A stretch of 63,110 nt of DNA, counting the filler, from Pelomyxa schiedti (taxonomy: Eukaryota; Protista; Evosea), in assembly GCA_020536535.1 (NCBI GenBank). It is 5 parts of 5 records of this genome, joined end to end, with 100 filler letters (N's around TTAATTAATTAA, not from the genome) between each part and the next. Parts side by side here need not be neighbours in the genome. Positions count along the whole stretch, not along the records: positions 1 to 23,087 come from JAHLWZ010001061.1; 4 more parts are not named here. One strand, 5' to 3'. This document shows positions 1-63,110 of this stretch, one piece after another. The translations under genes were made by a program, and so were the position numbers. Each line of letters starts with the position of its first letter. Within the stretch, counting starts at the first letter, position 1. The notes under the pieces are model-generated. The model was not told the origin of the DNA, did no database searches, and saw only the letters and a program-made list of their open reading frames with translations.

Positions 1-169
1 CCTTTCCGCAAACTTGCGCGTCTTCGCGGGGCACCCCAACCGATGCCAGTACGTCCACCATGAACCTCTCCAACACATCGAGAGGCATTCTAGGATCATC
101 ATCGTGCGACGTGGTTGTGGCGGCTGTCGCAGTTGCCGGTGTCGCTGTAGCGGCTGTTGTGGTGGCCAT
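1..169 (-). CDS. Ldh_2-family (type 2 malate/L-lactate dehydrogenase-like) oxidoreductase, 5' end only, runs off the window
   Basis: Manual translation from ATG at 169: MATTTAATATPATATAATTTSHDDDPRMPLDVLERFMVDVLASVGVPREDAQVCGK. The LERFMVDVLxxVGVPxEDAxxC segment matches the N-terminal helices of Ldh_2/YbiC-type enzymes. Confidence 0.65.
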   Translation of the reverse strand, partial: MATTTAATATPATATAATTTSHDDDPRMPLDVLERFMVDVLASVGVPREDAQVCGK

Positions 170-490
170 TCAACAGGGAGAAGGTTTTTTCTTTTTGTTT
201 TGCTTTTGCGTTGATGTTCGGCTGGTTGATGTTTGTTTTCCTTGGTGGCCTTCTAGAACTCCATTGGCCTCGGATCTGCAGCGTCATTCCACAATCAATC
301 TACACTTACAACTTTGGGACTCACACTTTTTGGCATCAACGGGGCAGAAAAGGTCCTGGTTCTCTCTGTACCCTGTGAAGGGAAAATTGCCACCCCCAAA
401 CATGTTCACTACAAACACGTTCCTTTGCACCAACACTAGAAAGAAGTCTTGGTGCCAAAGGAAGAAAACAATTTCCTTTTTTTTTTCCTC

Positions 491-2935
491 TCACAGAGCC
501 ACATTCTCAATGAGGAAGACGCGGAACTCTGAGTCTGCGCCTGAGCTGTCGGGTGCGTCAACAACGATGAGCTGGTTTGTTGATGGAATCCAGGAAGTCA
601 ACCTCACATACTTGCCAAATGTTGGGAGTGTGTTTCTGTAAGTGCCATCATAAACACCAGTGGTGGTGTCAAACACCCCGTCGATCTCCCCGCTGTCGTA
701 TGCCTTGCCAAAGTAGAACCTCCCACACACAACAAATGCAAAGCCAGTCTTCATCTTGATGCGAGGGACAGTCCACGTCTGCAAGATTGTGAGGGAGTCA
801 GGGTCCACCCTCGTGATGTGTATGTTGCCGTTGTTGGGTGGTGCGTGGACCACGTACAGCACACCCCCTGCATCAACATACCAGCAAATGTCTGTGTATC
901 CGTTCCAGGTCCACGGTGACTCGCCAGAGTGACCGGCGTTTGGGAGTGGTGCAGTTGCTACTGTTGACCCGTCGCTCACACGCACCTTGGTCATTGTGGC
1001 TGCATTGGCTGGGGTGCAGTACACGTGGCCGTTGTGCACAGCCTGGTATGTGCCACCGGGGTGGTTGGGCACGTCCTTGACTGTGAATTGCCTTGGGTTG
1101 GTGTTGTTGATGAAGCTGGTCATGCTTTCGAACTCCGTCAGCTGTGAAGTGTAGTAGTCACTGCCCCAGTACACTTTTCCGGTTGTGTTGTCAACAAACA
1201 GCTTCTGTGCCTGACGGGGCGTGGTCGAGGTCACCATCGAGCCAAGTTGGTTGAGTTCCCTCGTTGCCGCTTTGGGAACAAGAGAACCTGATGTTGAATT
1301 GTGAACAAGGCGACCAAGTGATGATGAAATTGTTCCACAAACGGCAGTTGAATCACATTCAAATCTCACCTGTTCGCGTTTTTTTTTGTGTCATTTCACT
1401 TTTTTTTTTTTTTTTTGGATGCGGAAAAGAGAGAGAGATACCTTCAATTCATTTGGTGCCAGAGAGTCATTCTGGGCACCTGAATCGCAAAGCTTTTTGA
1501 CACGAGAAGTGAGAGTGTCATTGACAGCCACGAGTTGGAGGTCAGTGAACCTCGTTGTTGCCTGTTGCGCATATTCTTGTGCTTCTTGTGCATCCTTCAT
1601 CTTGTTGTCACATCCTTCAATGTGTTCTTGGAATATCTTGAAGGGGTAACGCCGCATTGTCAGTGTGTGTGATTGGTGCGACAGAAGACATGCCTTTTTT
1701 GATGTTTCGGTGATTGTCTTCAGTTCCGAGAGCAGCTGTGCCTCCTTGGCATTGACAACTGCAACAATCTTGGCAAATTCAGTTCGTATCTCAGCCTCAA
1801 CGTTCTCAGAAAGTTCATCTGCGTTTTTGCAGCATCCCTTTGGTTTTTTTTTTTGTTGTCGTTGAATGGGACGGAAATGAGAGAACACACACGATTGCAG
1901 TGTGTTTCGAAAGTGAAAGCTTCTCCAAGCGCAATGATAACTTGGAGCACAGTGAGGCAATGTTCTCCTTGAACTTGGAGCTCAGGTCAGAGGAAAACAC
2001 AAAGTCGTGGTTCTTGTGGTCAATCAATCTGATATTGTTTACGGAGTTAGGAAAAACCCAAGGACGCAACAGGCCCGAAATCAGACAAAAGAAAAAGGAA
2101 CACACACGTGCAGTCACGGCAAATCAGTGACTTGTCAGTGTTGCAGTACAACCGCAGTTCCTCATGTGGATGCTTGGAACAAAGTGCTGGTTTGGGTGCC
2201 GCGGGTGTGACGCTCGTCTGTGTCCTGATTTGATCCACAGTCACAACCTGCATTCCCAAGTGTGTGAGAGTGTGAACTGGTTGGCTGGTGGGAAGCGTGG
2301 GTGGCGAGGGAGATAGATATAAAATAAACACAGCAGCGCTACATTGTGGGAGGCGGTCTTCCTCGCACGTGAGTGGTGTGCCTTGTCGTCGTTGCACAGG
2401 AACACCCCGCACGTTGGGCACCACCACGGCACGTCGTGTGATCCGCATTCCACGCACTCGGGAGGCGGCGCGGCCGTCGTCGTCGTCGTCGTGGTGGTGG
2501 TGGTCCCTGGTTGTTTGTGTGTCCCGCCCTCAGCAACAAGTGGAGCCAGGTCCAACAGGTGGCGCTTCCAAAGGTCCACTGGGAACCCCCCTTGCGGAAT
2601 TGCGGCCTGTCGACAGGTTGTGGTGTGTTTTTTTGTGACTGTTGGTTTATTTTTCGTAAAGTAAAGACACGCAGAGGGACCTGGAATTGGCACACAGGGC
2701 ACGTCAGTGACGACGATGTGGCGGAGTTGGGCGCGGAGGGGAGCACCCCTCGCGAACACCTGGTGACGCACTCGAGGCACAAACTGTGCAAACACGGCAG
2801 CAGCCTGGGGCGTCGTGCGTGGGGGTGATGGAAGAACTTTTAAAATTTCGGAACGGGAGTTGTTCACCTTGGGTCACGGAGGAACGAGGAGCAACACGGG
2901 CACGTTATTTGTGCGGTCACTTCCTTCTTGTCCAT
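491..2935 (-). CDS. TRIM-like protein copy A: RING + B-box + B-box + coiled coil + C-terminal olfactomedin-like domain (multi-exon)
   Basis: ATG at 2935 (MDKKEVTAQITCPCC...PRLLPCLHSLCLEC...CPVC, C3HC4 RING). B-box CVECGSHDVPWWCPTCGVFLCNDDKAHH; B-box CSKHPHEELRLYCNTDKSLICRDC..DHKNH; helical region. Last exon (491-1369) has OLF motifs GTYQAVHNG, LPNAG, W.W.GYTDI, GNIHITRVDPDSL...QTW, AFVVCG. Confidence 0.85.
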
Positions 2936-3022
2936 TGATGAAAGCTTCAAGAATTTTTTTTCCTTGTGGAAAGGTGTGTCACTCCTCTTCTGATCACCAC
3001 AAGAAAAAAAAAACCACCCGAA
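2936..3022. promoter_or_regulatory. 87-bp divergent intergenic region, probable shared bidirectional promoter of the TRIM-OLF pair
   Basis: Only 87 bp separate the two outward-facing ATGs. Confidence 0.55.
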
Positions 3023-5396
3023 ATGAACAAGAAGGAAGTGATCTACCAAATAACGTGCCCATGTTGCTTGTCGTTCCTCCGTGACCCAAGGTGCCATCAT
3101 GGGATTCAAAAAAACTCCGTTCTCACACCCAACCATCAGGCTTCTGCCGTGTTTGCACACTTTGTGCCTCGAATGCATCCCTCGATGTTCGCGAAGCACC
3201 TCGACTGGTTCTCCGTTGCTCGCATACGCCGCGGAATGCCCTGTGTGTCACTCTCAGGTGTACGTTTCTTTCACTCCCACACTCACCCATTAGAGGACTA
3301 ACAACAACCGAAACCCGAAACACAACATAACTTTTCGACAGGCAGTCGCACCACCAGGGGGGTTCCCTGTGGACGAGTGGAAGAGAAGCATGTTGGCCTC
3401 GGTTCCACATGCTGTTTTTGGGAGTGGATCACACCAACCAGGCACCACGGCGACTGCGCCAGAATGCGGAGATTGCGGGGCACGCGAAGCCCAGTGGTGG
3501 TGCACAACGTGTAGCGCGTTTTTGTGCAACGATGACAAGGCACACCACTCACGTGCGAGGAAGACCGCCTCCCACAATGTAGCGCTGTGTTTATTTTATA
3601 TCTAACTCTCGCCACCAACCAACCAGCTCACTCACATACACGTCTAATGCAGGTTGTGACTGTGGCTCAACTCAGAACACAGACGAGTGTCACACCCGCG
3701 GCACCCAAACCAGCACTTTGTTCCAAGCATCCACATGAGGAACTGCGGTTGTACTGCAACACTGACAAGTCACTGATTTGCCGTGACTGCACGTGTGTGT
3801 TCCTTTTTCTGGTTTGGGAACCTGCTGTGCCCTTGGGTTGTTGGCTAACAACCCAAACAAACACAATTAGATTGATTGACCACAAGAACCACGACATTGT
3901 GTTTTCCTCTGACCTGAGCTCCAAGTTCAAGGAGAACATCGCCTCACTGTGCTCCAAGTTATCACTGCGCTTGGAGAAGCTTTCACTTTCGAAACACACT
4001 GCAATTGTGTGTATTTTCTCTCATTTCCGTCCCATTCAACGACAACAAAAAAAAAAACCAAAGGGATGCTGCAAAAACGTAGACGAAGTTTCAGAGAACG
4101 CTGAGGCGGAGATACGAACTGAATTTGCCAAGATTGTTGCAGTTGTCAATGCCAAGGAGGCTCAAATGCTCTCGGAACTTAAAAAAATCACCGAAACTGC
4201 GAAAAAGGCACGAACTTGTCTGTTGCACCAATCACACACACTGACAATGTGTTCACCCCCTCAAGATATTCCAAGAACACATTGAAGGATGTGACAACAA
4301 GATGAAGGATGCACAAGAGGCACAAGAATACGCACAACAGGCAACAACGAGGTTCACTGACCTCCAACTCGTGGCTGTCAATGACACTCTCACTTCTCGT
4401 GTCAAAAAGCTTTGCGATTCAGGTGCCCAGAATGACTCTCTGGCACCAAATGAATTGAAGGTATCTCTCTCTCTTTTCCGCATCCAAAAAAAAAAAAAAA
4501 AAGTGAAATGACACAAAAAAAAACGCGAACAGGTGAGATTTGAATGTGATTCAACTGCCGTTTGTGGAACAATTTCATCATCACTTGGTCGCCTTGTTCA
4601 CAATTCAACATCAGGTTCTCTTGTTCCCAAAGCGGCAACGAGGGAACTCAAACAACTTGGCTCGATGGTCCACTCGATCACACCCCGTCCTGGGGTGAGG
4701 TTATTTGTTGACAACTCAACTGGGAAAGTGTACTGGGATGGTGCATACCACCGTCGACAACTGACAGAGTTTGCGAACATGACCAGCTTCATCAACAACA
4801 CCAACCCAAGACAGTTCATACTCAAGGACGTGCCCAACCACCCCGGTGGCACATACCAGGCAGTGCACAACGGCCACGTGTACTGCACCCCAGCCAATGC
4901 AGCCACAATGACCAAGGTGCGTGTGAGTGACGGGTCAACAGTAGCAACTGCACCACTCCCAAACGCCGGTCACTCTGGCAAATCAACGTGGAGCTGGGGT
5001 GGAGGCACAGACATTTGCTGGTATGTTGATGCAGGGGGTGTGCTGTACGTGGTCCACGCACCACCCAACGAAGGCAACATACACATCACGAGGGTGGACC
5101 CTGACTCCCTCGCCATCTTGCAGACGTGGACTGTCCCTCGCATCAAGGCACGGACAGGATATGCATTTGTTGTGTGTGGGAAGTTCTACTTTGGAAAGTC
5201 GCACAACAGCAACGAAATCGACGGGGTGTTTGACACCACAACTGGTGATTATGATGACACTTACAGAAACACACTCCCGACATGCGGCATGCGTGTGGCT
5301 CTTACTTCGTGGATTCCATCAACAAACCAGCTCCTCGTCATCGAAGCTCCTGACGTATCGTTCCGCGTTTTCCTCTTCGACAATGTGGCTCTGTGA
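3023..5396 (+). CDS. TRIM-like protein copy B: RING + B-box + B-box + coiled coil + C-terminal olfactomedin-like domain (multi-exon)
   Basis: ATG at 3023 (MNKKEVIYQITCPCC), GT-AG intron 3091-3139, then LLPCLHTLCLEC...CPVC, two B-boxes, coiled coil and OLF exon 4533-5396. Inverted paralog of copy A. Confidence 0.85.
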
Positions 5397-5607
5397 GAGG
5401 AAGATAAAGAAAATTTTTTGTTTGGCAACGTCCACCTCGTGAGATTTTACGGTGGAGGTGTGGCTACCCAAGGGGACGTCATGCATTTGGCGTGGGAATC
5501 CAACTACTACTTGGCGCATGACCCACCTGACAGGACCAAGATGTGGGGACAGACCTAACCATCAGTTTGAGTTTCTAGGAAACCCGCAGCGTGGCTCCTC
5601 TTTTTTA

Positions 5608-7862
5608 ATGCTGAAAGAGCCGTGCCAGGATACCTCTTCCACCGTAACCGCGTCGTTGTCGAGCAAACAACAGGAGGCCGGCAGGGTCCTCATGATCTCG
5701 CGCGTCGCGTGGGAGTACGCGGTGCAGCCAGTCCTCGCGGCCTCGTACAGATCCCTCGAGCACGGGGACGTGGTGTGGGCGTTCGGCGCGGCGTCGGCCC
5801 TGTTCCCCCTCGTCGCCCTCGTGTGCCGCGGCGTCGCCGCCGCCCCCGTGGTGTTCAAGCACCTCGGCGACGAGGAGCCGCAGGGGCACTCCCGCCACTG
5901 GGACGTGAGGTGCGCCGCGCAGGCCGGCAGCCCCGCCTGCATCTCGTGGATCCTGAGGCACAAGCCCACGAGGAACAACACGAGGGAGTGCCTGAGCGTG
6001 CTGTGGGGGCTCTGCGGCGGCGGACACCTCGAGATGGCGCGGCAGCTCGTCGACGGCGACTGCGCGGCGGCGGGGACTGATGAGCGCCGGGCGGGCGGCC
6101 TTGGCTGCGATTATGGGAGGAGTGATGTGAGGTGGGTGAAGGAATCGGGGCTGGCGTGGCCCGTGGGTGAGAATGACCTGAGGGACGAGGTAAGAGCCAT
6201 TGATATCACTCCGGATGGGAGCGAGGATGAGACCTTGTTGTCAGAGGTGTGCAGAGGGGGGCACCTTGAGACAGCCAAGTGGGTTGTTGAGAGGTTCCGG
6301 CTGAGGGAGAGCTGGGAGCTTGCTGCTCCGTTTATGGCTGCTGTTCGTGCTGGGAAGCTCGAGGTGGCGAGGTGGTTGTGTGGGTTATGTGGGGTCGTTT
6401 GGGCTGTGAACACACTGGGGCTGAATTACCCAGTTAAGTTCTACTTTGAGGGAAACCTGGAGATGGTCCAGTGGCTGGTGGAGGTCTTCCCTGGAAGCTG
6501 GAGTTTGGAAAAACCTGAAAAGTGTTACTCCCCTGTGGGACTTGCTGCTGGTGTCATGTGTAACAAGAAGATTACCCTGAAGGAACGCGTTGAGGCCTTC
6601 CAGTGGCTGAGGTCACACTTCAGCTTTGACCTACAAGAAGTCCAGACGGTTGCCACAGGTACACGAGGGGTGGAGTCACTCATGTGGTTGATAGAGACCC
6701 ACGGTGTGCAGCCGCCAGTGAGCATGTGGTGGTGGAGGGAGGTGGAGGGTGTAGAATCTGTTGAGTGGCTTGTAAAGCACCTCCCAATGTCAGTTACAGC
6801 TGCCAATTTTCTTGAAGTTTGTGGAAACATCAAGGATGACTTGCACTGCGTGAGAGTGCTGCTGTCAGAGGTGGTCAATCTCACTCCAACCGACCATGAA
6901 GAAGCACTTATAGAAGCACTGTCCAATGGCAACATCAAAATCGCCAACTGGCTGGAAGCAACCTTCCATATCATGGAGAAAAATGTCAATGTCGCTGCTC
7001 CCAAGGCGAATGCCACTCTAATTTCTCTGTGCAAGAACTACAGCAACTACTGTGACACAAGGGCCATCAGGTGGTTCTTTGAGCACGTATCTGCAGATAA
7101 AATAGATGAGAGTTCCCTGGCAAGAGCAGTACGCCACACACGGTTCTCTGTCTTGTCATTCTTGCTTGAGTTGTTCCACTTTTCACCTACCAGTAAGTCG
7201 CGGCAGGATCAGCGCAAGTGGAGTAAAGTACTGCTGGGAGCAGTGGTCACTGGGTGGACTCCAATTTCAAGTCAGCTTATTTCATGTAGGGCTGTTGACA
7301 GTAGTCATGCTATAAACTGTGTGATTCAGTCTTGTCATTCCTGCTTCATCTCCAGCAAAGCTATGAAAAGGGTAATACACGAGTATCACCTGGAGAACCA
7401 GCCAGAATACATCAAATACAACAACAATGTTCTTATAGAATTGATCAATGCAAATAACACAAGGTGTGCAGAGTGGCTGATCCACAACTTTGAGGTCACC
7501 CTGGAAGAGGTATGCCTTTTCTTTGTACAATAAACGCAACTCTAACAAAAGCTAAAAAAAAAAAAAAAAAAAAAAAAACACAGCTGGGACATCCAAGCTG
7601 CGCTAACAAGGAGATTTCATTTCCGATGTGGAAGATGCTGCTGAGGGTGTTCCCAGAGATAACAGCTGACTTTATACGTGATCACCTGTGGTGGGCACTA
7701 ATGTCCTCACCCGTCCACATTGAGTTTGCAATGAAGGCAGTTGGGATCACACAGGCCCATGTAATGCACCGTCTGACTAATGAAATAGAACAAGTGCTGC
7801 CCAAGGAAACACTGTTATGGATTCTGAAGCTTAAGATGTCACGTCCTCATCACAAATGGTGA
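5608..7862 (+). CDS. Degenerate ankyrin-like repeat protein of an expanded family
   Basis: Long ORF 5452-7533 with repeated GGHLEMARQLV / GGHLETAKWVV / AGKLEVARWL / GNLEMVQWLV units. An intron near 7510-7583 joins the last exon ending at 7862. Start ATG 5608 is tentative. Confidence 0.7.
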
Positions 7863-7934
7863 AGAACTCGGTAAAAAAATCTTAAATTTGTTTTTTTCTG
7901 GCTCCATCAAATCCGAGTGTTTTTTCGCACGAAG

Positions 7935-9147
7935 ATGGCGCAGCTCGATCAGTTGATGGGTCGGCTGGACGAGATGTACAACGAGGCCGAGATAGGCAAC
8001 AACTGCAACGTGCGCGGCGACACGGAGACCGCCGCCGCGAATCTGAATCTGCAGTCCGCGAGCGCTACCGCAGCCGACCAGTTTGTGCTTTCAAAGAAGG
8101 CGATTGCGGAAGAGATGAGGAGGATAAAGCAGGTTTTTTTCTCTTTGTGAGTGTCGGTCTATTCTATCTGAAAATATACGTGAAGATGTTCTAGAAACAC
8201 ACAGTGGTTCTAACGCTCTGACCAAACTAAGATGATTGAAGAGAGAAATGGTATTTCAAATCCAACGGAGATGGCTAAAGCTTCAGCTGCAATTCGGGGG
8301 CAGATGAAAGAAGCAGAGAGACATCTGGCAGCAATGGAGACAAATCACAAAGCTTTTGTTGAACATTACTTAGTTTGTCAAATGTTGCCAATGAGTATCA
8401 CGTGAACCAAAACAAAAGCAACAATTAGAGCTCTAACCGCGGGATTCCTGATCTTGACTTGGAGGAAAAGATAGAACTCAGAAACAAAGTAATTCAGTGC
8501 GCAAGGGCTAACTTGGATAATTGCTACGACTTGGAAAGGTGTCGCAACAATGTTCACACCTTCATCCCTAAAAGAAGTCTGTTGTCCTTCACTTGATATT
8601 TTACACTCACTTTCTTTTCAGACCCTGCTGCTCCAACCAAGTTGCCTGATGTTGATGATCCACAGTTCGAGGAAATTCGCATTATGAATAAAAAAATTGT
8701 AACTGCATAGTCCTCAAACATCTTTCCTTACAGTTTAAGGATGAAGGGCTTGGCAGCATTGAGCTAAAAGTGTCCAATTTGAAAGACATCTCTGTACTAC
8801 ACAAATTTAAATACTAAACACTGACATCCTCACCAGGGAAGAATGTATGGTGCCGCAGTGAATCAATCAGATACCATAACTAGAGCAGAGAGAGGTGTTA
8901 CATCTGTCGATGGGCAGATTGTGCAGGCTAATAGCCGTCTAAATGAAATTCTTCATGGGGTTTTTCTCTCACACTGTGTTACTTGTTTAATGCTATTACA
9001 TCACAGCTTCGATCCACGCCCGATAAACTCATTGTCTACTTCATTCTGATCTGTCTTCTGCTGGGTGCGTTCCACGTCACCGTTATGTCCAACTCATTTT
9101 CGGCAGGAATTGCTGGACTGGTGTACAAAGTTGTCTCGAGCCGTTGA
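7935..9147 (+). CDS. Qc-SNARE, syntaxin-of-plants-7 (SYP7)-like, tail-anchored
   Basis: Spliced product has an N-terminal helical domain, a SNARE motif (DEGLGSIELKVSNLKDIS..MYGAAVNQSDTITRAERGVTSVDGQIVQANSRLNEIL) and a C-terminal TM (LIVYFILICLLLGIAGLVYKVV). Confidence 0.7.
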
Positions 9148-9388
9148 CAAGCACACACTATGACATCAAGGTAATTTTAATAAAAGAACACAATTCCCAG
9201 GAATTAATTGTTTTCGATCACAGAAAATTTGTTTTCCTCAATCTTTTTCACATCACACAAGACAGTTTCACCATATGTTAAATACCATCAAAATGATAGG
9301 ATAACTGGGATTTAAAAACAGATTGTGAAGCATAAAAGGAGAGTGGGGCAGTAGTTGGTGTCATTACAAAGAAGCAGCCTCCCATTTC

Positions 9389-10408
9389 TCAGTCATAGAG
9401 TCTCACCATCGATCTACCAACCTTGGATTTGCCAAAGTCAAGATACTCACCAGTGGTGTCAATGTACAATGAGTACCCGAGGCTGTGCTGCACCCAAGTA
9501 TTGCCCTCGCTGTCAGAACACTTCCTGATCACAGATATAATTTGACCAGGTGCCAGATGCCCCACCACGGTGCCAGATATACAAGGTACAGCCCGGACCC
9601 TCAGTTGTGTGTTTGGAATGGTCACTTTGTATCTCCTTGTTGCCGGCTTTGTTGGGGATTGATTATTGGCATGGCGCAGAGAAGCGGATAGAGCGGCAAC
9701 TTGATTGCTCAAGTCTGTGACTTGCCTGTGCAGATGTACAATCCTGACAAAAGGGCATGTTGCTTCGTGTGTCAATACGTCGGCCCTGGGGCCTGAAAAT
9801 GGGCACCCTTGAGGTTTCCCAGGGCAAGTTTGGTTGCAAGTGGTGTGTATGTGGTTAAGAATGTCACCCCGGCTTACAGTGATCCCGCACTGTGGGCATT
9901 TAATCACAAGTGAGTTCAAGGATGCAAGAAGTGACCTCATCTGTAGCAGTCTGTCAGAGCATTACTTCTATTTTACCAATACAATTTTTGTTGCTTGAAC
10001 ATAATACCCCACCAACATAACACCTGGTTCTACAATAATGCTTATATAATAAGCATATATCTAACATCACATTAAAAAAAAAAATATACACTATGCAAAG
10101 AATAGATGGGGGGAAAAAAAAAACACTGAACTAAACAATGTTTGGCGGGCTTCGAATTTACTCACCATCACAGGTGCTCTTGTGGTTGCGTCCCAGGCCT
10201 TTCTACACATTGGGCACGCGGGCAGGCTCGCGACGCAGGAACGGCAGAAGGTGTTGCCGCACTGGTCGTCGCGGTGCTCGACGGGGTTTACGAGGGGCAT
10301 CAGGCACACTGGGCACAGCAGCGTGTCGCTCACCGAGCTCGGGTATTGCGCGTGGCTCAGAACCACCTCCAGCTCGTTGTTCGGACCATCAGCCGACCCT
10401 CGTTGCAT
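9389..10408 (-). CDS. RING + TRAF-type zinc finger + coiled coil + SH3b-like domain E3 ligase
   Basis: CPVCLMPLVNPVEH...CGNTFCRSCV....CPMC RING; CPQC...HIHTTC...CPGKPQGCPF....HEATCPF zf-TRAF; heptad segment; LRVRAVPCISGTVVGHLAPGQIISVI....GNTWVQH SH3b-like domain. Confidence 0.75.
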
Positions 10409-10740
10409 TTCGTACCCGAATCGAAGCGCAGATCATCTCAGATTGCTGAATGCTCGCCCTGCGGAAAGAGGGGAAGGAATCCGCGAAGTTCCATGCACAT
10501 GAGCGACAGAGCCATAGCAAGAACAAACACAGAAGAGGGGCTCAGGTCCCATAATCCCAGTACGGTGAAAAACAGTGTTACCATCAGGGGAGGAGAATGC
10601 TCAAATTCTCTGAGGAGTACTTGTCCTTTTAAGACCGAGCTCAAATGCAGTCACGGTTATCCAATATCTATCCATCATCTTGCATTCAAGCATATTTCTA
10701 TCCCTGCCCATTGCCTTCCATACTCATGCAGCTCCATTTG

Positions 10741-11135
10741 AGAGTAGCTGGGAGAAGGATCCTTGTGGGGCAGGGATCAGACAGGGGGGAGCCCTGTTCT
10801 GAATTTCACTTTCTCTGGTCTGGACGCAGAGGGGGCGCCTCTGTACTTTGTCCAGGCCTCACTACTAATGAGGAAGAAACCCAGGGGGCTCCTGAATTTT
10901 CTCCCTCAAAACTTGTGTTGAGCGGGCGTGGGCCCTGGGGGGCGCCTAGGCCCATAGTCCTACTAAACTGGGAAAACCCCATCACCTTCTGAAATCGGGC
11001 GGGTCCCGGGGCTCCTTGCGCGAGTTCCCCCTTTCAAGGGGGTAACTTGCGCTCTCCCAGGAGTTTCGGGACTTGATCCGAAAGCTCCGTGTTGTTCAGC
11101 CTCTGGTCTGAGAGGGTGAGCACTCCTCTTTTTTT
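10741..11135 (+). ncRNA. Candidate structured non-coding RNA (unassigned), possibly a Pol III transcript
   Basis: About 12 consecutive hairpins in a GC-rich intergenic island. G-U wobbles pair on the + strand. A long-range helix joins 10748-10755 with 11053-11060, and a T7 run lies at 11129-11135. Confidence 0.55.
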
Positions 11136-11334
11136 GTGTTGGTCCCTCCCGTGTTAACATCACGGCTGGAACAGTTGGACTTCATCAGGATTTTGTTTTC
11201 ATTTGGTGAGTTGCGTGGTTCAAGGCAATAATCTAGCCTTTGGCGCGTGTTTAAAGTGGCTTGCACAGTATTGGAAGAACAGTTGAAAGAAAAGAATAAG
11301 TTCTACTTGTCTGATTTACTTGCCAATCCACTTC

Positions 11335-12937
11335 TTAGAAAATTCGGGCATAGTCAGGGTGTTTTCGGCCGATAGTCTCCAAGATGTTGTTTACAAGGTA
11401 GCATGCACGTTCAATGTGGTGATCCCAGAGTTCTTGTTCACTACCGGCTGTACAATTGTGAGGGGTTTTAATATTGGAGGAAGGCAAACTTGTTTCAAAG
11501 ATGATCAATCTGGAGATCTGGTCAATTGAGCCACCCATTCGTGCTTCACCAATCATCTTAGCAGCAAACCTCTCTGCCAATTCAGGTGAGACACCAAGAA
11601 GCAGGCCGAGTTCGTCAAACGATATATTGTTGTACAAACGGGATGCGGATAGAAGGTTATGTTCAAGGAATGCACTGAGGGAAAGAATGCAAGTTAGACC
11701 CCAACAAGTGAAATATCGTGAAGAATACTGTTGAACCACAGTGAGACCTTCGGACTTGATTCCCACTTGATGCGGTGGCAGTCCAGCAGAGAATCTTGCA
11801 GCCTCATCGGGTTTCAAAACATTTTCCAAATACCTGCGTCAGGTAAATGGGAAATCTAAAAAAGAGGAATCCACATTTTCTTGAGAATTCCATAGTGATC
11901 AAGGTATTGGGTCCGTTCATCTTTGTACAGAGTGGCCAACATACGAGACCGCTGAGGTCCAGCTTCTGCCAAAATGGCGGAGTTCACTGCTTGTTGCAGG
12001 GCCATTCGACGTTCCTTCATTACACGGTTAACATACACTCGCCGACTTGAGTTAAAGCATACTTCATCTGGACCATTCTGTGAGATATCGTAATAATGAA
12101 TGGCTGCCTTGATAAATTGTTGGTTCAAATCAAGTACTTGTGCAAAACATCTCTGATTTGTATATTATCAGTACTCAATGTCAGATTAAAAAAGGTGCTA
12201 AAAGGAACCTTGTATTGATGCACAAGGACAGGTTTGGGGCACTTGTGAACAGTAGCTGAAGCCCGTGTAATGTACGTGAGGGCAACGTCAGCCTTCCCTG
12301 TCTGCAGAATTAAAGTAGCAATCTTCACAAACAACTCAGTCTTAGCTTCAGCATCCACCATCCTGGGAAATGAAAGCAAATTAAAATCACACCTAACTGA
12401 CTCTCTGGAACCTTGTGCTGGAGTCTACTGGGATAGCCATAAGTTGTTCAGCAGCCTCCTGCGCACGGCCTTCTGCTTCGTACAAGCGTGCCAAATTTCC
12501 TCGAAGGTTGACAATCTACAGAAAAGATAAGTATCGTATAACAAAGCAAGAACTTACATGCTCCTCGAATGCTACTGTGCGTGGTTGCAGCTTGCTAATA
12601 GCGTGTAGTGCCATTTGCACCATCATTTGTTGGGGGAGAGATTGAACTTTTGCAACGAAATCAGAGAGCAAGGGCCGAGACACAACTAATGGGGTTTTTT
12701 CCTCAGACACTAGGATTTGAGAGGGAAAACCAAATGAGCATTGAACGTTGAGATACGGTATTGACAATCAAATTTCTATGAAGAAAATAGGGGCCTACTG
12801 TGGTCAATGAATTTCATGATGTCAGGCGCAGAGGCCCGGGAGATGGCATCGTTTAGGAGAGTTGTGTACTCCTTGGACTTCGCCTTATGGTCACTCAATC
12901 CCGCTATTTGCACGAGTTTCCTCCCGAAATCAGCCAT
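11335..12937 (-). CDS. COPS4: COP9 signalosome subunit 4
   Basis: LQPRTVAFEE, LAEAGPQRSRMLATLYKDER, EHNLLSASRLYNNISFDELGLLL...GSIDQI (PCI domain). Multi-exon. Confidence 0.93.
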
Positions 12938-13199
12938 GGTGACTTTTTTGTTTGTGCGGGTTAGTTGTTGCTCGGAACGCGTTCAAGTTTTCCCAATAAC
13001 AAACGCAGTTACGGTGTAGTATGGTATCATATTTACGTGGTGGTGTTTGTGCGGAAGTTGTTAGCCTAAACGTACTGCTTGCTTGTCGTCCACAGGTTTT
13101 TTTTTCTTTTACTTTTTTGGATCTTTCTAAACACTGGCGGTCGGTTTCAGATTTGTTGCTATTGGTTCAATCAATTAGAAAAAAAAAAAGAAGGGCGTG

Positions 13200-14432
13200 A
13201 TGGCGGCAGCGGTTGGGAAGAGAGACGCTGCAGTTGGCCACGCGTTGGAATTTTTGAGCGGGATTGATCTGTGTTGCGTTGGGCTTGTGTGCAGATCTTG
13301 GCATTCGTTGGCTGCATCTGATGGTCTGTGGGCCAAGTCTGTGAGTTTCTAGTTTTTCGTTTCTTGGTGGTTTTTTTTCCCCCCACTTGACACATTAATA
13401 TGTCACACAAGATGCTGTTGTTGGCACAAATCGTTAGCAAATTTACCCTTGTAGGTTAGTGCATGGGTTGGGCTTGGTGTGTTGTGCAGAGGGAAGAGAG
13501 TGCGTGTGTGGATCTAAAGGAGGATTTAAGCGGATCTGGGTACAGTACATGTGGAAGATTCACAAGAAAGCACGGACTCGAACTGAGCGTATCGTTCCTT
13601 TTTCAAGTTTCTTTTTCCCTTTTTTTTTCATTCACTGTTCTTTCAAAAGCTAGTGACGACATAGTGATACATATCCACTTGCTCCTCACAGGCCCAAAGC
13701 GATCTGGAATAACTTGCTTCCAGCGAAGATTTGAGGCAATTCAACCCCCAGAATAAATTTCCACTTACTGTGTGAAGGATGACATATATGATCCTGACCC
13801 AATAACAACTATAGGTGTTAGTTTCAAATTAGTAACACGCGAAGTTGGTCAATATCGTGTCCGATTGCATGTACAACGAGAGAAACTGAATACATGTAAC
13901 AGTTACAGATATTGGACATACCAGCCCCGTTTTTAAGAGGACCTTGTTTCATTCGTGCCGACGTACTCCTTTTGTGCTGTAGGGTTTCTTTCGTTAATTC
14001 GCTTCTAACTCAAAGAAAGTTGATTTGAATGATCCCAAATCGTTTACCGAGGCATCTGAACGAATTCTTCCTCACATCATGGCAAACGGCATCCATCCAT
14101 TGAGGGTTGTACTAATCGGTTGCAAGTCTGATCTAGGTAAGCCCTTCCTTGCCAATTTTATCTGACATACGATACTAGTTCATAATGTCTCTAAAGAGGC
14201 CATAAATGCACTCTGCAAGTCACATGCAAACCTCACTTATTATGAGACTTCTGCGAGGCTTTCCACTGGCATTGAGCAACCTGTCTTGGATTCGTGTGCC
14301 AAGGTACGGCAACCACAACAAATAACGCCTTCTAACCTATAGAAGATACTGGAACCAATAAAGTCTCCAAAAGCAATAACCAGACTTCAGAAGCAACCAC
14401 CCACGCCTCCCTCCGCATGTTCTTTGTTGTGA
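13200..14432 (+). CDS. F-box + Rab/Ras-like pseudo-GTPase with C-terminal CAAX (CSLL)
   Basis: Exon 1: LEFLSGIDLCCVGLVCRSWHSLAASDGLW (F-box). Then GPKRSGIT (G1), TTIGVSF (G2), LDIPA (G3), IGCKSD (G4), ETSAR (G5), ending PPSACSLL*. Confidence 0.75.
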
Positions 14433-14481
14433 AACCCAATTTTTTTTTATTTTATTTATCCCACTGTGTCCTATTGTTTTG

Positions 14482-14990
14482 GTCGGTGCCTTGGTGGCTC
14501 TGTTGTCTCGAGCTCTTTCTGGACGTTTGAGGCAAACTCGGGGTCGGTGGCTCAATACCCGGCGAACTGGATTTTTTTTGAAAGAAAAAAAGTTAAGTCT
14601 AACACCACGCCCAACTCCACGGGTGAGGATGGAGGGCCTGGAGACAATTGCTTTCTCTGGAGGTGCCTGTGCTACCCGTGGAGCGGTGTGAGGCCGTGCT
14701 CTCGCCTGTGCCCTTGTGGTGCCTGCTGGCACAACCACCAACCCACTTTCTGTAAATTTTTTTATGCCCACAAAATCATCCCCTGTGCAGAGATAACAGG
14801 CACCCTTCAGTCGGTGCTGCTAGCTCTGTTGTCTCGAGCGTCGTAGAGGTGTTTGAGAACCAGGGGTCTGTGGATCAAGACCGGCCAACGTAGATTTTTT
14901 TGTAGAGATTTGATCTCCAACAGCGGCTAACAACAAAATCACCACGGACTATGGATGGCAGGGAGACCATAGGTTTGAGTGCCAGAGATG
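14482..14990. repeat. Diverged direct repeat (two copies, ~330-bp period) between convergent genes
   Basis: gtcggtgc...gctctgttgtctcgagc...gtttgag...ggggtc.gtgg.tcaa.acc.g...gattttttt occurs at ~14482 and ~14810. Confidence 0.6.
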
Positions 14991-15051
14991 TGGAGGCTTT
15001 TTGGTTCAAAAACAACAAAAAGAGAATATCTTCTAAAGAACCTAGTTTTGT

Positions 15052-18000
15052 TCAGTTTCGTTCCTCAGAGGCAAGTGACTTGGCACAGGTCGTAACCACA
15101 TAGGGGAAGTCCGGACGCCGTTTCAGGCACTCCACAATCACCTCTGAACTCCACACTGGGTCATACAATGGAGGACCCACAGGCTGGCCCAACGTGCAGC
15201 ACTCCACAGTGCCTCCAACCAACACAGAGCAGCGCGATGTAACGACCATGTTGTACACGCAGTCGACGTCGCCGCGCACGGCCGGCTGCTGTCCCATAAG
15301 CTCGCCGGGCAGGCACCACTTGCCCTTGTGGCAGACGGGATGGTCCGGTGTGATTTCCACTATCCCACGGCCGGCTTCGGAGACGGTGATGAGAAGGTGT
15401 GATTGGGCCTCTTGGAGTCTGCATCTGTAATGTTGTTTGAGCAAAACTAGAAGAAAAAAGGGTGTGATACTTGCCTCCAAATGCATTCGACTTCTTGGAA
15501 GCTTCCATCGGCACATTCAACTTTGGTCCCAACTTTCAGGTCACACATTTTCACTGGTGTGTTGTTGTTCTGCACACTGAATGTTGCATTTGGACCAAAG
15601 CACACTTCCTTGGAGAAAAACGATGACACCTTACAAATACGAAATTAGAAGTACACACGGACTATTTCAGGGTACATACAGGTGCCGGAACAATAGGCGG
15701 TTTGTGGGAATCGCATGTGAATGTAGAATTCTTCCACAAAACACGAGGACTGGGTGTTAGAACCCATTCACCACGGTAAGCCTTGGTCCACAGTGGTTCA
15801 CTTCTGGCAAGCTCATGAAATAGTCTGCAGGTTTGTGTAAGCTGAATCAACGCAACAAAGTTTAGGTGGGAGAAAATCTCTGGTTTTGAATTAGCAGTCA
15901 AAGTTGGTGAATCAAAACAGCATATTACCAAGCCACGTATCTCTTGGCAGTACATCAGTTCCAGAGCAACCGAGGTCTAAGCCATAGCAATCACAAAGCA
16001 CATCATCGGGATTTGTTGTTCTCCTTTGTCCACCAAATCTTTTCCATTTTGGCTGTTAGATAGAGTTTATTCTTGTTTGAATAGGTACAGAAAAATGTGG
16101 CGGTTGTCATAGGACACCATTGAATGGAAATCTCGGGCAATAGGAGAATTTTCAACAGTGAGTTCCGTCCAGTACATACTGTTTTTTTACTGAAATGTGA
16201 GACAACTGTGGATTGATTCATGACAACACACCTATTTAGATCCAGTTGAAACAGTTTACTGTCAACGCAATTTTGTGGGCAGCTGAAAGAATATTAAATT
16301 GGCAGAGTAACGTAGAGGTAAGTATTACCCGAAAATGAACATGAAATCACGAACGACGCACGCAGAGTGGCCCCTAAGTGGAGGTGGTGATGCTCCTTTT
16401 TGACAAAGTTGCTGGCAGGCCTGGGAAAATGATACCCGACGTTAAAAACTCGTTTGTGAAGCCTGCATACTAACCGGCAGGTTCACAAGATCAAGCCTCC
16501 ACAGGTCATTCAACCAAGATCCGTTAGAGGCAATGCCCCCAAATCTGGATATGTGGGAAGTCGCACATTTATTTAGAGGTGACTAACATCAGCATCCCGT
16601 TTTTGTGTACTAGAGCGGTGTGATGGTAGCGGCTCGGTACGAAGTGGGGTTCTGTTCCATGTTCCTTTGGTCTATTTGAAAATAAAAGGAAAACCAGTAA
16701 ACTACAAAGAGGGTCCATTGCAGATCAGATAAAGATACTGAGTATAGCTCGTCCGAAGCTGTACTTGCTGTCGAGTTAAATCCCCCAAATAATATCATGG
16801 AACTGTTATAAGCAACAGCCGTGGAGCCAAATCTAGCTGATGGGGACGTAGGAGACTCAATGAACTTCACACTGAATCCTAATCTTGGGAGATTTCAGAA
16901 CTTTGTTGGAAATCCTCGTTCGGGAATTCAAACTTGGAGGAATCACAATTTCCAACTATAATTTTGTTGCTGTACATCGAGCTTCTTCCTCCTTTGAGTG
17001 ATTAGCACCGAGGAATACAGAAGTATGGGTACCAAATGCAAATAGGTGTCCACTATGGGCAACACAGCAAGCAAATATGGTACCACAAAACTCTGGAGAA
17101 AGAGGAACCGGAGGTAACCATTTTTGGGAGAGAATGTCAAAGCGCAAAATCTACTTTTCTCGTTACTTTGCTGGGAAGTTGGGTTGGAATTACTTCACAG
17201 TTCTGGGTCTCATGACGTGAATTACTTCCTCCAAAGACATACCTATTGATAGTGAAAAGAACTTTACACTCCGTGGTAGCGATACATGACATTTCGGAGT
17301 AAAACTGAAGAATGTCCGTATCTTGGGATTCCAGGATTCAAACTGGTCCATGCAAAGTTGGTGGTATGGTCGTGCCTCACAGGTTTCTTTGCAACGGGCG
17401 GCTCTGACTTGGAGAACCACGGAAAAGAAAACATTGAGGACTTGGCGTGTGGGCAAGATCGGCACTGAGCTCCCCGAGTGATCTCTTGGAGAACATCAAC
17501 AGCCCCAATATGTTTCAACGCACTACGGCGAAATAAATGTGTAAAAAAAAAAACTGGGTAAGAACCAACCTGGTGTGAAGGTAACCATATGCATTAATCT
17601 TTTTAGAAAGGGTAACGCCTTCCTCAAAGGACACAGGAGAGTCCCTGCTGGAATGTGGTCCTAGGAAAACCTCAGGCAAGGAAGGTGAGTTTCTTGACTA
17701 CCATAAAAAAGATCTGATTTCAGACCAACGAGGAGAAGTGGTGCCTAGTTAACTTTCAGAACTATGAGATTCATTCAGCTAAAGAGAACAAACAGACCAT
17801 TGGGGAGCTGCGTCGAATTTCAGGTAGCCAGTTTGTAGTGACATGGTCAAAGGATTCACGGTTCATTATTGAAAAGCAAACCACAAAGATGTCAGTTCCC
17901 GGATATGAAAGTGGCCGGAGTCGTGCATAGTCGTCGTATCCCATACTAAAGCAGTCTTTGAAAAAAAGAGAAGAGGAGCCCCTATGATTCTTACGTGTCC

Positions 18001-18280
18001 CATAGACCTACGCAAAACTTCGTCCCATCCACAGACACCATGGCACTGTACTGGGAGATATATATCTGAGTGCAATAAGAGGCATTTCTCTTTGCATACA
18101 TTATCGAACACAGTGGGATTGTAACCATCCGAAGGGAACGAATTGCAAGTCATTCTTCTTTCCTTTAGAACAAAAAAAATGGCACTGCCATTACACGATA
18201 ATTAAGGCAGTCTTCCCGACGCCGGGGTCCCCAACAAATACAGCCTTGATCCCATAACACATGTCATCGGGGTGATCCAT
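15052..18280 (-). CDS. Atypical Rho/Rac GTPase + Kelch repeats + F-box + Hint (Vint-type) domain fusion protein
   Basis: IKAVFVGDPGVGKT, YNPTVFDN, WDT..YDDYARLRPLSYPGTD, GLKSDL, SALK; PRYGHS..MYVFGG, ARFGS..MILFGG, LRGHS..FIFG kelch repeats; LPRD..EIFSHL...TCRLFHELARSEPLW F-box; CFGPNAT..DLKVG..ITPDHPV..VYNMVV..CCTLGQ Hint/Vint. Confidence 0.8.
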
Positions 18281-18372
18281 CGTTGATCTTTCAGCAGTTT
18301 TTCTCCCTTCACGGAATCCGGTTCCGTTGATTGGACCAAGTTAGGACACGAAGGGCCGTTTTGTTTTGTCCC

Positions 18373-19295
18373 ATGAGTGCGGAGGGAGGTAACGGCCCAA
18401 ACGGGGTTGTCAGGGGATTAGTGTCGCTCTACACGTCCACGCCGAATCCAGGTCGTGCGGCGAGTGCGAGCGAAACAGACTTGTTTCACTACAATTGCCA
18501 GGTTGGGCAGTTCCTTCGTTGGTTTTTTTTTCAATAATCTCACCTCTTCTTATGCTAGGGATTTCATGATTGTGGGTGGGGATGCTCTTACAGGTGTTGT
18601 CAAATGGTTGTATCGAATTTGATTTTGCAGGGAATCATACCGCCTGAGCCTGTGAAACCATTTCCACTTGTCACTGACATCATACTGGCACTGGGCAAGG
18701 TATTTCCAATTACTCCCAAAACATTCCCCCAAATAGCGGCATCACTCTGACACACGCTATTTAATCAAATCATCAAGTTGTAATGCAGAGAATGAGTGCT
18801 TGTGGATCAGGAGAGTGGATAGAGCCTCCGGATATTGCCAAATTTATGAAAATCACCTATAACATTTCTGGTCCTCTGGGTGAATTCCGAATTCACCCAC
18901 AATCTAGTGGCAACATGTCCGTTTCGAATACTGTTGAGGAAATTAGTGCCCCCGCGCTTGCAGCTAGATTTTACACCCATTTTAAAGAACATGCAACTCC
19001 CATCTGTATTGATGACAGAGTTTATGCGTAATTCCCAAACCACCTACTCAACCGTTTAATTCCTTTCCAACTTTCCATTAGATACTGCGTTCTTGCAGTG
19101 AAGACTGTTGAAAACACACCTATGCTGCTTGTATTTGATCCCCACATTTCCGCAATTCTGGACTTCACTGACTTTGAAGAACACTGCCAGGGCACAGTGC
19201 TTGACGACTTCGAATTCAGAAAATTTGGCTGGAACCCCATTGTCACATTCTGTGGAAACAAGAATTGGTTGGTATTTTACCCGCACAAAATCTAA
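18373..19295 (+). CDS. UFM1-specific protease (peptidase C78, UFSP1-like)
   Basis: DCGWGCSYRCCQM catalytic Cys motif, WIEP, and DPH motif (LLVFDPH). Short form lacking the UFSP2 N-terminal domain. Confidence 0.85.
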
Positions 19296-19366
19296 ATGCA
19301 TGACGGACAATAAGAGGTTTTTTTTAACTACAAACAATTTATTACATAACCAATTTGCGTTGGGAT

Positions 19367-22122
19367 TTAAAAGCCCATTCGGGCTCTAGCTAGTGTAGCT
19401 TCCTTTATCTTCTGCAGTCTATCAAGAGTGCTATTCCCTCTGTAAAAGTCACCAATTCGATCCAGTACATTCTGGTGATAAGGTTTCCTCTTGTATTCTG
19501 CAATTAGTTGGTCACAGAGCTGAAGAATGACTTCATCCCTGCGCCTGGCAAACGAAGTCTAGTATCTCAGTTAGTTCACTCTGTTAGAAGGTTGTCTCAT
19601 ATACATTGGATGTATGAAGGAATATGTCTTTGAGGGTACTGAGGTCATTGGAAAAGGGCGGAATGTTGGTCCCGGCATGGAATTCCGGCAGTCCTATAGA
19701 ATAACATTGGGAGAATGGTGGCGGTTCACTAAGGAGAGTATGACCAAATAAGTTTCCAAGAGCGTAACTGATCTAAGGAATGCAAGTCAGCTAAACCAAA
19801 CTCTGAAGAGGAGATTACCTCCTGTTCTGCTTCTTGAACAGGCTTGTTCTTTACGGCGCAGTCTCTCGCCAATACATCCATCTTGGTCAGTACAAAGAAG
19901 ACTTTATCCCACTGCGAGTTATTGACTCCAACAGTGCCGGTGTTTGATGCTGTGCTAGCCCCTCTGGAAGTGGAATTGCCATCGGAATAAAGCAGTTTCA
20001 CAGCACTTGCAGCTAAGGAGCCAACTGAGCCCAGAAGACCCCATCCCCCACCACTTCCTCCACTGTCTCTGGTAGCAGGGATATTGTTAACTTTTCCATG
20101 TGTTTGAAGTGTCCTTCTGTAATTCAGAGTAAAAAAGTGTTCATTTTCTGAAGTAAACCTACACAAATTGTTCTCCTTCAATTGCATACAGTTTGCATTG
20201 TTCAAAGAGAGAGATTTGTCCGATGCTGTTGTGGATCTCAGCTGCAGGCATCATAAACAGTGAGAAGTCTGCCATCTGAAAAAAAATTACTGGTTGTAGG
20301 CAAATTGGAATGTTAACTCGTATGAACAGTTGCATCGTGGCAATTTGAGGTAAGATTGATTCTTGTGTATTGTTTTTCTGGTCGAGTCCCTTAGAGTCAA
20401 TTAAAATTATTCTTTTGGGAAGTTGACTAATAGAGGTAAGTGATTTATTTGGAAGGTACAAAGTACCAGTCTTTTGAACTAGCAGAATAGATGTACTGCT
20501 CATTTATAATAACAGCACGAAGGTTATGAAGTCTCTCAAACAATTGTCGTTGATCTCGCAATTGGTATCTATACCTCTCTAATGTCTTGAAAGAATCCAA
20601 GTGGCAAAAAACTTGGTTGAGTCTACAAACAAATCACTGAAACTGAATAATGGACAAAACAAGGAGTACCTGGGGTCTCTGTTCACATCCATATCTGTGC
20701 TGGGCAGTTCTCTCATCAACTCTTCTCGACTAAACCTTCTGAAGTCTGTTTGCCCACATATCTTCTGAAATTCAGGAAGCGGAACAGTTTCAAAAATTGT
20801 GAACTTGGTGTCACAGACCCCGATCTGAATACCGTTAGCCTTGATTTGTTGAAACAATCATACAGCAGATCTTGTCACTGGTATTGTAAATACGTGATTG
20901 ATGAAGGCACTTTTGCCAGCTGAAGTGACCCCAAAAATTCCAATTACTAACTTTTTCCACAGCCAACGTTCCGTTTTCACTCGCAAGTTCTCACATAATT
21001 CCATTAAAAATTCATAGTCATCCTGGCCTTCCTCCACACTTATCAATATTAAAGGAATAGAACAGGGATGTAGATACCTGGGATGCCTGCTGCATTGTCT
21101 GCGTAGTAAAGGGGGATGCAGTAGGTTGGGGAAAATTTGGAGAGTTGCAAGATGATGGCTGCGGAAATTTTTGAGTGGGAATCGATGTTTGTGGGAAATT
21201 GGGATTGGTCAAAGTAGGTTGAGGAAAATTTGGGGCAAGAGTAGGCTGCGGAAAATTAGGAGTGACAGACGGTTGTGGAAAAGTGGGAATTGCGGATGCG
21301 GGTTGCAGGAAATTGGGAGTGGGTATAGGAGGAGTGGGAGTTGGAGATGAAGGTAACGGTTGGAGAGGGGGTGTCGCTGGATTTGGTGGAATAAAATGAG
21401 AGGGAACGTTTGGTCTCATAGCAGTTGCAGTTGAGGCGCTGGGAGGAAGTTCCTGTACATAGAATGGGTAAAGAAGATAATGTGTTCGAATCCTTACCTG
21501 ACCATTTGTCAGGAATTTCAAAAATGTCCTGATTTTGTCTTTCATATCTTCAGATATGGCGGCTGGATTCGCAAGAAGAGAACAGAAATCAGATAACGTC
21601 TGAAGCAGAAATGCGTTTAGTTGTTGACGCATATCTTCAAGAAGAGGTTCGCTTTGAATGGCATTGTACAAATCTAGGTGGAGGATAAAGGCCACAGCTA
21701 AAAAAAAAAAGAAACTAATACTTTGTTTTGGGAGGTCTCTCATTTGCAAATTGGCGTGTAGAATTTCAAAGTCACTGTTTAAAAAAATGAAACAAACATT
21801 GATATGGAAAAACAGGATATAAGAAGGTCAGCAGTAAGTGAAATTACGTGAATGTGTGGAACACTTCTCTGGACAGAATTTCGTCATCAACGCCCGGTTG
21901 TGCTCCTGTCGTGCCCGAATTAGTCCTCGCCCTCGCAGGGCAATAAACGGTGACCACTTGCACGAATTGTTGCTGTTGCTGGAGCAATTGGTGGTGGCTG
22001 GGCGAGAACACGCCGCCACGTAGACCAACGGCCTCGCAAGGCACCCCGTTGACGTGAATTTCGGTAATCATTTTGAGGGACAGGTTTTTGGGTCGGCTGG
22101 CGTTGGGTTGCGAAAGCGACAT
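19367..22122 (-). CDS. PX-like + proline-rich + dynamin/EHD-like P-loop NTPase protein
   Basis: IGIFGVTSAGKSAFINH (G1), LIDSKG (G3), VLTKMD (G4). N-terminal VFHTFTDFEILHANL..LPK..MRQQLNAFL resembles a PX domain. PNFPQP repeats. Start codon uncertain (22122 or 22256). Confidence 0.65.
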
Positions 22123-22737
22123 CCCACTTGAGACACTAACGGAACAAAAAAATCAATAAATTCAGGGGAAAATGGTGTCACCAAGTTGGCGAATTGGCCA
22201 AAGACTGCACCTGATGTGCTGGTTTCATTTGTGCATACAATTTTAAAATCACTCATTTGATACAGAGTGAAGTGACTGCAAAGTGGTCATGGTCCCACTG
22301 CTGGAACTTGATCTCCTGCAGACTTTCACAGGTCAGGAGGTAAAGATCAGCAAGCCTGGTGCCTGGATTCAAATAAATGGTGACAGTGAGACTGCTGAAA
22401 GGGCTTTACTGTGAATGCAACCCAATGGAGGATGGAAAGTACATTGTTACCTCGTCATTGGGTATGTCAAGACTGTAGAGCCAAGTGAAGTGAGGTTCAT
22501 TGCACAAGTTTGTGGGTTCCCTTTTCTGGTTTCTTGTCTCCAAGTTCAGGGATCATACACTGAGGACAGCAAGGAGGAACATGAGGGCAGAATAAAACGT
22601 GAGGATGACATAGTCATGCAGATTGAGGACACCAGAGTGAAAAGTGAGGAGAATGAGGATGACGATGACAATGATGATGGGAGTGAAGCTGAAGGAGAGG
22701 TGAGGGCCGAGACAACTGTGAATGGGGTGCTGGTAAT

Positions 22738-22890
22738 TGTGGCACATACCAGGCAGTGTGCAACGGCCATGTGTACTGCACCCCAGAATGCAAAGCCACA
22801 ATGAAAAAAGGTGTGTGTAGTGAGCAGTAGCAACTGCCCTGCTCCCAAACAGCAGTCACTCTGACCAGTCAAGTCAATGTGGAACTGTGA
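22738..22890 (+). pseudogene. Degenerate fragment of the olfactomedin exon of the TRIM-OLF family
   Basis: ggcacataccaggcagtgtgcaacggccatgtgtactgcacccc...gccacaatga..aaggtgtgtgt...cagtagcaactgc.c..ctcccaaac..c.gtcactctg closely matches 4848-4990, with indels and a stop. Confidence 0.75.
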
Positions 22891-23442
22891 ACACACACCC
22901 CAGGGTGCAGGTTTTTGGGTAACCAACCTCTTTCAAGCAACAAGAACAAAGGTCAATGTAGACAAACACCTAGCTGTTATTCCTCACTGCAAAAGGCCTG
23001 GTCTTGCTTATTTGTCCCAGACAAACACGATGGGGTTATTTGATCCCTGTGTTACTGGGTATAATAGTGAAGATCTTGTTCTAGTACNNNNNNNNNNNNN
23101 NNNNNNNNNNNNNNNNNNNNNNNNNNNNNNNTTAATTAATTAANNNNNNNNNNNNNNNNNNNNNNNNNNNNNNNNNNNNNNNNNNNNACTCCTAACACAA
23201 CTCTTCGTGTATCGCAGGCAGTGCATCAGGAACCAAATGGGTGGTTGTATCTAGACATGACTGAGGAATCAGATGACCTGATCTTTTGATTCTCAAGTTG
23301 CTTCAACACACTCAGATTATACATTGCCTTCACCAAGGGACCCTAGATTTCCGCGGGGCGGGGAAGGCGAGGCTCGGCGGGCGAGCACACAACGGCGCGC
23401 AGCAATTAACATTATTATTATTATGGGATTGTGGTCGCATTC

Positions 23443-23680
23443 GTGGTTCCCCTTTATTAATTAATAAGACTTGGCGGAATGCCAAGCAAGAAATTTCCAC
23501 TTAAATGACCAGGGTCAAAGAAACAGACTCATACTCCAATGGTTATAGCGTGTGGTTCCCCTTTATTAATTGATGAGCTTGGTGGAATGCCAACAATTTC
23601 CTTAATTAATTAATAAGACTTGGCGGAATGCCAAGCAAGCAATTTCTTTAATTTAATCAATAAGACTTGGTGGAATGAAG
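23443..23680. repeat. Four degenerate tandem copies of an AT-rich unit with a hairpin (CTTGGC-GGAAT-GCCAAG)
   Basis: ttaat.aataagacttggcggaatgccaag at ~23457, 23567, 23606 and 23653. Confidence 0.7.
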
Positions 23681-24653
23681 CAACTACCCACTTAAAAATT
23701 ACCAGGAACTTCTGTAATTTCTTGAGGCTCTCTTCACTCTCCGCAAAAACCAACAGGTCAGTTTACTCAACAAATATTCACTGCTAAATCCTTTTCAGGT
23801 GTCTTGTGCTTCCCACACCTCACCCCACACCACAGCATAAGCACACCTGGCGTAATAAAAAAAAACCTTGGCGCTTTTTGAAGCGACTGCTCTTTTATTA
23901 TTTCTTTTTACCTGGCATAAGTTTCGACTTTGTGGTTTTCTGGTTCCAGACATTCGGGCTTCTCAGGGCGCAGATGACAACGTTGGTACCAAATTGGGCC
24001 CGGCAACCTGCAGCGGAGAAGAATGGTTCCCTTCAATTCCTAGCACCATTGGATCGATATGTGGAACAAGTGGAACACCCCACTGTTCGATTTGAGTTGT
24101 TTTGAGCCTCAGGGGATGCCTTTGAAATCAAAGCACTGTTTTTTCCGTGACTGGCTGGAATGCCGCGTAAGGCAGGCGAAAAAAGATCCGTGCTGGTTTC
24201 GCAAACTTCGCGTGACAGGCAGATTAAAATCCAGCAAGTTCAACGACGTTAAAACGCCACAATTGCCCGAAATGTCCCGGCCGCCTTGCATAAAAATGAA
24301 TTAATTTCGGCCTTCAACGGCCACGAACCTTTGTTGTCTGGGTTTTTTCGGAAAAGTTCATTAAAATTAAAATAATAAACATACAAGAAGTCACCTGTGT
24401 GCACAACACACGGCGTGAACCTAGGAAACCGCTCCACGCGAACGAGGTACGCATCGAGATCTGATCTTAACTGCATCTTGCTCATTTTCTTCTTCGCGAG
24501 ACTTTCCTTTCTACGCGGCTCTCACTGATTAACAGTCGTCACAATAGAAAACACTAATGCCTTTTTTCCCTTATTTCTTTGTTTTTTTTTTTTCTCACTG
24601 GACAGGGTCTTCCATTCTATTCCCTTCAAGGACCTTATAACAAGCCTTTTTCC

Positions 24654-27588
24654 ATGAACTTACTCAACACTCTTGGGGAGATGATTACCCCGCCGTCATC
24701 ACCACCATCCACATTGTCTCCGGGCTCTCCACCGAGCCCCAGCACACCACGCCCAAACGTCACCTCTCAGTCAATGTGGCCAACCAATTTTGTATTGTGG
24801 CCCAACTTCAGTGGGCATTCACACGGTAATGGCCTCCCCACATCACCTTCCTTGACTGCTTCACCAACTACAATATCATCGTCAACCCCTCCTCTTTTAA
24901 TGTTGCCCTTGAATGGTTTAAGTGGCAGCGGCGGCATTCATTCTCCTCGCACACCAGCGAGCTCTTCTCCTAGATCACCAAGAACAAACACACCACAGAA
25001 AGTCATACGACCTCCTCTCTCATCATCACCTTCGTCAGCATCAACTGTCGGCTTATACGGTGTCTACGATCTCCCGAGTAGGTGCACTGAAGCAAGCAAA
25101 ATTCCTTCTCCCGAAGAATACCAGCGGGTATTCTACACTACTGACGCAAATTCTGATCTGACACGTCCTCCTTCAGATTTACGCCGAGAGCATTCGGGAC
25201 CCTGATAGGTATTGGGCGGAGGTAATTTTGAAGAAATGTGGAGAATGGCCTGACTTTTTTTTTTAGCTTGGTTCTCAGTACTTGCATTGGTTTCTACCGT
25301 TCACTTCTGTCAGACAAGGGTATCTTGAATATTCTCAATTATGATTCGATATAATTTGCACAAGTGGGTTTTTTGATGAAGAAATTTCCTGGTTCCGTGG
25401 TGGAAAGCTCAATGCCTGTTATAACTGTTTAGATCGCTGGCTGCCAGAGAAAGGAAATCAGGTACCGTTGGAGATTTCTCATCATCTTCTAAACCCCTCT
25501 TGCAGCTTGCAGTTATTTGGGAAGGGGATCAACCCACTCAAGTCTGCCATATTACTTTCAAGCAACTGCACAAACAAGTCTGTGCAGTTGCAAATATCTT
25601 GAAAAGCGTGGGTGTTGTCAAAGGGGACATAGTGACAATTTTTATGACAAATTGTCCAGAATCTATCATTTCTATGCTTGCTTGTGCGAGAATTGGTGCA
25701 ATCCACAGGTAAACATCTTTTTATCCATTTCTATTAACTTTGGTAGTGTTGTATTTTTTGGCTTTGGGGCAGATGAACTTGTCTCCCGAGTCACGAATTG
25801 TTCCTCAAAGATTATAATGACAGTAGAAAGCACTACAAAAGCTGGTCGGGTGTTCCATTTAAAGAGAGTCGTGGATGAGGTAGCGCGGAGGTGCTCGTGT
25901 GTTTCTCGAGTGCTGATGTTTAAAAATGGTGAAACTTGCCCTTCAACCCCTCGTAGTGATGAAAGCACACCTGCTTCCAATGAAACTGATTTGTGTGCAT
26001 TTTTCCTTCAGTGATTGTCTTCGTAACGTTCCTCTAGTATCATTGATGAAGTGGTGATGAATGACCACCCATATTCACAACCATGTCCCTGTGAATGGAT
26101 GGATAGCAATGACAATCTATTTCTCTTGTATACATCCGGTTCCTCGGGTGTTCCAAAGGGCCTTGTGCATTCCACTGCGGGATACTTGCTGTATGCAACA
26201 GTAACAGCGGCTTTGGCTTTTGATCTGAGGCAAGGGGACCTTTTTGCTGCAGTAGTCGATGTTGGGTTGGCTTGTTTGAATTATCACTGTCAGTGTTCTA
26301 ACCTATCTTTTCAGATGGATTACTGGGCATACATATGTTGTATACGGCCCACTCTCATTGGGTTGTACCACGTTCCTGTTTCAAGGAACCCCGATGTACC
26401 CCACCCCATCCAGATATTGGGAAATGTGCCAAAGGCACAGGTTCACACATTTTTACACTTCTCCAGTTGGTAACCCTCCGCAAATCCCTCATTTGGTTCA
26501 AACAAATTTACTTAGCCATTCGTTCGCTGATGAGATATGGAAACGAGCCTCTGAAGTTACATGATCGATCATCCCTGCGGCTCATGTTTTCCGCTGGGGA
26601 ATGCTTGACTCCTGACGTTTGGAAATGGTTCTTTGAGGAAGTTGGTGACACTAGATGTATTTTGGCAGATACATACTGGCAAACGGAATCTGGAGGTAAA
26701 TTTCAAGGTAAAGAATGAATTCCAACCGTTTTCTCAGGTGTCCTTCTGTCACCAATCCCTGGGTGCTCCGTTTTGAAAGTAGGCTCCTGTGGTATGCCGT
26801 TCTTTGGTGTAATGCCCGTCATTTTGGATCCTGTTACCGGCGTTGAATATCACCGGAATGACGTACAAGGCCTCCTAGCTATTAAGAACCCCTGGCCAGG
26901 TCTTGCAAAGACTATCTGGGGAAGACATCCTGAATTCACTGAGAAATATTTCTCTAAATACCCTGGTACGCAATTTTCTCATCCAGTCTGTGTTTAACAG
27001 TACAAAGGGTACTACCTCACTGGAGACTGGGTGACTCGAGATAAGGACGGCTACTACTTCGTTATGGGCAGAGTTGATGACCTATTGAATGTTTCTGGGA
27101 GAAGAGTTGGCTCCACTGACGTGGAGAATGCCATATTATCCAATTCCTCCGTTCTGGAAGTGGCAGCCGTGGGCATTCCGAATCCACACAAAGGGTATAC
27201 TTCCACCCTTTCTCCTTTTTCTGCACCTAAGCACCACTCTAGAGAAAGTATCGTGGCCTTCTGTACCTTGCAGATGGGAGAGATCTCATCAGCAGAACTG
27301 GTTCAAGCACTTAAAACGGAAGTAAGGCTGAAAGTGGGTGCCCTTGCTTCGCCGGACATAGTGGTGATTACAAGCCGGCTTCCAAAGACAAGGTCTGGCA
27401 AAACAATGAGAAGGCTACTCCGCAACATAGCAATCCACAGCAAGCTTGTTTCCTGTGGTGAAGCTGCAACAGAGAGCCTGTCTATGGACAAGTTAGGGGA
27501 CTTGTCTACACTCACGGATGTCAATGTTGTTCCTGAGCTTGTGGAGGCTTTGAGAAAAGCAGTTGCTGAGAAAAACAAGAAATTGTAG
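24654..27588 (+). CDS. acs: Acetyl-CoA synthetase (AMP-forming) with Ser/Pro-rich N-terminal extension
   Basis: [68 protein letters not shown]. Confidence 0.92.
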
Positions 27589-27625
27589 AAAAAACCCAAA
27601 AAAAAACTGTTTGTTGTTTCGTTAC

Positions 27626-30367
27626 TTAGCTGTGCAACAACATACTTTGTCCCTTTATCCCAAAGCAAACCGGTGTTTGAACAGTTAGTGGTGTGTTGTC
27701 CACAAACAGCTGGCTGGCCTGTTCCAGGACTGTGTAGCAAATTTGATCAGAGTCGAAACTATTTAACAAGGTAAGAGACAAATAAGTACAAGTAGCTTAC
27801 CTAATATCTACAGTACTTCCCAGATACCGCATCCCCCGGTACTTGATAGAGGTCAATGTAGGTGGAAGGACTGGCTTGAAAGTCACCCCCGAGTCACCCA
27901 GCCGCACACCTGAAGGAGACTAAGTGATAGACATACTGAAAAATGGATACCTCCCCATCCGGCCCATAAGCCCTGCAGGAACCCACCGGCTCCTGTTATG
28001 AAGTTCGATGTTCCTCCTGTAGGGGTCTCGCTCCACACGTTAAAGGGTGGTTGAATGTTTGCATAACTTTGTTTAAAGGGTTGAGTCGCATTCGCTATGT
28101 CGCCGAGCTCAATCCAGGCAATAGCATGCATGGAGTAAGTCATTGCCGGACCTTGGGAGTCTGTCCGCTCGCTATAGTACAGAAGATCGTTCATTCTTGC
28201 TTTCATTTAGCGTAACTATTGGAATTGGCGCCAGTCAAACCTGACTGTAGTATCCATGTCCATCATTAAAGGATACCCCAGGAGAACAATGTCCGCTTGC
28301 TTGATTGTTTGACCTGCATATCCGTCATACTCGGGGTGCAACTGTGCTGTGTTGTCAAACAGAATGCGCAGTGATTCAGCGACAGATGTGTAATATGGAT
28401 TAGGGGTGTATCCCAAAATTTTTGCCGTATCAGTTGCAAATTTGAGGGCCGCACTAGCCATATAGTTGGTGTAAACGCTGTCAGCCACATGGTCAGCATA
28501 TTCATCGGGAGGAATTATGTCACTAATGGAATATTCACTGCCATTTGGCTCTACTCTGCTTACCCAGAAATCTGGAGATGTGAGAATTGAAAATGAGGCA
28601 TACGCATTGGAAACCAGCGATTTCTTCAATCATCGTCCAAGCACTTTCAAGCCAAGAAAGATCCTTTGTCATCCACCAATACCTAGGAGGAACTTCTGAT
28701 TCACAGTTTGTCTTTCTTAGACATACTGCTTGGCTGCAAATGCGATGTCGCCAGTAATGTGCTGTTCACGAAGACCGGTGCCAGCTGAGGTTGGGCAAGT
28801 CTCTATTACACGTTAGCGAAAAGAATCCGCTAGATGAATGAACCTTGGCCAGTAAATGCACTCTCCCATGGATACATAGCACCAACATACCTTGTGGAAG
28901 TGAGTCGTTACTTAACTCTATTGAAACAACTAACCCACTATCATAGCTCTTGGCTTTTATTTCTGCGCCACTAACGCGATCAAGCCGGTACTGCAGCAAA
29001 GATTTGGCAATATTGGGATACATCACACACATGGTGGGGAACATCCAAGTCTCACAATCCCAAAACACGTGTCCATTGTATCCTACGCAGGTAAGTAAGA
29101 TCAGAAGGGAATTTTTCTCCTCTACCATTACTGGCCAGAGATCCTGGTGACAGGCTATAGGTTTGGGGAGTGAAGGCAAACACATAGGAACAGATGGGGT
29201 TAATGGAACAGGATATTGCCAATCTTCACGGACACTACTGAGAATGTAATAGAGAGAGCTGTTTACTGCTTGAGCAAGCTCTAAATCTCCTGATACTTCA
29301 ATACCAGATTCCCAGACTTTACTCCAAGCCTTTTTATCTACAGGATTTAGTCATAAGATTTTTGTCAAAGGAGGATACGATCGTTCAACAGGGAGTCCCT
29401 GTTTGTAACAGCAGCATTGTAAATTTGGAAGGTGGTGTCAAGTAAGATACTAGCATTCGTGTCAAGAGTAGTTCTAATGGCAGTAATGAAGTAAAATGTT
29501 GTCGAAGTATTCGCCTCAACATCTAAAGTGCTGGGTACATCTGTGTACAGAATAGAGACACCTGTAGTTTCACTATCTGTTTCCTCAGCAACTCGTGTGT
29601 AACCTGTTGCACACTTAGTAGCAAGGTCAAACAAAGAAAAGGACCTTCTCGGAAAACTGTTCCCGTTGGAGGATTATCTACATCTTTGAATGCTATATCG
29701 GTGGAACCAATGCCAGAGTTCAGCCAGAGGGTGAGTGTCGCACCTGATGAAGAGGCATTGACCTCGATTTCGTGAACCATGAGCGCAGGTGTGTTATATG
29801 GAGCATACCACCGCTGCTCAACAGAAGCTCCTTGAACCTGGATTTCGAACTTGGTCAGAAGGCACAACAAATGGAGTGGTCAGATCTAAAGGACACTTAC
29901 TGTTGAACGCTTCAAGAAAACGGCACATTCTAAGTCCAAGGCATATATTGGGGAGTCAGCATTGGTGATGTGAATCGAAGAACTCGCGGGGATCCTGCGG
30001 AAGTTTGATTTGCTTCATCAAATACCAGTGCGAAGTACGGACCTAGCTCTGTGTGAAGGAGCAGTGGTAGCCTTCCCGTTGTAAACACCAGACACATAAG
30101 TTGTTTCAGAATGCACAAAAGTGGCCAGATAGCCTAGCATGGGGGAAAAAAGGGGAGTAAGCTCAGCTCTAGAGGCCTTGTAACGTAAGATGCCAATCAC
30201 ATGCCATTTCCAATTGTTGCCATGTAGTCGGTCTTTGGCAGCCGGTCGCTCACCAACATGTTCCCGGCACTCACTTTCGCAGCCCAGTCATCAGGTATAT
30301 CTACAGCGCCCGAAACACCGACCAACAACACAACCGACAAAAGCGACAACCACACCCCTCCACGCAT
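27626..30367 (-). CDS. Glycoside hydrolase family 65, PGGHG/ATHL1-like, with signal peptide
   Basis: MRGGVWLSLLSVVLLVGVSG signal peptide, ATIGNG, YNGHVFWDCETWMFP, IIPPDEYA, IKQADIVLLGYP, NFITGAGGFLQ. Confidence 0.9.
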
Positions 30368-30551
30368 GTGTCAAGTTGTGATTTTTAACGAAAAAATGAC
30401 AAATGATCGATCTTACGAAAAAACACACCCCCAACACGCCACTTTTGCCGAAACGGGAGAGAATTTGTACGATGCCGGGCAAAAAGCCGTTGTGTATTTT
30501 ATCTCTTGTCATGAATACCAGAAAGGGTGTGACTGGTGAAAGGACAATCAG

Positions 30552-33157
30552 TTAAAAAACGGCTGAGGAGTTGCGTTTGAATGATGGTTTCTTGGTCATC
30601 CTTATCGGCCTGGGGGAAGCTTCGTTGGCCATGTCAATGTGGAGTACTTTTTTAAATTGGGACATCTTTTCTATTAGAGTTATTAGTGGAAAGTGAATAC
30701 AATTTTGGTTTGGGGTGAAAAAATATAATAAATATAAGGGGTTGGAAAAGTACGGGTATAACTATCCACAGCACGCCGGACAATGTCTGCCTTGGCCCTT
30801 GTGTGAATGTGAGGTGCATGGAATATATTTAAGAAAAAGTTTTTCTACCTTTGTCTTTGTGATGCAGCGTACAGCTTTTGGCATTTCCGTTTGAGTTCAT
30901 CATCCAGAGCTTGCTCCGTTGGGCTTAAATCCGGCCCCATGTCACGCATCTGAATAACTAGCTTCTGCAATATCATGACAACTGATTTGAGTAAGCAAAC
31001 TAGCAATGTTCTTAGTACAGGTGGGATGGTACGCAACTCTGCTCTAACATAAATGGTAGAGAATATGTGAAGCCGTCAATGAAGTCAGGAAGGTTGTAGG
31101 GATGTGGAACGCTTTGGAATTGCTCGAGACCAATACTGGTAGATGTATATCTCATTAGACCTCCCTGTGTGGAGCTTCGTTAGAATTAACAACCTTCTTC
31201 AGGACATACCATGTTTCCATATTGATCACAGTAGTTCGGCGCACTAAATATTGTATAAACCATTGGAATATTTCTGTCAGTAGTGCCAAAGTAGTGCTCC
31301 TAAATACCAAGTCAGGAGGATATGAGAAAGATGTAAAATACCATGTACCCAAGATCTTGCACTTGGTGACCTCGGATGATACATGCTATGTTATTCCTTA
31401 CCAAAAATGGCTCGATAGCCGCCCTTCCAAAGAAATACGAAGTGTGCCGAGGAACATTCTCATAGAATGTGATGTTATTCCAGTCCTAAATTCATTAACA
31501 TTTACAAGGCGGCGAACCAACAACATCAAGTGTAATATCTTCGAAGTCGGGATCTGCAGGGTCCCACTCATTCACTGGATCAGACCAAATAATGTCACTA
31601 GAATTTTAAACTGTTAGGTGTGGAACGTGAGGGGGAAGGATGAAATGTTGTGGAGGAACAGAAAGCAAACTTACCAAAGTGGACCTTCTTGGGGAGGTTC
31701 CGAAAATCTCGGTATCCTTCGAATATCATCCAGCTTTTGCCGAGTCAATTTATCGAAGCTGGGAGGGAATGTACTGAATTGATCTTAGGTCCCAATCCAC
31801 CGTGCATGCAGAGACTCTGTCCGTGGGCGTTCCCTGTCAAAAGTGCGGCAAGAGGAAGGGTGTCAAATAGTTTACAGAATGCCCCATACACTTCAGGATC
31901 GTATTTGTGTTCACCTAAAAGTGTTGGTAATTGGAAAAGAAGCAGACAGAAGGCAAACATTCTACACAAAACGTCATGTATTCACACATGAGGCGTGACT
32001 CATGATTGCCACGTAACAAAAATACGGAATCGGGGTAATTTATTTTCAGAGCAATTAGGTAGAAGACAACTTCCGTTGAAAAGTCACCTTAAAGGCAAAT
32101 TGGCTAAAAAAATGTGGTACGATGGTATTATTACCTCTGTCAACATAGTCACCAAGAAAAAGGAATTTATTGGTTGCAGGAGAACCAGCCATCTCCATAA
32201 AGGTCATCAAATCATAGAATTGTCCGTGAATATCACCACATACTTTTTTTGGTTAATCAAGGGAAAAAATTGATTGCCACATACTCACAACAGGTGCCTC
32301 AATATTGAGTACATTTGGTTCCGTAACAAGTAATTCCGTTCCCATTGTTAGTAGCTTTAGAGCTGCAGATTTTTCAAGTCTTCCTGAAAAAAGGGTTATT
32401 AGTGGGTGTGAAGAAACTGTGTAAGTTACCCTCTTTAGCAAGGTGGTTCCGCAGAAGACCTAAGGCTGGCTTCTCGCCTTCACCACAAAACAAAAGGCTT
32501 GATTCTAGAGTTCTGGTCTCTGGAATATCCACGCTCTAATGTATTGGTAACCTAAAGCATAAACAATTCATGTGAACAACCTTCATAATGCGGTCATCAC
32601 CCACAGGCCTAGGCATGACCGCCACTCTCCCACGTTTCTCCATATCCCGTCTAGGGAAAGAATTACCATAGTTAGCAAACTATAACATGAAGGACAAAAT
32701 CCAACACACCAACAACAGTAAAATAAAAACAAATAAAGTAATAACAAAAAGAAAAAAAAAAAATACCTCATGGTATTCTCAGCAGCACCAGCACCAAGAC
32801 TAGCAACTGTAACACTTTTGAAAATCGATTTCTGGGAGAAAATGGTAAATGGTTGATAGGAGTTTAACGGTATTGGATTATGTATGTCCCATAAGTGTGG
32901 TGCGGAGACCGGCGTATAGTAAGTACCGGTACTAATGGATTGGGGTCAGATGATGTGAGGCCATCGCCGCGCCGTGATGCAGTTGCATTTTCACCACGTG
33001 GGGACGTCACCGGCGAAGTTGTGGGCGACGCTGTGGGCGACGTCGACGACGTCGTCGTCGTTGAACAGGTAGTAGTCGCTGCGGCCGTGCTTCTTGGCGA
33101 AGAGACGCGCGTCTCCTCGGCAATAACCGTTGGTTGTTCCGACGATAACCGACTCAT
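30552..33157 (-). CDS. Calcineurin A-like (PP2B) Ser/Thr phosphatase catalytic subunit
   Basis: [35 protein letters not shown] and [24 protein letters not shown] (CnB-binding region), plus a C-terminal ANEASP autoinhibitory-like segment. Confidence 0.88.
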
Positions 33158-33330
33158 GGGTCTGACCCCTCAAGAAAAGGAAAGAGAATCAACCAACACC
33201 AAACGACTCTGATCGATCCGCGAATGGTCGGAGAAAAAACTGCGTGCGAGATAGGAGATCTTCTGATGTTCCGAAAAACCCCTGATGTCTCGGTCTGTTA
33301 TTGTAACCAAACACTGAGGACCGCTAAAGA

Positions 33331-33470
33331 ATTATTGGGGCTCAAACTAACTCCACCCAAAAAACACACGAAAATTCGAAATCTCCTCACCAGGGTCTCA
33401 GAATCAGGGCAAACCAGGTGGAGATGGTAGTACTCAGTTGGGGGCTGTGTTTCCCTCTGTTCCCAGTGCT
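33331..33470 (+). repeat. Putative transposon terminal repeat (left end); an inverted copy lies at 50353-50526
   Basis: attattggggctcaaactaactccacccaaaaaacacacgaaaattcgaaatctcctcaccagggtctcagaatcag...gtgtttccctctgttcccagtg matches the reverse complement of 50353-50526. Confidence 0.75.
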
Positions 33471-33761
33471 AGTTGTAGGCTGTGGTGTTGCGGAAAGCAA
33501 AAAACTGGTGTCCGGACAGATTTGATTTCGCAGAATGGTACAATCTGTTGAAAAAACGGAAATTGGATTTATTTGAGCCCCACAACCCGCCTCCACACCA
33601 GTGACCGTATTCAGAAATCCTTTAAATGAGTTTTTAATTGTTTTTTGTCGCAGATTCGAAAGGAATTGGGGCCCAGGAGCGGGCAATTTTTGGTGAATGC
33701 GTGCATTTAAGCCACAATTTTTTTCAACGTGTTAGGAAAAAAAAAAAACTCGGGGGAGACT

Positions 33762-35219
33762 ATGCCGGCAACAGCAGTAGAGTGTGGAAGGTATCGCGGC
33801 GACTAGAAAACTATGGTATCTCTGTGTTCCAGGCATTTTCATTTACTTTACAAAGAGAAAAACGCCGACGTGTGGAGCGTGTTTTTCAGAGGAACCCTTT
33901 GGAGTTGTTGGACGATGGTGCTGATGTAAACACAATTGTGAGGCTGTGTGAATTGTCACATGGTTATGCGTGGTCTCTGTGGAAAGCATACCATACTGAA
34001 GGCAGAGATGCTGCTGCAGAGAAGCTTCACAAATCTTTCTCTCACAGCTTTAAACCCAAGTATGTAATCCAGGGGTGAAGGGTAGTAGCTATTGAAACTG
34101 TTTCCTTATTCTGCTCAGCTCCAAGAACTCGAAAGTGTGTCAGTTTTTACAGGAGAACTGTTGTGGGAAACTCCTGGGAGGTCCTAAATCACTCTCCTAT
34201 GTTGCTACCGCTTGTCTTCACCAACCAATAACTTCTAAAGATATCTCAAAAGTAATCCTCACACAACCAACACCAACAATACTAAGTACCAAGAAATAGG
34301 GGATTTCAGTACTCCACCTGTCTTCAAAGGTGAAAAGCCCAACTCCTGGATTTTCTGTGGCTGAAGAACGCCATCGATTCCATGTACAGCTGCAGTATCT
34401 TGTATGGGATGCAGCACAGATTGTTTTCACTGATGAGAAGGCATTTAAGCCACGTGAGATCACAAAGAGGTTTTTCTAAACAAATAACAACCTACCTACA
34501 CTACCCACAGCATTACACAGAATTGGGGAGCGTGGCTATGCACCTGTGGGTGTGAGGTTACCAACCACGGCCAGAATGATCAGCTTCCCTGCTCCCATGT
34601 TTGGTGAAGTATGTAGTACAAGCTGAGACTTGTGAACTGATAATTCTACTTAGGTTGAGGTAATTGCAGCAATTGGAGTAGTGGCTCCGGACTTGATGGG
34701 AAATGGAAGCTTGGGGGATATTGGAACTATTTCGTTTTCTCTGAGGGAAGGAAGGTTAGAAAAAGAAGAGAAAATTGCATTTTATACTAAAGCACTGCCG
34801 CCTTGTCTTTCTACCCACCCGGGTATGCCACAACTCTTTTTTTAAATGCGCTAATAATTATTATTCCAAAAGGACCTCATAGCGTTGTTGTACTTGACAA
34901 TATGCCACAACACAGGCAGCAGGAGGTTGAAATTACCTCAGCAATAAATGCGGCTGGTGCATTTATTGCTTGGAATCCACCACAGTCACCAGACCTAAAT
35001 CTAATTGAGAAGTTCTGGGATGTGGTTTTGCACCAGGTGACTCAGCACCATTTAGAGCTTGTTTCAGGTATTCCCTTTGTCTTAATGTTGCCAGTAATAG
35101 TCTGTCCAGGAATGCATGGCACACCATGGAGTGCCATGCTTGAAGACCTTGTATACTGCCTGCAAAAGACTAGATTATCCCGCCACTCTTTACAGGGTGT
35201 TGGACTAACCTGGTTGTGA
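33762..35219 (+). mobile_element. IS630/Tc1-mariner superfamily DDE transposase (intron-containing, DD36E)
   Basis: QIVFTDEK, RGYAPVG, VIAAIG, VVVLDNMPQH...WNPPQSPDLNLIEKFW, with 36 residues between the second D and the E. It lies just inside the terminal repeat. Confidence 0.85.
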
Positions 35220-35278
35220 CTTGGCTTCCTTGTTACCCCTGTAGAACAAACTCACTTGACAAAAAAAAAAGTTCTTTT

Positions 35279-36061
35279 TTAGTATCGCATTTGGCCAGTT
35301 TGTGTCACAGTACTAGAGGCAAGATTGATGTTAGTTGGGGAGGTAACTGAAGCATTTTCACAATAGTCCAGCAAAATCAAATGCTGATTTGGTGGACCGA
35401 CGGAGTAGAGATTCAGGTTCAGAGGGGTTGGGTCTGACAGAAGTTGAGAAAATGGAAGAGGGGAAGTAAGCAAACCTGGAACTGATTGCCTGTCTTGGAG
35501 TAGATTAGGTAGGCTCTTCCCCTGCTGCTGGGAAAAAGGAATAAGAGTGGGTGAAAGCGATTGATCAGATAGGCTGTTTCCCAAAGTCCCGTTTTTGGGA
35601 AGAGCCAGCAGCTGCCAGGAAAACGGAATCAGAGCGGGTGAAAGCGGCATGTTGTCAGAGGGAGCCGGTGTAGCTTGGGAAAGATCAGGTGGAAGAGGAG
35701 GCAAAAGTGTAATTTGTTGATTCTTTGGGGAAAGGGGAGGAGGAATTCCCTGGAAATAAGGTGCTGTGACACTGTCTTGGGAATGGGAAGGGGAAGGGGA
35801 CATGGCCTGGGAATCGGAACAAGGAAGAGGTATGGTTAAAAGGGATGAAGCAGTATCACTTGGTGTTGATACATTGAAGCTGGGGTGCAGAGGACTGCCA
35901 GATGGTGTGGAAGGAGACAAAGGATATATATTGGGTGTTGGGGGAACTGAGTTTATTGTTAGAGAGGTTGAGGGACTTGGAGTATTTCCAGGTGCTTGGA
36001 TCATAAAGACGGGGGCCGGTGGCGGAAAGCATACATATAAAGACGCACAGAGCAAACTCAC
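35279..36061 (-). CDS. Pro/Ser-rich ORF of unknown function next to the transposase
   Basis: 260-codon ORF with internal repeats LSPALIPFS / LSPTLIPFS / LTSPLPFS; no recognisable domain. Confidence 0.35.
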   Translation of the reverse strand: MSLLCASLYVCFPPPAPVFMIQAPGNTPSPSTSLTINSVPPTPNIYPLSPSTPSGSPLHPSFNVSTPSDTASSLLTIPLPCSDSQAMSPSPSHSQDSVTAPYFQGIPPPLSPKNQQITLLPPLPPDLSQATPAPSDNMPLSPALIPFSWQLLALPKNGTLGNSLSDQSLSPTLIPFSQQQGKSLPNLLQDRQSVPGLLTSPLPFSQLLSDPTPLNLNLYSVGPPNQHLILLDYCENASVTSPTNINLASSTVTQTGQMRY

Positions 36062-36111
36062 ATATACAGCAGGTTGTGGTCTGCTTTTTATAAAAAAACT
36101 CTATATTATTC

Positions 36112-36165
36112 GCGTTTCGTTTCGTTTCGTTTCGTTTCGCTCCGTTTCGTGTTGTTTCGTTTTGT
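36112..36165. repeat. (TTTCG)n microsatellite
   Basis: gtttcgtttcgtttcgtttcgtttcg run with a degenerate tail. Confidence 0.85.
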
Positions 36166-37381
36166 TTGCCTTGTCTCGTTCTTCCTTAGTCTTGTGTTAA
36201 ACTTACTGTTGTGTTCCATTTCCTCACAGCAACATAGGGCTGATTCCCTGCGGCACTCAGTCAGTCTTCCGAACCAAGCCAGAGCTGCAGGTATCTTCTC
36301 TGTTTTTCTTTTTCGAGTTCTCACACTTTATAACCAGGTCGAGTTGCAACTTGTCATCGCCACGGTAAATCCACCTCCCCCCCTCCCTTTGTATTATCCC
36401 GACACATTGAACAGTGATGCTGGTAGGTGGCTTCTTTTTTTTCTTTCCCAGGCAGCCCACATATTATTCAGGTGGCGGACCTGCCAACAATCTATCACCA
36501 AGGTGCATTCCCTCTCCCTTATCTTATCACCACTCAACAACAACAGGACAATGGACGCCACTGACAAACATAGTGCATGCCAGGCTGTACCCGCCTTTAC
36601 CTGTTGCACCTCGGCACTAACACCCCTTGCTCTTGCACACCAACACTCCCGCTCACTGGGCTCCTACACTCCACTCTGCCGTGTTCCCAACTTACACTCA
36701 CTCCACCCAGCTGGTGCCTGGGAAGTTGGGTAGGTACCCTTGTCTTTCCTCTTTCTCCCTCTCACGTTTTCCACAGACTAAAGCGGACACCTTTGGAAAC
36801 TGTTCCTCACTGACTTGGAATTCAGTTTGTACCCACCGTAGCCTTCCCTGGTCCCACTAACATGCTGGCAGGCACCTGGAATGACCAAGCTTGGAACAGC
36901 GATGAAGCCAATAGATGTTACCCATTGTAGTCGGCTGTTGCCCACTCTGATATAGGCAAGTTGTCCTTTAACCCACGGTTCTCCTTTCATCTCATCTACC
37001 ATTAGATCACCTCCAGTGGATGAGGTGGCAAGTATGGAGAGCCTGCCACTGATGAGATGACAGCCGGTCACCAAGGTAAATCCCCCTTCCTTTGTATCAT
37101 AACCCCACTCAACCATGATAGGTTGCGTTGGTACCCAAGGCTCCCAGCATTGCACACCACCGCGCATTTCTGTATTTCTGGCACCTTGTGATACTGGTAG
37201 GATGGCCTCTTTTCTCTTTTTCCATACAATACAAGAAAACCTTCAGAATTGTGGGATCACTGAGGAGGCAAAATGTGGTGGAAAAAAAAGGCAGAAAGCA
37301 TGGGAATTTCAGATTATTCATTTAACCAAGGAACTTAGATTTGCACGAATAGAGGGTGGCTTGGCCAGATTATGGGTGGGT

Positions 37382-38176
37382 CTATTCAACAGGGCTGAGC
37401 ACATAGTCCCCGTTGCTATCAGTGCACTGGAGTTTCACTTTTACCCATGGCGGGATCAAATACTCGCGCTCCGAAGGGAACATACTCACATCACCAAGGT
37501 ACTTTTTAGGCACACCATCAAACCTGAGGATAACGGACCCAAACTGCTTTGCGACATCTCTTCGTGTCGAAGTGGCCGCAAAAGTTTTCATGGAGAAGGG
37601 TCTCTTCAGATTGGTAAAAATCTCCTCCAAGTGATCCTCATTGACGTTGATTCCCCTCCATGTGGAGGTTTTGATGTTGATCGGCTCGGTATTGCAGGCA
37701 TGAGCCAGAGCCGCAGTGATGTTGTCAACCCCCGTGGTAATGAGTGTGTCGTTTGGGGAATCAGATAGCATTGCGCTGTTGATTGTGTGGTACACAGAGT
37801 CAGTAGTCCACAACCACATGGCCATGGCTCTGGCACGGGCTCCATTGTCGACAATGTTGAGTATGGCTTGAGGTGTACTCAGACTTCTCGGACGTTGTTC
37901 CTCAACCTTCTCCCATGTTGGCAAATGTCGGTGTAGGATGTGTGGCAAATCTATGCTTGGAGTAGTAGTGAACAGAAATTCAGCTTCGGTGCCTGTAAAT
38001 CTTTGCCTGGTATCTGTCATTTCCGTAAATTTTTTTCGTTTTTTACCTTTGTCAAACACTCCAACATGAATATTAACCAACTTTTCTCTTTTTCTGGGGG
38101 CCCCAGAGACCGGGGTCCTCCTCTGGGTTGAAAAGTTGCATTTTTGTTCCACTAAAATTTGTTTTAATTGGACCAA
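37382..38176 (-). CDS. Mono-ADP-ribosyltransferase, R-S-E (ART/VIP2/C3-like) clade, intronless
   Basis: WTTDSVYHTINSAM helix, STWRG (R), FAATSTRRDVAKQF (S-T-S-like), SMFPSEREYLIPP (ExE). First in-frame ATG is at 38020. Confidence 0.85.
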   Translation of the reverse strand: MVQLKQILVEQKCNFSTQRRTPVSGAPRKREKLVNIHVGVFDKGKKRKKFTEMTDTRQRFTGTEAEFLFTTTPSIDLPHILHRHLPTWEKVEEQRPRSLSTPQAILNIVDNGARARAMAMWLWTTDSVYHTINSAMLSDSPNDTLITTGVDNITAALAHACNTEPINIKTSTWRGINVNEDHLEEIFTNLKRPFSMKTFAATSTRRDVAKQFGSVILRFDGVPKKYLGDVSMFPSEREYLIPPWVKVKLQCTDSNGDYVLSPVE

Positions 38177-38207
38177 ACTCTGGCTATTTATCGAATTTTA
38201 AGGGAAA

Positions 38208-38292
38208 TAACTCGAGTTATCTGGGGTAAACTCGATGTGAAAAACAGGACCCATTAGGCCAAAACTCGAGTTATCTGGGGTAAACTCGAGTT
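38208..38292. repeat. Short direct repeat aactcgagttatctggggtaaactcga (2 copies, palindromic arms)
   Basis: Seen directly upstream of the ART gene. Confidence 0.7.
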
Positions 38293-38720
38293 TTTGGGGG
38301 GTCATATTGAAATCGGTCTTTATAAACACAGCAGAAACAAGCGGGAAAAAACCATAAATATATTTTTTAACAAATCTCTGCCACAGGCACACAACAACAA
38401 AAAAAAAACCAGAAACGCAATGTGGCTGGCAATTGTGGCTGGTTCTCATCTTAGTGGCTGTCACTCACTCATCACCAAAATGTGGCTAATACTTGCCATT
38501 GGAATCAAAAGTGTGGAATTATAAAAGGCCTTTCTTGTTAAGAGACCCTCCGTGTATGATACATTATGAGAGGTATCGCACTTTCTATTTCACAAAACAA
38601 ACAATGAGCGCAGCACTGAGNNNNNNNNNNNNNNNNNNNNNNNNNNNNNNNNNNNNNNNNNNNNNNNNNNNNNNNNNNNNNNNNNNNNNNNNNNNNNNNN
38701 NNNNNNNNNNNNNNNNNNNN

Positions 38721-39656
38721 TACTGAGAATGTAATAGAGAGAGCTGTTTACTGCTTGAGCAAGCTCTAAATCTCCTGATACTTCAATACCAGATTCCCAG
38801 ACTTTACTCCAAGCCTTTTTATCTACAGGATTTAGTCATAATATTTTTGTCAAAGGAGGATACGATCGTTCAACAGGGAGTCCCTGTTTGTAACAGCAGC
38901 ATTGTAAATTTGGAAGGTGGTATCAAGTAAGATACTAGCATTCGTGTCAAGAGTAGTTCTAATGGCAGTAATGAAGTAAAATGTTGTCGAAGTATTCGCC
39001 TCAACATCTAAAGTGCTGGGCACATCTGTGTACAGAATAGAGACACCTGTAGTTTCACTATCTGTTTCCTCAGCAACCCGTGTGTAACCTGTTGCACACT
39101 TAGTATCAAGGTCAAACAAAGAAAAGGACCTTCTCGGAAAACTGTTCCCGTTGGAGGATTATCTACATCTTTGAATGCTATATCGGTGGAACCAAGGCCA
39201 GAGTTCAGCCAGAGGGTGAGTGTCGCACCTGAGGAAGAGGTATTGACCTCGATTTCGTGAACCATGAGCGCAGGTGTGTTATATGGAGCATACCACCGCT
39301 GCTCAACAGAAGCTCCTTGAACCTGGATTTCGAACTTGGTCAGAAGGTACAACAAATGGAGTGGTCAGATCTAAAGGAAACTCACTGTTGAACGCTTCAA
39401 GAAAACGGCACATTCTAAGTCCAAGGCATATATTGGGGAGTCAGCATTGGTGATGTGAATCGAAGAACTCGCGGGGATCCTGCGGGAGTTTGATTTGCTT
39501 CATAAATACCAGTGCGAAGTACGGACCTAGCTCTATGTGAAGGAGCAGTGGTAGCCTTCCCGTTGTAAACACCAGACACATAAGTTGTTTCAGAATGCAC
39601 AAAAGTGGCCAGATAGCCTAGCATGGGGGAAAAAAGGGGAGTAAGCTCAGCTCTAG
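38721..39656 (-). other. Near-identical partial duplicate of the GH65 gene (29237-30172), bounded by gaps; likely allelic haplotig
   Basis: Colinear including introns, with scattered SNPs and a 1-bp intronic indel; N gaps on both sides. Confidence 0.85.
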
Positions 39657-39756
39657 NNNNNNNNNNNNNNNNNNNNNNNNNNNNNNNNNNNNNNNNNNNN
39701 TTAATTAATTAANNNNNNNNNNNNNNNNNNNNNNNNNNNNNNNNNNNNNNNNNNNN

Positions 39757-40678
39757 TGTCTTGTTGATGGGTGTATTGGAAAATATTTTTTCGACACTGT
39801 AACAGTACTGGGCAAAGATCTTCGAGAGATCAGCCTTGTGAAAAAAAAAACAAGGTTACCACAGTCTCAAAAAAAAGTAACCCTTTTACCTTCTCCCAGT
39901 TGAATTTTGGGTGAGATAGAAACAGGCCTGCCATATCCTCACCGGCAATTTGGGAGTAAATGAATGGATGAGTTTCCTCACCCTCTATTCCATTTGGATC
40001 AGCCCCAGCCTTGAAAAGCAACTGCATCACCTCAGCCGCCTGAAAGTTGTAAAAAATCTATAGCACATGTGTGGGGGGCAATACCTCCCTCTCACGATGG
40101 AATGCCGCAAGAGACGTTATGGATTTGCCCTCGTACAAACAAGAAAATGTTTCAGTGATCCCTTGTGACCAAAATTAGTTCAATGAGTAATTACCCAACC
40201 AACTACAACAGATAGGACATATAGATAGTTACATAGTTTAGTTGTGAACATAGTTTCTGTTTTTTGTATTTTTACGAGCTGCAAAAAAGCAGCATTTAGC
40301 TCAACACAACACTCCACACAATAAAAAGCAAATCGAAGTAAGTTGCACAACAACAAACAATACCGGGTAAATTCAGCAGAATCCGAACACAGGGAACCCA
40401 CGGGGGCCGAGGCGCAAAAGAACCATAGAGGCTGGCGTACTTGGGCGGCCTCACACGAGGTCTGCCGTGGGCCAGTGCCCGGTGCAAAATCATTCTGTCG
40501 CGGTCGTAGGACACGCGGGCCAGCTGCTCCACTCCCACGACGTCTCCCCGCTTCATGCACTTCATAAACTCCCCGATGGCCCCGTTTTTTCCTGTTGTAG
40601 CAGCAGAAGCGGCAGTGTTGGTGGTGGTGGCATCACCGGTGAGAGAATTTGATGGTGGCCTTGTTGCTTCTGTCATGA
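39757..40678 (-). CDS. Ankyrin-repeat protein, 3' end truncated by a gap
   Basis: KRGDVVGVEQL and EVMQLLFKAGADPNG ankyrin-like motifs; multi-exon. Confidence 0.6.
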
Positions 40679-40962
40679 TGGTTGTTGAACAGTTTTTCGA
40701 GTTTATCAAAAAAACGGACTTGTTCTCCTTGTTGTTCATTCTCGTGAATGGCCCGAAATAGCTTGTTCCAAATTGCTGTCACTCCGCGGAGTCCAATTTC
40801 TATTTCTACCAGAAAAAGAAATTGGACAAAAGAAGGGTGCAGTTAAATTAATTCAACTTGTTTAAGCCCAAGTATTGGTCATCTACCGTTTGTTAACCAA
40901 GCACCATTAAGTACTTGAAATAACAACCCTGGTTTTTGTGTTTGAGTCTGGCACTTTTTTTT

Positions 40963-41788
40963 TTACCACAGGAAGGACCACATTGCATTCAGATGAAAGT
41001 GAGGGAGGAGCCCAATGGAAGCAACACAGAAGCCTGAGGTTCCTTCCACAACTTGCAGTTGGTGGTGAACATCAATGAAGAGAATCAACCCACCTCCAGC
41101 AAGCACTGGCAACGTTGTTGTTGGTGTGAATTTCCTCAGTGGTGAGTGTCGAGTGAAACTTGCAGTGCAGCTGCAGTCCCAGATTTCCATACCTCCGTGT
41201 AAATCAGAAAGTGTGAAAAGAGAGCTGCTGAGTTGACCAAAGAGCGGCTCCTCTGCACGCCACCAACCTCGGTATTCACGCCTGAGCTCAGAAATCATTC
41301 CATTCGATTCAACAGCCAGCACAATGTGCGCTACGTTCCCGTCAATGTCTTGTGCGCTTGTCTCAACGATGTACACATTCTGGTCTGCTTGGTTCTTCAT
41401 CAGATAGATAGCTTTCACAGAGTTCCTTTGTGAAAACGCACACTGAGTGGAACTCACAATCTGCAGAACCTTTGTTTCATAGCTGCTGGTGATGTCCACA
41501 ACAGCCAACAAGCTGCTGCAACTGTGGCTGTTATCCGTGGTCATAAGCATCACCACTTGTGATGAACACATTTTGTTGAAGTTCAATGACTCGGTGATGT
41601 GGTAGTTCTCAGGAAGGGGCACGTGCACCACAGAACCTTCTTCATTTTGCACCTCAGTCACAACAATAGCCTTCCCATCCACACTCGGCTGCACCAACCA
41701 CGTTCCATTAATGCACCACGTAGTTCTGTAATGGGTCTCTACCTCCAGGCGTGTCTCCTTGCCACTCACCACATTCTTCAGGATGTGC
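40963..41788 (-). CDS. Hypothetical beta-strand-rich protein, 5' end truncated by a gap
   Basis: Open frame of about 270 codons running from the gap; no known motif. Confidence 0.55.
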
Positions 41789-42147
41789 NNNNNNNNNNNN
41801 NNNNNNNNNNNNNNNNNNNNNNNNNNNNNNNNTTAATTAATTAANNNNNNNNNNNNNNNNNNNNNNNNNNNNNNNNNNNNNNNNNNNNCCTGAATGCTGT
41901 GATTTCAAATCACGTAGGTTCGTGCCCTCACTTGAGAATAGAATTGGTTACTTTCACTATCTGGCTCGACAAGCAACCAATTCTGTTCTCACGCCTTGAG
42001 ACTTAAAAGTCAATTTTAGGTTTAAGGTCGACACAATTCCCCTATGTAACCGCGGGAACACGAAAACAAAATTCTAAAAGAAAAAAAAGTTTTATTTCTT
42101 TACACTCTAGTGTAGTAGGAGAAGAGTACCACGATTTTTCACTCGCA

Positions 42148-44204
42148 TCACTGGCGCCTTATTCCCAGAACAAAAGAGAGAACCTCCACCAAGAGATAGG
42201 AAGGTAGTGCATTCCAGATACTAAGGTGACCACACCTCTTTTGCGTTACAAGTGCGAAGCACCTGCAACTCTCGTAACCAACCAGGCTCTGTGTTTGTGT
42301 TATGTGGAAATGACAAGAAATTATTATGTAATTGCCAATAGAGTACATACTATGAGTTTGTTCCGCATTGCAGGATTGAGGCCTTTTTGAGTCTCAAAGT
42401 GGGCCATTTGAAGGAGTGCCCCATTTTTCACGAGTACATCGGCACATTCACAATGGATACACCCCACGCCGGATGACAAGAGACTGCAAGTCTTCACACA
42501 ATCAGTGATAGTACACAAGAGAGCTTCTGTACGTTTGTTAGCCCCGTTTTTCAGTAGAACCTGCATTGTGGGAATGTGGCCGCTCTTTACACTGTGAAGC
42601 AATAAGCCCCCCGGAAGCCTGGTGTATTCCGCATTGATGGTATCGGGCCTCAGCTTCAGGACTCTTTCAAAAAGAGTTATTGTGTCGGGAGTATTGGCCA
42701 AGAAGTTGAGCCACTTCTCAAATACAGGAAGGAACCAGTCTTCATCAGAATTACTTGGTGATGGAATTCTGACTCCATGATCCAGTAGGAAATGGCAAAT
42801 ATGGGGCCTGTTGAAGCGGAGGGCCAATTCTAGAGGGTAACTCGGTGCACAGAAAGGTGTTGGTACCTTGGTGTTGAGGTCCATTCCAGATTTAATAAGG
42901 TACTCGATGATAGAGTCTTTGGCACCAAATACTATCGCCGCGGGAAATGCTTCTCGGTGAATGTACCCAAGGGACTTGTGAAGCAACTCTACGTGTTCTA
43001 ACTCAGACTGCTTCATCAATATTATGAAGTGTTCAGGTCCGATTGAAATCTGGTGTTCGAGAAGCAGGTTTACTATAACAGAGCTCTTTGCTGTGAGGGC
43101 TGCTGCTAAGGGGGAAACCAGTTCTTGATTACAGGTTGATTGACAAATACGATCACTAATATCAAGCCCATTTTTGATAATAAGGTCTATCATGTTCCGT
43201 GCGAGGTCGGGGTCTCTTACTTGGCCACTGAAAATCCAGTAATATCCATTCCTTGCCCCTTCAGAATCCTTTCGTGCACCAGAAGAAAAAATCAGCTGCA
43301 AACAGTCAATTGTTGTGCACTTACAAGCAGTGTTGAAGGATTTCCCATTAGGATCAATTTCAGTAATTGAGCGGTTCCCCATCCACTCCAAAACCCTGAG
43401 AACTACTTTTACATCTCCTGATTCTACAGCACTTGCAAGAGTACTATCTAGATACCCATTGGTGATGTAGTATTGAGAATCGTGGCTAATCTTGTAATCA
43501 TAGTAAAAACGATGACAAGAGAGGTCTCCTAGTGAAAGAAGCTTCAATTCTATTGAGTGGGAATAGGTTGAGTGTTCCATGGTCCAATGGATAATCTGTT
43601 CTGCCGTTGTAGAATCCCCATTCTCGGTCAAATACAACGCAACACAAGCCAATTTTTCAGTGACACCTTGCGGAACGGGGCGCGTGATATAAGGTGGCAT
43701 TAATGACAAAAGGCAATGCAAGCACCAACTGAAACCCTCTAGGGCGGTGCCGAAAAATGACTGCATATCTTCTCTCTGTAAAGAGACTTTTGAATAGCCA
43801 TAAAAGCGTTTCAAAATAGCAGCAAGCAACCAGGAGCTTTCACACGGAGGATTGGGAATATGTGAAACTGCTTCGTCGCTGCTACTACTGGTAGTAGTAG
43901 CACTGATTCCCATAGCTGAAGCAGCCTCAGCCTCGTTTTTACAGCAACTTTCGTGTTTGGATGTCGACTTGGGGAAAACCGAGGTGGAATCGTTCTTCAG
44001 AGGCACAAACCTCCTGGAACAAGTGACACGGTGTGTACATCTTTCAAGCAAGTAGGTACAAATGAAATATACACCATCCTCTTCCTCATTGATACCCATG
44101 CCAACAATGAGCCTGTGTGCCGTTGCAAAATCGCCTCGTTCACATGCCTTCTTGATAGTAGTCTTTTTTGTTGTTGTTGTTGTTTTTATATGAATTTTAG
44201 GCAT
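42148..44204 (-). CDS. Ankyrin-repeat protein with C-terminal F-box/PRANC-like tail
   Basis: ACERGD, AVESGDVKVV, PLAAAL, PLELALRFNRPHICHFLLDHG, LLHSVKSGHIPTMQVLLKNGA. The last exon ends IWNALPSYLLVEVLSFVLG. Confidence 0.8.
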
Positions 44205-44545
44205 GGTATTCCAAGTAGAAAGGTCAAAGTCTCCTAACCTGTTCTTCTCTTCGTTTAGTACGTCTGCTTCCACCCCACCACATGGCAGTAATAGGTTGTG
44301 GTTTTTTTTCTTAATTTGCTCCAAGTTTCCTAAAAAGCTTCTGTGGTGCTGCTATGGAACTATGAGAACATCCAAACTTACACTCCCAGAACTGCGGGCA
44401 TCGGGGTTCAAGACATACTTGGACTCGCGGAGCCTTCAGAGTTACATAGTTTTAACCTACAAACCCGATTTGCTTTTTTTTTTTTTTAAAAAAGGTTCCA
44501 ATGATTTTGTACTATGCACAAAGTGTGGGTGGTGTGGTTCAATCA

Positions 44546-47500
44546 CTAGCTTTTGTCAGACCCATTTTCATCCCAGTCACTGTAGCTTCTTTGCTGGTTC
44601 CCATGATCACCCCCTCCATCATCATGGAACTCATCCCCCATTCCTCCCCCCATGCTGGTGTGTGTATGTGACTGGCTCACAGTGTACGATCCCAGTCCCA
44701 GTCCATCCCCATCCCCTCCCCCATCCCCATCCACTTCCCCTTCCCCTTCCCCTTCTTCACCTGAAAAGTTCCCCTTATTGTTGTCCTCCCCTGACCTTGA
44801 GAATGACCCATCGAATCCTAGGTCCCCTCCTCCCGGATTGTGTGACCCTCCTCCACCCGATGCATCCCCTCCTCCATCCCCCGCACCTTCCCCATCCCCT
44901 TCGCCATCACCATCACCATGTCCCAGGCCGGACAGTGAAAGGCCAGCTTCTGCATTTGCCACGCCAGATAGCGACCCGGCTCCGGAATGTGAATGTGACT
45001 GTGAGCGTGACCGTGAGTGTGACATTGACCTGGCTTGCTGATCGCCGGTCATACTCAGCCCGCCGCCAATGAAGTTATCACCGCTGTCACCAAAGAGGCC
45101 GGGATCCCCGCTGCCGGTTGCTGCTAGTAATGCATTCACATTGTCAGAGTCATACTCGCTCAGGCCCATGTTGCTGTCACTGACATCGCTGGTGGCCTTG
45201 GTTTTGGTTTTGGTGGTGGGGAACAGCGGGGAGAGCGTGTCTGACTTGTGGATGAGTGGGGCCAGCTTCATTGTGGAATTCGAGGGGAGGGTTGGGGTGT
45301 TTTGTTTGGGTGGTCTCCGTTGCTTTGGCTTGGCAGTACTTGGCTGTGATGACTTGAGGTTGGCTGGTAGGTCTCTGCGTTTCCTATGCAGACTAGAAGA
45401 CTCCTTGTTGCTGAAGTTCACAGCTATCTGCAGGCTTGAGCCCACACCGGAACCAGCACTACCAACAGAGCTATGCGCATCAGTCAGGCCGGGATTGGCT
45501 CTCCCGGACTGCAAAGATGGTTTTCCTAGTCTGGCGGTATCACTGCGCTGCTGTGACTGCCTACTGCTGCCACTGACATTGCCGAGAATGCTTTTCCCAA
45601 GCACCATAGGGATAGAGTTCTCTCCTGATCCTGACATATCGGGAGGAGGTTTTGCGGTAGTGACTGTTGTTGGTAAATTATGTGCACTGTGTGCTGCATC
45701 GGTATGTGTGCTGTGGCCCGCACTGGCTCGATTTGAGCGGCTCTTTGAAGTGCTGGTGTTGGCACTGTGCCCAGCACTACCATGTGCATGATGGGGCCGC
45801 CCAGGGCTGCTAATGGATGGCAACACGTTCAAGGCTGTTTTCGGTGTGTTAGACACGTGCGCGTTTGCCGCTTTGGCACTTGAACTGCCTTCAGCACTGG
45901 TAACACCAAGCCGGTTCTTGGTATCTTTTCCGCCGGAGCCAAGTAAATTCATTGCCAGCTTTGCAATATTATCCGACGTGGGTATTGCTTTATCACTATG
46001 TTCAGGGTTATTTGCTGCTTTGTCAGGTCCAGTTTCAGAACTGCTTCCTCCTTTGTTTGCATCAATTCGGGGCTCTGTGGACGCTTCCTTGGGAAGGTTG
46101 GACAGTTCAAGGGAAGCTTGCGCAACTGTCGTCAAAGTGGGTGCCAGGGGTGTTTTCTCTCTTTGAGGTTGTGGAATGGAGGGTTCTTGTTGTTCTGTTT
46201 CCTTCTCCTTTTTGGATTTTGGAACAAGTCCGTCTGTTACTCTCGGTTTGTCATCGGTCAGGGAGAGCTTCTTTTGTTCATTTCCCTTTGCACTTGCTAT
46301 CTTGAGAGCACTAAATGGGACAGGGAAAATATGTGTGAGGTCATACTCTATCTTCTGCATCTCTGTTAGATTCGGGGGGCGATTTGTCAACAGATTCCGT
46401 AGTTCGCCTCTGTGATATGTCAAAGTCAATTGGTACAAGGGAAAAGTACCATGGAAGAAACTGTTGAACTCGCCTTCTTGCTGTTCAGGAGGGTGAAATT
46501 TTGTTCCAACTAACGAGTGGAGTGAATACCTTGAAAAACCAGGTTGAAGAGCACTTGAAGGTGTCCTCTCACCACCCAACTCTTCGGTGTTCCTCCTAAT
46601 TCCCACGTCGGGTGCTCTGCTTTTTTCTTCCAGTACTGTCACCCTTTCGTCCAACTACAACGAAATAAATAACAGTAAAATATGGGAGACTCCCACCTTG
46701 GATAGAACTTGTTTCAGCTCTTTGTAATCGGTACTTTCTTTTGACTTCAAAGCTTCAAGTTGGATACTGAATGAGGAAAACTGAACATAATCAAACTGGA
46801 AAACAGGGTATAAAGAAATGAACCTCTTCCATTGAGACTCCTCCTGCTTTGGCGCTCGCGTCACCTTTGCCACTTGACCTTATTTGTGCAATACTCCTGT
46901 TTTGTTGTACGTTTGGCTTTTCCTTCATCAGTTTCATGGGGAACATTACTTGATAACTGAATTCAAAGTTTGTTCTAGAGAGTCGGTTCTTTCGTTCACA
47001 ACCTCAATTCCTGACTGAACTTTTAAGCTGGCTTGTGAGGCAGTCAATGTTTTTTTTTTCAATTGTTCTATCTCACTATAATATGGTTCTGAATGGACCA
47101 AAAGTAACAGAAAAGGTACCTTGCCAGTGCAGTTACCACCTCCTCTTGGGATGAAAGAGTGTTTTGAATACGTGCAATTTCAGGTGTTCCCTTTGGGGAG
47201 TTGCCCACACTACAGCACATTATAAGCGGGAGAAAAAAAAAGAGTTTCCTAACCGAGATAAAAGGTTGGTTGCAGAATCCAATGCCTCTCGCAGCTGTTC
47301 AATTTCACTTTTTGCTGATGCAATTTCAGTCTTTCAGGTGAAAAACAAAAGAACTACATTAGAAGGAGAGAGGACCATGAAGGACACCACCTCATGTCTA
47401 TTAAGGTCCAGAGTTTTTTTGTCCATCTTCTTTTGTGAGGTTTTCATTTCTTCGAATTGAAGAAGTGTCTGCTGATTGGCTTCAGTGGTATCCTTGTTTG

Positions 47501-49783
47501 ATAGTAAAAAAAAATAATTTTTAACTTGGATACTTGTTCTAGCTGGGAAAATCTGGACTTAAGGGATTCCAATCCTTGCATTACTTTGGACACGCTACCA
47601 TTAACCTGACAGAGTGGTAAATAAAAGGCTGTGATGGGAAGAAATGAAACGAAAAGTACTTCTTCTAGTCGGTTGGATATCTGGGCCTCAACCGGTTCAG
47701 TATTTGTTGGAACTTTATCTGCCCTGACAAGTAAAGATAATTAGAAGTAGAAATTGTTTTAGCATAGAAGGCAGTACTTGCTGGCCATTGCCTCACGCAC
47801 GAATTTTTCTAGGCGTTCTTGAATAGTTCTAGTATTATCAACTTTCAACTCGACTTCATGAATTGCAGAAACAGGGGCAGAATCCCTTTTAATTGCCTCG
47901 ATGTCTGAAGTGTGTCTGGGAAAACAATTGTTTACCTTGAAGAGTGTTTCCGTGAGAACTGTACCTTGCGAGAAGCGTTTCGTTCGACGTCTGCTTAGCC
48001 TGCAACTGCCAAACATCATTTTTCGTGCAACTGTCACGTTTGAGACCTTCTAGATCCAAGGTTAACCTGGAAAATGGTGTGGGACAGAATGCAAGTAGAT
48101 GCCAAGAAACCTGGTCAATTCTTGCATGAGTCGATTTTCCACAGTCGTAACTCTTTTATCACAGTTGGAAACAGATTCGGCTCTTTCCTGTTGCAGTTTT
48201 TTTAATGTTTCAGAGACATTTTCAGCAAGTTTTTTGAAATTGTCTTCATGTGACGATTGAAACTGCCAATAACATGGTTATAAAAGGGAAAGTTACCTTG
48301 AACCACCATACCTGTGCATAACTTAAAGTATTTTGAGTAATAGCGTCCAGCTTAGAGGACACCAATTCTACCTGCTTCCTGCAGCAGCATTAACAGGAAG
48401 AGAGAAAGCATAGAACTCACTTATTTGCAGATAACTCTTGTTCCAAACGTGAGGCGTACTGTGAGGTGTCATTTACATTTCCTGAGAGTTCTGCAATTTG
48501 ATCAATGACAGATGAAACTTTTTCCTCAGGTTTAAAAGCACAAATGTTTGCCACTTCTTCCCTGAGTTGGCTCACCTATAGCGTACACGTACACACTTGT
48601 TAAATGAAGAATAGAGGTTGCATAGGATACCTGTTTGGTCACCTCTTCAAGGGATGAAGATACTTGTAGGTGCAAAGAACCAATTGAATCTCTCACGCGT
48701 GCATCCATTGTTGCCAATATTGCCCTATGATCACCATCAAGTTGCCTTTGTAGAAGGGTTATAAAAGCATTAAAACACAATCAAGAGAGACCTGACTTGC
48801 ATCTGAGCAGCGTTCATCAAAAATTTCTGAACTGCAGACCCCGCATCTCTCTGCAGTTGCGTTGATGCTCCCCCGGTGTGCTTTGGCGTTATCCCAACAC
48901 GCAGAAGATATGCGTTTGTAACGGTAGCAACAGTCTCTTCCAGTAGCATCGTATTCTTTTGAGGAGGGATAAGGTTTAGGAAGACCATGTAAGTTTCGAG
49001 TTGGAACCTGTGAAACAAGAGCATTTTGTTGTTCCTTGATGGCATGCATCTTGAGGGGGTAAGCATGTTACTAAGAGAGGGGCCCTAACGAACTTGTGAT
49101 CTTATGGATCCAAATTCTCGAACGACTGTACCCATGCCATTTTGCAACAGGGAAATACTTTTTTTCAGTATTGCTATCTCACTGCAAATCTCACTATGGC
49201 GGGAATGTTAACTGAAAATATCACTAAACTGAGGGGAATTGGTACGAGAAATGATCCAAGCTAGGTCCCTTTGTCAAAAAGAAAACAACGTTAGTCTCTT
49301 TATGATTCCCATAACAATACACCGGAAACGAGAAAGCACTTTGCAAACCAAAAGCCCAACAACGAACTGCCAAACCTGGTAATCGCCACCGACTGAGGGA
49401 TGAGTCCCATAATACGCATTCCAGGGCCCTCCCCACCGCTCACCTCCACCGTCCCCGCCCCCCTGCATCACGCCCCCACCATCTCCCCCCCCTCCTCCTC
49501 CTCCCATAATCGGGGTCATCTGGTGCCGCGACCCACCGCCGCCGCCGTTGCCAACGACGTTGGCGTTGATGTAGGGCGTGTTGGTGCCGCTGCCACCCCG
49601 AATCAGCGGGGGCGACGACGACGTAGGGGGCGTGGTGGCAGGCGAGGTGGGGGTAGAGGCGGAGACCACGCGCGACATGTTGCGGCGCGTGGCGGAGATG
49701 GTGTCGCCGAGGTGGGCGCGCCAGTCCATGGCGCCCACCGACGACGACCCCCCGTTGTTGGCCCCGGGGTACCCGCTGTGCAT
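44546..49783 (-). CDS. Large coiled-coil, low-complexity hypothetical protein (many exons)
   Basis: Gly/Ser-rich first exon from ATG 49783, a series of heptad-rich exons, and a 702-codon Ser/Gly/Asp-rich last exon. Confidence 0.6.
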
Positions 49784-49980
49784 GCGTGTTGTGTATCGTT
49801 ACGTTGCGTTGGTCTCTGGTGCGTTTGCTGCGAAAATTGCTATTACGCCGAAACTTCGGTGGCTTGAATTCCGGGTAGGTGATGTTTGCTTGTTGTTGGA
49901 CTATGATGATGTTACGTGTGGTTTCAGGGTCATGGATATTGTGGTTGCTACACATCAATGTCGGCTGCACAATGGGGGAG

Positions 49981-50526
49981 TTGGGGCTGACATTTGTTGA
50001 CATTGTATAGTGCTGTTCCAACACTCACATGTGCCCAGAATGTGGTTGTATGGGCACTGACCCAGTCCATTTTCACAGTTGTGAATGTATGGGGAAAAAA
50101 AAACTAAGTAACCTAACAATCAAGTTAGAGAGCGCAACAAGGCGTGTAAATCTCCCTGATGGGGCTGCCAAAATGCAAGTATTTGTCCAGATATCAGATT
50201 GGAAACCCCTGACCTTGGAAGTAGTGCCAGAGCTGTGGTTGAAAATATACATTCAGAGCAAGGAACATAAATAACACTCTTTTGTGCAGATAGATGATCT
50301 GTTCCGGCACCCGGAAAATGGTATCCATTTACTCAATCCCCCTGCTTCCTTTTTCACTGGGAACTGAGGGAAACACTGCTCACAACTGGGTACTACAATC
50401 TCCCCTTGGTTTGGCCTGATTTTGAGACCCTAGTGAGTAGATTTCGAATTTTCTTGTGCTTTTTGGGTGGACCTAGTTTGACCCCAACAGTAGTGCGTAT
50501 GTGGACTTAGTTTGACCCCCAATAAT
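49981..50526 (-). mobile_element. Non-autonomous transposon remnant carrying the same terminal repeat as 33331 and a ubiquitin-like fragment
   Basis: 50353-50526 is the inverted copy of 33331-33470, with its terminal ~25-bp motif duplicated. 50173-50270 (+) translates MQVFVQISDWKPLTLEVVP..KIYIQSKE. Left boundary is tentative. Confidence 0.5.
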
Positions 50527-50584
50527 AATTTCGCTTTTAGTTGACAGGTCACCTCTGATCCGATCATTTTAGTTTCAAAAGAAA

Positions 50585-51457
50585 ATGGATCAAGAAGAAG
50601 AGATTCGGAAACTAAGCGATCTTTTAAGAGCGGGGCTGATACTCGAGGCAGAGTTCGATGTGCGCAGGAAAGAAGTGGTCGACAAGTTCCACCCACCAGA
50701 AGCCCCAGAAACTTTGTCCTTTCCCTCCTCCTCCTCCTCCCCCTGTGGCGACACCACGACGACGTCGTCGTCGTGTACCAGTGGCCCTGTTACTTCTGAC
50801 CTTGGTGTCGTCACCAATGTTGCTCCCGAGGGCAATGACGACTATGACATCGACGATGAAGGAGACGCCGCGGAGTTTCCTCCCCCTTCAAATGCAACTG
50901 CAGCGTCGACGTCGTCGGCAGCGGCGCCGGCGCGGCGTGCTGTTAATTTGGCCTCGTTTGCGCCGTACATTTACGCTGTGCTCAAGCAGGTGCACCCGGA
51001 ATTGGGAATATCAAAAAAAAGCATGTGCATAATGGACTCGTTCTTGCATGACATGTTCGAGAGGATAGCGACTCAGGCTGGCCGACTGGCCAGGTGAGAG
51101 CCTTGGCGGCTAAGCGGGGATAATCTACAAAGCTAAACTCATGATGCATTTCCAGATACAACCTCCACGGTACCATTTCCAGTAGAGAAATCCAGACAGC
51201 AGTGAGGCTGCTACTGCCTGGGGAACTGGCTAAACATGCCGTCAGGTATGGTCCAGTGATAAGAACCAAAGATCTAATGAAGACACAGTGAAGGCACCAA
51301 AGCTGTTACAAAGTTTAACATTTCTTATCCACAACCACCAGCCGAGGATGCTGAAATGTCAGAAAGTGAGGAGGAACCAGATGATGGCGAGGACAATGAC
51401 GACGAAAATGACGACGGGGATGAACCCACCTCGGAGAGGTCGTCTGACGATGAATAA
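50585..51457 (+). CDS. Histone H2B variant with N-terminal SHOCT-like domain and acidic C-terminal tail
   Basis: [73 protein letters not shown] histone fold; two introns. Confidence 0.88.
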
Positions 51458-51596
51458 CAACACTCCTTGTACCATCCCACAATCATACCGTAATTGAAGC
51501 AAAAAGTGCTGCTATTCAACGCCTTATGCAGCTTCCTTCTCTCAGATGCACCCAGCCCCCGGGTTGCACCTTTTTTTTCCTTTTAGAGCCATAATC

Positions 51597-53391
51597 ATGG
51601 TGCTCGTTGCGACGTGGAATGTCAACGGGCTGCGGGCGTTGTGCCGAGGGGGTCCCCATGCCAGGCTAGCCTCTGGCCCAAACCCCCCGCTCGTCGGAGT
51701 AGCGGACGCGCTGGCCGAGGCCACCCTGTCCCCCAGGTGCGGGGTCGTGTGCCTGCAAGAGACCAAACTGAGCTGGGAGGACGCGAGGGAGTGGGGCCTG
51801 GTGGGCAAGGGCGGGAGCGGGAGCGGGAGCGGGAGCGGGGGAGGCAGCGCTGGGGGCGCGGGAGGCGACGCCGACGCGGGGCTGTGGTGCGCGGGGGGGC
51901 GGGGGCCCTGGGCTGCATTCTACTCGTTCTGCAGGGCCAGGAGGGGATACTCGGGAGTCGTTACATTGTGCAGGAGGTCGATCAAAGTCGTCGGGGCGGA
52001 GGAGGGTTGGCTCTTTCTTTATCTGTCCTTTGTTGCTCCCTTGCTTTGGGATTGTGGGTGCTTATTGTCTGGTTTTCATGTAGTTTTTTGGGCGCTATTT
52101 CGTATGTTTTGGGTTATATTATATTATAGTAACTACAAAAATACAGGGTTGTCTGGATTGCTTCCAAGAATAGACAGAAATACAGAACAGACCTGGTCAT
52201 CTATTCCAGGAAATGTGGGTGGACCCTACTCACTACCTGAAGACATGAGTAAAGAAGAAGCCCTTTCGTTGGATCAAGAAGGGAGATGTGTTGTAACTGA
52301 CCATGCTGAATTCGTCTTGATCAATGTTTATGTACCAAATTGCTCTTCTCTGGAGAGGCTCCAGTTTAAGCTTCGGTACTGCACCTTGCTGAGTCATAGA
52401 GCAACAGCTTTGGTCAATGCCGGAAGGAAGGTGTGCTGCCTCTTTTTTTTTACTTGTGGAGTTAAATACAGTGTGTAAAAGCGTGCTGTTGCTACTGCAG
52501 GTCATTATTGTAGGAGATTTGAATATGCCGCACTCCAACCTTGATCATTGGTCACCATCACAATACCTTCGTGACTACTCTGAGATGCTTGGCTCTGAAG
52601 TCACTTGGGAATCTCACCCTGTCCACCTTTGGTTAAATTCATTTCTGGAAGGCAGTGCTAAACAAGTGGAACATGTACTAAATCCAACAGACAAAGAAAG
52701 TGCAGCTGCTACACACCCTCCACCACCCGATCCATTATTTGTGGATCTTTTCCGGCACCATTCACCAGAGAGACCAAATGTATACACATGCTGGAATCAA
52801 AAGCTGTATGCAAGGAATAGTAACCAAGGCACCCGCATCGATTACATTATCTGCTCTAGAAACTTCTTGGAATGTTCCAAAAGTTGTGATGCAATGGGGA
52901 GAGTTCTTGGCTCAGACCATTGTCCTATTATTGCTGAATTCGCGTGTGATATTGAAGGCGACAGCAACTTCTCCTCCCTACCATTGTGTGCAGATAATCT
53001 GCCCCAGTTTACACAACAAATGAGAATTTCCCAGTTTTGCCATCCAAGCCCGATTACTTCCCAGTTGGTGAAACCATTACCGCACACTACCAGTGATACA
53101 CAAGAAACTGGACTTTCCACAAGTGTAGAGCCCACAACTATCAACATAGCACCAACAGAAACTTCTCCCCCCACTATAGAACAATTGCAAACACAAAGCA
53201 TTTCATCTAAAGCAACCCTACCAGTGAATACAACTGCCCTTTCGATCCCAGGAAAACGAACGGCCAGTCTCCACAAAACAAACTTAAAGGAGATTCCCAA
53301 AAAGCCTAGAACCAACAAAACGACTACCACACAAAAAAACACATTACACACCTACTTCCAGGCTGTTAAGTCACAAGAAAAGAGAGTGTAG
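51597..53391 (+). CDS. APEX2: AP endonuclease 2-like (ExoIII/APE family)
   Basis: TWNVNGLR, CLQETK, YSGV, DQEGR, NVYVP, GDLN, YTCW, RIDY, SDHCP; PIP-like QMRISQF and QKNTLHTYF. Confidence 0.85.
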
Positions 53392-53828
53392 ATTTGCTTT
53401 GTTTGAACCGAGTTGTTCTGCCAAAAAAAAGCTAAGAACGACCTCTTTACAGGTCCTGTTTCTCCTGATAGAGAGCTAAATGGAACCTCTCGTGAGAACA
53501 ACAGTTACGCCGAACCGGGAATGGAAACCGGTTCCTCAAGGAAGAAACGTTGATTGTGTTGCGTGATTAACTTCATAGAGGACGGGAAGTGACCAACGAA
53601 GATGGATAGAACCACACATTTTTCAGTTAGTACTGACGGCGCGGGTTGAGGGTCCTTAGAACAATAATGCATTTTGTCACCGAAACCACAGGTCGCACTC
53701 ACAAATTATGGGCACAAAGTAGCACTCTTGTTGACAACGGCAGAGAAGCCTGTGAGTTGCGTCTTTTTTTTGGTATTATGTTTTCTTGTTCTAAGTTGTC
53801 ATTTGGCCCAAAGGTTGTCTTTTCACAA

Positions 53829-55435
53829 ATGGGCAAAAATGTGCTAAGACCAACTCTGCCTGAGGAGTTGACAGACATTTTACAGGAAACTCAATGTCAC
53901 AGTGCAACGCCTATCGTACGAGTTTCTCCAGTAACATCTTCTGTGACAGCACCCACTTCCCCTTCTACCGGCTCACCGAGTCGTGGACTCTCGACCAGAG
54001 AAAGCTGCATCATCGTGTCACTATTGCAAAGTATAATTATGCCATTCCCGTCTATCGACGAGGATGTCTTGATTGTAAACAAGCTAGTCGACGAGGGATA
54101 CCTATACAAACTGCAGAATGAAGGTGCAACTGCGGAACAGGTGCAGTTGCAGTACAAGAGGAATCCTTTGGAGAACGTGAGTTATGTAATTTTTGAGTAC
54201 ACCAATTTGTGTGGCTTTCACTGCCACCACTGCCACAACAGCCGCACCAAGAAAACCACTGTCACCAACTTGAACCCGCTACTGCGTTCAGTTGATGTGC
54301 TTGTGCAGATTGGCGTGAATCATTTCGCTTTCATTGGAGGAGAGGTTGACCAGTTCGGTGATGGATGGCTCAATCTTACCAGACATATTGCATCACACCG
54401 AGAGAAGGAAGGAGACATTCCAGTGTCCGTGGTCACCAGTGGTTGGTTTTTGGAGCAGACGAATTTCCTTGCTGCAGGTGTTACATACCCCGATGTGCCC
54501 TCTTTCCTCCGAGATATGAAAGCCAACGGTGTAACACACATTCGCTTCAGTTTGGACAGTCATATTCCCGAGGAGCATGACCAGAACAGGTCCTCTTGGT
54601 CTTTCATCCCTTCCTTACACTAAAACCTTTAAGAGAACATCCTGGACTCTTTGCCAAGGTTATGAGGGGTATGTCCCTTGTTCGAGAGTGTGGATTAGAG
54701 GCACGGGTGTCCGTGCTTGTACCACCAAATGGAATGAGAAATATGCACTACCTCGCATTTCTACTTTCCTGTGCTGAGAAGATGTACGACTTTCCACCTG
54801 ATGCGTCTGCTGAGGACAAATTAGTACTGCTAGCTGATGATAAAATGAACATGTTGAATAACTTTATTGACATCGGAAGTGGTATGTAACTACCTGGCGG
54901 GTTTCCAATAAAATTGTACAGGTGCTACAGAAAATTGCACTATGAACTCTATCCGCCCATTTGATCTTCTCAAAATTCCACCGGAACAGCTCTATTGCAA
55001 AGGATTCTTCCGTCCAGCACCAACACTTACAATCAAAGCTAATGGTGAGATTTCCCTATGCCGAGTAACCAATGCCGGTGAGGGCTACGGAAACATTAAC
55101 AACCACGACATTGTCTATCTTCTGAACCACTTACAAGTATTGATTTCCCGCACCAAGAGGCTTGCTCCCTGACACCTGTTTTTCCACAGGATAGCTTTCT
55201 ATACAAGCTCCATGCTGAAAAGCGACTTCATGAGTACATAAAATACCTGGATACCAACATTTTTGGGACCACGTTCACCTTCCCATGTGCCTTCAGGGCC
55301 GTACTTTCAATGATTGCAAAACGAGTGCATGAACGCAACATTCAAGCAGATGATTTGCAGGCAATACAACAAATTAACCGAGAAGTGGCGTGGTACAGTG
55401 GCCACGGTTCCGAAAAACCTGAGGAACTCTTCTAG
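53829..55435 (+). CDS. Radical SAM enzyme with SPASM/twitch-like C-terminus (prokaryote-type)
   Basis: EYTNLCGFHCHHC (CX3CX2C), FIGGE, VVTSG, FSLDS, CKGFFRPAPTLTIKANGEISLC; three introns. Start uncertain. Confidence 0.85.
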
Positions 55436-55485
55436 ATGTTAATAACAGAAGAAGTGCTTTATGAATCAACAAAAATTGTCTTCAT

Positions 55486-56261
55486 TTATTCCTCATACCA
55501 AGGGGAATTAGGACCATAGTCCAGACAGTCCTGGAGTGTTCGGTTACAGACACCACAGCAACCGGTTATGTTATCGATCCAGAACAAGCAGTAGGGATAA
55601 ATGCATGCAGCTGGTCCCCAATACACAGTAATGCAAGTGAGAGTATCTGTATCGGGTCCAATCCACATTTTATAGTTACTGAAATGATGTAAATAGCCAA
55701 CCAAAGGGTACAAGAAAGAAACCATTTAATTGGTGCTGGTGGTGGTTCTGGTCTATCCCACGCATAAATTTGAATGCAGATACAGGTGAGAATAATAACT
55801 CCGACTAAGAATACTATTAGCCAACGGAATTTAGGAGCCAATCTGTCTTCCTTGTCGTTGTACCACCTCCACTAAGACAGAGTAAGGAAAAGAATAAATA
55901 CACTAAGAGATTGTCCGTACTAAAATAGCAAGACAGCCAAACAGACAAAGTGCAACGGCAGCTATGAAGAAGTGACCAACTACACCGTCAATGATACCCA
56001 ATGATACGGCAAGAGCTACAGAGAACTGAGAAGCAAACAGGTCAGGTTTATCGAAGAAACGAATAAAAAAACAAACCGCAAGAAATAGGATAACTATGCC
56101 TCCGGTACCCCAAATCAAGGCCTTCTCCTAGTCAATACATTAGTACAAGATCTCAGCAAAACCATAAAAGAAAACCACAGCAGTGCGCGTTGGTGTTTAG
56201 TTTGTCGTTCTGCTGTACAAACCCCCTTGGTCCTCTCGCCATACAACGGGGTCTCCTTCAT
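55486..56261 (-). CDS. Multi-pass membrane protein, unknown function
   Basis: About four hydrophobic segments across the exons; 3' exon frame unresolved. Confidence 0.55.
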
Positions 56262-56509
56262 TCGTTGTTTTTTTTACTTTTGTTTTTGATCTTTTGAAAG
56301 GAAAAGTTGTCAGTGTTTTGCCCCATCACCCCTTAGAGATCGCTGTGATCGTTTGCTTGGATACCGATTTGCCCAATTGTGGCCTTGCCACTTTTCTGGT
56401 GTTTGACACATTAGAACCCCTGCGTTGGCCCGGACAATGGCTTGTTGGATCTCTTCACTTACAACTCCAAAGAAACACACAAAATCGAGATACGTGAAGG
56501 AGGCCTGTT

Positions 56510-59500
56510 ATGACTACGCTCTTTGAAATTTTTGCCTGCGAGGGAGACGCATCTTCGTATGTGCTGGACTGTTGCATTGTTTGTCTGTTCACGAGTCAAA
56601 ACCACGCAGGAGCCCTCTTACAATGCGTAACCTGAGGGAGAGACTTGTAAGTCACATAGCAAAAATACCTCAAGAGCACACGTTGCCAGAGTCGTACCAC
56701 AATGGACGGGTTGCCCACGCGCGTATGTTTTTTCCCCCTTTGCACTGTTCTTAACAAGGCATCATGCTATCTTTCTTTATAACACTCTGGTTAACATAGG
56801 CGTTGAGACCATGGCTGCTGGAGGTGTTTCTAAAATCGGGGATGTCTTTGACGAGGTGACTGAATCACAGTAGCCGCCTTGGAATAGATAGCACTCACAC
56901 TAGTCAGGTTGTAGGGCAGAGCAACTTCGCAAGTATACGGGGTAATGTGTGTTTGTATGCTGGGAAATGGATGTATGAAGCTATAATCAGCACTACTGGT
57001 GTTATGCAGATAGGCTGGTTTTCCCCAACCTGTGTCTTCTCAGAGGAGGTCTTGTTATGCATTCTACAAATATTTCTAACTGTAAAAAGGAAGGAGTTGG
57101 TGACTCTCCTGACTCCTTTGCATACGATGGCAACCGAGTCAAGAAATGGTCCAATGGAGCAGGAAAGTATGGGCAACAGTGGGCTCCGTTTGACGTAATT
57201 GGCAGTTGCATTGATTTTGAGAAGGTACTCATTTAAATTGGTCTGTTTTTCTAAAAACGAACCAAGAGGGAAATCTCTTTTTACCGTAATGGAGAATGTA
57301 TGGGAGTGGCATATCAAGACATCAAAGCTAATCTACCTGGGTTTGGATACTACCCTGGTATGAGTATTTCTACTCTAGAAAAAGCTATACCGAATTGGGG
57401 AGCATTCCCTTTCAAGTTAGTTCCCCCTTGTACACAATGCATAGTGTATGTTATGACTGTGGTCTGTTACAGGTATCCTGTCGAAGGATTTCTGCCACTG
57501 CAGCAACCTCCTGACCCCCACACCACTGAAACCGCGAAATACTTGCTATCTTGCATGAAAAGACTCACTGTTTCTCACACAGTTTAGGCAATTATCATTA
57601 GTTTGCTCTCATGGCATGTAGGGTTCCCCCATGACAGAGTTAGACATTGATGATGTTGTCATCATTACATCTATCATATTTGAATTTTTAGCACAACCCC
57701 TGCGCGACCCTTATATTGTGGTCCGATTAATTTCTTTTTCTTCCCATTTTCACTTTGACCTCCAGTCAACACTGTTAGTCCCTGTTCTACAGGAATTGTG
57801 CCTGTCCGAAAATGCCTCTGTTCTCCCGACTTTCATCCATCTGCTTAGTATTGGATTGTCGGTAACCAACAAGTTTACTTCTTTTTATAACTGATGGCAT
57901 GCAAGCCTCAGGAATTTACTAAATGCATGGAAGATTGTGTGAGCTACATTTGCTTATCCATCCGCACAACCACCATCCACACTGTCATAGAAGAATGTAA
58001 TAAACACAATACAACTACACCACCATGTACAAGTATGCTTGATCTTGCCTCACGTTTGTGTGGATGCACTGAAGTTCATAACCTCATGCTTCAAAAGCCA
58101 GAAAGGTAAAAAATATCCAATTTGAGGCTATCTAAGTCACACAAACAGTGCCGCCTTGTGGATTGAAGGGTTCCTTTCCCTCAAACCCCTCAGCACAGTT
58201 GATATAGAAAAACTCTTCCCTGTTATAAATTTCCCGGAAAATCCAGACAATGTATGATAATTTGAAGCACTCCTGATTTCATTGATTCTCCTGCAGGTGC
58301 CAACACAAATACAGCTTGTTGGTGAAAGATGCATAAGTCAATTAGATTCAGCTCTGTTAGTTCTGTGGCGCCTCCAAGAGAAAGTCACTAAGACTCTGTT
58401 TAATAGTCCAGTCTTGTTGCCCTGGTATTCTATGCCTATGTACCTTATATTTGTGATATTTTCTTCTAGGCTTGAAGCACTTGTTGTACACAATAAAGAT
58501 TATGACCGGTCTATCCCCCCAGCTGGGTTGACTGATATACCTGTTTTGACAAATATATTTTTCATTGCACTAAGTGTTGCTTTACCCTTCCTAAGAACGG
58601 CCAATCCTGCCGAGCTTGATATGTCCATCTTTTTCCAGGTGATGACCTAATCTACAGTTCCTTCACCTAAAACGGTATAGTCTCCTGTTTGTGGACTTGA
58701 TTTACCCAGAGTCGGTGGAGTTCATGAACATCTCTTCAAGGAATCACCACCGTCATCAGATCAATTAGCAGTGATGTCTTCTTCTCTTGAACAAAAGAGG
58801 AACAGTAAGCTAGTGCATTACCTCGTGTGCTTGTACCACTACGCAATCACCCGAAGGTTCCGGAGTTTATACCAAAATATCCAAAATCAGCAAAAGGCAA
58901 TCGCCATGTACCTCAAAGCTGAAACAGCAGTATGATTTTACTCTTAGTCGTTCCAAAGGTCACATAATATCTTAGGCAGGATTTGAAGCTCCCAAACAAC
59001 TGATGAAGCAAGACGCCATGGAAACTGTGCGATTAGTGTCGTATTACAAAGGCACCTTGTTCAATGCCGTATTTGTCACCTCTTGTACTTGTCTCTTTTA
59101 ACAGAATGAATATCAGTCACGGCAAAATGCACTGTTTGACTTGTGTCAATTCTTGGTGAAAGTGCTCAATACTACTTCTACGTCAAATCCACTTTTCAGT
59201 TATATTCCCGAGTGGTACATAGAAGTGCCTATCGATGCCTTCCACGCTTTACGGAGAGCGGACCCTCCATTCTCCTTCCTTCATTGTATGCACTTTTTGT
59301 GGCTATTTTGCAAGGTAACCTACCCCAAGATTCTAACCGAGAGTTCATCAATAGTATGTTGTGGTTTCTCTGTAGCCACTACAGTGATACCAGAATAAAG
59401 CACCCAGGCACAACTCCCAATCCTTATCTAGTCATTTAATAACACCCTCTTTTCCCTTTTTTTTTCCAAACAGATACTAAAGAGTTGGTCTTGCAAACAC

Positions 59501-60869
59501 TTCTGATTATTTTGCAAATTGCAGAGTAATTCACAGCTCCTAGTTGCAATTCTTAACTCTTTTTAGTTACAAATTTTTGTTTGAGGAAAATTTGGAAGCC
59601 TGCAGAATTATGGGGAACAAGTTAATTACCGTCTTCGAGCCAATCAACTATGTATTAGTAACAAAGATCTTCATCTTCTTATGGAAGGTTGCAACCAGTG
59701 GACCAGTGTCCATTAAGTAAAATTCTTTATGACAGGGTAAAGGATTTGCCCAGCCGTCAGGGGTGCACATACCCTATGGTGCTGCTTACCAGGGATTCGT
59801 TGATTCCGCTTCTGATCAAGAACTTTTTGATCAGTTCTTAAACAAGGTGTTCAATGCCCTCAACCAAACCGCGTCCGAATTTGCTGTTGCTCTGAAAGAG
59901 GTAACCTTTTTTTCCCTTAATTCCATTTTACTCCCCTTTTATTCTAGGAGAAATCTGGAAGAGGACAAATTGAGCAAATAAGACGCAAGGTGGATACGTT
60001 CTTGGATTTCTCTGTAGCTTTGACCAGGGTACATACACAGCACATTAGTAATAGTTAAATCATTCGAAGATTCTAGAAATAGTTTCCATTGAGCTTCCAG
60101 CAACAGTTTTAAATAACGAAGTTACACTGGTTCGTTTGTCCGAATTCATCATTTTCTCCCTCAACCGGTGTGCACGATTCCCGTATCTTACCAAAAAAAT
60201 ATTGACTTTTGTTTAGTGGCACTATTGGACCCGATTCCGCTTTATTTAAACAATTGTGCAGTGCACATGGTGTGTGAGGTCCTCTGGCACTAATAGACCT
60301 TTTGTACAGACTTCAGTGCGCTTCACTTTGGTCCGGATCTTCTCTTGGCTCCTGTAGTGGGAATATGTAGTAGCCTTCATGAATTCAACAATAAACTGGT
60401 GTCAGCACTTGTTAAGACCCCTGGCTTTTCATTGGATTATTTCAAATACCTCGTGAACCACAACTGGATGACTGCTCTGGAACAATGTCAGTACCTGGAT
60501 GGTGTGAATTTTGTTTAACTGTGCGTAGTTACAGAGAATCCCAATCTCTCTGCCCTTGCCTCCTTTGTTACATTCACGGAAGCACTTTCATCTGCAGCGT
60601 CATCTGTTCCTACAAATCAGCTACAGAGTGTGCCCGTGGTACTTGCACCCACACTCGTGCTTGTTTGCCCTAATATCACATCCCTTCAGGAAGGTGAACT
60701 TTGTGCCATATGTTGTACATCCCCCATAGATACAGTCTTCGAGCCCTGCAAACACGAGTCGTGCCACATGTGCATTCAGCGCCATCTACTCAACACGAAA
60801 ACCTGCTTCTTCTGCAACGCTCCAGTTACCCATCTGGTTCGGCAGCCCTCCCTTCTATCATCTCTCTAA
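56510..60869 (+). CDS. RNF123: E3 ubiquitin ligase RNF123/KPC1 (SPRY + helical region + RING)
   Basis: SNFASIRGNVC..GKWMYE..MQIGW, GVGDSPDSFAYDGNR, YPVEGFLPLQ, FSYIPEWYIE; C-terminal CAICC...PCKHESCHMCIQRHLLN.K.CFFC. Start uncertain. Confidence 0.88.
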
Positions 60870-62474
60870 CGTTTCTCATCAACCAGCAAAGCAAGGGTTC
60901 CCAGCCCTCAACCGAAAAGACAACCAACGACTCATGAAGCTCCTAAAATTTTGCCCACAGCACCTAATTAAGATCAGAATCGCCTTCTTGACACCAACAA
61001 AAAAAGAATAAGACTCAGGCCCCGTGTCCACAGTAAACAAAAATATTGGACGTTTCAGTCAAAAAACGGCATAATGAATGAAAAATAAAAACAACCAACA
61101 AAAAACAAGTTTATCCACTGGGCGCACCCAGTGCATTTCGTTTGATTTTGATGATAGTTCTCNNNNNNNNNNNNNNNNNNNNNNNNNNNNNNNNNNNNNN
61201 NNNNNNTTAATTAATTAANNNNNNNNNNNNNNNNNNNNNNNNNNNNNNNNNNNNNNNNNNNNTTGCACCCCGTGGCCGATGGTCTTGTAGAAAACGCCTT
61301 TTTTTTCCGTCTCAGTTCCTCGTCTCTGGACTGAGAAAACTAATAAACCCGATAAAAAGTGTGCACACTTGGGCAGTCCCAACATTGGCAACCCCGCTGC
61401 CGTACTCCTCGTCGTCCATGTTTAGTTTTTGATTTATCTCATATTAGACATATAGAAAAAAGCCATTTTTTCTAAGTACAGCACGAAAAACAGAATTTTC
61501 TAAGTCTGATGTAGTTCAACAGTGGTTTGCAAAAGTCGTGAAAAAATTTTGACAAAAAAATTGCACTGGGCAGAGGTGTTGGCCACAGAAAAGTCGCAGG
61601 CAACTCGTGTGTTGGAGCCCAAACAAGGAAACCCCATCCCTAACAACTTTCGCGACATTTGACATTGATGGATCGTAACAGGTACAACAAGCCGAAACCA
61701 AGTTGATGTCGGGTCAGTTGTGGCGGTTTCTAATGCAGTACCAAAGTGTGTCGTTTTGTGCTGCTGCGCATTCTATTGGGTGCACAGCACCCCTGGGTGT
61801 TCAGTGTAGGAACAATCACACAAATTGTTTTTCTGTTGCCAACGGCCCCGATACTTACAGTGCAGTTACGTGTGTTGGTGTGGCAGTCTGTGACGCGGGT
61901 GTTGGGGTGCCTTCATGGGGGCTTGTTGCCTACATTTGGCCAAAAGCGAGGCTGTGCATCGTGCACCACTCGTGTACGTTTTTCTGTGAGATCACCAGTG
62001 ACACAGTTACCGGGCCACGGTGCAGTGCATCGTAACTGTTGTCACTCTACACCATCGTTGTTACACCCGATGCGTAATTAAAAATCGCGGGTTCTCTGAC
62101 GAGTAAAGAAATGCGGACAAGTCACCTCCAGAGAGACACTGTGCCATCTCAGTACAGCTTGTTATGGGTGACTACAACAGCATTACCATGCACATTTAAT
62201 CTCCTCTGTACCTGCTGCATGTGTGTTTACTTCACAGAAAAAAAGAATTATTTTTCCGGAAACTGGCTTTTTTTTTTTTCTGGACCAGGTGCACATTTGG
62301 GCAAAAAAAATTCCTTTCTCCCTTCAGGGCACAGAGACTGCTGCAGGACCAAGCACATTTTCTGGTCCACCCTTTGGGCCAGCTAAATCCAAAAGAGCAG
62401 ATTTTTCCATCCACCCCCGACTGAGAACAACACTCTGATTCATGAAAACGAATTTTTTAGTGTGAGTCCCAAAA

Positions 62475-63110
62475 TTAAGGCTTCCAACGGAAACGGGTGC
62501 GGCTGAACTCTTCAATGTCATCCTGAGTGATACCAAGCTTGTCCATTGAGAACTGTGTGTGAAGCGGTGATGCCACCACAAATCCCATGAAGTTATGGAT
62601 GACAACATCCCTTGTGATGTCTTGGAAAAGCTCCAGCATCAACTCCCATGTGGCAAAGTCCACTTGTTGTCCAAAGTTAACAAATCGCTCATTTGCAGAA
62701 AGGAACTGTGTGTGAGTGAGTGAGTAGGGGAAGGCAGGGGGAACGGGAAGAATACCTGGGGAAGAGTGAATTTGAATCTGTTGAACAACCACCTCACACA
62801 GCTGCGTTTGTTGTTGGTAAGCATGCAAAAAAGCACTGCATGAATGACTTGTGGTGTGTTCGCGCTTCTATTTTGTCGTGTGGATCTTCTTCCACCCAAA
62901 AACAAAGAGGAGATCAAGAGCTTCACAATCTTGGAGGACCCTAGGGGGAAGGCACTGTACTCCTGTAAGGCACTCTCCAGCACAGAACAGGAGAATTGAC
63001 CAAGGCACAACACTTGCTGAATCTGGGAAGTTGTGCCACACTTCACTAAGTGGAGAAGCAACTTAGAGAGGATCTGAGGGTTGGTCACAGGGCACAAGGA
63101 AAACTTCTTC
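62475..63110 (-). CDS. 3' end of another member of the ankyrin-like family seen at 5608-7862
   Basis: NNKRSCVRWLFNRFKFTLPQV | VDFATWELMLELFQDIT...VASPLHTQFSMDKLGIT parallels NNTRCAEWLIHNFEVTLEEV | ISFPMWKMLLRVFPEIT...SSPVHIEFAMKAVGIT, with the intron at the same position. Confidence 0.7.

Follow-up and report, generated by a model that had tools for sequence, protein, structure and literature searches.

Can an olfactomedin (OLF) propeller form the C-terminal module of a TRIM-type protein in a unicellular eukaryote, and if so, what would it recognize? The question is raised by two adjacent genes of Pelomyxa schiedti, a giant anaerobic amoeba (amoebozoan), found in a window of 63,110 nucleotides (the whole stretch of DNA that was analysed). 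The function of the olfactomedin domain, which is linked to glaucoma through myocilin, is described as largely elusive. The initial annotation had read both genes as encoding a RING, two B-boxes and a coiled coil (RBCC) followed by OLF, had suggested that no known TRIM class ends in this way and had proposed that the propeller acts as a recognition head. RING-B-box-OLF is indeed absent from the papers searched, a collection outside which most subscription journals lie and in which no description of TRIM-OLF or of bacterial OLF was found; among the sequences searched, the architecture occurs in Pelomyxa only.

Gene Layout and the RBCC Part

Genes A and B lie head-to-head (Table 1), each with eight exons and an open frame (0 internal stops), and their introns are of the GT-AG type, except for intron 6, which is GC-AG in both. 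The joined exon models were used for checking frame, motifs and hydropathy, whereas similarity searches were run per exon or with GenBank proteins, among which the model of gene A (P0153, 649 aa) is equal in length to the exon model presented here. Near 4255, gene B seems to contain a frameshift; this was dismissed because an RNA joint places the position inside intron 6. Contigs from two runs of one sample read across the head-to-head junction, the two arms of which are about 10% different, so that an amplification chimera was rejected as well. We infer that the 87-bp spacer holds a bidirectional promoter common to both genes.

Table 1. Features of the two TRIM-OLF genes (positions along the window).
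Feature	Position	Strand	Basis or remark
Gene A, TRIM-OLF, 649 aa	491..2935	-	ATG 2935, stop ends 491; open frame, GenBank model, RNA joints
Gene A exons	2935-2868, 2804-2681, 2606-2343, 2247-2108, 2028-1893, 1837-1694, 1636-1442, 1369-491	-	
Gene A C3HC4 RING, aa 12-61	2690..2902	-	interrupted by intron 1
Gene A B-box1, aa 115-151	2346..2456	-	
Gene A B-box2, aa 175-206	2007..2181	-	interrupted by intron 4; RNA joint 2028/2108
Gene A coiled-coil hairpin, exons 5-7	1472..1994	-	AlphaFold2 model; Foldseek to TRIM28, TRIM72, TRIM5
Gene A intron 6, GC-AG, 57 nt	1637..1693	-	skipped in RNA contig
Gene A intron 7, between coiled coil and OLF exon	1370..1441	-	spanned by RNA contig X4-26
Gene A olfactomedin five-bladed propeller, entirely in exon 8	494..1219	-	Pfam OLF E 1.8e-28
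Spacer between both start codons, 87 bp	2936..3022	.	sequence; DNA contigs bridge spacer
Gene B, TRIM-OLF, 633 aa	3023..5396	+	ATG 3023, stop ends 5396; RNA contig on exon 8
Gene B exons	3023-3090, 3140-3257, 3342-3578, 3653-3792, 3871-4006, 4064-4207, 4266-4460, 4533-5396	+	
Gene B C3HC4 RING, aa 12-59	3056..3248	+	interrupted by intron 1
Gene B B-box1, aa 104-140	3465..3575	+	
Gene B B-box2, aa 164-195	3719..3892	+	interrupted by intron 4; Pfam zf-B_box E 5.9e-7
Gene B coiled coil, exons 5-7	3905..4430	+	90-98% identical in DNA to exons 5-7 of gene A; gene A model
Gene B intron 6, GC-AG, 58 nt	4208..4265	+	equivalent intron spliced in RNA; one RNA piece ends 4207
Gene B olfactomedin propeller	4683..5393	+	top-face loops variable, positively selected

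The proposed architecture is borne out by zinc-ligand patterns of the C3HC4 RING, B-box1 and B-box2 that are complete in both genes, by the open frames, and by Pfam and Foldseek. With P0153, Pfam reports zf-B_box (E 7e-11, for B-box2), zf-C3HC4 (E 6e-4) and OLF (E 1e-27); the zf-C3HC4 score is 20 bits in gene A and 21.7 bits in its paralog P0001, at a Pfam cut-off of 21, and B-box1 is recognised by its pattern and a weak Pfam match, the tandem B-boxes matching MID1. The RBCC part aligns structurally end-to-end with TRIM28 (E 3e-16) and TRIM3, and the RING with those of TRIM2/5/34. The modelled coiled coil of gene A consists of a 111-residue helix (aa 211-321) and a return helix (aa 324-347), with pLDDT about 90. 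TRIM45 and TRIM-NHL proteins of sponges, at 22-29% identity, are the best RBCC matches by sequence outside Pelomyxa. In both proteins the N-terminus leads directly into the RING, and hydropathy reveals neither a signal peptide nor a membrane segment (maximum 19-residue values 0.84 and 1.16), in agreement with the initial annotation.

The residues by which a RING contacts its E2 include the linchpin arginine and the first hydrophobic residue. The RINGs of these TRIM-OLFs carry Gln/His after the last Cys, where the usual linchpin arginine stands, and Cys at the first E2-binding position, which is hydrophobic in most RINGs; since both contacts are thus altered, the RING may be weak or inactive.

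As to transcription, RNA contig X4-26 spans intron 7 of gene A with 195 nt on its shorter side; the coiled-coil exon is therefore spliced to the OLF exon, and separate transcription of the latter was not seen. Introns 3-7 are spliced, in separate RNA contigs that partly derive from close paralogs or alleles. Splicing of the RING introns 1 and 2 was not seen in the RNA contigs, one of which retains intron 2 with intron 3 spliced.

Identity and Origin of the Olfactomedin Module

The last exon alone matches OLF (PF02191) at 96-100 bits against a cut-off of 23.9, and the expected five-bladed propeller is recovered in a pLDDT-94 model for which the top 50 Foldseek hits are OLF structures (50/50). 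Pfam matches to NHL or filamin (E<=0.1 for both) and to Kelch or MATH were absent from the proteins and last exons searched, and with OLF as the only good match in Pfam and Foldseek, NHL, Kelch or any other propeller was rejected as the C-terminal module. The automatic GenBank name of the product, 'TRIM71', is thus wrong as to the C-terminus, which is a five-bladed OLF lacking NHL repeats and filamin. The calcium triad of myocilin (D380/N428/D478; PMC6719662) is replaced by C, F/Y and S in Pelomyxa, a loss also known from some extracellular OLFs and hence not diagnostic of location (PMC6719662).

The view of OLF as an extracellular domain of animals holds for its animal members, but bacteria and other protists carry it too. 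The Pelomyxa OLFs form their own clade (support 100/100) inside a non-animal clade (100/100) with bacterial, cercozoan and ciliate OLFs. A clade of Pelomyxa and animal OLFs is rejected (p-AU 0.0003), and with it an animal origin or animal contamination. The closest OLFs by identity are bacterial (Myxococcales-type surface proteins, 43-44%); because branching within the non-animal clade lacks resolution, no recent transfer from myxobacteria to Pelomyxa is demonstrable. A single eukaryotic OLF clade is absent from the tree, yet not rejected (p-AU 0.32).

Among protist relatives, OLF is attached to ubiquitin-ligase-type scaffolds devoid of signal peptides, namely BTB-BACK in Mataza sp. (cercozoan) and B-box-coiled-coil proteins coded on ciliate nanochromosomes. 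By analogy with BTB-BACK-Kelch proteins, the former would serve as cullin-3 adaptors. None of the non-animal relatives, bacterial, BTB-BACK-OLF or ciliate, has a RING, and no papers on any of these three groups were found.

Family Size and Selection on the Propeller Face

In the Pelomyxa genome, an intact OLF exon follows coiled-coil exons in 14 copies, alongside decayed copies and fragments. Besides these there are RING-only relatives (C2422, C1667, C1124 and C1348) and other Pelomyxa TRIMs. Apart from one spurious match on the opposite strand, scans of genome contigs and metagenome contigs returned nothing beyond the locus of the query itself.

Variation in the family is concentrated on one side of the propeller: the top-face loops have an entropy of 1.27 versus 0.51-0.54 elsewhere and contain all propeller indels. 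Site models were run with a custom GY94 script in which branch lengths are scaled together rather than optimised singly. They detect positive selection among OLF paralogs in M1a/M2a (2dL 42, w2 2.7) and in M8a/M8 (2dL 40), with 20/23 selected sites on the top face (Fisher p 4e-7), the mean omega of which is 0.61, i.e., below 1. Gene conversion can inflate such site tests; the signal persists in three segments, each given its own tree (sum 2dL 44). Exons 3-7 (B-box/coiled-coil), analysed for 11 of the genes, give no signal (2dL 0). Between A and B, the top face shows 27 changing and 6 silent codons versus 15 and 17 elsewhere. Positive selection that falls on one face of the C-terminal domain and spares the B-box/coiled-coil exons is the pattern of TRIM5 and the finTRIMs; it also fits divergence of paralogs towards different host substrates.

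Proposed Role and Alternative Explanations

The suggestion that OLF is a recognition head gains support from this one-face selection and from the head position of OLF in the ligase scaffolds of unrelated protists. Both genes encode genuine TRIM (RBCC) proteins ending in an OLF propeller, and we consider it fairly probable, from sequence and by analogy, that they are E3 ligases with OLF as a variable recognition head whose targets are likely foreign and fast-changing. By analogy we infer their E3 activity, cytosolic location, dimer geometry and kind of ligand. As in studied TRIMs, the coiled coil would form an antiparallel dimer bearing a pair of OLF heads, each of which would bind a cytosolic target through its top face. 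The B-boxes would help dimers to cluster where the target is multivalent, and the RING would recruit an E2 and ubiquitinate the target, to be removed by proteasome or autophagy. Since the family has undergone duplication and decay and has diverged at the binding face, the paralogs probably differ in specificity from one to the next. The most likely targets would be viruses and prokaryotes, the latter either ingested or endosymbiotic, or proteins of these, and the role, again by analogy, is probably defence or symbiont control; prokaryotic endosymbionts live in Pelomyxa (PMC10579272).

It is less likely, though worth serious consideration, that the proteins are ligases for the amoeba's own proteins, with paralogs diverged to different endogenous substrates and no part in defence or symbiosis. 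Kelch and NHL propellers in the equivalent C-terminal slot mostly bind host substrates, and at least 150 Pelomyxa B-box loci carry varied tails (e.g., RBCC-Sel1), so that expansion of ligases is a general feature of this genome. However, even close pairs such as A and B differ chiefly through amino-acid replacements on the top face, and decay has affected many copies; such repeated recent diversification with decay is more in keeping with an arms race than with stable housekeeping. Ubiquitin transfer might also be absent or secondary, the proteins acting, in the manner of TRIM28 or Brat/TRIM71, as scaffolds without catalysis or as adaptors that bind RNA or glycans, with an oligomerising RBCC and a ligand-binding OLF. 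The atypical E2-contact residues, the ciliate proteins lacking a RING and the retained intron 2 agree with this, but we regard it as rather improbable, given that the RING zinc ligands are invariant (8/8) across full-length paralogs, as in animal TRIMs, and that both RING exons are retained at 10 loci.

Finally, an artefact (fused gene models, amplification chimera, or animal or bacterial contamination) might be suspected, as the genome was assembled from whole-genome-amplified single cells (PMC8887013) and no RNA contig covering RING through OLF was found. This is very improbable and already largely refuted by identical exon order and phases at at least 10 loci on several contigs, the RNA joint that leads into the OLF exon, introns that are short and of the GT-AG or GC-AG type, as typical in this genome (PMC8887013), the separate Pelomyxa OLF clade and the eukaryotic neighbour genes of TRIM-OLF loci.

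More tentatively, and at somewhat below even chances, the variable-head ligases of Pelomyxa might belong to an unrecognised intracellular OLF branch, related to bacterial surface OLFs, that forms the head of protist ligase scaffolds (Pelomyxa TRIMs, ciliate B-box-coiled-coil proteins and the BTB-BACK proteins of a cercozoan) and has become a diversifying immune-receptor family in Pelomyxa. If true, this family would be the counterpart of TRIM5/finTRIM among protists and would keep watch on viruses or prokaryotic endosymbionts. The TRIM-OLFs offer a testable candidate for cell-autonomous immunity or for the control of symbionts in an endosymbiont-bearing amoeba, and the selected sites indicate a putative ligand-binding face on the propeller. 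The TRIM family gains OLF as a C-terminal class, and the olfactomedin domain extends beyond animal extracellular proteins to bacteria and, presumably, the protist cytosol.

Comparison With Known Systems

Animal olfactomedins (noelin, myocilin, latrophilin, gliomedin) have their fold in common with the Pelomyxa OLF (TM 0.8-0.85, E down to 1e-22), and in noelin and myocilin OLF likewise follows a coiled coil; however, they are secreted or extracellular, unlike the Pelomyxa proteins with neither hydrophobic N-terminus nor membrane segment. The RING, two B-boxes and long coiled-coil hairpin recur in TRIM-NHL/TRIM45 (Marin subfamily C, class VII/X) and TIF1/TRIM28. TRIM-NHL proteins also end in a beta-propeller, but one of six NHL repeats instead of a five-bladed OLF, which in Pelomyxa comes with no filamin domain. 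Outside animals, Marin (2012) found only MATH-type subfamily A TRIMs (PMC3503706); in contrast to these TRIM37-like proteins, Pelomyxa TRIM-OLFs give no MATH match, and two-B-box, animal-like RBCC proteins are now found in an amoeba. TRIM5alpha and the teleost finTRIMs similarly combine lineage-specific expansion with a conserved RBCC, and the sites under positive selection cluster on the binding surface of their C-terminal domain (PMC2657112). Their head is PRY-SPRY/B30.2 whereas that of Pelomyxa is OLF, and antiviral function is demonstrated for TRIM5, while for the Pelomyxa TRIM-OLFs a role in defence is proposed.

Architecture and Transcription of the Gene Pair

Genes A and B are head-to-head paralogs with start codons 87 bp apart, and in each of them eight exons join into an open frame, of 649 aa for A (-) and 633 aa for B (+). 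These joined models served as a frame check only, homology searches being run with single exons or GenBank proteins. The nearest proteins belong to Pelomyxa schiedti itself and are in GenBank, the 649-aa P0153 among them. As claimed in the initial annotation, a full RBCC module with a C3HC4 RING, B-box1 and B-box2 is present in both genes, and hydropathy shows no signal-like or membrane segment, in line with the proposed absence of a signal peptide. Alignments of the first 375 aa to TRIM28 (E 3e-16) and TRIM3 are colinear, and the AlphaFold2 model shows a helix of 111 residues and a return helix behind it, matching TRIM28, TRIM72 and TRIM5.

Exon 8 consists of a short linker and the entire OLF domain, and its assignment to OLF is upheld by the Pfam profile search (96-100 bits, cut-off 23.9), which gave no match to other propeller families. 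Sequence searches with this exon return noelin, myocilin and latrophilin; its model has a pLDDT of 94, and the best 50 Foldseek matches are all OLF structures. At the positions of the myocilin calcium triad (PMC6719662), Pelomyxa OLFs carry C, F/Y and S. Intron 7 (1370-1441 in A, 4461-4532 in B) is 100% identical between the genes while introns 1-2 are only ~76% identical, which suggests that gene conversion has acted between the two inverted copies.

The anaerobic archamoeba P. schiedti, its genome derived from amplified single cells, averages 7.4 introns per gene, and GC-AG introns make up 1.6% of the total (PMC8887013). In single-cell RNA contigs (all runs from one sample of one study), a 479-nt contig has two joints, one linking exons 6 and 7 with a GC-AG intron removed, the other linking exon 7 to the OLF exon, and carries 195 nt of A-type OLF sequence; a B-type contig begins at exon 8, preceded by the last letters of exon 7. 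Introns 3, 4 and 5 are spliced in other contigs, some of which show a few differences and may derive from alleles or close paralogs. No splicing of introns 1 and 2 was seen in these contigs, and intron 2 is retained in one that has intron 3 spliced. The postulated single transcript is thus borne out for coiled coil plus OLF, because coiled-coil exons are spliced into the OLF exon; continuity from RING to OLF was not seen in RNA and is predicted from conserved splice sites, open frames and GenBank models.

The Family in the Genome

All 23 Pfam OLF matches in the assembly (52.37 Mb, 5337 contigs) lie at TRIM-OLF family loci. An intact OLF exon follows coiled-coil exons in 14 copies, with both RING exons found in 10 of them; three are cut by contig ends and one is without upstream exons. 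Several further copies are broken or partial. The copy on contig C867 (L042 4269-5426) is a stand-alone, intronless OLF with a different, unassigned N-terminus that branches basal to the Pelomyxa TRIM-OLF clade, and is possibly a relic of the founder. In the GenBank model P0003 (C167, near the contig end), DEP and RasGEF domains are attached to an OLF fragment, and the model is probably mis-joined. Since B-box loci number at least 150 in this genome (309 candidates), among them RING-like/B-box/coiled-coil genes ending in Sel1 repeats (L075 2802-4944), TRIM-OLF is one subfamily of a large expansion, and the TRIM repertoire of Pelomyxa looks unexplored.

Origin of the Domain and Neighbouring Genes

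A HMMER search of 1.84 billion representative sequences gave 281 matches, of which the best 150 were examined. Among the matches listed, Pelomyxa is followed by bacterial surface-type proteins (43-44% identity; one is named Myxococcales), then by protist and animal OLFs. A search of 301 genomes belonging to the phylum of these bacteria found OLF in 10. Prokaryotic endosymbionts live with P. schiedti (PMC10579272). The combination of RING, B-box and OLF, put forward as new, was found only in Pelomyxa among the matches listed, and no listed Atlas cluster has it.

In the tree, the animal OLFs group together in a single clade. Those of Pelomyxa form another (100/100), nested in a separate non-animal clade (100/100) with bacterial surface-type, PEP-CTERM-type, BTB-BACK-OLF and B-box-coiled-coil-OLF proteins. 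Grouping Pelomyxa with animal OLFs is rejected (p-AU 0.0003); a single clade of all protist OLFs is absent from the tree and not rejected (p-AU 0.32). In the BTB-BACK-OLF proteins, OLF sits where Kelch would in a cullin-3 adaptor. The B-box-coiled-coil-OLF contigs are gene-sized, bear C4A4 telomere caps and use TAA/TAG stops; L044 comprises two such genes, each also seen as a separate 2.1-kb contig. We take these contigs to be ciliate nanochromosomes, armophorean-like. One bacterial group is animal-like and keeps the calcium-site residues; the other, nearer protist OLFs, is without them. P0016 combines OLF with PKD and may be archaeal.

Features of the window and OLF-bearing relatives (P, proteins; L, DNA sequences)
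Feature	Location or handle	Strand	Remarks
Ankyrin-repeat ORF	5452-7533	+	single exon, 693 aa; starts 55 bp past gene B
TRAF-like gene	9389-10408	-	RING, TRAF zinc finger, short coiled coil, C-terminal SH3b-like domain
PCI-domain gene	11335-13400	-	COP9 subunit 4-like
F-box/Kelch gene	15052-18150	-	
BTB-BACK-OLF proteins	P0020 (Mataza sp.), P0019 (L065 40-1725), P0017, P0038		clade support 99/96
B-box(-B-box)-coiled-coil-OLF genes	L044 116-2032 and 2215-4083; L045; L066-L069; L071 313-1629		no RING
Bacterial OLF sets	L047-L063, P0028, P0035, P0055, P0016		two groups

The TRAF-like gene has its SH3b-like domain, a weak Pfam match (SH3_3, E 0.09), in place of MATH. The ubiquitin-system neighbours (PCI, F-box/Kelch) probably lie near TRIM-OLF by chance.

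Selection and Mechanism

OLF residues were sorted by model strands (four per blade, the inner one fixed by calcium-site positions) into strands, top-face loops and bottom-face loops. Mean entropy is 1.27 in top-face loops against 0.51 and 0.54 in the other two classes, all indels fall in top-face loops, and omega is 0.61 (top), 0.25 (bottom) and 0.22 (strands). With site models run in a GY94 script of our own, in which branch lengths were scaled, M2a is preferred over M1a (2dL 42, p 7e-10; omega 2.7 at 9.5% of sites), nine of its ten best sites lying on the top face, and M8 over M8a (2dL 40; 20 of 23 sites on the top face, Fisher p 4e-7), with the same M8 result on gap-free columns. The recombination objection is limited, because three OLF segments, each with its own tree, all show the signal (sum 2dL 44). 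Exons 3-7, analysed in 11 of these genes, give no signal of positive selection (2dL 0).

We favour, as the probable reading, a cytosolic E3 ligase that would dimerize through its coiled coil, use the variable OLF top face to bind foreign, fast-changing targets, and ubiquitinate them. Architecture, fold, family and selection are established by the data, and activity, location and ligand are inferences. Ligases for host substrates seem a distinctly less likely alternative. Less likely still are non-catalytic scaffolds, an idea favoured by a RING that is without the usual linchpin arginine. That TRIM-OLF is an artefact is very improbable; it is real and apparently undescribed, GenBank listing the Pelomyxa proteins under the automatic name TRIM71 and the literature searched yielding no description.

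Comparison with Known TRIM and OLF Proteins

Genes A and B have the structural features that define TRIM proteins, and TRIM-OLF falls outside both the TRIM-NHL and TRIM37-like classes. Olfactomedin is not among the classes listed by Marin (2012), who finds only MATH-type TRIMs outside animals (PMC3503706), and OLF proteins have been described from multicellular organisms (PMC6719662). In finTRIMs and TRIM5, the B30.2 domain is reported to show the selection pattern seen here (PMC2657112); TRIM-OLF resembles them in that positive selection acts on the C-terminal domain, theirs being B30.2 and here the OLF top face.

What the first reader, a model, noticed from the sequence alone, without database searches (positions are those of the whole stretch)
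10741..11135. Unassigned ~390-nt structured RNA with six G-rich pentaloop hairpins
Seen on the + strand: hairpins 10758-10778 (loop UGGGG), 10779-10800 (GGGAG), 10817-10858 (GGGCG), 10882-10894 (GGGCU), 10929-10954 (GGGCG) and 10996-11008 (CGGGU). Both GGGCG hairpins are followed by a small hairpin containing CUACUAA. There is also a 16-bp stem at 11018-11052, an enclosing helix CUGGGAGA/UCUCCCAG, two 3' hairpins (11060-11088, 11093-11122) and a U7 run. Stem sequences differ while loops recur, which suggests selection on structure. I could not find U1/U2/U4/U5/U6, SRP, tRNA or clear RNase P/MRP signatures. Inference: a Pol III RNA presenting repeated protein-binding loops, by analogy to CsrB-type sponges or 7SK-like scaffolds. 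A divergent telomerase/RNase MRP RNA or a SINE are alternatives.
Basis: partly seen in the sequence, partly recalled or inferred. Interest (0 to 1): 0.82.

Follow-up and report, generated by a model that had tools for sequence, protein, structure and literature searches.

The report
New Pol III RNA family in Pelomyxa
The flagged stretch is the 3' three-quarters of a real, previously undescribed non-coding RNA gene about 524 nt long. It is one of four diverged copies in the anaerobic amoeba Pelomyxa schiedti. Each copy has a promoter and terminator like those of this genome's RNA polymerase III-type genes (U6, RNase P/MRP RNA), a long stem joining its two ends, and three or four hairpins with the same G-rich five-base loop; its function is unknown.

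Summary
The genome is Pelomyxa schiedti (Archamoebae). The RNA runs from about 10612 to 11135 (524 nt), so it starts 129 nt upstream of the finding.

Evidence for a gene:
- A CCCAYAA promoter motif lies exactly 64 nt upstream. It sits 63-68 nt before this genome's U6, RNase MRP and RNase P genes (53 nt at one U6 copy whose Rfam match begins about 12 nt earlier).
- A T7 run ends the RNA.
- Four paralogues exist (C1061, C854, C811, C815; 524-604 nt). Among the three whose flanks were compared, similarity is confined to promoter, RNA and T-run.
- The ends are 74-93% identical and form a roughly 42-bp terminal rod with six compensatory pairs.
- The middle is only 43-59% identical, yet carries 3-4 hairpins of the form GG[GGGMG or GGGCU]CC with covarying stems.
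- The nine best genome-wide hits of a hairpin model are all in this family, and the tenth revealed the fourth member.

No Rfam family matches. U6, SRP, RNase P and RNase MRP RNAs are all found elsewhere in the genome. There is no telomere template, and it is not a SINE.

Best reading: a lineage-specific Pol III scaffold RNA that displays several identical binding loops. A minority reading is an oversized vault/TEP1 RNA, because the genome encodes TEP1 and three major vault proteins (MVPs) but has no recognisable vault RNA.

The parts
10547..10558 (+). Upstream promoter element TCCCATAATCCC (DUSE/USE-like). Its CCCAYAA core starts exactly 64 nt before the RNA start.
   Evidence: The spacing is 64 nt in all four paralogues. 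CCCAYAA lies 63-68 nt before the Rfam-defined starts of five of six U6 copies, RNase MRP and RNase P, and 53 nt before the sixth U6 copy, whose match begins about 12 nt earlier. Similarity among three paralogues upstream of the RNA is limited to this element. In Dictyostelium, DUSE lies about 60 nt upstream of ncRNA genes (PMC7919456).
10612..11135 (+). Full RNA gene, 524 nt including the terminal U-run.
   Evidence: [quoted passage not shown] The full-length fold has z = -6.1. Paralogues fold at z = -8.9, -5.2 and -6.8.
10612..10656 (+). 5' strand of the terminal rod P1. It begins GAGGAGUACUUG.
   Evidence: It pairs with 11087-11128 in the MFE folds of all four copies and in the consensus structures. 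There are 35 consensus pairs. Six show changes on both sides (alignment columns 8, 13, 16, 17, 18, 22).
10634..10664 (+). Near-invariant 5' block. The 31 nt are identical in three copies, and GAGCUCAAAUGC at 10637-10648 is identical in all four. It includes the 5' side of an asymmetric internal loop in P1.
   Evidence: The 26-nt core occurs only three times in the 52-Mb genome. A 5'-domain model finds exactly four loci at E of about 1e-14 or better, and the next hit has E about 0.8.
10657..10690 (+). Single-stranded linker after P1. It carries UAUCCA motifs (10658-10663 and 10669-10674) and UUGCAUU.
   Evidence: UAUCCA occurs twice in the C1061, C854 and C811 copies, with variable spacing. The region is unpaired in the consensus structure. 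No function has been tested.
10780..10798 (+). Hairpin H1, loop GGGAG closed by GG/CC.
10817..10858 (+). Hairpin H2. The apical part is 10826-10844, with loop GGGCG closed by GG/CC.
   Evidence: It scores 25.8 bits with hairpin model R1.
10869..10908 (+). Hairpin H3. The apical part is 10882-10894, with loop GGGCU closed by GG/CC, on an extended GA-rich/CU-rich stem.
10924..10960 (+). Hairpin H4. The apical part is 10936-10948, with loop GGGCG closed by GG/CC.
   Evidence: It scores 24.6 bits with R1.
10995..11081 (+). Long 3' hairpin of about 37 bp, with the 16-bp stem 11018-11052 at its tip.
   Evidence: The MFE helices are listed. A hairpin at the same position, with a different sequence and compensatory pairs, occurs in all copies.
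11087..11128 (+). 3' strand of the terminal rod P1. It contains the conserved CCGUGUUGUUCA and ends in ACUCCUC.
   Evidence: The last 50-58 nt were the only part that BLAST could link to two of the paralogues.
11129..11135 (+). T7 run, read as a Pol III terminator and an oligo-U 3' tail.
   Evidence: The copies end in T7, T6, T9 and T10, directly after P1. U6, SRP, MRP and RNase P genes here also end in T6 or longer. None of the four RNAs has an internal T5+ run.

Best explanation
Window 10612-11135 (+) is one of four paralogous genes in Pelomyxa schiedti for a lineage-specific structured non-coding RNA of 524-604 nt that has not been classified before.

Shown:
- Each gene has the genome's ncRNA promoter motif (CCCAYAA) exactly 64 nt before the RNA start.
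- Each ends in a T6-T10 run directly after the terminal stem.
- Both features are shared with this genome's U6, RNase P and RNase MRP genes, so RNA polymerase III is the likely polymerase.
- The 5' and 3' ends pair into a rod of about 42 bp. Its outer half keeps structure but not sequence. Its inner half, including an asymmetric internal loop (CUCAAAU opposite UUCAR), is almost invariant in sequence.
- The central 430-500 nt have diverged to 43-59% identity but keep 3-4 hairpins, spaced about 40-70 nt apart (about 50 in this copy). Each has the invariant apex GG[GGGMG or GGGCU]CC on a covarying stem. A long 3' hairpin is also kept.

Inferred:
- The RNA is the stable scaffold of an RNP.
- The invariant loop in the rod and the oligo-U tail anchor core proteins. 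La is the expected partner of the tail; the partner of the loop is unknown.
- The identical G-rich pentaloops act as several docking sites for one further ligand, either a loop-specific RNA-binding protein or a C-rich RNA. The RNA would then assemble or sequester several copies of that ligand.
For: Organism: an ORF in the window hits only Pelomyxa schiedti proteins, and the assembly size and scaffold count match the published genome exactly.

Gene signals: the CCCAYAA spacing is 64 nt in all four copies, against 63-68 nt for five U6 copies, MRP and RNase P (53 nt at the sixth U6 copy). All of these genes end in T6 or longer, and none of the four RNAs has an internal T5+ run. Among the three copies whose flanks were aligned, similarity stops outside promoter, RNA and T-run.

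Structure: fold z-scores are -6.1, -8.9, -5.2 and -6.8. P1 has 35 consensus pairs, six of them compensatory. Twelve hairpins have an invariant apex and covarying stems (covariation score 0.595 against 0.186 shuffled; 0 of 500 shuffles reach it; slid controls score lower).

Specificity: the nine best genome-wide hits of the hairpin model are family hairpins, and the tenth revealed the fourth member. The 5'-domain model finds exactly four loci.

Conservation pattern: the ends are 74-93% identical and the middle 43-59%.

Not a known RNA: there are no Rfam hits. U6, MRP, RNase P and SRP RNAs are found elsewhere.
Against: - No expression data could be consulted, so transcription, the exact ends and the polymerase are inferred from sequence alone.
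- No homologue outside this genome could be sought. No eukaryotic genome collection was available, and two metagenome scans were negative or gave chance hits. All covariation therefore comes from four paralogues of one species.
- The extended promoter motif TCCCAYAATCCC occurs at about 389 loci, many without an obvious ncRNA downstream. On its own it is not specific for Pol III or for ncRNA genes.
- Each RNA contains one to three internal T4 runs, which terminate Pol III in some organisms.
- No binding partner is known, so the scaffold or multivalent-docking function rests on analogy.
- The genome-wide model searches scored only 150 of thousands of first-pass candidates. More diverged members or isolated hairpins could have been missed.
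Confidence: 0.72

Rival explanations
1. It is the vault RNA of Pelomyxa: an oversized TEP1-bound Pol III RNA packaged in vault particles. The conserved rod would be the TEP1/TROVE binding site, and the variable centre would be a greatly expanded version of the variable centre of vault RNAs.
For: The genome encodes three MVP paralogues. Its only TROVE-domain gene has the TEP1 architecture: TROVE, DUF5920, DUF4062, a NACHT-like P-loop, APAF1_C and WD40 repeats including a TEP1 propeller hit. No Rfam Vault match exists anywhere in the genome, so the vault RNA is unassigned. From background knowledge, vault RNAs are Pol III RNAs whose ends pair, with a variable centre, several paralogues and a U tail; TEP1 is needed for their stability (cited in PMC12547018). 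From memory only, and not tested: the conserved blocks AGCUCA..GGUUA and GUUGUUC resemble the box A and box B regions of human vtRNA1-1.
Against: Known vault RNAs are 88-140 nt and have a type-2 promoter with internal A and B boxes (PMC7904556). This RNA is 524-604 nt. Its blocks differ from the textbook box A consensus at 4 of 9 specified positions and from box B at 2-3 of 9 (my own reading). The Rfam Vault model gives nothing, even on the isolated 5' and 3' ends at E up to 10. No screen for other orphan small Pol III RNAs was made, so a normal-sized vault RNA may exist unnoticed.
Confidence: 0.13
2. It is a precursor or carrier processed into smaller functional RNAs, for example by Dicer-like cleavage of the rod or of the hairpins. 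In that case the 0.5-kb form would not be the functional RNA.
For: The RNA contains a perfect or near-perfect rod of about 42 bp, a 3' hairpin of about 37 bp and several 6-11-bp hairpins. Weak miRNA-precursor-like cmscan hits to the 3' hairpin merely reflect its long stem.
Against: What is conserved is the loop sequences and the internal loop of the rod, not any stem strand of about 21-27 nt. Stems covary freely, which is the opposite of what selection on a small-RNA sequence would produce.
Confidence: 0.05
3. The four G5-G6 tracts act as an intramolecular G-quadruplex switch rather than as hairpin loops, or alternate with them.
For: Each copy has four to six runs of five or more G, about 50 nt apart.
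Against: The conserved unit includes the CC that pairs with the first two Gs, as well as covarying stems (0 of 500 shuffles). That pattern selects for the hairpin. A quadruplex would not need complementary flanks.
Confidence: 0.04
4. It is the telomerase RNA. A TERT gene is present and TEP1 is telomerase-associated.
For: A Telomerase_RBD match shows that TERT is present, so a telomerase RNA must exist and is unassigned. Pol III telomerase RNAs driven by a USE are known in plants and ciliates (PMC12133305). In ciliate telomerase RNAs the 5' and 3' ends also pair (background knowledge).
Against: None of the three copies tested (C1061, C854, C811) contains any 6-mer permutation of CCCUAA. Only stray AAUCCC-type 6-mers occur, at non-homologous positions; the fourth copy was read by eye only. 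No conserved 1.5-repeat motif occurs in the single-stranded conserved regions. Four diverged paralogues would be unusual for a telomerase RNA. TTAGGG arrays do exist in the genome.
Confidence: 0.02
5. It is a SINE or other mobile or repeated DNA, or a chance GC-rich structure, and not a gene.
For: It is multi-copy and ends in a T-run. A short inverted fragment of the 3' end lies just downstream of the C854 copy.
Against: There are only four copies. Each carries an external promoter motif at exactly the same spacing. In the three copies whose flanks were aligned there is no similarity beyond promoter and terminator, and no target-site duplications were seen there. The copies are 50-66% identical overall, yet with compensatory changes and invariant loops. 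Fold z-scores range from -5 to -9.
Confidence: 0.02

Closest known systems
Vault RNA (vtRNA), the Pol III RNA of the vault/TEP1 RNP
   Same: A likely Pol III transcript with a U-tail. The 5' and 3' ends pair into a conserved panhandle around a variable centre, and there are several paralogues per genome. The host genome has TEP1 and three MVP genes but no recognisable vault RNA.
   Different: It is four to six times longer than any known vault RNA (88-140 nt; PMC7904556). The promoter is upstream rather than convincing internal A and B boxes. The Rfam Vault model gives no match. The array of G-rich pentaloop hairpins has no vault RNA counterpart.
Dictyostelid Class I RNAs (Amoebozoa)
   Same: An amoebozoan ncRNA gene family with a DUSE-type motif about 60 nt upstream and a T-run terminator. 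A stem joins the 5' and 3' ends, a conserved sequence motif sits next to the 5' stem strand, and the rest is variable (PMC7919456).
   Different: Class I RNAs are 42-65 nt, have a short stem, a specific 11-nt motif and tens of copies, and are reported to be restricted to Dictyostelia. This RNA is 524-604 nt with a 42-bp rod, four copies, different motifs and the pentaloop array.
Y RNAs (Ro60 RNP)
   Same: From background knowledge: Pol III with an upstream (type 3) promoter, a conserved terminal stem with an internal loop or bulge as the protein site, a divergent internal region that binds other proteins, three to four paralogues, and an oligo-U tail bound by La.
   Different: Y RNAs are about 100 nt. 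No Ro60-type gene was found, because the only TROVE locus is TEP1-like. Rfam Y_RNA gives no hit.
7SK snRNA
   Same: A Pol III type-3 scaffold RNA of 330-450 nt that sequesters proteins on hairpins, with a 3' hairpin and U tail (background knowledge).
   Different: There is no Rfam 7SK or Arthropod_7SK hit. The GAUC/GAUC hairpin seen at 10758-10778 in this copy is absent from the paralogues. 7SK and HEXIM are known only from animals.
CsrB/RsmZ-type bacterial protein sponges
   Same: They work alike in principle: many hairpins with one conserved G-rich loop motif on variable stems, giving multivalent capture of one RNA-binding protein.
   Different: These are bacterial RNAs with GGA loops bound by CsrA. 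There is no homology, and no partner is known here. The resemblance is an analogy of design only.

Membership tests
Vault RNA | Length of about 88-140 nt | tested here: not met
   The four copies are 524, 538, 531 and 604 nt. The size range is taken from PMC7904556.
Vault RNA | Internal Pol III box A and box B (type 2 promoter) | tested here: not met
   Compared by eye with the textbook consensuses TRGCNNAGTGG and GGTTCGANNCC, the 5' block has 4 of 9 mismatches and the 3' block has 2-3 of 9. The two blocks lie about 450 nt apart. The promoter motif is upstream.
Vault RNA | Match to the Rfam Vault covariance model (RF00006) | tested here: not met
   There is no hit at E up to 10 on the locus, on two paralogues, or on the isolated ends. 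There is none in the whole genome at E up to 1.
Vault RNA | Physical association with TEP1 and MVP particles | not testable with these tools
   The partner genes are present: a TEP1-like gene on C807 and three MVP genes. Immunoprecipitation or fractionation is needed.
Y RNA | Ro60 partner present, RNA of about 100 nt, Rfam Y_RNA match | tested here: not met
   The single TROVE locus is TEP1-like, not Ro60. The RNA is more than 500 nt. Rfam gives no hit.
7SK snRNA | Rfam 7SK match and a conserved 5' hairpin with GAUC repeats | tested here: not met
   There is no hit. The GAUC hairpin occurs only in the window copy.
Telomerase RNA | Template of at least 1.3-1.5 telomere repeats in a conserved single-stranded region near the 5' end | tested here: not met
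   No CCCUAA permutation occurs in the three copies scanned, and none was seen on reading the fourth. No conserved short tandem motif is present. TTAGGG arrays and a TERT gene exist in the genome.
RNase MRP / RNase P RNA | Match to RF00030 or RF00009, and normally a single gene per genome | tested here: not met
   MRP lies at C811:110023-110515 (81 bits) and RNase P at C676:50003-50354 (91 bits). Neither model hits this locus.
SRP RNA | Match to an SRP covariance model | tested here: not met
   Six SRP RNA matches of about 280 nt lie elsewhere, five of them above the Rfam cut-off. There is no SRP hit at this locus.
Dictyostelid Class I RNA | Length of 42-65 nt, a short terminal stem, a conserved 11-nt motif, and DUSE about 60 nt upstream | tested here: not met
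   Only the DUSE-like spacing and the general 'ends paired' layout are shared. Size, stem length and motifs differ. The family is reported to be restricted to Dictyostelia.
SINE / retroposon | Many dispersed copies, an internal promoter, target-site duplications, similarity independent of flanking promoter | tested here: not met
   There are four copies. The external promoter motif sits at a fixed 64 nt. In the three copies aligned, flanks are unrelated and show no duplications.
Pol III type-3-like gene of this genome (operational class) | CCCAYAA about 64 nt upstream of the start, a T6+ terminator, and no internal T5+ run | tested here: met
   All four copies meet this. So do U6 (six copies examined), MRP and RNase P. 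The polymerase itself was not tested.

The most novel reading that the evidence does not exclude
This would be a categorically new eukaryotic RNP RNA, specific to Pelomyxa or the Archamoebae. It would be a Pol III scaffold of about 0.5 kb whose invariant rod loop recruits a core protein. Its array of three or four identical GG[GGGMG]CC pentaloop hairpins would multimerise or titrate a loop-specific factor, for example a zinc-knuckle or other G-loop-binding protein, or a C-rich RNA. That would make it a eukaryotic counterpart of the CsrB-type sponge design, unrelated to vault, Y or 7SK RNAs.
Probability: 0.4. Interest if true: 0.75.

Novelty: new variant of a known kind. Interest (0 to 1): 0.62.

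Why it matters
Almost nothing is known about non-coding RNAs in Archamoebae, the group that includes Entamoeba. The Pelomyxa genome paper contains none of the terms searched for non-coding RNA, snRNA or telomeres. This family is unusually large for a Pol III product. Its modular design is clear: an invariant protein-site-like loop in a 42-bp rod, plus repeated identical loops on freely covarying stems. That design gives an immediate handle for pull-downs.

It also brings an open question within reach. The genome has TEP1, three major vault proteins and TERT, but no identified vault RNA or telomerase RNA. No vault RNA of an amoebozoan came up in the papers consulted, although vaults are studied in Dictyostelium. 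Testing this RNA against TEP1 and vaults would either reveal a radically expanded vault RNA or define a new RNP.

The promoter rule (CCCAYAA at -64, with a T-run terminator) offers a practical way to list further ncRNA genes in this genome.

Tried and rejected
- Rfam at gathering score on the whole window gave 0 hits. At E up to 10 on the locus, on two paralogues and on the isolated 5' and 3' ends, it gave only chance-level miRNA, snoRNA or leader hits.
- tRNA or tmRNA: none.
- Coding potential: ORFs overlapping the RNA have no Pfam hit. The 115-aa ORF is not on record as a called gene.
- U6, RNase MRP, RNase P and SRP are all found elsewhere in the genome.
- Telomerase RNA: no template.
- I first read the conserved upstream block as a PSE-type promoter. 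I dropped this once the CCCAYAA spacing and the 5'-3' pairing showed the block is the RNA's own 5' end.
- Searches for more members:
  - A 26-mer with up to 3 mismatches found three copies.
  - A paired-loop pattern found only family members plus GC-rich noise equal to the control.
  - BLAST with the fourth copy found only itself.
  - The 5'-domain model found four loci.
- Homologues elsewhere: the metagenome scan with the 5' 20-mer gave 0 hits. The scan with the 3' 19-mer gave 43 hits, all chance matches; 41 are one locus, mostly on gut-metagenome contigs. No eukaryotic genome collection or relatives of this genome were available.
- Rfam Vault across the whole genome: none.
- Literature searches on Pelomyxa, Entamoeba/Mastigamoeba ncRNAs and vault RNA in amoebae found no description of such an RNA.
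PMC6816085 was not held.
Full report
**What is at the coordinates**

The 395-nt stretch 10741-11135 folds much better than dinucleotide shuffles on both strands. The z-score is -5.08 on the + strand at -190 kcal/mol, and -4.85 on the - strand at -162 kcal/mol. The + strand gains from many G-U pairs. Rfam gives no match at gathering score over the whole 23 kb. At E up to 10 on 10500-11400 it gives only chance-level hits. There are no tRNA genes, and ORFs overlapping the region have no Pfam domain.

**Organism**

Neighbouring ORFs carry olfactomedin (OLF), B-box, ankyrin, TRAF and PCI domains. The OLF ORF finds only proteins named Pelomyxa schiedti, at 85-49% identity. The assembly searched (52,367,397 bases in 5,337 contigs) matches the published P. 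schiedti assembly of 52.4 Mb in 5,337 scaffolds (PMC8887013). A term search of that paper found no mention of non-coding RNA, snRNA or telomeres.

**Paralogues and true gene limits**

- I first took that block for a promoter. Its 26-nt core occurs only three times in the genome.
- I then located U6 (about 20 copies), RNase MRP and RNase P RNA genes with Rfam models and compared their upstream regions.
- All of them carry CCCAYAA upstream of the RNA start, at 63-68 nt in five U6 copies, MRP and RNase P, and at 53 nt in the sixth U6 copy, whose match begins about 12 nt earlier. All end in T6 or longer.
- In the family, TCCCAYAATCCC lies so that CCCAYAA starts exactly 64 nt before GAGGAGUACUUG in every copy.
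- That 5' sequence is complementary to the last bases before the T-run.
- The RNA therefore starts at about 10612, not 10741, and is 524 nt long. The 'promoter-like' block is the RNA's own 5' domain.
- The motif and its spacing resemble the Dictyostelium upstream sequence element. That element lies about 60 nt upstream of ncRNA genes and serves both Pol II and Pol III (PMC7919456).
- Among the three paralogues first found, similarity upstream is limited to this element and vanishes right after the T-run. The conserved unit is therefore promoter plus RNA plus terminator, with no sign of a mobile element.

**A fourth member**

A covariance model of the 21-nt hairpin apex was run on the genome. 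Its nine best hits were all hairpins of the three known copies. The tenth, on C815, lies inside a fourth and more diverged copy of 604 nt. That copy again has CCCACAA exactly 64 nt upstream, a variant 5' block, the conserved 3' strand and a T10 run. A sequence model of the 5' 55 nt finds exactly these four loci, at E from 1.6e-16 to 3.6e-14, and the next hit has E about 0.8. BLAST with the fourth copy finds only itself. These genome searches scored only 150 of several thousand first-pass candidates, so still more diverged members cannot be excluded.

**Architecture**

All four full-length RNAs fold with z from -5.2 to -8.9.

1. *Terminal rod.* Positions 1-45 pair with the 42 nt before the U-run (window 10612-10656 with 11087-11128).
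   - The four-sequence consensus has 35 pairs.
   - Six pairs changed on both sides, for example A-U to G-C at position 8, U-A to C-G at 16 and C-G to U-A at 18.
   - Several more changed through G-U.
   - The outer half varies in sequence. The inner half is nearly invariant and contains an asymmetric internal loop (CUCAAAU opposite UUCAR).
2. *Linker.* A single-stranded linker follows, with repeated UAUCCA in three copies.
3. *Diverged centre.* The centre is only 43-59% identical, against 74-93% for the ends. It still carries hairpins GG[GGGAG, GGGCG or GGGCU]CC at matching positions: four each in three copies and three in the fourth, 15 in all.
   - Across the 12 hairpins tested, the two closing G-C pairs and the first three loop Gs are invariant.
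   - The next four stem pairs covary: 86.5% of cells are paired against 63.5% when shuffled, and the covariation score is 0.595 against 0.186.
   - No shuffle out of 500 reached the observed values, and all slid controls are far lower.
It sits at the same position in all copies with different sequence.
5. *U-run.*

The local 3' hairpins compete with the rod, and the covariation supports the rod.

**What it is not**

| Candidate | Result |
|---|---|
| RNase MRP RNA | Found elsewhere, 81 bits |
| RNase P RNA | Found elsewhere, 91 bits |
| SRP RNA | Six matches elsewhere (five above the cut-off) |
| U6 | About 20 copies elsewhere |
| Telomerase RNA | TERT is present and TTAGGG arrays exist, but no CCCUAA permutation in the three copies scanned and no conserved 1.5-repeat motif |
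| 7SK | No Rfam hit; the GAUC hairpin is unique to the window copy |
| Y RNA | The only TROVE-domain gene is TEP1-like, so no Ro60 is evident |
| SINE | Four copies, fixed external promoter, unrelated flanks in the three copies aligned |

**The vault lead**

The genome has three MVP genes and a gene with the TEP1 architecture: TROVE, DUF5920, DUF4062, a NACHT-like P-loop, APAF1_C and WD40 repeats. No Rfam Vault match exists anywhere in the genome. A vault RNA is therefore expected and unassigned, and this family shares the general vault RNA layout.

Against this, known vault RNAs are 88-140 nt with internal A and B boxes (PMC7904556). The conserved blocks here fit those boxes poorly. The Vault model finds nothing, even on the isolated ends. 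I recall a resemblance of the two conserved blocks to the box A and box B regions of human vtRNA1-1. That is memory only, and I could not test it, because no vault RNA sequence was available from a tool. I give this reading about 13%.

**Mechanism**

*Shown by sequence:* a gene family with Pol III-type signals; a covarying terminal rod with an invariant internal loop; repeated invariant pentaloops on covarying stems; and a hairpin motif whose top-scoring genome-wide matches lie almost only in this family.

*Inferred:* a stable RNP scaffold. The rod loop and the U-tail would bind core proteins, and the three or four identical G-rich loops would give multivalent docking or sequestration of one ligand. 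The design resembles CsrB-type sponges and 7SK- or Y-type scaffolds without being homologous to them. The pattern of selection (loops fixed, stems free) argues against a small-RNA precursor and against a pure G-quadruplex reading.

**Limits**

- No expression data could be used.
- No relatives could be searched. Two metagenome scans were empty or gave chance hits.
- All covariation comes from four paralogues in one genome.
- The extended promoter motif is very common: 389 sites against 8 in the control, many without an obvious ncRNA downstream. The polymerase assignment therefore rests mainly on the T-run and on the parallel with U6, MRP and RNase P.
- The full-length covariance model could not be built, because the tool has a 400-column limit.

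**Verdict**

This is a real and well-delimited ncRNA gene family that has not been described.

Noticed in passing
Genome-wide; in the window at 10547-10558: The 12-mer TCCCAYAATCCC occurs 389 times in the 52-Mb genome, against 8 for the reversed control. The shorter CCCAYAA precedes U6, MRP, RNase P and SRP RNA genes. Many of the 30 sampled sites have no obvious ncRNA or T-run downstream, so it may be a general promoter element in Pelomyxa, or partly carried by a repeat.
   Followed up: partly
G000:C118 and C135 (L103, L104, L109, L110): Several TCCCACAATCCC sites share a further 50 nt or so of similar sequence downstream (..ttgtacggcttgtcgt..gaacatgacattcacact..), and later GTAATT.TCAAACACCTTT. 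This looks like a separate small repeated family or gene family that uses the same motif.
   Followed up: no
G000:C811:110023-110515: The RNase MRP RNA match is 493 nt long, against a 266-position Rfam model, so it is unusually large. It lies on the same contig as one paralogue of the new family, about 54 kb away.
   Followed up: no
G000 SRP RNA loci (L019-L022): There are six SRP RNA matches (five above the Rfam cut-off). In the four copies examined, CCCAYAA lies only 14-22 nt before the start of the Rfam alignment, instead of about 64. The real 5' end may therefore lie some 45 nt inside the model alignment, which could indicate an aberrant or reduced Alu domain.
   Followed up: no
G000:C807:26546-31999 (L083); C352, C810, C516; C931:32777-33290: A TEP1-like gene (TROVE, DUF5920, DUF4062, NACHT-like, APAF1_C, WD40), three major vault protein paralogues and a TERT RNA-binding-domain match are all present. 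No vault RNA or telomerase RNA has been identified for them.
   Followed up: partly
Genome-wide: Arrays of (GGGATT)n/(AATCCC)n, which served as the reversed control pattern, are about seven times more frequent (21 hits) than (TTAGGG)n (3 hits). The true telomere repeat of P. schiedti was not established.
   Followed up: no
L002:1403-1459 (+), about 45 nt beyond the terminator of the C854 paralogue, on the opposite strand: A fragment of about 55 nt resembles the family's 3' end, including GGAGGTTGGGTACTCC and a T7 run. It lies tail-to-tail with the real gene, just downstream of what looks like the end of a protein-coding ORF. It may be a decayed partial copy or a shared bidirectional terminator. 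It explains the weak miRNA-like Rfam hits there.
   Followed up: partly
Window 491-1369 (-), 3587-4285 (+), 4533-5396 (+), 5452-7533 (+), 9389-9940 (-): This is a cluster of olfactomedin-domain, B-box, ankyrin and TRAF-zinc-finger ORFs. OLF and B-box occur fused in a Pelomyxa paralogue (P0001). It suggests an expanded OLF/B-box gene family in this amoeba, which is unexpected for a domain best known from animals.
   Followed up: no
Window 10590-10611: Just upstream of the RNA start there is a partial echo of the 5' end: GAGGAGAATGCTCAAATTCT, compared with GAGGAGTAC...GAGCTCAAATGC. The C811 copy has GAGGAGAATTTTT at the same place. Its meaning is unknown; it could be a promoter-proximal element or a duplication remnant.
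   Followed up: no
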